Part shown: positions 1 to 24,519 of the stretch, piece after piece | How positions within the stretch are numbered: the first letter of the stretch is position 1 | Layout of the letters: each line of letters starts with the position of its first letter | DNA from: an uncultured virus (IMG/VR IMGVR_UViG_3300047322_001016) | Taxonomy: Duplodnaviria; Heunggongvirae; Uroviricota; Caudoviricetes | DNA: 24,519 nucleotides | Strand: one strand, 5' to 3' | IMG/VR virus record: IMGVR_UViG_3300047322_001016 | Translations under genes and position numbers: made by a program | The notes under the pieces: model-generated | Databases searched by the model: none | Told to the model about the DNA's origin: nothing | What the model saw: the letters and a program-made list of their open reading frames with translations, nothing else

Positions 1-142
1 GCTCGGTTGTCACCTGTTCCCGCAGGATCGCGAGGTTGGCCGGCGCCATCGGCGTGTTCCGCGTTCCGGCCCAGTCGAACAGCCGCTCCAGCTGCTCCCA
101 GACTCTCCGAACGTCTCGCTGCGCGACCGTTGCTTCGCTCAT
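1..142 (-). CDS. Hypothetical protein (3' truncated by window), MSEATVAQRDVRESLEQLERLFDW...
   Basis: ATG at 142 overlaps the upstream TAA; AAAGGAG RBS upstream. Confidence 0.6.
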   Translation of the reverse strand, partial: MSEATVAQRDVRRVWEQLERLFDWAGTRNTPMAPANLAILREQVTTE

Positions 143-312
143 TACGTCTCCTTTGATAGTGATCTGACGGCCCGCCGGGAAGTGACGACGCGCTCTCCGT
201 TTTCGAACTCGACGAGGGCCGAACCCATTTTCCCCGTCGCCACGATCCTGCATCGGCGCCCCTTCAGCTCGGCGCGGCGCGGATTGTTTCCCCAACTGTA
301 GGAGTGGGTCAT
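142..312 (-). CDS. Small phage hypothetical protein (56 aa)
   Basis: MTHSYSWGNNPRRAELKGRRCRIVATGKMGSALVEFENG; ATGA overlap with the upstream gene. Confidence 0.7.
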   Translation of the reverse strand: MTHSYSWGNNPRRAELKGRRCRIVATGKMGSALVEFENGERVVTSRRAVRSLSKET

Positions 313-818
313 CGGCTTGCTTCGTCGAGGATCGTGAAGGCCTCCAAGTGCAGGGCGGGAGCGAAAATCTCGTTGTCGGGGTCTTCGAGGACGCGGATCG
401 CGTCCTGGATCTCGGCTTCGGTCGGCGTGTCGAGCGGGGCCTGCAGATAGTGGCGTCGCTGGCGTCTGTCCCAGACGGGACGCATCGTGATCTTGTCGCT
501 GACGGCAAGAACCGGCTCGAGCAGCGCAACGCCTGTGTCTTCGCCGTGGCTGTAGGAAACGATCCCGTAGTGGCCCGGGGCGAGCGTGTCCCATCCCTGG
601 GTTCCGTCGGGGTGCTCGAGGAAGTCGAGGCCCCAGTAGTCGAGCACCCACTGCATCCGGCACGTGTACCGCTCGTAGGTGATGACGGCTTCCCGGTCGC
701 CGGAGATCGAGTCGAGCTCGACGAGTTCGGTGGCGCAACCCGGATGCTCAACGTCGAATGATGTTCCGTCGCCGTCCTCTAAGACGACGAGCAGATGCGG
801 TTTCGTGTCGGTGCTCAC
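309..818 (-). CDS. Hypothetical protein (169 aa)
   Basis: GTG at 818 behind CAACGAAAGGAGA RBS; GTGA overlap; protein-like composition. Confidence 0.7.
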   Translation of the reverse strand: MSTDTKPHLLVVLEDGDGTSFDVEHPGCATELVELDSISGDREAVITYERYTCRMQWVLDYWGLDFLEHPDGTQGWDTLAPGHYGIVSYSHGEDTGVALLEPVLAVSDKITMRPVWDRRQRRHYLQAPLDTPTEAEIQDAIRVLEDPDNEIFAPALHLEAFTILDEASR

Positions 819-1315
819 TTCTCTCCTTTCGTTGTCCGAACCGATCCCGTAAGCCCGGCCACGAGTTGTGCGAGCGTCACTTTCGGGGACCCCGCGGCGA
901 GCCATTGCCGCCTTACCTCTTCATACTCTTTCATCGTCATCTCTTCAAGGGAAGAGCCGCTCACGATCCCGAGATAATCCTGCTGCGGCAAAGCCCGGAA
1001 GTCGTTGTTGGTGAACCGCAGCCAATTCCACACGTGTATCCAGTCGAGCGGGTCGTCGGAGACGGTTCGCGCGACGGGATGGGCTCGCAGCGACGTTTCT
1101 TTCGCGGCTGTCATCTCTTCGACGGCTGCCTTGAACTCGTTTAGCCGCGGCCGTTCTTTTCTTGTGTCGTGGAGTTTCAGGATCGCGCCGGCGACGGTAA
1201 CGCTGTCGAACGGGGCCATCGCGTTGTGCCAAAGTTTGCGCGCGCTGTCGCCGAGCTCGAAGTCCCACATTTGCTCGACGGCGCTAACGGATTCCTGGGC
1301 TTGCCGTTCGTCCAC
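815..1315 (-). CDS. Putative replicative helicase loader/inhibitor (G39P-like N-terminus)
   Basis: Pattern helix-W...W...M...D...A+..L....+..P.+.EF resembles G39P-like phage proteins (family recognition by eye). Confidence 0.55.
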   Translation of the reverse strand: MDERQAQESVSAVEQMWDFELGDSARKLWHNAMAPFDSVTVAGAILKLHDTRKERPRLNEFKAAVEEMTAAKETSLRAHPVARTVSDDPLDWIHVWNWLRFTNNDFRALPQQDYLGIVSGSSLEEMTMKEYEEVRRQWLAAGSPKVTLAQLVAGLTGSVRTTKGEK

Positions 1316-1324
1316 TAGGGCACT

Positions 1325-1528
1325 CTACGCTCCTACGGTTGGACGTAGGCCCGAGTCGAGCTCGAGAACGGCGTCGTCGTCGGCCACGAGCTGTTCCGGG
1401 ACGAACTGCTGTGTGTAGGCGCCGCATTCGGGGCAGTGGTTGGGGCGCCGCGGGTTGACCCAGCAGAGCAGGTGTCCGCAGCACGTCATCCGCAGCATGC
1501 GGAACGGCACCCGCTCGTAAGTTTTCAT
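1325..1528 (-). CDS. Small Zn-ribbon protein (67 aa)
   Basis: MKTYERVPFRMLRMTCCGHLLCWVNPRRPNHCPECG; ATGA overlap. Confidence 0.7.
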   Translation of the reverse strand: MKTYERVPFRMLRMTCCGHLLCWVNPRRPNHCPECGAYTQQFVPEQLVADDDAVLELDSGLRPTVGA

Positions 1529-1863
1529 TTGCCTCGGATCGCGTGGACGGGGCGGTGCAGCGCTTCCCACAGGTCGTATGAAATGCACGGGCCCATCGAC
1601 ACTTCGTATTCGACGACGCGCGGGTTCCGTTCGACGGCCTGCAGCTTCACGGCCAGGTCGAGCAGACGGTCGTCGTCTTTTTCGGCCCAGACGACGATCC
1701 GGTGCATCGCGGTCGCGTACAACGCGACGAACGTGCAATCCGGGTGCGGGCAGGGGAACGGCGTTGTTTTGATGCACCACCAGCCGGTCGGGTCGATCTC
1801 GACGTCAGCGACTTCCTCGTCGACGACGATCTGGCCTCTGTCGGTGACGAACGTTTCCGTCAT
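1525..1863 (-). CDS. Hypothetical protein (112 aa)
   Basis: ATGA-coupled ORF with CPHPDC motif. Confidence 0.65.
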   Translation of the reverse strand: MTETFVTDRGQIVVDEEVADVEIDPTGWWCIKTTPFPCPHPDCTFVALYATAMHRIVVWAEKDDDRLLDLAVKLQAVERNPRVVEYEVSMGPCISYDLWEALHRPVHAIRGK

Positions 1864-2174
1864 CGTCTCCACCAAGACCGTTTGGGCTGCTCGGGCCGAC
1901 AGTCAGAGCAGATGTCAGGGCGGTCTCCCGGATAGTGGAACGGATGCCCTGGTGGCGACAGAACACCGGGGCAGCAGACGCGAAGCTGGCGTCGGCGCGG
2001 ACGCGGAAGCTCGGTAAGGATTGACTCGCAGACAGCGATCATCAGCGCCCGGTTGTTCTCTGGCACCTGGTCCCACGGCTTCGCCGACTCGGGCCTGGTT
2101 TCGTATCCAAAGTCGGGAGCGAGCCGCTCGTACGTTTCGTGGAAACGGCGGGCCAACGTTTCGGCGTCGGTCAT
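1860..2174 (-). CDS. Phage hypothetical protein (LARRFHETYERLAP...W...P.NN..LM type)
   Basis: ATGA-coupled; N-terminal motif typical of a common phage ORF family. Confidence 0.65.
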   Translation of the reverse strand: MTDAETLARRFHETYERLAPDFGYETRPESAKPWDQVPENNRALMIAVCESILTELPRPRRRQLRVCCPGVLSPPGHPFHYPGDRPDICSDCRPEQPKRSWWRR

Positions 2175-2398
2175 TCTTGCCACTCCGCGCGAACGTCGAC
2201 GCTGCCGGCGCCAGGGCCGACGTCGACGGGGAACACCTTGTATCGCTTCCTGACGATGTTGTCCTCGTCGATCGTCATCTCGGCGCTGGCGACGTCGAAC
2301 TCGGTGCCGTTGACCGTCAGGCGGGTGATGTCGCCGTAGACGAAACAGTCGCTGTCGGGCGAGATCCTGACGATTCTCTCTTCCCGGATGTCAGGCAT
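2171..2398 (-). CDS. Hypothetical protein (75 aa)
   Basis: Coupled ORF, beta-rich composition. Confidence 0.6.
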   Translation of the reverse strand: MPDIREERIVRISPDSDCFVYGDITRLTVNGTEFDVASAEMTIDEDNIVRKRYKVFPVDVGPGAGSVDVRAEWQE

Positions 2399-2612
2399 CG
2401 CGCATCACGTCGTTGAAAAGGCCTGTGTGGATGAGGGCGTCGTATTCGCGGGTCAGGGTTCGCCGGATCGAGTTCGCGAAGTTGCTTTCGCCGTCGGGGT
2501 CGTCGGCGAAAATGTCTTCGCATTTGCAGCCCATCACGGGACCGTAAACCTGGCTGACGTAGTCGACAAGGTCGGCGTCAGGGAACAGAGACGAACGCAC
2601 GGGCGGGCTCAT
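2391..2612 (-). CDS. Hypothetical protein (73 aa)
   Basis: ATG at 2612 overlaps the upstream TGA; MSPPVRSSLFPDADLVDY. Confidence 0.6.
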   Translation of the reverse strand: MSPPVRSSLFPDADLVDYVSQVYGPVMGCKCEDIFADDPDGESNFANSIRRTLTREYDALIHTGLFNDVMRDA

Positions 2613-2995
2613 GGTTTCTTCCATTCCGCGTCGCCCTCCACCTGTGCCTCCACGAGCCTGCGAATGTCGGACACCGGCCCTGGCTCCACCGGCCCTGGCC
2701 CCCAGTGCACGTTGGCGACGTGCTCGTCGCAGCGTTCCTGCGTCGGCCAGCCGATCCCGCACTCCGGGCATTTGAAGCGGCGCTTCGACTCGCCTTCGAT
2801 CGCCTGCACGAAGTCGAACACCGCCGGCGGCGTGTGCCGCTCCCGGGCGAGACGGCCGAGCGCTCCCACCGCGGTCTCGAACTCGAGCCCTTTGAAGAAG
2901 TCGATCCAAACGTCGAGGCTGTCGTCGACCAGGTACATGCGGGGCCAGTAGCCTTTCATCCGGCCGACGAGAACGGTTGCTTCGTCGAGCGTCAT
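2609..2995 (-). CDS. G39P-like helicase loader/inhibitor with C-terminal C2H2 zinc finger
   Basis: MTLDEATVLV...YWP...VW...A+..L....PPA+.D N-terminus; FKCPECG-x9-H-x4-H; lies downstream of the HTH replication gene. Confidence 0.7.
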   Translation of the reverse strand: MTLDEATVLVGRMKGYWPRMYLVDDSLDVWIDFFKGLEFETAVGALGRLARERHTPPAVFDFVQAIEGESKRRFKCPECGIGWPTQERCDEHVANVHWGPGPVEPGPVSDIRRLVEAQVEGDAEWKKP

Positions 2996-3411
2996 GTTTC
3001 TCTCTCCAGTTTCTTCTGCTCTTCGCGTTGCCTGATCTCTTCCGTCACCTGCCGGAACCGCTGCACCGCGGGGTTCTGCGACCGGCTCACCGTGTTCAAC
3101 GTCTCGTTGTACTGGGTGGGCGACATTTTCTTCCCGGCCTTCGCCAACACACAATCCATGATCACGTGGCTTGTGTACTGCGGCGTGCTTTTCTGGATCG
3201 CCATCACACAGCCGATCAACACCATCTCCGGCTCAACCCCGTCGTCCAACGCATCCCGGCCCTGCTTCACCGCGATCGCGATCACGTTCCGCGGCAACTG
3301 CCCCACTCCCATGTCCGTCAACTGGTCGGTCACCGCCGCGAACAACGCCTGCCCCGGAGACACATTCGGCTTCTCAGGCTTCCCGCCGCCGATCGGAACA
3401 ACATCACCCAT
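2992..3411 (-). CDS. Hypothetical replication-region protein (139 aa, MGDVVPIGG...)
   Basis: ATG at 3411 preceded by GAGG/GGAG; fused in frame to the HTH ORF only as sequenced. Confidence 0.6.
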   Translation of the reverse strand: MGDVVPIGGGKPEKPNVSPGQALFAAVTDQLTDMGVGQLPRNVIAIAVKQGRDALDDGVEPEMVLIGCVMAIQKSTPQYTSHVIMDCVLAKAGKKMSPTQYNETLNTVSRSQNPAVQRFRQVTEEIRQREEQKKLERET

Positions 3412-3868
3412 GGATCTCCATTTCCTCAAGCGGCCGAAGTCGCGTTTTGGCGTCCGCGCCGACTTCACGAAGTGAAGTCGATGTTTGGAAGTACGGCTTT
3501 TCAAGCGTTGTGTACCACGGGCACCGGAAAGCCTGAGCCGACCGGACGGGAATCCGTAAACAACCGTCGTCCTGCAGCCGCCGATCTTTCGTTTCCCCTG
3601 ACGCACGATCCGGCCGGTCTTCTCAAGACGGGCCCTGGCCCGAAGGATCGTCTGGCGGCTCACCCCAAGCGCTGCCGCCGCGGTGCCGTCCGAGCAGAAG
3701 TAGAGCCGGTCACGGAAGCGGGCCTTCTCCACCATGAACGCGAATAAACGCTCATCGGTTTCGCGGCAGCCGTCCCGTGGTATATCCTTCTGGATGGCGC
3801 GACCTTTCTGGTAGGTCGTTTTGAACGGCTCGGTTCCTTTGGGGGTGACCGGGCCGTTCGCTTTTCAT
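3404..3868 (-). pseudogene. Winged-HTH replication-initiator-like protein, apparently carrying two single-base indels (core readable from ATG 3735)
   Basis: TDERLFAFM...YFCSDGTAAAALGVSRQTILRARARLEKTGRI is an HTH motif. A natural start at 3868 and a stop at 3404 overlapping the next start are each reachable only by one-base shifts. Confidence 0.55.
3823..3865 (+). terminator. Antisense (plus-strand) intrinsic terminator-like hairpin
   Basis: gaacggctcggt (3823-3834) / accgggccgttc (3848-3859), followed by gctttt. Confidence 0.45.
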
Positions 3869-3887
3869 GGACTCAGGGTTTGTCACC

Positions 3888-4109
3888 CTACGCTGATCCG
3901 TCGCCGGATGCAACCACCCTGTTGAAGATGGTCTGCACGAAGCGGGAGCCGTCCTCGACCGTGAGCCGCGTTCGCTCCGGGTCAACCTCCCAGGAGACCA
4001 CCAGTCCCTCGAACACCGTGCGGTAGCGCTTGCGGAACAGCGTCCGCCACGAACGGCCCTCTTCCAGCTGCACCCGACACGGGCGCCCGAGATCCTCGTG
4101 GCCGATCAT
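3888..4109 (-). CDS. Hypothetical protein (73 aa)
   Basis: ATGA-coupled ORF, beta-rich. Confidence 0.6.
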   Translation of the reverse strand: MIGHEDLGRPCRVQLEEGRSWRTLFRKRYRTVFEGLVVSWEVDPERTRLTVEDGSRFVQTIFNRVVASGDGSA

Positions 4110-4198
4110 CGCAGAGCCGCCACGACGAAAACGACGGCCAACACGACCGCCACCACCACGAAGCCGTAGCTGACGTTCCGACGCAGGCGAGGGAACAT
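4106..4198 (-). CDS. Small single-pass membrane peptide (30 aa)
   Basis: MFPRLRRNVSYGFVVVAVVLAVVFVVAALR; overlaps both neighbours. Confidence 0.5.
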   Translation of the reverse strand: MFPRLRRNVSYGFVVVAVVLAVVFVVAALR

Positions 4199-4549
4199 CA
4201 AAACGGAATGTCCTCGGTCAGGTTCTTGTGGGCGCGGCCGACCGCGATCGCCAACCCAAGCCTCCGGTCGAACCGCTCGTCCGGGCGGCAGTCGGCGTGG
4301 CCGCGGGCAAGCACAGCGTCGTTGCCGTCGCAGATCTCGACGTGCGTCGAGCCGCCGTTCGGCTCCGGCGGAAGCCGCCGCCCGACCTCGGCCAGCATCG
4401 CGACATACTCGCTGCCGAGGGGCATGACTCGAGAACCTCTTCAGATCCTCCAGTGTCGCCGCATGCTGCCGCGGCCGGTAATGATGGATCCGCACCTTGT
4501 ATCCGCCCGCCCTGAGTTCTTCCAGGGTTTTTTCGCACAGAGTCGCCAT
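4198..4549 (-). pseudogene. Phage hypothetical protein split by a +1 frameshift near 4425-4440
   Basis: N-half (strong RBS; TLEELRAGGYKVRIHHYR) and C-half (GGSTHVEI...G.A.C...D.FDRRLGLAIAVGRA) look like two halves of one common phage protein. Confidence 0.55.
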
Positions 4550-4580
4550 CTGTCTCCTTTCGTTGGGCAAGTCAGCCTGG

Positions 4581-5171
4581 TCAAACCAGGCTGACTTGCC
4601 GTGCGTTCGCGATCCGCAGGAACGCTTCCTCGTCGGCCTCGAGCATCAGCTTCTGCGCCAGCACGACGTCGTCCTGCGGGTATCCGTACTCCGGGTGGAT
4701 GCAGTACGCCCACGCCAACCCGTCCTCGCCGCGGACACGCTTCGGCTGCCCCGTCGGACTGAGCCGATACCGGCGGGTGCCGTCGCGCGTCTCGACGTGG
4801 AAGAACCCGTCTTTCAGCAGCTCTGCCTGCTGGTCGTCGGCGAGGGCCTCCAACAGCAGCTTCCGGGCCCGCTCTTTCGCGGCCGCTTCGAGAACACGAC
4901 GCTCCGCCGCCGCCGCCTGCGCGGCTTCCGCCCGAACACGGTTCGCTTCGATCTGCTCTTCCGTGAGCGGAGCGGCCTGAGTGTAGTACCCGGTGTTGTA
5001 GACGGACATCCCCGACCAGGCATCCCACACAACGTTCGTGATCGTCGTTGAGTCGGTCGCTGTTGTCGCCCACGTCTGCCACACGATCTGCGACGACGAC
5101 GTCCCATAGTCAATGGTGCCGTTCGTCCACATGCCCCACGTCTCGGTCGTCGTTGCGTACGTGATCGCCAC
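4581..5171 (-). CDS. Hypothetical protein with Thr/Trp-rich N-terminus, coiled coil and C-terminal C-x-H domain
   Basis: YCIHP...P.DD.VLAQKLMLEADEEAFLRIAN; starts 3 nt after the GG-ending protein. Confidence 0.75.
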   Translation of the reverse strand: MAITYATTTETWGMWTNGTIDYGTSSSQIVWQTWATTATDSTTITNVVWDAWSGMSVYNTGYYTQAAPLTEEQIEANRVRAEAAQAAAAERRVLEAAAKERARKLLLEALADDQQAELLKDGFFHVETRDGTRRYRLSPTGQPKRVRGEDGLAWAYCIHPEYGYPQDDVVLAQKLMLEADEEAFLRIANARQVSLV

Positions 5172-5174
5172 GGT

Positions 5175-5402
5175 TCAGCCGCCGCGGAGCGCCGGCGCCA
5201 AAATGATCTTTTCCGCCGCCGGGTCAAACTCCGTGATCTGCGTGCCCTTCTTACCCTTGTCGTCGACGGTGTAGGCCAGATGCCCGGCTTTCCGCAGCTT
5301 CGTGAACTGCTCTTCCGCGGCCTTCACTTCCGCCTTGTTGTCGGGGTCCCAGATCACCTTCAGGTCCCCGGCCTGCTTGTCGAGAATCGCCATCTCGCCC
5401 AT
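5175..5402 (-). CDS. Small protein with ubiquitin-like C-terminal LRGG (75 aa)
   Basis: ATG at 5402 behind CAACGAAAGGAGA; ends ...IILAPALRGG-stop. Confidence 0.8.
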   Translation of the reverse strand: MGEMAILDKQAGDLKVIWDPDNKAEVKAAEEQFTKLRKAGHLAYTVDDKGKKGTQITEFDPAAEKIILAPALRGG

Positions 5403-5408
5403 CGTGGT

Positions 5409-5490
5409 TCTCCTTTCGTTGTGTTCGCGGGCGGGGATGCGCCCACGCTCCCGCCGGAGTATATACCGGCCGTCTGTCGTCCTACCATGT
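5409..5490 (-). promoter_or_regulatory. Putative promoter (-10 TATACT at 5463-5458), GC-rich leader hairpin and RBS
   Basis: Rare AT-rich TATATACT in an intergenic gap; -35 element weak. Confidence 0.45.
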
Positions 5491-5733
5491 GCGGCCGCGC
5501 TGGCCGCGCCCGAACGGGTCGTACCTTCCTCCCGACATTCGCCAGCCGAACCGATGCCACCAACGCTCCGGCTCCCGTTTCGCCGCGCACGTCCGGCACC
5601 GATACAGATTCCAGGCGATCGGGAACGCACGATGGTAGTCGGGGTTGGTTTCGCTCGGGTAGCACGGCTCGGGCGTTGACAGGAACACGCGGCTCGCCAA
5701 CGCCCCCACCTTCCTGCGCCGACGCCGTCTCAC
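5482..5733 (-). CDS. Hypothetical protein (83 aa)
   Basis: GTGA-coupled start; CxxC motif. Confidence 0.4.
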   Translation of the reverse strand: MRRRRRRKVGALASRVFLSTPEPCYPSETNPDYHRAFPIAWNLYRCRTCAAKREPERWWHRFGWRMSGGRYDPFGRGQRGRTW

Positions 5734-5978
5734 AACGCGGTTCGCGCACAATCTGGGCAGAGGACGTAGCCGTGCCCGACGACTGACCCCGGTTCCAACT
5801 CGAACTCTCGGTGGCAGTCGCGGCACTCGACGGTGCGGTCTGGTCGGCGCTCGTCGTCCTCGGGCCATGTCCAGCCGCAGTCCGGGGCACCGCAGCTTGT
5901 GCCCATCCACTCGACGCCGCAGGAAGGGCAGTATTCGTCCTCTTCGGGAAGGACGCCCAATGGTGGAGTCCGGGTCAT
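5730..5978 (-). CDS. Double zinc-ribbon protein (82 aa)
   Basis: CPSC...CGAPDC and CRDC...CPDC. Confidence 0.7.
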   Translation of the reverse strand: MTRTPPLGVLPEEDEYCPSCGVEWMGTSCGAPDCGWTWPEDDERRPDRTVECRDCHREFELEPGSVVGHGYVLCPDCARTAL

Positions 5979-6223
5979 GAGACCACCACGGGACGCACAT
6001 GAACGCGGCCGTCGGACGTGATGTAAAACCACCATGTCGTCGCCGGGTTCCCGAGCTCGGCCGCGCACCGAATGAACCGGTACCCGTCACCGCCGCCGCG
6101 CATCGTCACCTTCACCTTCCCTTCGCAGCGAACGTCGGGCCAGTCCTTCGCGAGCAAAGCCTGCTCCTGCTGCACGTAGGCAACCGGGAAGGCGTACTGC
6201 TTGGGTGCTTCTGCCTGGATCAT
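5975..6223 (-). CDS. Hypothetical protein (82 aa)
   Basis: AGGAG RBS, ATG at 6223. Confidence 0.6.
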   Translation of the reverse strand: MIQAEAPKQYAFPVAYVQQEQALLAKDWPDVRCEGKVKVTMRGGGDGYRFIRCAAELGNPATTWWFYITSDGRVHVRPVVVS

Positions 6224-6230
6224 GACTCTC

Positions 6231-6617
6231 CTAAAGGAACGTTGCTTCGATCTGGCGGCGCTCTTCGTTGTTCCATTCTTCCCGTTCGCCCTGACGGAAC
6301 CGCTCAACCTCGAGCGTGTAGTTGAAGCCAAGGTCGTACTGCTCGTTCGACGTGAGACCGGCCTGGACGACGACAGCCAACATGCACGCGGGGCAGCCGC
6401 CCACCGTCCTCCGCAGCCAGTCGAGGTCCAGGCTCTGCTTCAGCTCGGCCGTCCAAACGCCTGGCTTCGCCGGCACGAACGGCTGCGCATGCCATCCGCA
6501 CCGTGAGCGCTCCGGGTTGTAGATGCACTTCGGCTCGTGGCTGACGATCGCGTGCGGCGTCAGCCGATGACGGTTGCAGTGGTCACAGTAAAAAATCGCT
6601 CGGGTCACGGTTTTCAT
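6231..6617 (-). CDS. Cys/His-rich zinc-binding phage protein
   Basis: CDHC...HE..C..NP...C and CPAC motifs. Confidence 0.7.
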   Translation of the reverse strand: MKTVTRAIFYCDHCNRHRLTPHAIVSHEPKCIYNPERSRCGWHAQPFVPAKPGVWTAELKQSLDLDWLRRTVGGCPACMLAVVVQAGLTSNEQYDLGFNYTLEVERFRQGEREEWNNEERRQIEATFL

Positions 6618-6624
6618 CGACGCA

Positions 6625-6951
6625 TCACGGCGTGATCCCCATTTCCCTGATGGCTTCCATCAGCTTCTCCTGTCCCTCTTCGGTGTCGATGTCGCAGGAG
6701 ACGATCTTGTCGGCGACACGCTCGAGCTTCGGCGGAATCGGGATCCCAGGCAACGCCAGCAGCACGATCGGCTTGTTCAAGTAGATCGCCATCCCCAGCT
6801 CAACCGCGATCTTGATGTCGGGCTCTTCCGGCACGATGCTCATCACGACCGCCGACTCGACCATCTGCTTCAGCACATGCTCGCGCTGGTAGGCCACGAA
6901 CCTGTTCCACTGCTTCCGTTGCTCCGGGTCCAGGTCGTCTTCCCAGCTCAC
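6625..6951 (-). CDS. Nucleoside 2-deoxyribosyltransferase/TIR-like small domain protein
   Basis: S.VV...IAVELGMAIYLNKPIVLL matches the E-L-G-x-A...KP(I/V) NDT-like signature. Confidence 0.55.
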   Translation of the reverse strand: MSWEDDLDPEQRKQWNRFVAYQREHVLKQMVESAVVMSIVPEEPDIKIAVELGMAIYLNKPIVLLALPGIPIPPKLERVADKIVSCDIDTEEGQEKLMEAIREMGITP

Positions 6952-7049
6952 GAGTCAGCCCTGGTGATGATCAGCCAGCCGAACGGAATCCGGTAGCAAG
7001 TGCTTGTCCCGACTCCGACGATGCAGTGTCTACCAACCCGAATCTTCAC
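6948..7049 (-). CDS. Possible 33-aa peptide (MKIRVGRHCIVGVGTSTCYRIPFGWLIITRADS)
   Basis: Fills the gap; GAAGGAG RBS; GTGA-coupled to the next gene; below the ORF-track cutoff. Confidence 0.35.
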   Translation of the reverse strand: MKIRVGRHCIVGVGTSTCYRIPFGWLIITRADS

Positions 7050-7392
7050 GGCTCTCCTTCACGACATCGTGGATGTCCGACATTTCGACCAGCCAACACA
7101 GCTGGTGGTATTGGGTGGCCAACTCGTTGGCGCGGTCGGGGTCCCGTTCCGCGAGCTCGCACAGAAGCTCGCCCAGGATGTTGGCCGCCACCCTTTCCCG
7201 CGCGAGGCTGTTGCGCCACTGCACAATCGTTTCTTTCCAGTCGTGCGCCACCCACACCAGCATCCCGAGGGTGAAGATCAGCATCAGCAGAATCCCCGCC
7301 CACAGGCCAACAGCGACCAGCAGCGAAAACACCGCGGTCCCCAGCAGCAGACCACCAAACAGCGGCAATGCTTGATTCGGAATCCTTCTCAT
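7030..7392 (-). CDS. Membrane protein (2 TM helices)
   Basis: Two hydrophobic segments at the N-terminus. Confidence 0.65.
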   Translation of the reverse strand: MRRIPNQALPLFGGLLLGTAVFSLLVAVGLWAGILLMLIFTLGMLVWVAHDWKETIVQWRNSLARERVAANILGELLCELAERDPDRANELATQYHQLCWLVEMSDIHDVVKESREDSGW

Positions 7393-7397
7393 CCCAC

Positions 7398-7712
7398 TCA
7401 CAGCTCGAACGACTCCTGCCCCGGCGTGACGCTCTCCACGGTCGGCGCGAACATCGCACACTCGTTCACCGGCAAATCGAACCCGTCCGACGCCTTCACC
7501 GTCTTGCGAGGGATCAGCAGATCAAGGATCACCTTGCCGGGATGCTCATCCTCGTTGCACAACTCGTACGCATACAACTGGTGGGCGAACCACACAGGGC
7601 ACGGCGGGTCGACGCCGATCTCTCGGCCGCCGCTGATGTCCGAATGACGGCAGTTCGCGCACCACTGCTCTTCGAAGATCAAGCCCTCCGTGCCGTTGGA
7701 AAAGAACCCCAT
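7398..7712 (-). CDS. Cys-rich phage protein (MGFFSNGTEG...WCANC type)
   Basis: FSNGTEG, WCxxC, CP, C motifs typical of a widespread phage ORF family. Confidence 0.75.
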   Translation of the reverse strand: MGFFSNGTEGLIFEEQWCANCRHSDISGGREIGVDPPCPVWFAHQLYAYELCNEDEHPGKVILDLLIPRKTVKASDGFDLPVNECAMFAPTVESVTPGQESFEL

Positions 7713-7993
7713 CAGGAGCACTCTTCCATGATCCTCTGCGCTTCCGCGAGCATCTCCTGGCCGTAGCCGGTCGTCTCGTCGAAATAGTCGCGCAACACCA
7801 GGATCGCGTCGTGCTTCTCAGCGTCGGTCGGCGGCAACAGGACAGCCTGCTCCCCAAACCCTCTCACCGGAATCCCGATGTTGGCGGCCATCTCGTTCAG
7901 CTGCTTCCGCCGAAGGTGCCGGGCCCAGACAGGCCGTCCCTCCGGAATTCCGGAATCTACCGCCGGCGTTACGGTCTTGGCTTCCGTCGTCAT
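7712..7993 (-). CDS. Hypothetical protein (93 aa)
   Basis: GAAAGGAG RBS, ATG at 7993. Confidence 0.65.
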   Translation of the reverse strand: MTTEAKTVTPAVDSGIPEGRPVWARHLRRKQLNEMAANIGIPVRGFGEQAVLLPPTDAEKHDAILVLRDYFDETTGYGQEMLAEAQRIMEECS

Positions 7994-8010
7994 TCGATCC
8001 TCTCCTTTCG

Positions 8011-8322
8011 TCATGCTCCTAGCATCCTGTGGAACCAGCTTTTCTTCGTCCCGAACTTCGCTTTCGCGGCCTCCGTTTTCGCGAGATACTCCCGATGCCG
8101 TTTGTCGCGCTCCGCTTCCTTCTCGAGCCACAGGCTGTACGGGAAGAACCTGGAGATCATGTCGGGATGGATGTATTCGCCGTTCTCGATCCTGATCGGA
8201 TGCCGCTTCCTGATCGCGTCCGCGACACTGTCGACTGGCTCCTTCGTCCACGCTTCGGCAGGCCCGTAGCCAGCGTTCGCGAACACGAGCCGCGTCCACA
8301 GCTCCTTTTCTTCAGCTGCCAT
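8011..8322 (-). CDS. Hypothetical protein (103 aa)
   Basis: GAAAGGGA RBS, ATG at 8322. Confidence 0.65.
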   Translation of the reverse strand: MAAEEKELWTRLVFANAGYGPAEAWTKEPVDSVADAIRKRHPIRIENGEYIHPDMISRFFPYSLWLEKEAERDKRHREYLAKTEAAKAKFGTKKSWFHRMLGA

Positions 8323-8524
8323 AATCGTCCCTTTCGCCATCCTCGACAACGTAGAGCGGACGGTCGAAATGACCCTTGTACCACTCGTCGAAGAACGACG
8401 GCCCCGACGACCGGTAGCCCTTCATCCTGTCGTCGGCGGCGGCCATCTCATAGGTGGGACGGTAGAGGCCGACGTACCGACGCGGCGTGCCGTCCGCGAA
8501 AGTTGGTTCGAACGTGAACCTCAC
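8312..8524 (-). CDS. Hypothetical protein (70 aa)
   Basis: GTGA-coupled; AGGAG RBS. Confidence 0.55.
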   Translation of the reverse strand: MRFTFEPTFADGTPRRYVGLYRPTYEMAAADDRMKGYRSSGPSFFDEWYKGHFDRPLYVVEDGERDDYGS

Positions 8525-8850
8525 GGCATCTCCTGCCACGGACGCAGGTCGTCGCATTCGGTCAGGTCCTGCCACGGAACGTCGAACACGTCCCGCTCCA
8601 CCACCACGAAGTTCAGGTACGAACCCACATGCACGTTCAGCACAACATCACCTTTCCTGAACCTTTCTCCGTCTTCGAGAATGTCGTGGTACGAGTTGAT
8701 CATCACACGCTGACCCGGAGGGTTCTTCATCCAGTACACCTTCCACGGCGGCAGCCTGCGAGCCACGTCCGCGACGGGAGCATGCTCGGGGTCGGCGAGC
8801 CACTCTTCCCACTCGGCCAGCTCTTCGTCGGTCGGAACGATCGGCTCCAT
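8521..8850 (-). CDS. Hypothetical protein (109 aa)
   Basis: TGATG overlap with the purA-like gene. Confidence 0.7.
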   Translation of the reverse strand: MEPIVPTDEELAEWEEWLADPEHAPVADVARRLPPWKVYWMKNPPGQRVMINSYHDILEDGERFRKGDVVLNVHVGSYLNFVVVERDVFDVPWQDLTECDDLRPWQEMP

Positions 8851-10310
8851 CAGACCTTCACCGGCTTGAGCGTCCTGTAGCTGGACGGCCCTTCCCCGAC
8901 GATCGTGACGGGAACGTTCCCGGCCGCCTGAATCACGTTCACGATGTCATACGGAACCTCACGTGGTTCCTGCGTCAGCTCGATCTCGCCGACGTTCGGG
9001 TAGCAGTCGAACAGACGCCGTGTGACGCACTCCATGTGCGAAATGTCGCCGCCCTTGATCCCTGTGACCTCGCCGCTCTCTCCCGTCGATAGATAGCGGC
9101 CGATGCCGTCGTCGCCGAAGTACTCGTACGACTCCACAACAGGCCACGCATCTCCTGAGAAAGCATCCAGGTGCGTCACCGCGATCGAGTCGGGACGGGT
9201 GCGCCCGACCGCATAGCGGAACGCGACCGCGTCGAACGGTGACCTGCGGAACTCGCCCGCCGTGCCGAACTCGTATTTCGGATGAATCTCGCGCTCGTTG
9301 GGCGCGTTGTGCGGCTCTTCCCACCAAAGCCTGTTCCCCTTCGCCGCGAAGTCGCGACTCTCATACGGACGCCTTCGGTTAGCGTCCGACGGGAACGGCC
9401 CCGCCCCGTGCCTGGTCGTGTACGAACGAACAACCCCGACCGTCTCCACATCAGTGGAGTCCAGGCCGGCGATCATCAGCTCGCTCCGCGCTGGCCCTGG
9501 CGTCACGTCCGACCATGTCGTGTGCGGATGGAACCCGACGGCCTCATCGAGCAGCACACCCTGCGACCCTTCCAGCACAACCGTTCCGGAATTCCGGAGC
9601 AGGTTCGACAGATGCACGTTGTCGACCAGTCTTGTCCTGGCCGCCCACTCCGCGTATCTGTCCACCCACGCTTCCACCGAAGCAGGCTTCTCCCCGTAAA
9701 GCAACAGGCGCGCGGCCTCGAGCCTGTCCGACCAGTTCGCGGTGTCGTCAGGGGGATGCTGATGGTCAACCCACCGATCCTGCTCCACACCGTAAAAAGC
9801 GATCAGCTTTTCCAGCCGCTTCCTGGTGGTCTGCTTGTCGGCGAGCTCGCCTGCGTGCAGCATCAGGCCGCCTTCTCCGATCACACGCCGCGTCTCGCCG
9901 ATCCCTTTCCCTGTGGTGCCGTGGGCCCTGCCGCGACGGTAGTACTCTTTCAGCAGGTTCGCGGCCTCATGGACGGGTGTCGTCACCAAACACCCTTTGT
10001 TGACCGACAGACGATCCCAAACGTCGGTTTCGCCGAGCGTCGCCAAATGGTAGTACTCGTTGAACATGTCGAGCGGGTTGATCATCATGTCCCGCCCCAG
10101 GTAGGTGTCGGCACCCGCGAACGTGCCCGACCCGAACTGCGCGAACGTGTGATGGCGCCCGTCGGGCGCGATCACATTGTGGGCGGCCTGTGCGCCGCCG
10201 CTGAACCTCATCACCGTGTGAGCCCCATGCTCCCGCGTCAGGTGTTCGACGACCTGGCCCTTGCCTTCGTCTCCGTACAGCAACCCTATAACGATGAACG
10301 CCTTGCTCAT
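8850..10310 (-). CDS. purA: Divergent adenylosuccinate synthetase family protein
   Basis: GDEGKG P-loop, RFSGGAQAAH, GTTGKGIG, EGSQGVLLD, YTTRHGAGPFPS, THLD, C-terminal GP. Confidence 0.9.
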   Translation of the reverse strand: MSKAFIVIGLLYGDEGKGQVVEHLTREHGAHTVMRFSGGAQAAHNVIAPDGRHHTFAQFGSGTFAGADTYLGRDMMINPLDMFNEYYHLATLGETDVWDRLSVNKGCLVTTPVHEAANLLKEYYRRGRAHGTTGKGIGETRRVIGEGGLMLHAGELADKQTTRKRLEKLIAFYGVEQDRWVDHQHPPDDTANWSDRLEAARLLLYGEKPASVEAWVDRYAEWAARTRLVDNVHLSNLLRNSGTVVLEGSQGVLLDEAVGFHPHTTWSDVTPGPARSELMIAGLDSTDVETVGVVRSYTTRHGAGPFPSDANRRRPYESRDFAAKGNRLWWEEPHNAPNEREIHPKYEFGTAGEFRRSPFDAVAFRYAVGRTRPDSIAVTHLDAFSGDAWPVVESYEYFGDDGIGRYLSTGESGEVTGIKGGDISHMECVTRRLFDCYPNVGEIELTQEPREVPYDIVNVIQAAGNVPVTIVGEGPSSYRTLKPVKV

Positions 10311-10326
10311 CTAGCCTCCCAATAGA

Positions 10327-10354
10327 GGGGCGGCCAGCTTCCGCCAGCCGCCCC
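10327..10354 (-). terminator. GC-rich hairpin between the collagen-like and purA-like genes
   Basis: ggggcggc / gccgcccc 8-bp stem; only a weak U-tract (TCTATT). Confidence 0.35.
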
Positions 10355-10361
10355 AGGTTCC

Positions 10362-11072
10362 TTACTTGAACACGATCGGACTGCCGACAGTCACGACCTT
10401 GAACGCCAACTTCGTGCCGTTGTTGCAGTCCGGCGCCGCACCCGTGCCTCCGTCGGCCATTCCATGGCCGGTGCCGCCATCCTCGCAGAGCCACCGCGTC
10501 CCGTCACCTAGTCCGGCGGGGCCGGGAGGTCCCTGCGCTCCCGTAGCACCAGTGAGTCCGACCGAACCAGCCGGGCCAGGTGCGCCCGTGTCGCCCTTCG
10601 CTCCGCTCGCACCAGTAGCTCCCGTATCACCCTTCGGTCCGCTCGGTCCAGCCGGGCCTGGATCTCCCTTCGGGCCCGCAGGGCCTGTCGTGCCTCCTGC
10701 CGCGGATCCGGCGGGGCCGGGAGGTCCGGCTGGGCCCGCTGGGCCCGCTGGGCCGACCGCACCCTTCGCTCCTGCAGGACCTGCGGGACCTGGTGCACCT
10801 TTGTCTCCCTTCGGGCCCTTCTGGCCTGCGCAATAAACATCAGGCTTGAGCGGCGTCAGCGTCCTACACGGAATCGCAACGCCGACCTTCCGAGTCTCAC
10901 CCGCAAGACACTTCTGGTACGGGATCTCCGCGATCGCGCGGACGACCCCGGTGTGGTTGTCGATGCAGAACGGGCCTGCGAGACGCCGGCCATGGTCTGC
11001 CGAAGCTGGAACCGCGATCACCGCAATCGTTGCGAGCGCGGTGACCACGATCAGCCAGAGATACTTCTTCAT
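10362..11072 (-). CDS. Secreted collagen-like protein
   Basis: Signal peptide MKK-hydrophobic-ASA; ~35 Gly-X-Y triplets in two blocks; Cys-containing flanking domains. Confidence 0.9.
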
Positions 11073-11116
11073 GACTCTCCCCTTCGTCGTTGGTGGGCAA
11101 TTCGCCTTGTCCCCGA

Positions 11117-11206
11117 TTACCTTTTCGACCTCAGCGGCGACGACAGAACAGTTATCGCGCCGTCCACTTCGGCCCGCGCCACCGCGATTGTTTCCTGGTC
11201 GACCAT
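11117..11206 (-). CDS. Possible 29-aa peptide ([29 protein letters not shown])
   Basis: Preceded by an exact CAACGAAAGGAGA RBS; may be frameshift-truncated. Confidence 0.4.
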
Positions 11207-11224
11207 GTGTCTCCTTTCGTTGGT

Positions 11225-11263
11225 TCGCGGACCGGACCGCCGATTTGGCGGTCCGGTCCGCGA
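11225..11263. terminator. Perfect 17-bp hairpin just downstream of the vWA stop
   Basis: tcgcggaccggaccgcc-gattt-ggcggtccggtccgcga; no U-tract. Confidence 0.6.
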
Positions 11264-11270
11264 GATGGAA

Positions 11271-12308
11271 CTAGAGCCGTTCGGCTCCGCTGTCGGAGTC
11301 GTCGAACGAACCGTCGATCTCGGCGACCGCAGAGCCGCCGCCGCCGACCGTCGCAAGCGCCTTCCCGACGCTGCCGGCGATCCCCGACTCGACGCCGATC
11401 TCGGCCAGATGGCCGAGACCCTCGTCGATGTCGTCGATCACACCCTCACCCAAGCCGATGGTGAGCGCGATCGTTTCGCACACAGCGTCAGCGTCGGACA
11501 GCACGAGCGCGTTCTGCCCCAGCAGCATCCGCCACGTCGGGTCACCAGCGATCGGGGTGTCTTCGCCGATGATCTCCGCGGCCGTGTAGTTCGCCTGCTC
11601 CGCGAACAGGAAGTAGAGATCCCATTTTTCCTGCAGTTGTGCGTACACGTCTTCGGTGGAGAGGTTGTCCTGCAGCTTCGCTCCGATCAGCGACTCGACC
11701 TGGTGACGGTCGACCTTCGGATAGTTCCTTTCGTCGCCGATGAAAAACACGTAGCCCTTCTTGGAGCGCTTCTCCCACGCGTCGGTTGCCGTGTGGTTGG
11801 CGAGATAGTACGCCGCGAGCTCGTACGTCTCGTGCGTCTGGCCGCCGCCGCCGCCCTCCAGAATGAAGTTCTCGAGATTCTCGTCAGCCCTGTTGTCCGA
11901 CTCGAACTGCCCGATCTGCAACGGCACACGGTCGCACGTCGCATCGCCGATCGCCGCGTACAAGATCTGCGGGTGTTCCACGTAGCCCTTCTCGAGCAGC
12001 AGCCCGTACAGCTTCCCCAGCTTCGACTGCAACACCCGCGGGATCTTCCCCATCGAACCCGTCACGTCGAACACGACCGCGATCGGCAGCGACTCGGGAT
12101 GCTCGTCACTGTCCCGCGACTCACGGATCGGCTTGCCTTTGAACGGGCTGCCGTCACCAGCAACCCACGCAGGATCGAGCGTCTCGTGAACCTCGTACAC
12201 GCCTGTTGCGCGCGAGTGCGCGTCGTACGTGAACTGGTCGAGACCAGCGCTCGCCTTCGCCGACGTCCGCGACACATAGTTGACAGAACTCCAGGTTCCG
12301 CCGCCCAT
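11271..12308 (-). CDS. von Willebrand factor A (vWA) domain protein
   Basis: MIDAS-like FDVTGSMG, IGDA, EGGGGG...ETYELA, FFIGDE; N-terminal MGGGTWS. Confidence 0.9.
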   Translation of the reverse strand: MGGGTWSSVNYVSRTSAKASAGLDQFTYDAHSRATGVYEVHETLDPAWVAGDGSPFKGKPIRESRDSDEHPESLPIAVVFDVTGSMGKIPRVLQSKLGKLYGLLLEKGYVEHPQILYAAIGDATCDRVPLQIGQFESDNRADENLENFILEGGGGGQTHETYELAAYYLANHTATDAWEKRSKKGYVFFIGDERNYPKVDRHQVESLIGAKLQDNLSTEDVYAQLQEKWDLYFLFAEQANYTAAEIIGEDTPIAGDPTWRMLLGQNALVLSDADAVCETIALTIGLGEGVIDDIDEGLGHLAEIGVESGIAGSVGKALATVGGGGSAVAEIDGSFDDSDSGAERL

Positions 12309-12414
12309 AGTTACCACCTTCCCTTCGTTGTTTTGCCACTTGCGTGGCTTCGGGATCTGAGTCCCAGGCGGCCGATCGGGAACGCCACCTTATGACTCAA
12401 ATGTATCAAACTAA

Positions 12415-12507
12415 GCCTGCCAGACCGCGCCGCGCGTTGCCCTGCCATACCGGGCCCGGCCCCGACTGCCGTGCCATGCCACGCCTTGCCACGCCTAGAC
12501 CTGACGC
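12415..12507 (-). repeat. Mini (NN-GGY)n pentamer array, 17 units in 2 segments; putative guide RNA
   Basis: Plus-strand parse: gcct|gccag accgc gccgc gcgtt gccct gccat accgg gcccg gcccc|gact|gccgt gccat gccac gcctt gccac gccta gacct gacgc. Confidence 0.9.
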
Positions 12508-12510
12508 GCA

Positions 12511-12927
12511 TCAGTTTGCGATGTCGGCTCCAACCATCGCCAGGAACTCTTCGAACTCCTTGTATCGGTCGAACAGCTGCTTCCACTCCCGCTCCATAGA
12601 GATCAGAAGCAGCTTCCGAGTGAAATCGTCCTCGGCGATCCGCTCCACCGGTTCGTAGACGAACCCTTCGTCGGTCTGGATCGCGTGGAACGCCCTGACG
12701 CTTCTCTGCGGCCCGTTCTCGTCTGCTTCCTTGTAGACGATCTTGACGCTCGAGATCAGCTCGTGAGCACGATGTCTGTACCACGCTTCCGCCGCGTCCT
12801 TCACGTTGCGGTCGAACACAAACGCGTGAAGCGGATGGCTCTTCGGACGAGCCGCCTGCACGACCAACTCAGGCGTCAGCTTCCCGTTGGCGGCGTAGAT
12901 CGCCTGAAGCTCTTCCCGTAGGCTCAC
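12511..12927 (-). CDS. Accessory protein coupled to the Cas7-like gene (138 aa)
   Basis: GTGA overlap with the Cas7-like stop; G.LTPE.VV..AR...HPLH..F....AA motif. Confidence 0.85.
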   Translation of the reverse strand: MSLREELQAIYAANGKLTPELVVQAARPKSHPLHAFVFDRNVKDAAEAWYRHRAHELISSVKIVYKEADENGPQRSVRAFHAIQTDEGFVYEPVERIAEDDFTRKLLLISMEREWKQLFDRYKEFEEFLAMVGADIAN

Positions 12928-13595
12928 CCGATGACCTCGACTTCCTTGTCCGGGTCGACGCAGTACGTGCCGAACTCGCCGCCCTTCTCCGGCCTCCACT
13001 CTCCCACTCCGACGCCCATCCCGCCGGCGTCGATGAGAGCAAGAACCGACTCTCGGGTGAGAGCCGAGATCGGGTAGGTGACGGTCAGGCTCGTCTTCCA
13101 CTGCAGGAACTGCGGGCGGTACCGAAGATCGGTGCCGCCACGCGCGACCCTCACGACGTCCTCGCGCATGTTCGGCTCACCGTCGACCGGAACCATCATC
13201 CGCCCGTCGTTCCCGATCTCGCCCAGGAACCACAGGAACGACTTGATCTCCGTCATCTTGACGGCGTGGTAGAACCGGGCACCACCGACAGTGGCGTCCT
13301 TGAACGCGCCGGCGATCATCCCCGGCCGTCCGTCGTTCATCCGATAGAACGCGGCCTCGTACTCTGCTTCCGGGTCCTTCGCCTTCTTCGGCGACTTGCG
13401 GCCCTGCATGTTGTCGAGCATCTGCTTCTTCGCCTTCTCCGAGAACCGATGAACGATCAGCGGCGTGATCCCGAGGATCGGAACGATCAGCGTCTCCCGA
13501 GCGATCCGCTCGATGTGAAGCTCCGCACCGCCCGTGTCGGGTGCGTCCGTCGTTGCGCTCGAACCGTTGGATGCTGCAGCCTTCTTCGTTGCCAT
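12924..13595 (-). CDS. Stand-alone Cas7/RAMP-like protein (223 aa); putative effector of the pentamer-array RNA
   Basis: AAAGGAG RBS before ATG 13595. RAMP-like motifs: GITPLIVH (strand 1), GRPGMIAGAFKDA (cf. IPGSSLKG), thumb hairpin REDVVRV...DLRYRPQF, C-terminal G-rich loop GVGVGEWRPEKGGEFG. Confidence 0.8.
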   Translation of the reverse strand: MATKKAAASNGSSATTDAPDTGGAELHIERIARETLIVPILGITPLIVHRFSEKAKKQMLDNMQGRKSPKKAKDPEAEYEAAFYRMNDGRPGMIAGAFKDATVGGARFYHAVKMTEIKSFLWFLGEIGNDGRMMVPVDGEPNMREDVVRVARGGTDLRYRPQFLQWKTSLTVTYPISALTRESVLALIDAGGMGVGVGEWRPEKGGEFGTYCVDPDKEVEVIG

Positions 13596-13631
13596 GATCT
13601 TTTCTCCTTTGCTTGTGTTACGGGATGAACA

Positions 13632-14626
13632 ACCTTGCCTGCCAAGCCGGGCCGTGCCCAGCCTCGCCCCGCCTAGACACGCCCCGCCTAGCCGTGCCTG
13701 CCTGCCGTGCCACGCCCGACCTAGCCATACCGTGACGCGCCGTGCCGAGCCATGACGGGCCGTGCCTGCCACGCCTGACCATGCCGCGCCATGCCGGACC
13801 CAGACCTGCCGCGCCGAGCCTAGACTGCCGAGCCGTGCCGCGCCAGACCTTGCCGGGCAACGCCGAGCCGAGCCACGCCGTGCCATGACTGCCATGCCGA
13901 GCCACACCGTGCCGATGCCAGGCCCTGACTTGCCGAGCCAAGCCGCGCCGATCCTGCCAAGCCAAGCCGTGCCCGGATCCGCCGAGCCCTGCCGTGCCGA
14001 GCCATACCGAGACCCGCCTAGCCGGGACTGCCAGGCCATGCCATACCGTGCCCGGACGCGCCAAGCCCCGCCCCGCCACGCCTGCCGAGCCCTGCCACGC
14101 CCAGCCGTGCCAAGCCAAGTCTGGCCGTGCCCTGCCGAGACGGGCCGTGACGCGCCGCGCCTTGCCTGCCATGCCGAGCCATGCCGTGACCTGCCCCGAC
14201 ACACCGGGCCAAGCCTGCCTTGCCGTGCCCTACCTGGCCCCGCCACGCCTAACCTCTTCCCGCCATGCCTGGCCTCGCCTGCCCAGCCGCGCCAAGCCGT
14301 GCCGCGCCCTGCCATGTCGAGACGAGCCTTGCCTTGCCTGCCACGCCCTGTCACGCCGAGCCCTGCCCGACCAAGTTCTGCCATGCCGCGCGTTGCCATG
14401 CCTGTCTTGCCACGCCGTGCCTGGCCGCACCGTGCCGCGCCTAGCCACACCAGCCGTGCCATGCCCCAACTCGCCGGGCCATGCCTGCCTTGCCTGGCCG
14501 TGCCATGCCGTGCCCGACCGCGCCTGGACACGCCGCGCCCAGTCTCGCCCAGCCACGCCGAGCCGCGCCTTGCCTGCCGGGCCACGCCGGGACTCGCCCG
14601 GCCAGACCTTGCCCCGCCATGCCACG
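13632..14626 (-). repeat. Large (NN-GGY)n pentamer array, ~184 units in 16 segments; putative multi-guide non-coding RNA
   Basis: Strict 5-nt periodicity gccNN (variants acc, gac, gtc) on the plus strand, punctuated by 4-nt units (mostly gcct) every 6-17 pentamers. Confidence 0.95.
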
Positions 14627-15706
14627 CTACCTGTCTCCAGGCATTTTGAACTCTCGAAACTTCCGTCGTCCCCAAAGCCGTTCGATTAGATCGTCAAAAG
14701 ACCGTAGTGCGCTGATTGTGTCACTGGGACGCATCGATGCTTGGGGGATTACGCAGGCTCGAAAATGAGCCCTGATTGCCCGAGGGATAGGATCTCTCAA
14801 TTTCCCGAGCACGGGGTCGCCGCCCAACACTCGCACCATGCTTTTCGCCGCGATGAAGATGTCCGTCGCCGGCGTAGACGGCTGCTTCTCAAGGACTTCG
14901 TCGGGATACCAGTCGCGGTACCTGGGGATGATCGCGACCGGCTTCGTGCCGGCCTCGGCGGAGTAGCACCAGTCGATCAGCACCACGCCGTGTTCGGGCG
15001 GCAGGATCATGATGTTGTCGGGGAACGGCGCATGATGAACGATGCCGGCGTCGTGTGCGAGCGACAGCGCGGTGAGTATGCGCCGCCACATCCACGCCAT
15101 GTCTTTCGCGTCGATGCCGTTCGGGTAGGCCCTCGCCACGTCGGCGAGCGTCACCCACTGGCCGCTGTCCCCGGGCCTGTTGGCCGGCAACGCGTCGAAC
15201 ACGTTGGCTTGCCTTTCGACTCTGCTCGAGTCCTTCACCCTGAGTGCGTCAGTCAGCCGCGGCAGGAACACATGCTTGCTCTCATGGGCTTCGCGGCGGA
15301 TCTTCTTGATCGCCGTCACTTCGCGTCGCATCAGGTCGCCGTCCCTGGGTGACCTGGCGATCTTGATGATGCCGCCGTCGCTCGAGTAGATGTCGGCGAT
15401 GTCGCCCCGCTCGAGCTTGGCGCCGAGCAGATACTTCTTCTTCTTCGACGTCACCGTCAAACCAGCGAGACCAGGATCGTCCCATGTTCCGTTGTCGAAC
15501 AGCTCACGGGCGATCCGCCACATCGCGCTCAACTGGATGAACTGTTCCGTCGCCGCCGCGACCTGCTCGGATGTGGCTTCCTTCGGGAGTCGGTCGGGGT
15601 GGCTTTCGCGGACGAGTTCGCGGTAGATGTGTTGTGCTTCCTCGAACGTGGCGTTCTCGCCGCCGAACATGTCCTGCGGCCGCGCGGCTTTCGCGACTGC
15701 GCTCAC
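14627..15706 (-). CDS. J-domain (HPD) plus Ser/Thr protein kinase-like fusion
   Basis: YRELVRESHPDR; GDIADIY, IIKIAR, L..E, IVHHAPFPDN, LIDWCYS, YPDE, TDIF. Confidence 0.85.
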   Translation of the reverse strand: MSAVAKAARPQDMFGGENATFEEAQHIYRELVRESHPDRLPKEATSEQVAAATEQFIQLSAMWRIARELFDNGTWDDPGLAGLTVTSKKKKYLLGAKLERGDIADIYSSDGGIIKIARSPRDGDLMRREVTAIKKIRREAHESKHVFLPRLTDALRVKDSSRVERQANVFDALPANRPGDSGQWVTLADVARAYPNGIDAKDMAWMWRRILTALSLAHDAGIVHHAPFPDNIMILPPEHGVVLIDWCYSAEAGTKPVAIIPRYRDWYPDEVLEKQPSTPATDIFIAAKSMVRVLGGDPVLGKLRDPIPRAIRAHFRACVIPQASMRPSDTISALRSFDDLIERLWGRRKFREFKMPGDR

Positions 15707-15903
15707 GATCCACTCCGGAATTCCGGAGAGACGACCTTCTCTAGTGTGAGAACGATGATGTCGGGTCGCCCTCCGACCACCTGAACGTCAGCCACGGTGA
15801 ATTGTGTGCCGTCCGCGATGACGGCGACCACGGGAAGGATTTCTCCTTCTTCGATCTCCATCAGTTGGTCGACGAGATCTCCGCCGTCCATTACTGCTCC
15901 CAT
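15703..15903 (-). CDS. Hypothetical protein (66 aa)
   Basis: Fills the gap between rtcB and the kinase; GTGA-coupled to the kinase. Confidence 0.6.
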   Translation of the reverse strand: MGAVMDGGDLVDQLMEIEEGEILPVVAVIADGTQFTVADVQVVGGRPDIIVLTLEKVVSPEFRSGS

Positions 15904-15905
15904 CG

Positions 15906-17246
15906 TCAGTCCTTCCACGGGTCATGGACGTCGGCTCCTGCCATCACGACGCCGACGGGACGCAGCATGTGCACGACCTCGATGTTCGAGTGCTGCCCGA
16001 GCACCGTCGCCAAATCCTTGTAGGCGGCTGGTGCTTCGTCGGCCGCGGCGCCGACGACGATGATGCCGCGCTCCCGCAGCTCCTGCTTCACCGTCGGCCA
16101 GTCGATCAGCCCTTCGCTGACCTTCTCTTCCGTCCAGAACTTCCGCAGCACGGTGCCGTGCTCGGGGCAGTAGTCGCCGTCTTTGTGTTCGCGCGCGGGC
16201 TGCGTGTAGTGGCAGTTCCGTTCGCCGCACCCGTACATCTTGCGCTTCTTCACCTTCCCTGCCGCCTTGGTGCGTGACATGGCGCGTCCTGCTCCGTGCG
16301 GCGCCGAGCCGATCGCCCCGATGTCATCTACTGCTGTCGCGGGTGGCGGCAGCGGCTGACCTGTCCATCCGCCGCCGATCTTGCCGCGAACGATGACCGA
16401 CATGTCGCCCATCGAGCCGCCGATGAACGCAGGATCACGCGTGAGCGGCGTCGCGCCTTTCCGCACGACAACCTTGCCGTTCTCGAGCCACGCGTAGTTG
16501 TGATGGTTGTGGACGCTCGACACCGGCAACGCACCCAGGATGTCGAGGACCTGGCTCATCACGTAGTCGCGTCCCGCATACGCGTATGCGCCGGCGAGCT
16601 CCATGCACTCCCAGTAGAACGCGCCGATCTCGCTGTCGAGGTTGAACACGGTCGGCTCTTCCCTGTCCTGGGCGCCGTCGCCGAACGCACGGTTCGCCGC
16701 GAGGTTCAGGAAGCCTTTCGCGATCGTGTGTCCGAACCCGCGGGAGCCGAAGTGGTTCGCGACCCACAGCCACCCGTTTTCGTCGACGAGAAGGTCGACG
16801 TAGTGGTTCCCGGCGCCGACGGTGCCGAGCTGCCGTTCGGCTTTCTGCTTCAGGCCTGGCGAGCGCTTCTCGATGTCGGGCCACAGGTGGCTGTCGAACA
16901 AAGGATGGTCGACTTTCTCTTGTTCGTTGGAGCGGCCCATTCCGAACGAGATCCGCTCGTTGATCTCGGCCAGTAGCGGCTGGACTTCGCGTTCCACGTC
17001 GGCGAACCGCAGGTTCGTCTTCACGGCCTTGTTGCCGCAGCCGATGTCGTAGCCGACACCAGACGGCGACACGGCGTTGTCGTAAGCGACGACGCCGCCG
17101 ATCGGCATCGAATACCCGACGTGCCCGTCGGCGCACAGAGCGGCCGCCACAGCCCGTTCGTCCGCGGCGACCATGTTGAGCTGGTCGATCGTCTTCTGGT
17201 CGTGATCACCGAAGACCGTGACCGGCTTCGTTGCAGTGTCAGTCAT
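15906..17246 (-). CDS. rtcB: RtcB family RNA ligase (3'-P/2',3'-cyclic-P to 5'-OH)
   Basis: D.H.GY..PIGG, GYDIGCG, QLGT.G.GNHY, H.GSRGFG, HNY, RKGATP, GSMG, SAPHGAGRAMSR, DEAPAAYK; ATG at 17246. Confidence 0.95.
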   Translation of the reverse strand: MTDTATKPVTVFGDHDQKTIDQLNMVAADERAVAAALCADGHVGYSMPIGGVVAYDNAVSPSGVGYDIGCGNKAVKTNLRFADVEREVQPLLAEINERISFGMGRSNEQEKVDHPLFDSHLWPDIEKRSPGLKQKAERQLGTVGAGNHYVDLLVDENGWLWVANHFGSRGFGHTIAKGFLNLAANRAFGDGAQDREEPTVFNLDSEIGAFYWECMELAGAYAYAGRDYVMSQVLDILGALPVSSVHNHHNYAWLENGKVVVRKGATPLTRDPAFIGGSMGDMSVIVRGKIGGGWTGQPLPPPATAVDDIGAIGSAPHGAGRAMSRTKAAGKVKKRKMYGCGERNCHYTQPAREHKDGDYCPEHGTVLRKFWTEEKVSEGLIDWPTVKQELRERGIIVVGAAADEAPAAYKDLATVLGQHSNIEVVHMLRPVGVVMAGADVHDPWKD

Positions 17247-17437
17247 CCTCTCCCTTTCTTTGTTCGTTCTTCGTGGATCACGTCGCACCGCTCAGCGAGC
17301 ACAGTCGCGGCCGCCCCGAGTTGGACGAGTTCGGCGGGCAGGAAGTGGACGCGGAGGTATTCGTCGACGGCGTAGGCGCCTGTGTCGGCTTCGGCGTCTT
17401 CTGCGGCGATCAGCAGCGCTTCTGTTTCTGTGCTCAT
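17243..17437 (-). CDS. Hypothetical protein (64 aa)
   Basis: AGGAGG RBS; ATGA-coupled to rtcB. Confidence 0.65.
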   Translation of the reverse strand: MSTETEALLIAAEDAEADTGAYAVDEYLRVHFLPAELVQLGAAATVLAERCDVIHEERTKKGRG

Positions 17438-17507
17438 GGCTGAATACCTCCTGTTGGAAGCCAAGCCACTGGATAAGCCATCCCGCGAAGCGTGGTTCCC
17501 ATCCCGC

Positions 17508-17762
17508 TCATCGGAAGGTGCCTCCGCTTCGCAGGTACTCCGTGGCATGTTCATAGCCCTCTTCCCATGCCTCGCTTCGGTGGTACTCGATCAGGGTGGA
17601 AAGCGTCCCGTCTGCTGGCATCCCAGCGGCCTCCAGCGCACGCCAGAACTCCAGCTTCTCTCCGCGCAGACGCTCGATCTCGACAGCCAGTTCATCGCGG
17701 TGGCGGGTCATCTGGGCGTTGATCGCACGCAGTTCTCGGATCTGCCGGTCGTAGTCGTTCAT
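17508..17762 (-). CDS. Coiled-coil hypothetical protein (84 aa)
   Basis: Heptad-rich N-terminus; AWEEGY motif. Confidence 0.65.
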   Translation of the reverse strand: MNDYDRQIRELRAINAQMTRHRDELAVEIERLRGEKLEFWRALEAAGMPADGTLSTLIEYHRSEAWEEGYEHATEYLRSGGTFR

Positions 17763-17765
17763 GCC

Positions 17766-17918
17766 TTAGAACCGCCTTCCGGTGAGCAGGCAGACGAAGC
17801 AGTTGCGCGTATAGCTCCCGGCTTCGCGAGGGAACCTCAACCACACGTAGGGGATGGCTGCGATGTTCGCCAGCACCAGCCATCGCCGGGACGAGAATCG
17901 CGATTCTCGGTCAGTCAT
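17766..17918 (-). CDS. Possible 50-aa peptide (MTDRESRFSSRRWLVLANIAAIPYVWLRF...)
   Basis: GGAGG RBS; fills the gap; below the ORF-track cutoff. Confidence 0.45.
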   Translation of the reverse strand: MTDRESRFSSRRWLVLANIAAIPYVWLRFPREAGSYTRNCFVCLLTGRRF

Positions 17919-18183
17919 TTAGGCCTCCAATGCCAATGGTGGAGTTCGATCGGAATCCACGGAGCTTCCTCACTTTCGCGTCGAACACGCTGCCGCCAGG
18001 AAGATCCAGGTTGACCTTATGGCAGTGGGTGACGGCCGTATTGACAGCCTCGTTGATGCCGATGTGCTTGCGCGGGATCCGCGTTCCGGCAGGCCATTCG
18101 ATGTACCACTTCCCTGCCCGGTCGTATCTGACGACCTCGGCGCCCTCGCGCGTGACGGCATGAACCGTCCTGTCTTCGTTCAT
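17911..18183 (-). CDS. Actinophage-type hypothetical protein (90 aa)
   Basis: DRTVHA...VVRYDRAGKWYIE...PGG..FD; ATGA-coupled. Confidence 0.7.
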   Translation of the reverse strand: MNEDRTVHAVTREGAEVVRYDRAGKWYIEWPAGTRIPRKHIGINEAVNTAVTHCHKVNLDLPGGSVFDAKVRKLRGFRSNSTIGIGGLND

Positions 18184-18392
18184 GACGCGACCGGCCTGTC
18201 GTAGCCGTCGACGAGGATCGGACGCATGTGGCGTTCTTCCATCATGATCGCCGCGACCATCGCCGCTTCCCGAAGCTCGGTGGGCGTGAACGTGTTCCCG
18301 TCGGCGTGTGCCTGTTCCGCCAGCCGGTAGATCGTGTCGACAAGCATCCTGAACAGCGGATCCTGCCTGTACCGATCCCTTGAGCTCATCAT
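18180..18392 (-). CDS. Hypothetical protein (70 aa)
   Basis: DRY..DP.FR.LVD...TPTELREAA; ATGA-coupled. Confidence 0.7.
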   Translation of the reverse strand: MMSSRDRYRQDPLFRMLVDTIYRLAEQAHADGNTFTPTELREAAMVAAIMMEERHMRPILVDGYDRPVAS

Positions 18393-19936
18393 GATTCGCT
18401 TTCCGGCTTGAACTCGGGCACTTCGACGGCTGCCCCTTCGAACATCTCCGCGAACGCCTGTTTGATGCTCTCGGCCGACAGTTCGGGCTCCGCCATGAAC
18501 AGCTCGGTCAGGCGCCCCGCTGCGTTCGCTGCCCTCGTCTGCGCTTCCGTTTTCGCGGGTTCTTCCAGCTTGCGGTAGTCGCCGTCGCCGCCGTAGACGA
18601 ACGCGATCGCCTGCCGCATGATCGACTTCCAGTCGAGCGACGGGTCGACCTCGTCCAGCACTTCGCTGATCCCTTTCCACCCTGACTTCTTCTCGGGTGC
18701 GTCGTCGCGCCGCATCGTGGCAGGGTCGAAAGCATCAACCGGTTCGCCGTCTTCTGGTTCGTCTCCGAACGGAATGTCTTCAGCGGGAGTCTGCCCCGCG
18801 GGAGCGGCGGCGTCCTCGGGTTCGACCAGTTCCGCTTCCACGACCTCGTCGACTTCGACCTTCGCTTCGGCTTCGCCCTCCGGAATTCCGGAGTCGAACG
18901 GCGTCCCGGGCCCTTCCACCGCGACACCGCCGAACGCCCACGCAAACATCTTTTTGTAGTCGTCGGCCGAAGGCGGCGGGAAGTCACCAGCCGAGAACAG
19001 CTCGTCGCGGATCCGGGTGAGCACGTTCGCGATCCTTCTTCCGGCCTCGCTGCCCTTGTCGTCGGGAAGCTCCTTCACGGGGCTGCCGTACAGCTTCTGC
19101 ACGGCCTCTGAGATCCAGTCGGGCAAGGTCGGGTCGAGCTCGAGCGCGAGCTTCCCGATCTCTCTCCACCCGGACGGAGCGTCTTTCGCGAGCGAGTTGC
19201 CCGGGTCGAACCGCGGGTCGCGCCAGTTCGTCAGCTTCCCGACGGGCGTTTCCGTTCCCGGCGTGTCGTAGCCGGAGCCGCCGTAGCCGCCTTCGTCCCA
19301 GTCCTGCATCTCTTCGGCTGCGTACACCATCCCGCCGACCATGTCGGAACCCAGGCGGCGACACAGACGCCCGACGCACCTGGCCCACAGCATGTCCTGC
19401 CGGTACTTCTCCCAGTTCGCTTTCGTGTTCAGGCCGGCGTCGATCGCGTCCTCGATCGTCCACTCGACCTCGGCCTCTTCGCCGGTGTCGGAGCGGCGCG
19501 CGTGGATGAACGCCCGCTCCTTCGTCGACCCGGACTTCAGGATCACGAGGCCGCCGCGGCGCATCTGCGCCAGCATCTCTTCCGCCGCCAACGACGGCTT
19601 CCCGTCGATGATGTGGACCTTCTGCAAAGCCTGCATCGGCCCCAGGCCGATCTCGCGGCCGTACAGGATCCCCGCCACCACGGCCTCCGGGTTGCCGCGG
19701 TAGGCCTTCGGCACGAACGTCGTGTTCGCGATCGTGCGGGCCATCGTCATCGTCGCTTCCCACTCGCCCGGCGACGGCAACACCGCCGCCGGCGGCTGCG
19801 GCGCTTCGCGTTCCTCGCGGATCGCGACGGCCTGAGACTCGATCTGTTCGGGAAGCGACACTTCCGTCCCGGGTGTTTTCTCTTCCTCGGCTGTGATTTC
19901 GACGGCGTCTCCGTCGACCACGTCTGTTTCGCTCAT
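18389..19936 (-). CDS. recT: RecT/Redbeta-like single-strand annealing protein with duplicated C-terminal domain
   Basis: FVPKAYRG.P...ILYGREIGL.PMQAL..+H+IDGKP and W.KY...ML.AR...R...D..GG.Y..EEM motifs. Confidence 0.8.
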   Translation of the reverse strand: MSETDVVDGDAVEITAEEEKTPGTEVSLPEQIESQAVAIREEREAPQPPAAVLPSPGEWEATMTMARTIANTTFVPKAYRGNPEAVVAGILYGREIGLGPMQALQKVHIIDGKPSLAAEEMLAQMRRGGLVILKSGSTKERAFIHARRSDTGEEAEVEWTIEDAIDAGLNTKANWEKYRQDMLWARCVGRLCRRLGSDMVGGMVYAAEEMQDWDEGGYGGSGYDTPGTETPVGKLTNWRDPRFDPGNSLAKDAPSGWREIGKLALELDPTLPDWISEAVQKLYGSPVKELPDDKGSEAGRRIANVLTRIRDELFSAGDFPPPSADDYKKMFAWAFGGVAVEGPGTPFDSGIPEGEAEAKVEVDEVVEAELVEPEDAAAPAGQTPAEDIPFGDEPEDGEPVDAFDPATMRRDDAPEKKSGWKGISEVLDEVDPSLDWKSIMRQAIAFVYGGDGDYRKLEEPAKTEAQTRAANAAGRLTELFMAEPELSAESIKQAFAEMFEGAAVEVPEFKPESES

Positions 19937-19940
19937 GCCA

Positions 19941-20165
19941 CTACATCCTTTCCTTCACCATTAGGCGCCATTGCACCATCACGTCGTGCGGGAACCCTTT
20001 GAACCCCGTCACGGGATCGACGAACGAGCCGAGCCGCAGCGCGGCCACCGCTTTCGCGTCGTCGAGCGTTTTCGTGTCGAGGATCATCGCCATCCCGGCG
20101 GCCATCCAACCAGCCCAGTCGGCGTGGGATGACGGCTCCCACTGCCAGTCCGTGGCGGCAGTCAT
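19941..20165 (-). CDS. Hypothetical protein (74 aa)
   Basis: ATGA-coupled ORF. Confidence 0.6.
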   Translation of the reverse strand: MTAATDWQWEPSSHADWAGWMAAGMAMILDTKTLDDAKAVAALRLGSFVDPVTGFKGFPHDVMVQWRLMVKERM

Positions 20166-20671
20166 GACGGCTCCGTCTCGAAGGGGTTCAGGATCCAAAC
20201 GCCGTTCTCGTCGTCTTTCCCAAGGGTGTCGAGCCACCCCACGCAGCTTCCGTTGAACTCCCCTTCCTGCCCGAGCGTGAACAGCGCCACCCCGACGTCC
20301 TCGGGCGTGGTGGCGGTTGCGACCAGTTCGAGCGTGTCGAACCTCATCGTGTAAAGCCTGTGTCTGTGCAGCATGTCGCGGGGAGCAACCACCTTGCTGG
20401 GGGCCGACCGACGGCGGCTCCGTGTCTCCGGGTCGTCGTCCACAGGTTCAGACGGGTTGGTGAGCTTGTAGCGGTGCCCGAGCTCGCCTGTCTTGCCGGG
20501 AATCGCTTCCCGTTCGATCTCGTATCCGCGTTTGCGGAGTTCGCTCATCCGGCTGTTCAGCCGCTTCGCTCCTGTTTTGCGGACGATGTTCGCCGACGTG
20601 TGCCAGCGGCCGTCCGACAGCACGCGCAGGACGCGTGCGTTTTGTGAGTCGGGTCGTAGCGTTGTAGTCAT
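20162..20671 (-). CDS. N-terminal winged-HTH DNA-binding protein (169 aa)
   Basis: SQNARVLRVLSDGRWHT...LNSRMSELRKRGYEI. Confidence 0.75.
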   Translation of the reverse strand: MTTTLRPDSQNARVLRVLSDGRWHTSANIVRKTGAKRLNSRMSELRKRGYEIEREAIPGKTGELGHRYKLTNPSEPVDDDPETRSRRRSAPSKVVAPRDMLHRHRLYTMRFDTLELVATATTPEDVGVALFTLGQEGEFNGSCVGWLDTLGKDDENGVWILNPFETEPS

Positions 20672-20826
20672 GTCGTTTTCTCCGTCTTCGCTTTCCGCTT
20701 CGCCCTGGCCGCGCAGGCGTCCAGGTCGCGGCAGTAGTACTTGTTGGTTGGCCGCGATCGGATCCACGTTTCCCATGTAATCCGCTTCCCGCACCGATCG
20801 CAGTTCTTTGGGTTGATCTTCGGCAT
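20668..20826 (-). CDS. Small zinc-finger protein (52 aa, not in ORF track)
   Basis: MPKINPKNCDRCGKRITWETWIRSRPTNKYYCRDLDACAARAKRKAKTEKTT; coupled at both ends. Confidence 0.65.
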   Translation of the reverse strand: MPKINPKNCDRCGKRITWETWIRSRPTNKYYCRDLDACAARAKRKAKTEKTT

Positions 20827-21257
20827 CAGTCGCCGCGTTCGTGCTTGCGGAGCTTCGCCATCTCGTCCTGGATCTTCATCAGCTCAGCGTGGGGAGGATG
20901 TGCGTCGCGCAGTCCCTGAAGCTGGTAGACCGAGGGCTTCACGCCTTCGGTCTCGAGCAGCCCGATCAGGCGGGCGGGCGTTATGTCGCCTAGTCGTCGC
21001 AGCCGCTTCACGACGGCCTGGATCCGGTCGTCGTAGAAAGCTGCGAGACCGTCGGTGAAGACCTCGATCCGAAGCGCCCCGTGGGGGAACTTGTCTCCGA
21101 TGTCGAGCCAACGGAAGTAGACCTCGCCGCTCGCGCCGCCGCCGCCTTTCGCCTGGAACACGATGCCGATCTCGTCGACGATCCTTCTCACCTTCGGGTT
21201 GTGCGGGAACGCCACAGACGTCTGTGTGTAGGTGGGGATGCCCTTGCATTTCGGCAT
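20826..21257 (-). CDS. Hypothetical protein (143 aa)
   Basis: GAAAGGAGA RBS; first gene after the AT-rich promoter. Confidence 0.7.
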   Translation of the reverse strand: MPKCKGIPTYTQTSVAFPHNPKVRRIVDEIGIVFQAKGGGGASGEVYFRWLDIGDKFPHGALRIEVFTDGLAAFYDDRIQAVVKRLRRLGDITPARLIGLLETEGVKPSVYQLQGLRDAHPPHAELMKIQDEMAKLRKHERGD

Positions 21258-21311
21258 CAAATTGTCTCCTTTCATGCTTGCGCGGCTGCAGGGATGGGCC
21301 ACGCGTTCCGT

Positions 21312-21368
21312 AAATCACATCGTATAACAACCAGCGCTGATTGCCCAATTAATTGTGCCAATCACATC
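21312..21368 (-). promoter_or_regulatory. Putative sigma-70-type promoter with overlapping palindromic operator
   Basis: TTGGGC-N18-TACGAT (21348-21343 / 21324-21319); dyad tgattg-cc-caattaattg-tgc-caatca; direct repeat aatcacatc twice. Confidence 0.6.
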
Positions 21369-21416
21369 CTGACATATTCCAACGAAGGGTCGCCGCCGGG
21401 ACGACGATGCTGCCGC

Positions 21417-21638
21417 TCATGACGGCACCGCTTCGATCAGTCGCGAGTTGGAGTAGCCGTCGACGGTGACCTCCGGCTCTCCCACGTAGGAGTTCGGGAT
21501 GAGTTCGATCGACTCGACACGGCGTCCTTCCGCGTCGTGCAGGCCGGTGCGGATGTTGACGATCCCGAGCGGCGTCTCGACGTGGAGAAGCTGCTCGTCT
21601 TTCATCACGATCCGCCTTCTTGTGTTTGAGGTTCTCAT
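21417..21638 (-). CDS. Hypothetical protein (73 aa)
   Basis: AAAGGAGA RBS; ATGA-coupled. Confidence 0.65.
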   Translation of the reverse strand: MRTSNTRRRIVMKDEQLLHVETPLGIVNIRTGLHDAEGRRVESIELIPNSYVGEPEVTVDGYSNSRLIEAVPS

Positions 21639-21844
21639 GGTTTCTCCTTTGCGAGTTCGATTGTGAGGCACATCAGGAAGACGCCGAGGAACAGCACCCA
21701 TACCACCAAGGGCCACTCGCGCCAGGAAATGTCAGGCCCGAGCGCCAGCGAAAGAAGGGCGCCGCTCACCACGGACAGGAACGCGAACAGGGCGCCGACC
21801 CTCCATCTAAGCTGGGATGGGGTCAGCGGTTTCGGCTCACTCAT
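21635..21844 (-). CDS. Small membrane protein (2 TM)
   Basis: Two hydrophobic helices; ATGA-coupled. Confidence 0.65.
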   Translation of the reverse strand: MSEPKPLTPSQLRWRVGALFAFLSVVSGALLSLALGPDISWREWPLVVWVLFLGVFLMCLTIELAKEKP

Positions 21845-22059
21845 GCCACTTTCCTCCATGGATGGTCAGGCTCTACCTCGCCGCGTTTGATCGCGTTGTC
21901 GAAGTCGTACATCAGGTCGTCGTTCCCGGACGAACCGTATGACCTGAACCACCGCTTCACTTCTTCGCGGCTTGCGAACCCGTCCTGGCCGAAGTGGTGG
22001 TTGATCGCCCGTCGGAACGAGTCGTCGACGTCCTCGGCGTAGTTGACGCGCACCCTCAT
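21841..22059 (-). CDS. Hypothetical protein (72 aa)
   Basis: MRVRVNY...FRRAINHHFG; ATGA-coupled. Confidence 0.65.
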   Translation of the reverse strand: MRVRVNYAEDVDDSFRRAINHHFGQDGFASREEVKRWFRSYGSSGNDDLMYDFDNAIKRGEVEPDHPWRKVA

Positions 22060-22292
22060 GGCTTCTTTCCCGTGACGGACGGATGTTCCCGCAGGCAGTT
22101 CATGTCGCAGAAATGGAACGTCCGCGACAGGGGAGGATGGCTGGGCACTGCGTACACGAAGCCGCCCGTGTACCCCGGAGGCCGTGGCTTGACCTCGGCT
22201 GACAGCGTGATCACGTATTCGGCAGGCCACGAGCTTTCGTGGTAGCTGAGATCGGCGCCGCACTGGTCGCAGACCACCGTGACCGTCTTCAC
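22056..22292 (-). CDS. Zinc-binding protein (CDQC...HFCDMNC)
   Basis: CxxC plus FCxxxC; AAGGAG RBS. Confidence 0.7.
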   Translation of the reverse strand: MKTVTVVCDQCGADLSYHESSWPAEYVITLSAEVKPRPPGYTGGFVYAVPSHPPLSRTFHFCDMNCLREHPSVTGKKP

Positions 22293-22522
22293 GTCTTCTC
22301 CTTCTTTTCGCGGGCCAAGCGTTTGCGCTCGGCTGGAACTTGCGAAGGAGCGATGTCACGGCTGATCTTGCGAAGCGCTCCCACCCACAGGTCGGCACCC
22401 TCGTCGTCGAGGGCGCCTTCGATCGCGTTGGCGACAGCGTCGATCTTCCGTGCTGCGTTGACGGCGCGCTGTCGGCTGACCCAGCCCCAGTCACGGGCCC
22501 AGTCCGCTGGATCGCGGATCAC
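22289..22522 (-). CDS. Hypothetical protein (~77 aa)
   Basis: GTGA-coupled; helical composition. Confidence 0.55.
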   Translation of the reverse strand: MIRDPADWARDWGWVSRQRAVNAARKIDAVANAIEGALDDEGADLWVGALRKISRDIAPSQVPAERKRLAREKKEKT

Positions 22523-22836
22523 CGCGCTGCCCGCGCATATGTGAACAGCTCCGGCGTCCACACACCAGGCATGCAGCCCTGCAGCAGACAGCCGATCAGG
22601 TAGAGCTGGTGCCCGAGGTCACGCTCGAGGCCGTTGCGGTACTCGCCGTGCTCTTCCCCGCCCGCCCAGCGCGGGCCGCCGTACTCCGTGTTGAGACAGC
22701 GACGCCACAGCCGCTCGAGGTTCGTGTCGTCGAGCTCGAGCAGCCCTTCCAGGCCCTTCGCGGCTTTCTGCTCGCAGCGTGGGCATCCGGGCTGCAGGAT
22801 CGCGTTTTCGTCCTCGTGAAAGATGTGCTCAGCCAT
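22519..22836 (-). CDS. Hypothetical protein (105 aa)
   Basis: CAACGAAAGGAGA RBS; H..H...CPRC. Confidence 0.7.
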   Translation of the reverse strand: MAEHIFHEDENAILQPGCPRCEQKAAKGLEGLLELDDTNLERLWRRCLNTEYGGPRWAGGEEHGEYRNGLERDLGHQLYLIGCLLQGCMPGVWTPELFTYARAAR

Positions 22837-22855
22837 GGTTCTCCTTTCGTTGGGT

Positions 22856-23059
22856 TCATTCGGTGATGAACGTCAGGTTTTTGCGTCGCTCCCACGTGTG
22901 GCGGCCGAGCGACGGCGGCCGGTCGTCCCACAGCACCTTGACCGAATCAGGATCGTGGTGAGCGACTTTGAGCACGGTGCCGATGGTTCCCGGCCGACAG
23001 TTGGGGTGCATCCTTCCCGCCCAACCAACCCGTTCCAGCGTTCCGATTGCGGTCGTCAT
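22856..23059 (-). CDS. Hypothetical SH3-like small protein (67 aa)
   Basis: GTIGTV...VKVLWD pattern; ATGA-coupled. Confidence 0.55.
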   Translation of the reverse strand: MTTAIGTLERVGWAGRMHPNCRPGTIGTVLKVAHHDPDSVKVLWDDRPPSLGRHTWERRKNLTFITE

Positions 23060-23439
23060 TCGTTGATCTCCCTTGCTCTAGCGATGAACTCGAACCCTTC
23101 TTCGTGCGTCAAATACCTGTCCGGCACGCATCCCCACAGGCACGGCATCGTTTCGACGACACCCCACAGGCGGCAGATCAGCGGCCTCGCCTGGTAGACG
23201 GTGCAGCGCTCCTGTTCTAGATACGGGCACGTCAACGAACTTCCCGCGTACCGTTCGCCGCCGGCGCGGCACATGTTCTGCCACTCGACCCGGCCCATCA
23301 TGATCGGGCCGCAGCTTTCCGCGCACTTCCCTGCACACTCGATCGTCGGCAGCTCCGCATACAACGCGGCGAGCTTTACGCGCCGCGATTTGTCGCCAGG
23401 CTGCGACTTCGGCCCGCGGATAGGAACGCGGGCCATCAT
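23056..23439 (-). CDS. YkgJ-family cysteine-cluster (putative Fe-S/Zn) protein
   Basis: C.G.C..SCG...CPYL...RCTVY.ARPLICRLWG. Confidence 0.85.
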   Translation of the reverse strand: MMARVPIRGPKSQPGDKSRRVKLAALYAELPTIECAGKCAESCGPIMMGRVEWQNMCRAGGERYAGSSLTCPYLEQERCTVYQARPLICRLWGVVETMPCLWGCVPDRYLTHEEGFEFIARAREINE

Positions 23440-23636
23440 GTCTGCGCTGCCTCCCACCTGTAATCCGCGCCCGGAAGCCAACACCGACCCGTCTCAGAGT
23501 CAGTGAGATAGAACCCGCGAGGGATCATCTTCGTGACGACTCCATGGGAGAACGCAGACTCGGCTTCCTCCCAGGTGTCGTACTGCGCTTCGACCCCGTC
23601 GGCCGTGCGGAGTTGGAATCTTCGGGTTCCACTCAT
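23436..23636 (-). CDS. Hypothetical protein (66 aa)
   Basis: ATGA-coupled at both ends. Confidence 0.55.
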   Translation of the reverse strand: MSGTRRFQLRTADGVEAQYDTWEEAESAFSHGVVTKMIPRGFYLTDSETGRCWLPGADYRWEAAQT

Positions 23637-24151
23637 GACGAGCCACCGAAGAACGCGACGTCCTCCCACTGCGTGAACTTCACGAACCGCGTCGGCTTCC
23701 CCGTCTCCTGCGCCAACGACCGGCACAACGCCACCATCGCCCTGATCACGTCCGGCGAGTCGCCCGTGTAAATGAACGGCTGCGGTGCGTCCGATATGAA
23801 CGGCAGCACAACAGCCGCGGGACCCCAGCCGCCGTCTTTCGGGCCGTGGTCCTGCAGCACCGTGTAACAGTGATCCGCGGGAACGTTCTGCGGCTCCGCC
23901 AAGCTGGGAATAAGCTCTTCGGCCGCGACTTCCCGCAGCATCGCCATCGTGTCCTTCATCGTCTCCTGGACGCCCTCCAGCACTTCGTGATCCTCGATCC
24001 CGAACATCTCCGCGGCGATCATGACCGCCGCGTCGAGCGAAAACGGAGCGTCGGATTCAGGGTCTTCTGTCAGCAGGTGGAACGTGACGGCGACCGCGGC
24101 CGCCACCCGGTCCCCGCCTGTCCTCGCCAGGTAATCCTCTTCCATGCTCAT
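23633..24151 (-). CDS. Hypothetical protein (172 aa)
   Basis: ATG at 24151 overlaps the upstream TGA. Confidence 0.7.
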   Translation of the reverse strand: MSMEEDYLARTGGDRVAAAVAVTFHLLTEDPESDAPFSLDAAVMIAAEMFGIEDHEVLEGVQETMKDTMAMLREVAAEELIPSLAEPQNVPADHCYTVLQDHGPKDGGWGPAAVVLPFISDAPQPFIYTGDSPDVIRAMVALCRSLAQETGKPTRFVKFTQWEDVAFFGGSS

Positions 24152-24366
24152 CCGATTTCGTCGTCTCCTTCCTCGAGCTCGGGTTTGTCCTGCAGCCAGC
24201 CGCCATGGCAGACCGGGCATTCTTCCGGCGACCACCAGGACTGCCCGTTTTCGCTTTCCCACCGGACTTCCATTCCGTCCTGATGCACGGAACAAGCCCG
24301 GTTCGCGCACCACACGACCTCGGTGCCCGTCTGGTAGCGGGCGAGCCAAACGTCATGCTGTGACAT
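24148..24366 (-). CDS. Small Zn-ribbon protein (72 aa)
   Basis: CANRAC...CPVC; GGAGG RBS. Confidence 0.65.
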   Translation of the reverse strand: MSQHDVWLARYQTGTEVVWCANRACSVHQDGMEVRWESENGQSWWSPEECPVCHGGWLQDKPELEEGDDEIG

Positions 24367-24517
24367 CCATGACCTCCAGAACTTCGGTGACGTCGATGGA
24401 CTCTACGCCTTCGACTTTGATCTGGTCGATGGCCTCGAGCAGTGCTTGCTCGGTCGTGTTGTCGTCGTCGGGTTCCGTCGTGATCGTGACGCCCAGACGG
24501 ACGGAAACGACCCGCTT
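24353..24517 (-). CDS. Hypothetical acidic protein (5' truncated by window)
   Basis: ...KRVVSVRLGVTITTEPDDDNTTEQALLEAIDQIKVEGVESIDVTEVLEVMDVTA-stop. Confidence 0.6.
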   Translation of the reverse strand, partial: KRVVSVRLGVTITTEPDDDNTTEQALLEAIDQIKVEGVESIDVTEVLEVMDVTA

Positions 24518-24519
24518 GT

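Follow-up and report, generated by a model that had tools for sequence, protein, structure and literature searches.

A probable VIPR locus in an uncultured soil phage, with one guide probably directed at the nuclease motif of the terminase large subunit

What is the role of a stretch of almost a kilobase in which a phage repeats a five-base unit about two hundred times, with three bases largely constant and two bases variable? This question is raised by a window of phage DNA, meaning here the whole stretch that was analysed, which is 24,519 nucleotides in length, derives from an uncultured virus (IMG/VR IMGVR_UViG_3300047322_001016), and carries most of its genes on the minus strand. The reading favoured here, to which a probability of roughly 0.87 is attached, is that the window comes from a soil or rhizosphere phage and includes a VIPR locus, one guide of which, guide D, is aimed at a motif of the large terminase subunit. 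The underlying observation, that the variable dinucleotides of guide D spell a terminase motif, is confirmed, the interpretation placed on it is supported, and the mechanism is already published (VIPR, 2026).

According to the text of the VIPR preprints, VIPR is a phage-borne locus made up of the single-RRM RAMP protein Vipr, an accessory gene (vap) and vrRNAs encoded in the flanking intergenic DNA, each vrRNA being composed of 9–16 GGY/NN pentamers (10.64898/2026.04.26.720920). One Vipr protomer per repeat hides the GGY bases, and the NN bases pair with the target in the pattern N1 N2 x3 (10.64898/2026.04.26.720927). The skipped target base is usually the wobble base of a codon, binding silences transcription, and in nature the system is directed against competing phages, prophages and satellites (10.64898/2026.04.26.720920). 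In Escherichia phage SUSP1, GGY is held by R138 of the thumb together with the G-loop residues D177-W178-R179 (10.64898/2026.04.26.720927). The type II VIPRs studied are those of SUSP1 and of a Pseudomonas fulva prophage (10.64898/2026.04.26.720920), and a further preprint also deals with VIPR (10.64898/2026.10.15.759431).

The repetitive tract of the window is the following feature:

13637 to 14625, minus strand: upstream vrRNA array, 989 bases in 201 units, GGY-NN as read on the minus strand.

The 201 units were found to comprise 183 five-mers, 17 four-mers and a single six-mer. On the plus strand their cores are GCC (156), GAC (17), ACC (16), GTC (5) or other (7), so read on the minus strand the core is GGY (GGC or GGU) in 172 of the 201. 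All 16 dinucleotides occur at the NN positions. Across the whole window, runs with at least six GCC in eight five-base steps are confined to this array and to positions 12458–12468, and no such run was found on the opposite strand. Tandem Repeats Finder (TRF) and repeat parsing yielded pentamer tracts only, without a CRISPR repeat-spacer array. Four other rhizosphere metagenome runs yielded contigs that contain pieces of the array with 0 differing letters, and the array is thus not an assembly artefact of one sample. With its 17 four-mers as boundaries, the array falls into 16 guide-like segments, each 6–17 units long, listed here in plus-strand coordinates:

Segment A, 13641 to 13695: 11 units.
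Segment B, 13704 to 13763: 12 units.
Segment C, 13768 to 13822: 11 units.
Segment D, 13827 to 13886: 12 units.
Segment E, 13891 to 13951: 4 units, one six-mer and 7 units.
Segment F, 13956 to 14025: 14 units.
Segment G, 14030 to 14079: 10 units.
Segment H, 14084 to 14163: 16 units.
Segment I, 14168 to 14212: 9 units.
Segment J, 14217 to 14276: 12 units.
Segment K, 14281 to 14335: 11 units.
Segment L, 14340 to 14399: 12 units.
Segment M, 14404 to 14448: 9 units.
Segment N, 14453 to 14482: 6 units.
Segment O, 14487 to 14571: 17 units.
Segment P, 14576 to 14625: 10 units.

When 183 NN of the array were scored against dinucleotide models made from this phage's own genes, the best model was that of sense codon positions 1-2 (+7.5 bits); the antisense model scored -24.7 bits, and the remaining phases scored from -53 to -147 bits. 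No repeated or structured 3' tail was found between the guides, the four-base unit being their sole separator, and no Rfam family, the hammerhead included, was matched within 12000–16000. A search for sigma-70-like promoters found 0, with 0.2 expected, and a look-up of RNA runs listed none that contains the stretch. The array begins right after the stop codon of a kinase-like gene, so co-transcription with that gene is possible.

On its other side the array adjoins two genes, which are followed by a second, much shorter array:

12924 to 13595, minus strand: vipr, 223 aa plus stop codon, encoding a predicted RAMP-fold vrRNA-binding protein, directly downstream of the array.
12511 to 12927, minus strand: candidate vap-like gene, 138 aa, whose GTG start overlaps the vipr stop (GTGA); matches phrog_15946 (E=2.9e-19).
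12415 to 12507, minus strand: downstream mini-array, composed of GCCT, 9 units, GACT and 8 units, just past the vap-like gene.

What identifies the 223-aa protein as Vipr? By sequence comparison the protein is a Vipr homologue, distant from the Vipr of SUSP1. It matches phrog_4652 (E=2.3e-36) and no Pfam family. A family profile, built from the protein and 34 homologues (35 sequences), was found to match PDB entry 36pp_D, 'SUSP1 Vipr protein', with E=4.1e-21 over 184 of 208 profile positions, and this was the only solved structure matched; the single-sequence match to SUSP1 Vipr (E=2e-4) covers residues 156–208 only. In the alignment, R160 and E199-W200-R201 correspond to R138 and D177-W178-R179 of SUSP1, with D replaced by E, and R160 and R201 are invariant across the 35 homologues. 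For H17 and K33 of SUSP1 no alignment was obtained. The AF2 model of the protein (pLDDT 88) resembles most closely, by Foldseek, Csm3/Cas7 chains (E about 4e-6, TM about 0.5), which are RAMP proteins from CRISPR complexes of types III and VII.

The proximity of the array to this gene raises the question of whether the array is itself translated, either to give the downstream protein an N-terminal extension rich in Arg, Gly and Ala, or to make a separate low-complexity protein. Read in phase with the vipr ATG, the minus strand is indeed free of stops across the array (ORF 14675..12924), the three minus frames containing 0, 8 and 1 stops, and shuffling of the units left the in-phase frame open in 1.0% of 5000 trials (p about 0.01). 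In addition, gene 43 of Gordonia phage Pipp has been annotated on top of that phage's array. However, in 21 other upstream arrays stops are no rarer in the in-phase frame than in the other two (totals of 8, 14 and 8 with the window included), and the open frame of this window is for this reason treated as chance and not as translation. The homologues of the 223-aa protein align from residue 24–26 onward, and its ATG at 13595 is preceded by the Shine-Dalgarno-like AAGGAGAAAA. Furthermore, the variable positions recur with a 5-base and not a 3-base period, and among the listed loci of other phages 56 of the 81 arrays beside Vipr genes lie downstream of the gene. A coding array is accordingly considered very improbable.

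Another conceivable role for the pentamer tract is that of a DNA or RNA structure, such as an origin prone to R-loops or G-quadruplexes, a recombination site, or a sponge for a host protein. The strong strand asymmetry, with GG every five bases in the transcribed sense, would suit such a role, as would the RecT-like gene nearby. It would nevertheless leave unexplained the linkage of the tract to a RAMP protein with conserved GGY-binding residues, as well as the hypervariable NN positions and the in-frame terminase matches described below, and we give a structural role hardly any credence. An array of VIPR guides remains the preferred reading.

The 138-aa gene is a candidate for the vipr accessory (vap-like) gene. 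For its product 232 homologues were found, among them one from a Streptomyces genome, and the gene lies beside vipr in 12 other loci, including those of the Gordonia phages Pipp (gene 44) and Ecliptus (gene 20). The model of the 138-aa protein (pLDDT 89) shows weak winged-helix-like matches for residues 1–99 (Z 5–6); Foldseek returned no match at E<=0.001, and Pfam nothing but a sub-threshold TPR (E=0.1). A 157-aa ORF at 12311–12784, considered as the downstream gene, is without any homologue and crosses the mini-array, and the ORF at 12511–12927 was preferred. The mini-array contributes two further guide-like segments, bringing the locus to 18 (16+2), and the guides thus flank the vipr and vap-like pair on both sides, as in SUSP1.

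Guide D, the segment flagged in an earlier note on this DNA, is the following feature:

13827 to 13886, minus strand (as RNA): guide D, 12 five-base units, parsed directly from the sequence.

From 13827 the plus strand reads GCCGA GCCGT GCCGC GCCAG ACCTT GCCGG GCAAC GCCGA GCCGA GCCAC GCCGT GCCAT, in which unit 5 (ACC) and unit 7 (GCA) depart from the GCC core, and GACT four-mers flank the segment at 13823–13826 and 13887–13890. The dinucleotides that the earlier note had given for the plus strand, GA GT GC AG TT GG AC GA GA AC GT AT, were reread identically, and they equal codon positions 1-2 of D-V-A-R-F-G-T-D-E-T-V-I/M. The leading Asp of this motif we take to be a catalytic metal ligand of the RNase H-like terminase nuclease fold. 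The same note had assigned the RNA to the minus strand, in agreement with the 81 of 81 arrays of other listed contigs in which the GGC-sense strand is the vipr strand, and had proposed the target's coding strand or mRNA as its pairing partner; since the coding-sense dinucleotides are those of the plus strand, a minus-strand vrRNA would be complementary to a coding strand. Its further proposal, of a phage-borne guide that reads NNx, skips the wobble base and acts against competitors, corresponds to what the VIPR preprints describe, and a Vipr homologue adjoins the array.

Does guide D have a target? The search pattern, with 24 specified bases, had been fixed before any search. Run unchanged, the regular expression proposed in the earlier note gave exact matches in one viral contig and one metagenome contig, and none in genome contigs. 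Both sites are in codon register within ORFs of 469 and 500 aa, and translate as DVARFGTDETVI and DVARFGTDETVM, the codons being GAT GTA GCG AGG TTT GGA ACT GAT GAG ACA GTT ATC and its synonym. When unit 4 (AG) was freed, nine viral loci (the exact one included) and one genome locus were obtained, the latter a prophage-like site in a Solirubrobacteraceae metagenome-assembled genome (MAG). Two loci match all 24 read bases and nine match 23 of 24, their Arg codon being CGN. The caveat attached to the original proposal, that Arg at the AG unit needs an AGR codon, thus stands, since the high-GC terminases use CGN. In 11 of 11 loci the reading frame gives DVARFGTDETV[IM] and the skipped base falls on the wobble position, two of these loci (L146 and L149) being the same sequence; the motif's invariance in the alignment of these targets (A2) is by construction, the loci having been chosen by the pattern.

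The ORFs containing the motif are 461–701 aa in length, and the assignment to terminases made from the motif was upheld by family searches. All nine ORFs submitted (L149 and L168 lay outside this set) match phrog_2, 'terminase large subunit', with E=5e-30 to 2e-52. In Pfam, one of the nine passes the curated cut-off (Terminase_3, locus L150) and three are without any match. A profile of eight target ORFs was found to match 8dkr_B, a solved terminase nuclease domain (E=2e-12) close to whose start the motif aligns, and also to match the terminase ATPase domain (4znj, 4zni) and the Sf6 gene 2 protein. The matched terminases share 32–47% protein identity, and the GC content of the 11 target loci ranges from 0.44 to 0.71. 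One of them, L152, has a terminase ORF (933–3035, minus strand) of 701 aa with a sub-threshold LAGLIDADG match at residues 147–195, which may represent an intein or a homing endonuclease insertion in the terminase.

With about 16 segments in the array, the match between guide D and terminases could be a coincidence, in which case the locus would still be a VIPR locus and D would have another target or none. Segment D was picked after all segments had been viewed, and exact matches were found for one of five guides scanned, D only: guides F, B and K and units 1–12 of H each gave 0 exact matches in viral contigs. The contigs with the exact sites have GC contents of 44% and 53%, unlike the window at about 63%, and for the same reason it is doubtful that the phage of the window and the exact-match phages share a host. 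Against coincidence stand the pattern set beforehand over 24 specified bases, the match that spans D from its first unit to its last, and the frame, motif and protein family shared by all 11 loci. As a control, the dinucleotides of D in reversed order gave 0 matches, as did the four other guides in the same collection, and the pattern of D read backward occurred 0 times in 7 target records. Coincidence is judged improbable on this evidence, and the terminase motif remains the preferred target of D.

The other guides were compared with the same targets and with further sequences. D was the only one of 14 guides to score above shuffled guides in a comparison with 6 complete target contigs plus 3 loci, which indicates that those phages are not a target on which the array converges. 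For guide H, 401 genomes from the phylum to which the Solirubrobacteraceae match belongs gave 0 matches when up to 3 mismatches were allowed. Within the window itself no D site was found with up to 3 mismatches, and the search for self-targeting gave at best 16 of 20 bases (10-unit segment P), which is at chance level, with all others below 80%.

How would such a locus function? On the minus strand the order is the 16-guide array, vipr, the vap-like gene and the 2-guide mini-array. By analogy with the published systems, minus-strand transcription of the array would be followed by cleavage into vrRNAs at the four-base units, each GGY would be bound by one Vipr protomer, and the next two bases would be left exposed. 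The resulting filament would pair its dinucleotides with a DNA strand, skipping every third base, and the R-loop triplex so formed would block transcription. The dinucleotides of guide D would complement the first two bases of each codon for the DVARFGTDETV[IM] strand, which lies where the nuclease domain begins in a family of large terminase subunits. Because D skips the wobble base, synonymous mutation of the site would offer no escape to a competing phage or prophage.

The locus shares with the VIPRs described a minimal, phage-borne organization, a RAMP-like Vipr, a small candidate accessory gene, and GGY/NN arrays on both sides and on the gene strand. The guides, at 6–17 units, are similar in length to the 9–16 units given in the preprint text, and the NNx reading of the target with the skip at the wobble base is also alike, here for guide D only. 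A parallel to SUSP1 lies in its vrRNA4, which according to the preprint text sits on an enzyme-core motif of a satellite recombinase, as guide D does on a core motif of terminase. The locus differs from that of SUSP1 as described there in its number of guides, four in SUSP1 and 16+2 here, and from the type II VIPRs in lacking the invariable structured 3' tail (a pseudoknot) carried by each of their vrRNAs. An assignment to type II (SUSP1-like), one of the types I–VII of VIPR, was dropped, since there is no tail between the guides and no Rfam match in 12000–16000. It further differs from the other VIPRs in its target, the large terminase subunit, which is not named in the running texts of the VIPR preprints as distinct from their full target tables, and in a host range that probably lies within the Actinomycetota.

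A further likeness may be found in staggered vrRNA arrays, where each vrRNA and the next have 1 nt in common (legend of Fig. S18, 10.64898/2026.04.26.720920). The guides of this window likewise abut, and a 1-nt overlap would give four-base units, which are seen 17 times here; the likeness is drawn from a figure legend, and the processing sites in this window are predicted ones. The effector complexes of class 1 CRISPR systems resemble the locus in the predicted fold of Cas7/Csm3 and in the modelled principle of a protein filament on a guide RNA that breaks the duplex periodically. They differ in that the window contains no repeat-spacer array and no other cas genes, none of its 16 scanned ORFs matching a Cas family. 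Guide and target have periods of 5 and 3 in this locus, as against 6 for both in class 1 CRISPR, and three guide bases would be hidden per unit here, compared with one in class 1 CRISPR.

Is the locus type confined to this phage? Loci were collected from viral contigs by the pattern (GCCNN)7GCC alone, which gave at least 139 stretches; about 58 of the 139 listed loci carry 300-base flanks only, and some loci overlap, so that not all are independent. A Vipr homologue is encoded in 53 of the 139 listed loci, and in these all 81 arrays have their GGC sense on the strand of vipr, 25 of them upstream and 56 downstream of it. The homologue search for Vipr found 27 Mycobacterium and 5 Gordonia phage records, among which are the following arrays:

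Mycobacterium phage Saal (NC_023580.1, locus L002), 3592 to 3842: array of 250 bases occupying the gap ahead of gene 51.
Gordonia phage Ecliptus: array in the gap after gene 19, beside a Vipr homologue.
Gordonia phage Pipp (MN234179.1, locus L001), 4617 to 4886: array under gene 43, flanked by gene 42, which encodes the Vipr homologue, and the vap-like gene 44.

Gene 43 of Pipp, recorded as a 'hypothetical protein', is thus probably a mis-annotated vrRNA array, and the same probably applies to other records. The carrier of the window's locus is probably an actinobacterial soil phage. An identical Vipr is on record from a contig of 148,519 bases. A megablast of 11000–17500 against 50,697 phage records found no near-identical phage, and no guide of this array was found to recur in the arrays of the other listed loci. 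Among the viral contigs, L013, L048, L085 and others carry arrays of at least 120 units or several arrays consecutively. In L013 the four-mer punctuation is almost absent, so the array architecture varies among relatives.

The genes around the locus were identified mainly by family searches:

8850 to 10310, minus strand: PurA/PurZ-like adenylosuccinate synthetase (Pfam Adenylsucc_synt, E=1.6e-54; phrog_1211, a PurZ-type family).
10362 to 11072: collagen-like tail fibre, by family search.
11271 to 12317: phrog_2971 protein, by family search.
14627 to 15706, minus strand: kinase-like protein (phrog_3043) with a sub-threshold DnaJ-like N-terminus.
15906 to 17288, minus strand: RtcB RNA ligase, by family search.
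18389 to 19936: RecT-like protein, by family search.

The kinase-like protein and RtcB, which adjoin each other directly upstream of the array, may form an RNA-repair pair. The presence of a PurA/PurZ-like enzyme means that adenine in the phage DNA may be replaced by 2-aminoadenine.

A bolder proposal combines these elements, namely that guide D is a family-wide weapon and that 2-aminoadenine in the carrier's DNA might help Vipr to tell self from foreign; we regard it as unlikely. The proposal builds on the fact that D reads codon positions 1-2 of an invariant active-site strand and thereby matches terminases of 32–47% identity from loci of 44% to 71% GC. If it were true, a single 12-unit vrRNA could keep many competing phages and prophages, unrelated to one another, from packaging their DNA, and self/non-self discrimination would rest on base modification, a principle not described for VIPR.

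What does this locus add to the VIPR family? The published VIPR code was recovered here from raw sequence alone. The locus represents a natural VIPR example, in a soil phage, beyond the enterobacterial and Pseudomonas systems studied, and its array is among the longer ones seen, with 18 guide-like segments in the locus. Specific to it are the staggered 16 + 2 segments, the guide matching the terminase nuclease motif, and the link to cultivable Mycobacterium and Gordonia phages. These cultivable relatives, Saal and its relatives together with the Gordonia phages Pipp, UmaThurman, Ecliptus and ODay, offer test models for VIPR in Actinomycetota.

Follow-up and report, generated by a model that had tools for sequence, protein, structure and literature searches.

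The repeat region at 13641..14625 (minus strand) is very probably the staggered guide-RNA array of a phage-borne VIPR system, an assignment from sequence that also takes in the adjoining vipr gene and its vap-like partner. The region lies in a 24,519-nucleotide stretch of DNA from an uncultured tailed virus (IMG/VR record IMGVR_UViG_3300047322_001016), hereafter called the window. VIPR (Viral Interference Programmable Repeat), described for the first time in 2026, is an RNA-guided silencing system of phages: the phage RAMP protein Vipr polymerises along RNAs that consist of GGY+NN repeats, with 9-16 repeats to a guide, and the NN bases pair with a double-stranded DNA target, skipping every third base (bioRxiv 10.64898/2026.04.26.720920). 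The same preprint places most natural targets in coding sequence, where the skip falls on the wobble base, divides VIPR systems into seven types, and defines as 'staggered' those arrays whose guides overlap at 1 nt positions (fig. S18 legend). VIPR itself is thus already described; what is new is that a staggered array, large and well preserved, occurs in a lineage of soil actinophages. In addition, the VIPR code, in which two informative bases out of every five correspond to codon positions 1-2, was recovered from raw sequence alone.

Dynamic-programming parsing divides 13641-14625 into 184 five-base units, 143 of which start with GCC and 158 with [GA]CC; when read on the minus strand, i.e. 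the vipr strand, 158 of the 184 are GGY+NN. The distance from GCC to GCC within 13600-14660 is 5 bases in 105 cases, 10 bases in 25 and 15 bases in seven (137 in total), while a spacing of 4 bases occurs 11 times. Sixteen four-base units (gcct 11, gact 3, tcct 1, acca 1) cut the array, which also contains a single six-base unit, gccgat, at 13911-13916. The outcome is 17 unit-bearing segments of 4-17 units (11, 12, 11, 12, 4, 7, 14, 10, 16, 9, 12, 11, 12, 9, 6, 17 and 11), 14 of them with 9-17 units, and one empty segment, in line with the first-pass annotation, which had described a 1-kb array of 18 segments. That annotation had also held that no two segments are alike, and pairwise comparison agrees: the best pair is 75% identical over 6 units, and identity does not exceed 61% over 9 or more. 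Two consecutive four-base units at 13696..13703 (minus strand; gcct gcct on the plus strand, GGCA on the RNA strand) illustrate the register break that delimits guides: a GGCA unit every 6-17 repeats interrupts the five-base register and would thereby mark the guide ends.

Stretches of the array are found with 0 differences in four further public soil or rhizosphere runs, as contigs that give only fragmentary cover and include spurious joints from other arrays; because of these identical recurrences, the array is no assembly artefact. An Rfam scan of the array gave no family at E≤1, and no other conserved element lies between the guides, which abut with one four-base unit and have no invariant 3' tail of the SUSP1 type between them. 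A promoter scan of 12800-15900 returned no sigma-70-like sites, and none of the 24 public runs listed is registered as RNA sequencing. The window has no CRISPR-type direct repeats, and no Cas family was found among the 20 ORFs scanned with Pfam and PHROGs.

The array could in principle be translated, either as a low-complexity N-terminal extension or as a separate repeat protein. A stop-free minus frame runs through it into vipr (ORF 12924..14675, 583 aa), and genes have been annotated over the arrays of two relatives, Donkeykong gp48 and Pipp gp43. Such a single open frame is unremarkable, because stops arise almost only from TAGGC units. The variable bases have a GC content of 0.42-0.54 at every codon position in all minus frames (chi2 p=0.14), against a GC3 of 0.75-0.88 in the window's genes, and from this missing GC3 signal it follows that the array is non-coding. 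Against translation also stand the strong AGGAGA ribosome-binding site upstream of the vipr ATG at 13595, the alignment of homologues only from residue ~24 onwards, the position of the array, upstream or downstream of vipr depending on the phage, and the Brocalys record, in which the equivalent array stretch carries no annotation. On balance, we consider translation of the array almost certainly wrong. The two annotated genes are GenBank 'hypothetical protein' entries that lie wholly on arrays (gp48 at 3978-4364 of the Donkeykong locus L001, gp43 at 3961-4230 of the Pipp locus L002); they are probably mis-called genes over vrRNA arrays, in which case the records need correcting.

The gene next to the array, vipr (12924..13595, minus strand), encodes a 223-aa protein that phmmer against the PDB, phrog_4652 and Foldseek all point to as a RAMP-fold homologue of Vipr. 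Its sole PDB sequence match is chain 36pp_D, 'SUSP1 Vipr protein' (phmmer, E 2e-4), in an alignment that spans residues 156-208, the 53 C-terminal residues only, and pairs GVGEWRP with GVGDWRP and DLRYRP with VMSYRP. In SUSP1, R138, D177 and W178 are described as holding two guanines, with R179 of the G-loop contacting the pyrimidine (bioRxiv 10.64898/2026.04.26.720927). These residues align with R160, E199, W200 and R201 of the window protein, the only change being D to E, and all four are invariant in 36 homologues; the SUSP1 N-terminal contacts H17, K33 and R39 have no alignable counterpart. The sequence thus indicates homology to a solved Vipr with the GGY-contacting residues kept. The AF2 model (pLDDT 77, pTM 0.70) has as its top Foldseek matches the Csm3/Cas7 chains 6xn3_F and 6ifn_E (E ~1e-5, TM 0.42-0.51), the latter among the chains used as query by the discoverers of VIPR (bioRxiv 10.64898/2026.04.26.720920). 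At E≤0.001 there are 66 PDB chains, and among the matches listed all belong to CRISPR effector complexes (type III Csm, type VII). A glycine-rich GMGVGVGEWRPEKGGEFG lies near the C-terminus, and the predicted structure displays the elements of the RAMP fold, namely an RRM core, a glycine-rich loop and a thumb. Other candidate explanations of the repeat, a TRAP-like ring binder, a G-quadruplex or R-loop origin and a Chi-like decoy, were dropped given the Vipr match.

Immediately downstream, the 138-aa vap-like accessory gene (12511..12927, minus strand; phrog_15946) begins with a GTG that overlaps the vipr stop (GTGA). Its product is homologous to Gordonia phage Pipp gp44 (45% identity, E 6e-28) and to Brocalys gp46, and in the AF2 model (pLDDT 94) residues 1-99 are weakly winged-helix-like (Z 5-6; Foldseek best E 0.4). 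A 157-aa ORF at 12311-12784 (minus strand), which lacks a family match and overlaps the vap-like gene in a different frame, is probably spurious. A homologue of the vap-like protein with 57% identity occurs on an 864-kb Streptomyces contig (P0196), which hints that relatives of the module may reside in Streptomyces as prophages and offers a lead to host range.

The genes neighbouring the array are all on the minus strand. On its transcriptionally upstream side lies a kinase-like gene (14630-15706, minus strand; phrog_3043, with weak Pkinase and DnaJ matches), which ends at 14627, 2 bases before the array, and follows a gene for an RtcB RNA ligase (15909-17288, minus strand); neither is kept beside vipr in the three named phages inspected. 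By Pfam and PHROGs the window also carries a RecT-like protein, a collagen-like tail fibre and an adenylosuccinate-synthetase homologue. The tail-fibre gene (10365-11072, minus strand; Pfam Collagen 5e-13) contains 36-base and 9-base tandem repeats at 10582-10755 (minus strand), which are ordinary there. The synthetase homologue (486 aa, 8853-10310, minus strand; phrog_1211 E 5e-64, Pfam Adenylsucc_synt 1.6e-54) falls in a family that PHROGs assigns to the PurZ-type enzymes of genomes with 2-aminoadenine (Z); should it prove a genuine PurZ, the phage may put Z in place of A in its own DNA. One window protein has counterparts with 46% identity in Mycobacterium phages of ~155 kb, Dandelion among them.

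The module recurs in relatives. Blastn and tblastn found vipr homologues in 34 phage records, 27 from Mycobacterium phages, five from Gordonia phages, and one each from a cyanophage and a Pseudomonas phage, and an array adjoins vipr in Mycobacterium phages Donkeykong and Brocalys and in Gordonia phage Pipp. As these module relatives sit in cultivable Mycobacterium and Gordonia phages, the system is open to bench testing. In IMG/VR, 79 of 80 related loci have a same-strand period-5 GGY array near vipr, the 80th locus ending at the gene, and the vap-like gene has a tblastn match in 70 of the 80, at most 3 kb from vipr in 67. The commonest gene order is vipr, vap-like gene, array (47 loci), and the array-first order seen in the window occurs in five. 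The punctuation unit in the arrays of the 79 loci is GGCA 831 times, followed by GGCT with 56. Parsing yielded 634 related guides with a modal length of 9-10 units; none is shared with the window array, the best similarity being 72% over 9 units. Longer arrays exist in some IMG/VR relatives, at 10719-14678 of L106 (~4.0 kb), 12435-15257 of L141 (~2.8 kb) and 11152-12716 of L140 (~1.6 kb), and these could hold dozens of guides per locus.

These data also bear on whether the repeat acts as DNA, its GGC units forming a landing pad for a DNA-binding protein at a partition site, an origin or a packaging signal. A dense, strand-biased array with 5-bp periodicity beside a winged-helix-like gene would suit such a role. 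The adjoining protein, however, is a RAMP-fold homologue of a solved Vipr that binds GGY repeats as RNA; the array strand follows that of vipr in 79 of 79 array-bearing loci, a link that a duplex site does not need; and hypervariable, codon-like NN bases with in-frame terminase matches would be left without a role. We therefore regard a DNA landing pad as very unlikely and interpret the array below as a source of guide RNAs.

The first-pass annotation had read the segments as independent guides whose NN bases correspond to codon positions 1-2 and had named a protein motif for each of several of them. The first part, which is the published VIPR rule, stands, whereas most of the named motifs are unproven or mistaken. 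All decoded strings are reproduced from the plus-strand dinucleotides, the decode of 13891-13951 running across the six-base unit gccgat. The comparison of NN frequencies proposed there gives the best fit for the codon 1-2 register of the plus strand: scored against codon positions 1-2 of the phage's genes, the fit is -3.944 bits per NN; the reverse strand scores -4.127, the other registers lie between -4.33 and -4.80, and a uniform distribution gives -4.0. Pooled over all NN, the codon 1-2 register is ahead of the reverse strand by 34 bits and of the other registers by >70 bits. Guide by guide the picture is mixed. Composition favours the plus reading for nine guides (3, 4, 5, 7, 8, 10, 11, 13 and 14) and clearly favours the other strand for guides 12 and 18, and the sense-versus-antisense score is negative in the plus reading for 7 of 16 guides. 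For the segment at 14217-14276 the opposite strand fits better by 7.2 bits. Two of the motif assignments were probably read on the wrong strand, judging by composition, and of those listed one is supported.

Candidate targets of guides 3, 5, 8, 11, 17 and 18 were searched for in IMG/VR and metagenomes using gapped NN-core patterns and exact matches only. The clearest result was obtained with guide 5 (13827..13886, minus strand; 12 NN), whose plus-strand decode is D V A [RS] F G T D E T V [IM]. Its 10-NN core has two IMG/VR and five metagenome matches, L004 and L073 among them being apparent duplicate entries of a single contig. The core is in frame in 7 of 7, each time at DVARFGTD[ED]T within a terminase large-subunit-like ORF. 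In L005 and L074 the agreement extends to 24 of 24 bases, including 4 bases outside the query pattern. The contigs with guide 5 matches have a GC content of 36-53%, and none is a plausible high-GC competitor. A terminase of high GC content in which Arg is encoded by CGN would agree with guide 5 at 23/24 bases and would escape an exact-match scan.

Guide 3 (13704..13763, minus strand; 12 NN) decodes as V T R Y [IM] V A V [DE] [IM] G V and had been compared with a strand of terminase/RNase H folds, a likeness that is borne out at the motif level, with 20 of 24 bases at best. Its 8-NN core has 19 IMG/VR matches, about the chance number. Four of the 19 fall in ORFs of 612-622 aa, all with (R)YIVAVDIGG in frame, and these are the only long in-frame ones; the two ORFs scanned (L022 and L007) are phrog_2 terminase large subunits. 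The site is the start of the terminase nuclease domain, the element also matched by guide 5. Because the bases flanking guide 3 agree with its terminase matches at only 2-4 of 8 positions, which is the chance level, these matches are motif relatives and not the natural target. Relatives of the L022 match occur in phages of Bacteroides, Vibrio, Roseobacter and Escherichia. Guide 5 obeys the rule of a 1-nt skip placed on the wobble base in all seven in-frame matches, and the pattern is suggestive for guide 3, as far as sequence comparison can indicate.

The other motifs searched fared less well. Guide 11 (14168..14212, minus strand; 9 NN) decodes as [IM][DE][IM] V L P T G [KN] and had been likened to SF2 helicase motif I. 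Of the 25 matches to its 8-NN core, 14 are in the codon 1-2 register with the peptide [DE][IM]VLPTG[KN], but the six host ORFs scanned comprise a ribonucleotide reductase, a terminase, a virion protein, one unnamed family and two without any family, and none is a helicase. The terminase match (L047, 66% GC) has relatives in proteobacterial and archaeal MAGs, with no Actinomycetota among them. For guide 17 (14487..14571, minus strand), at 17 NN the longest, the VRAW motif of GpA-type terminases had been suggested; its 10-NN core has 0 matches, and the seven matches to the 8-NN core, five with an in-frame stop, include none that is credible. Guide 18 (14576..14625, minus strand; 10-11 NN), the first in transcription order, had been assigned to VirE/VapE helicases. 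None of the 12 matches to its 8-NN core is in the proposed register, composition favours the other strand by 4.5 bits, and six of the 12 place the skipped base at codon position 1, as expected from the GC3 bias of high-GC genomes. Guide 8 (13956..14025, minus strand; 14 NN) has the most codon-like composition of all in the plus reading (+9.4 bits), and the motif read from it found no counterpart, its 11-NN core giving 0 IMG/VR matches.

No natural target was found for any of the guide segments to which motifs had been assigned, the exact-match scans covering the six guides named above. At the ≥80% NN threshold used in the VIPR papers, no target emerged for 14 of the 16 guides of at least 6 units; the two exceptions are guide 3, with 83%, and guide 11, with 94% (17/18), in each case only at motifs common to many phages. 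Matches of these 16 guides elsewhere in the window were no better than those of shuffled guides, which gives no sign of self-targeting, and comparison of the window guides with 74 and then 166 loci showed no convergence of several guides on one contig.

The guides of related arrays were examined in a local set of 1.74 Mb. At ≤2 mismatches, 12 real guides matched as against eight NN-shuffled ones; overall, real and shuffled guides were equal in this set, the register spread was the same at ≤3 mismatches, and no skip length stood out. Adjacent guides of L147 (6883-6981) match the portal motif NP[AS]SAEA[IM], one at position 15879 of L135 with 0 mismatches and one at 18910 of L144 with 2 mismatches, and the matched ORFs are phrog_104 portals of two phages that carry two variants of the motif. 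In two other loci, a guide matches the vipr gene of a relative in frame: 10615-10664 of L115 that of L106 (10556) with one mismatch, and 10621-10670 of L125 that of L110 (7004) with two. In each locus this is the first guide after vipr. It looks as if VIPR phages might target each other's systems, and vrRNAs aimed at other VIPR systems have been reported (bioRxiv 10.64898/2026.04.26.720920).

Combining these observations with the published mechanism, we propose that the minus strand of the array is transcribed together with vipr, with which it shares the strand. Each Vipr protomer would bind one GGY and present the next two bases, as the conserved residues and the fold suggest; GGY binding by Vipr protomers is reported for SUSP1 (bioRxiv 10.64898/2026.04.26.720927). 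Following the published rule, the NN bases of each filament would pair with a competing phage's double-stranded DNA and leave out every third base, so that the guides would be sensitive to codon positions 1-2 but blind to the wobble base. Filament binding may then block transcription, as published for SUSP1 and taken over here by analogy.

How many of the guides have the targets that their decoded peptides suggest is less certain. One possibility, to which we give limited weight, is that the region is a VIPR array in which the peptide look-alikes outside guide 5 are due to chance, the real targets perhaps lying in non-coding DNA or on the opposite strand. A plausible peptide can be read from any dinucleotide string; guides 17 and 18 lack a credible match, and the guide 11 motif turns up in unrelated families. 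The negative scores of 7 of 16 guides in the plus reading, the equality of real and shuffled guides in the small local set and the chance-level agreement of the guide 3 flanks (2-4 of 8) fit this possibility as well. It is opposed by the pooled NN composition, in which the codon 1-2 register leads the reverse strand by 34 bits and every other register by >70 bits, by the fact that the only long in-frame matches of guide 3 share the terminase structural element of guide 5, and by the published description of natural targets as mostly coding with the wobble skipped. For the terminase itself, the matches suggest that at least two guides, 5 and 3, are aimed at the first catalytic strand of the large-subunit nuclease.

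A broader interpretation, which we put forward tentatively and consider somewhat doubtful, is that the array constitutes an 'escape-proof' exclusion library directed against codons of fixed or catalytic residues in the near-universal packaging genes of tailed phages. Synonymous changes would be invisible to the guide, and non-synonymous ones would be lethal to the target. Examples would be the strand with the first Asp of the terminase nuclease, here in two lineage variants, and the two versions of the portal motif matched by a related array. If the interpretation is true, adjacent guides would be variant spellings of one site and would provide broad cover against many competitors instead of a single known rival. 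Published VIPR targets are satellites, prophage or lysogeny regulators and other VIPR loci, and the main texts of the 2026 VIPR preprints do not name terminase or portal genes as targets; the terminase and portal matches, if confirmed, would widen the known target range. The available text of the PMC13142463 supplement PDF makes no mention of Mycobacterium, Gordonia or Actinomycetota, and among the matches listed for pentanucleotide repeats in mycobacteriophages, the literature offers only a microsatellite survey.

Compared with known systems, the window most resembles the staggered VIPR arrays. As in those, tandem YNNGG repeats stand beside a Vipr RAMP protein gene, guides mostly comprise 9-17 units, and each is displaced by one base from its neighbour with no spacer between; the system is likewise phage-borne, has a putative small accessory gene and uses NN that appear to correspond to positions 1-2 of target codons. 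Unlike most relatives, in which the array lies downstream, the window has its array upstream of vipr, with 17 guides in ~1 kb. It also differs from published staggered VIPR in belonging to a ~148-kb soil phage that shares genes with 155-kb Mycobacterium phages, and from published targets (satellites, lysogeny regulators) in that guides match a catalytic motif of the terminase. With the type II VIPR of Escherichia phage SUSP1 (PDB 36pp) it shares the G-loop GVG[DE]WRP, the thumb arginine, GGY+NN repeats and, plausibly, a winged-helix-like accessory protein. The SUSP1 vrRNAs, however, are separate RNAs of ~100 nt with an invariant 3' tail and a pseudoknot, whereas only a four-base unit lies between the window guides, so that by its sequence the array appears to match the staggered form and not type II, which is characterised by a structured 3' tail. 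The window contains neither a repeat-spacer array nor cas genes, in contrast to Cas7/Csm3 systems, and sequence identity to these proteins is only 7-14%; a VIPR guide is moreover non-contiguous, with 2 of every 5 RNA bases used, unlike the guide of class 1 CRISPR. What the window system has in common with Cas7/Csm3 is the RRM-based RAMP fold and a predicted filament on guide RNA with periodic base flipping.

Follow-up and report, generated by a model that had tools for sequence, protein, structure and literature searches.

The DNA analysed here, which we call the window, is the whole 24,519-nt stretch of an uncultured virus assigned to the Caudoviricetes (IMG/VR record IMGVR_UViG_3300047322_001016). 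It is phage DNA whose PurZ-like, collagen-like tail fibre, RtcB, kinase-like and RecT-like genes all lie on the minus strand (Table 1). On this strand the window also carries two arrays of GGY-NN pentamers, a gene for a 223-aa protein, named vipr on the evidence given below, and a gene for a 138-aa protein. Array 1 begins 3 nt past the stop of the kinase-like gene that lies upstream, so it may be transcribed by read-through, and it ends 37 nt ahead of the ribosome-binding site and ATG of vipr. The GTG start of the 138-aa gene overlaps the vipr stop codon (GTGA), and this gene family follows vipr in 67 of 85 related loci. A structural model of the 138-aa protein (pLDDT 95) bears a weak resemblance to winged-helix domains (Z 5-6); Foldseek returned no match for it at E<=1e-3, and a PDB sequence search with its family gave E about 1 at best. 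Pfam gave no match for Vipr or for the 138-aa gene.

Several of the remaining genes deserve mention in their own right. The 486-aa adenylosuccinate-synthetase homologue has the PurZ family phrog_1211 as its best PHROG (E 5e-64) and matches Pfam Adenylsucc_synt (E 1.6e-54); to judge from this homology, 2-aminoadenine may take the place of adenine in the phage. The kinase-like gene (phrog_3043, with a weak Pkinase match) stands beside an RtcB RNA ligase gene (Pfam E 2e-59). The RecT-like annealing protein is unusually long at 515 aa, and the tail fibre gene contains collagen repeats.

Table 1. Positions in the window of the two arrays, of their parts and of the surrounding genes.
Feature	Position	Strand	Remarks
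PurZ-like gene	8850..10310	-	
Collagen-repeat tail fibre gene	10362..11072	-	
Putative vrRNA array 2	12417..12495	-	16 units; one GGCA at 12467-12470; end GGCA-GGC-TTAGT
Candidate accessory (vap-like) gene	12511..12927	-	138 aa; phrog_15946
vipr gene	12924..13595	-	223 aa + stop; phrog_4652; predicted Cas7/Csm3-like RAMP fold
Ribosome-binding site AAAGGAG	13604..13610	-	8 nt 5' of the vipr ATG; read from the sequence
Putative vrRNA array 1	13639..14623	-	200 units by dynamic-programming parse; chain score 252
Four-base unit starts in array 1, first part	13640, 13699, 13703, 13767, 13826, 13890, 13955, 14029, 14083		+ strand numbering
Four-base unit starts in array 1, rest	14167, 14216, 14280, 14339, 14403, 14452, 14486, 14575		+ strand numbering
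Putative guide block g14	13826..13889	-	12 full units + GGCA; target motif DVARFGTDETV[IM]
6-nt unit GGCATC	13914..13919	-	the only one in array 1; +1 slip within a block
Kinase-like gene and RtcB gene	14627..17288	-	
RecT-like gene	18389..19936	-	

Anatomy of the pentamer arrays

To delimit the arrays, the minus strand was parsed into chains of units, with 5-nt steps free and 4- or 6-nt steps penalised. Across the 24.5-kb window this parse finds two chains only, which are arrays 1 and 2, and the best chain score in 200 shuffles of the region was 11 against the value observed for array 1. Array 1 is composed of 183 GGY-NN units and one unit of 6 nt, together with 16 internal units of 4 nt and a GGCA-GGC at its end. 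The entropies at the successive positions of the 183 five-base units are 0.18, 0.68, 0.53, 1.93 and 1.93 bits; GGC is thus fixed while NN is free. The first three bases of the array 1 pentamers are GGC in 155 cases, GTC in 17 and GGT in 16. Among its 17 four-base units are 15 GGCA, one GGCT and one GACA, and a G comes directly after each. These units divide array 1 into about 17 putative guide blocks, with lengths of 9, 17, 6, 9, 12, 11, 12, 9, 16, 10, 14, 12, 12, 11, 12 and 11 full units.

A preliminary description of this DNA, made from its letters alone, had already recognised the punctuation of array 1, and most of its detail holds. All 17 four-base units that it listed are present, each lying exactly 3 nt above the position it gave, which is a difference of register only. 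Fifteen of its 16 block lengths agree with ours, and the last block measures 9 units rather than 10. Its list of phase slips was right for every 4-nt unit and missed the 6-nt unit. It had also described both arrays as ending with a separator plus one degenerate unit, and this is indeed their form: GGCA-GGC followed by a degenerate unit, a terminus common to many related arrays as well. Against the possibility it raised that the 4-nt units are deletion errors stand Logan contigs of four further rhizosphere samples; the pieces listed match parts of array 1 with no differing letters, gaps, insertions or deletions (contig joints with sides of <30 nt were taken as cross-matches from other arrays and left out). 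The four-base units are therefore not the error of one assembly, the comparison being one of contigs and not of raw reads.

Within the array region, a search of Rfam gave 0 matches at E<=1, hammerhead ribozymes included, a promoter scan gave 0 sigma-70-like sites, and terminator-like sites were no more frequent than in shuffles. Two known arrangements were considered for the locus and rejected. Membership in CRISPR-Cas was set aside since the window contains no repeat-spacer array, its periodicities being 5 nt and multiples of it only, and since Cas-family Pfam matches number 0 among the 27 window ORFs scanned; cas adaptation genes were likewise not found. A type II layout like that of Escherichia phage SUSP1 was set aside since the tracts lack the conserved 3' tail with pseudoknot that follows the studied type II vrRNAs, and the blocks here abut directly.

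The array can also be read as low-complexity protein-coding sequence. A 583-aa ORF (12924-14675, minus strand) crosses it into vipr, and in GenBank such arrays are either left blank or annotated as hypothetical proteins; Donkeykong gp48, BobaPhett gp51 and Pipp gp43 are annotated over them (L001:2978-3364, L002:2961-3230 and L093:753-917 in our set of loci). We find a coding role barely conceivable, since conservation follows a period of 5 nt and not 3, the array includes 17 frame-shifting units, 6% of unit-order shuffles also keep a frame fully open, and vipr has its own ribosome-binding site and an ATG at 13595. The ORFs annotated over pentamer arrays are probably spurious.

Identity of the 223-aa protein

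At E<=1e-3 the 223-aa protein finds 3298 homologues; a functional name appears in none of the 120 matches listed. We built an AlphaFold2 (AF2) model of it from 40 homologues (pLDDT 78, pTM 0.73). Foldseek returned 66 PDB matches to this model at E<=1e-3, with 6xn3_F at the top (9e-6), and all the matches listed are chains of CRISPR effector complexes, mostly of type III Csm. A VIA search with the same model reached Z 10.2, with an rmsd of 3.8 A over 149 residues, against 9g9a_D, a chain of a Csm complex. The idea of a TRAP-like ring protein that binds triplets at 5-nt spacing was dropped because the neighbouring gene encodes a RAMP protein.

A small stand-alone protein of the RAMP fold, which in Vipr comprises an RRM core, a G-loop and a thumb, beside pentamer repeats recalls VIPR, an RNA-guided silencer of DNA that is related to CRISPR and was first reported in 2026 (bioRxiv 10.64898/2026.04.26.720920). 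As set out in that preprint, VIPR consists of a roughly 20-kDa Vipr protein and of vrRNAs with 9-16 repeats of YNNGG; double-stranded DNA is recognised by pairing with the NN bases, one base being skipped per unit, usually a wobble position, and the systems silence rival mobile elements. In an hhalign comparison, the profile of the window family aligned with the Vipr of phage SUSP1 at a probability of 95.8% (E 7e-9), over the C-terminal 54 columns only, the N-terminal part being unaligned. The alignment pairs R160, E199, W200 and R201 of the window protein with SUSP1 R138, D177, W178 and R179, and these four window residues are invariant across the 40 homologues. According to the cryo-EM preprint (bioRxiv 10.64898/2026.04.26.720927), the SUSP1 residues contact the two guanines and the pyrimidine of GGY. 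Judged by profile alignment and modelled fold, the neighbouring 223-aa protein is Vipr.

The SUSP1 locus itself is a useful point of comparison. Our array detector finds four vrRNAs around its 195-aa gene. The two phages share a homologous Vipr with conserved GGY-contact residues, about 10-15 pentamers per guide, and the order array, vipr, small gene, array. SUSP1 differs in having four separate GGT-NN vrRNAs with spacers between them, each followed by a 3' tail that forms a pseudoknot according to the preprints, whereas the window has GGC-NN units, one-base slips only, no spacer and no tail. With Class 1 CRISPR-Cas (type III Csm3, type I Cas7) the likeness includes the RAMP fold and, as the VIPR preprint describes it, a filament on the guide RNA in which bases are periodically excluded from pairing (10.64898/2026.04.26.720920). 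Class 1 systems use a repeat-spacer array and a period of 6 nt with one hidden base, whereas the window has a period of 5 with three hidden.

Blocks in related phages and a putative target

We collected 85 loci encoding Vipr relatives, comprising 83 from IMG/VR together with Mycobacterium phage Donkeykong and Gordonia phage Pipp; some of these duplicate one contig. GGY-NN arrays are present in 82 of the 85; of the three that lack one, a single locus is cut off where the gene ends. Among the distinct arrays, 91 of 92 are co-oriented with vipr, 19 lying upstream of it and 73 downstream. This orientation bears on whether the array acts as DNA, in the form of 5-bp protein-binding iterons or a G-quadruplex-prone tract serving replication, partition or regulation. 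A GG every 5 nt on one strand could, by inference from the sequence, form two-tetrad quadruplexes, and the want of a promoter-like site in the array region would suit such a role. We nevertheless hold a DNA-level function to be highly improbable, because an almost invariable placement on the strand of the RAMP-fold gene points to a role of the transcript, and because the homologous SUSP1 protein is reported by the preprints to bind such repeats as RNA.

Across the family, 576 of 808 non-5-nt units are GGCA. Between one GGCA and the next we count 388 blocks; their median length is 11 units, most have 9-13, and blocks of only 1-6 units also occur. The one-base shortening recurs across clades, and its letter varies between some loci. 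That slippage produced such arrays as a neutral, microsatellite-like expansion, in which the 4-nt units would be indels arisen at random, is extremely improbable. Tandem Repeats Finder (TRF) does report the arrays of the window as just imperfect repeats of period 5, 10 or 15. Yet ordinary slippage would be expected to homogenise the NN positions, as the preliminary description had argued, and these remain at 1.93 bits each while GGC stays fixed; moreover, most off-length units are identical and regularly spaced, and the same type of array recurs beside one gene in nearly all of the loci.

Some features of the junctions vary from locus to locus. The junction unit is GGCA in most loci, GGCC in L060, L063 and L067, and GGCT in L026; after a GGCC junction comes mostly GTC in L063 and L067, and GGC in L060. 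In the unit that follows a GGCA junction (591 junctions of the window and related loci) the first variable position is a purine in 82% of cases, versus about 60% in other units, and across units in general this position is poor in C. The longest array by far belongs to L025 (L025:3194-5602, plus strand), where 496 units span 2.4 kb and the array extends at least to the edge of the locus; it has many short blocks and varied junction letters.

The arrays of related phages were compared, as the preliminary description had proposed. Six Mycobacterium F1 phages whose flanks are near-identical have arrays that vary by entire GGCA-bounded blocks. Two blocks of Donkeykong, of 12 and 11 units, are missing from Brocalys and are flanked by blocks common to both, and Mattes, Saal and BobaPhett carry other blocks at the site of these extra ones.

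To search for targets, nine window blocks were written as NN-x-NN patterns with a 1-nt skip and scanned for exact matches in public collections. An exact target was found for one of the nine blocks tried. This block, g14, matches one contig in viral_contigs (IMG/VR) and one unrelated contig in metagenome_contigs (JGI), and both targets fall at the same motif of genes that encode the large subunit of terminase (phrog_2; E 2e-42 and E 3e-38). In each, 24 of 24 NN bases match, in frame, and the skipped base is the wobble position; the skipped bases themselves differ between the two targets at 6 of 11 positions. The match stops at both separators, and 3' of it the target is still conserved in both contigs while the array departs from it. 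We count the two matches as one event because one conserved protein motif is common to both. By an estimate from assumed collection sizes, the chance expectation for 24 specified bases is well under 0.01 per scan.

The other eight blocks gave no exact 1-nt-skip match in the collection against which each was scanned: viral_contigs for g5, g16, g6, g9 (first 12 units) and g15, metagenome_contigs for g11, and genome_contigs for g7 and g18 (11 units). These eight blank scans fit a low background, as a rough guide only, all the patterns being those of real blocks. Against the two terminase loci, the best of the other window guides matched 20 of 34 NN bases (59%), and none reached 80%. NN composition showed no significant correlation with codon positions 1-2 (r 0.19), and the controls were equally flat. 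In a local contest of skip rules, with 438 guides set against 0.41 Mb, near-matches numbered 28 for the 1-nt skip versus 3, 1 and 1; this excess is not independent support, because one guide, in locus L014, accounts for 24 of the 28. This guide (L014:3113-3157, plus strand), the first block after vipr, matches with a 1-nt skip the conserved vipr region coding for LSLIDAGG in 24 other loci, with 1-2 mismatches in 18 of them, and the vipr gene of its own locus is unmatched at that level. On this sequence pattern it resembles the anti-VIPR guides that the preprints describe for SUSP1 relatives.

A probable staggered guide layout and the one-base slip

Taken together, we consider it probable that array 1 is a guide-RNA array of a phage-encoded VIPR system with a tail-less 'staggered' layout, in which the GGCA-bounded blocks would be the guides; this reading draws on the sequence, on the protein model and on analogy with studied VIPR systems. 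The VIPR preprint (10.64898/2026.04.26.720920) lists 'staggered arrays with overlapping vrRNAs', and according to the legend of its fig. S18 the individual vrRNAs derive from positions that overlap by 1 nt. The window locus matches these arrays because the junction of GGCA with the G after it corresponds to the published 1-nt overlap. The published systems and the window have in common a small stand-alone RAMP protein beside same-strand GGY-NN pentamer arrays, adjoining guides that overlap by 1 nt with neither tail nor ribozyme, and a phage-borne setting; the window also has, in its 138-aa gene, a candidate for the small accessory genes of such systems (vap1-6). This copy differs from them in its about 17+2 putative guides and in residing in a phage with a PurZ homologue. 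The window blocks of 6-17 units fit the published guide length of 9-16 repeats if blocks are guides. The locus would thus be a further example of published VIPR, and what the preliminary description proposed amounts in essence to the 'staggered VIPR array' of the literature. In the main texts of three VIPR preprints no word starts with 'Mycobacter', and the sections consulted make no mention of this clade.

By analogy with the published type II mechanism, the minus strand would be transcribed and one Vipr protomer would take up each pentamer, burying GGC and leaving both variable bases exposed. The successive NN bases would then pair with double-stranded target DNA, skipping every third base, usually a wobble position, and this pairing would silence the genes of competing phages. 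We infer further that a 4-nt unit, mostly GGCA and then G, shifts the register by one base; a filament would be out of phase across the slip, so that each GGCA-bounded block of about 9-17 units would constitute one guide. The blocks could be either cut apart or left joined.

The four-base units most likely mark the end of one guide and the start of the next. That the blocks are guides is supported by the g14 match, by the whole-block differences between phages and by the block lengths, and in this respect the proposal of the preliminary description that separators delimit individual guides stands, now in the context of a VIPR locus. Its comparison of the separators to CRISPR repeats is an analogy only, since what separates the blocks is a shift of phase by one base, where CRISPR has a repeat handle. 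It is conceivable that the array belongs to VIPR and that its 4-nt units are nevertheless not processing sites, the transcript remaining whole as a string of filaments or having its ends set elsewhere, and the slips only breaking or tolerating the filament register. No ribozyme or known RNA family was found in the region with Rfam, some blocks are as short as 1-6 units, and the sRNA-seq confirmation in the preprint is given for the ribozyme-interspersed and single-vrRNA layouts and leaves out staggered arrays (10.64898/2026.04.26.720920), all of which would accord with an uncut transcript. We judge it unlikely, because both ends of the g14 match coincide exactly with junctions, phages differ from one another by entire blocks, block length is tight around 11 units, and the junction plus GGC at the end of arrays suggests that each guide needs a 3' junction.

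Returning to the staggered guide array, a more specific proposal is that the one-base slip alone punctuates it, with no hairpin handle, ribozyme or pseudoknot, by stopping Vipr polymerisation and so setting both the filament length and the RNA ends. We offer this tentatively, as a possibility that is somewhat less likely than not. If the slip alone punctuates the array, a transcript of ~1 kb would be split into about 17 guide complexes, and guide RNAs would be measured and cut by register, which would be experimentally new for any system.

VIPR is a newly described form of RNA-guided DNA recognition, proposed to be a relative of the backbone proteins of CRISPR, and the experiments that the preprints report concern tailed, well-separated guides. 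The window locus and the large clade to which it belongs pack many putative guides head to tail, with one-base slips between them. The g14 guide would aim, within a conserved catalytic motif, at codon positions 1 and 2, which synonymous changes cannot alter. Cultivable phages of Mycobacterium and Gordonia belong to this clade, actinophages with the same layout, and phages of Mycobacterium smegmatis would make an easy test system. If it is true that the slip alone defines the guides, no multiplexed guide format known would be more compact than these arrays.
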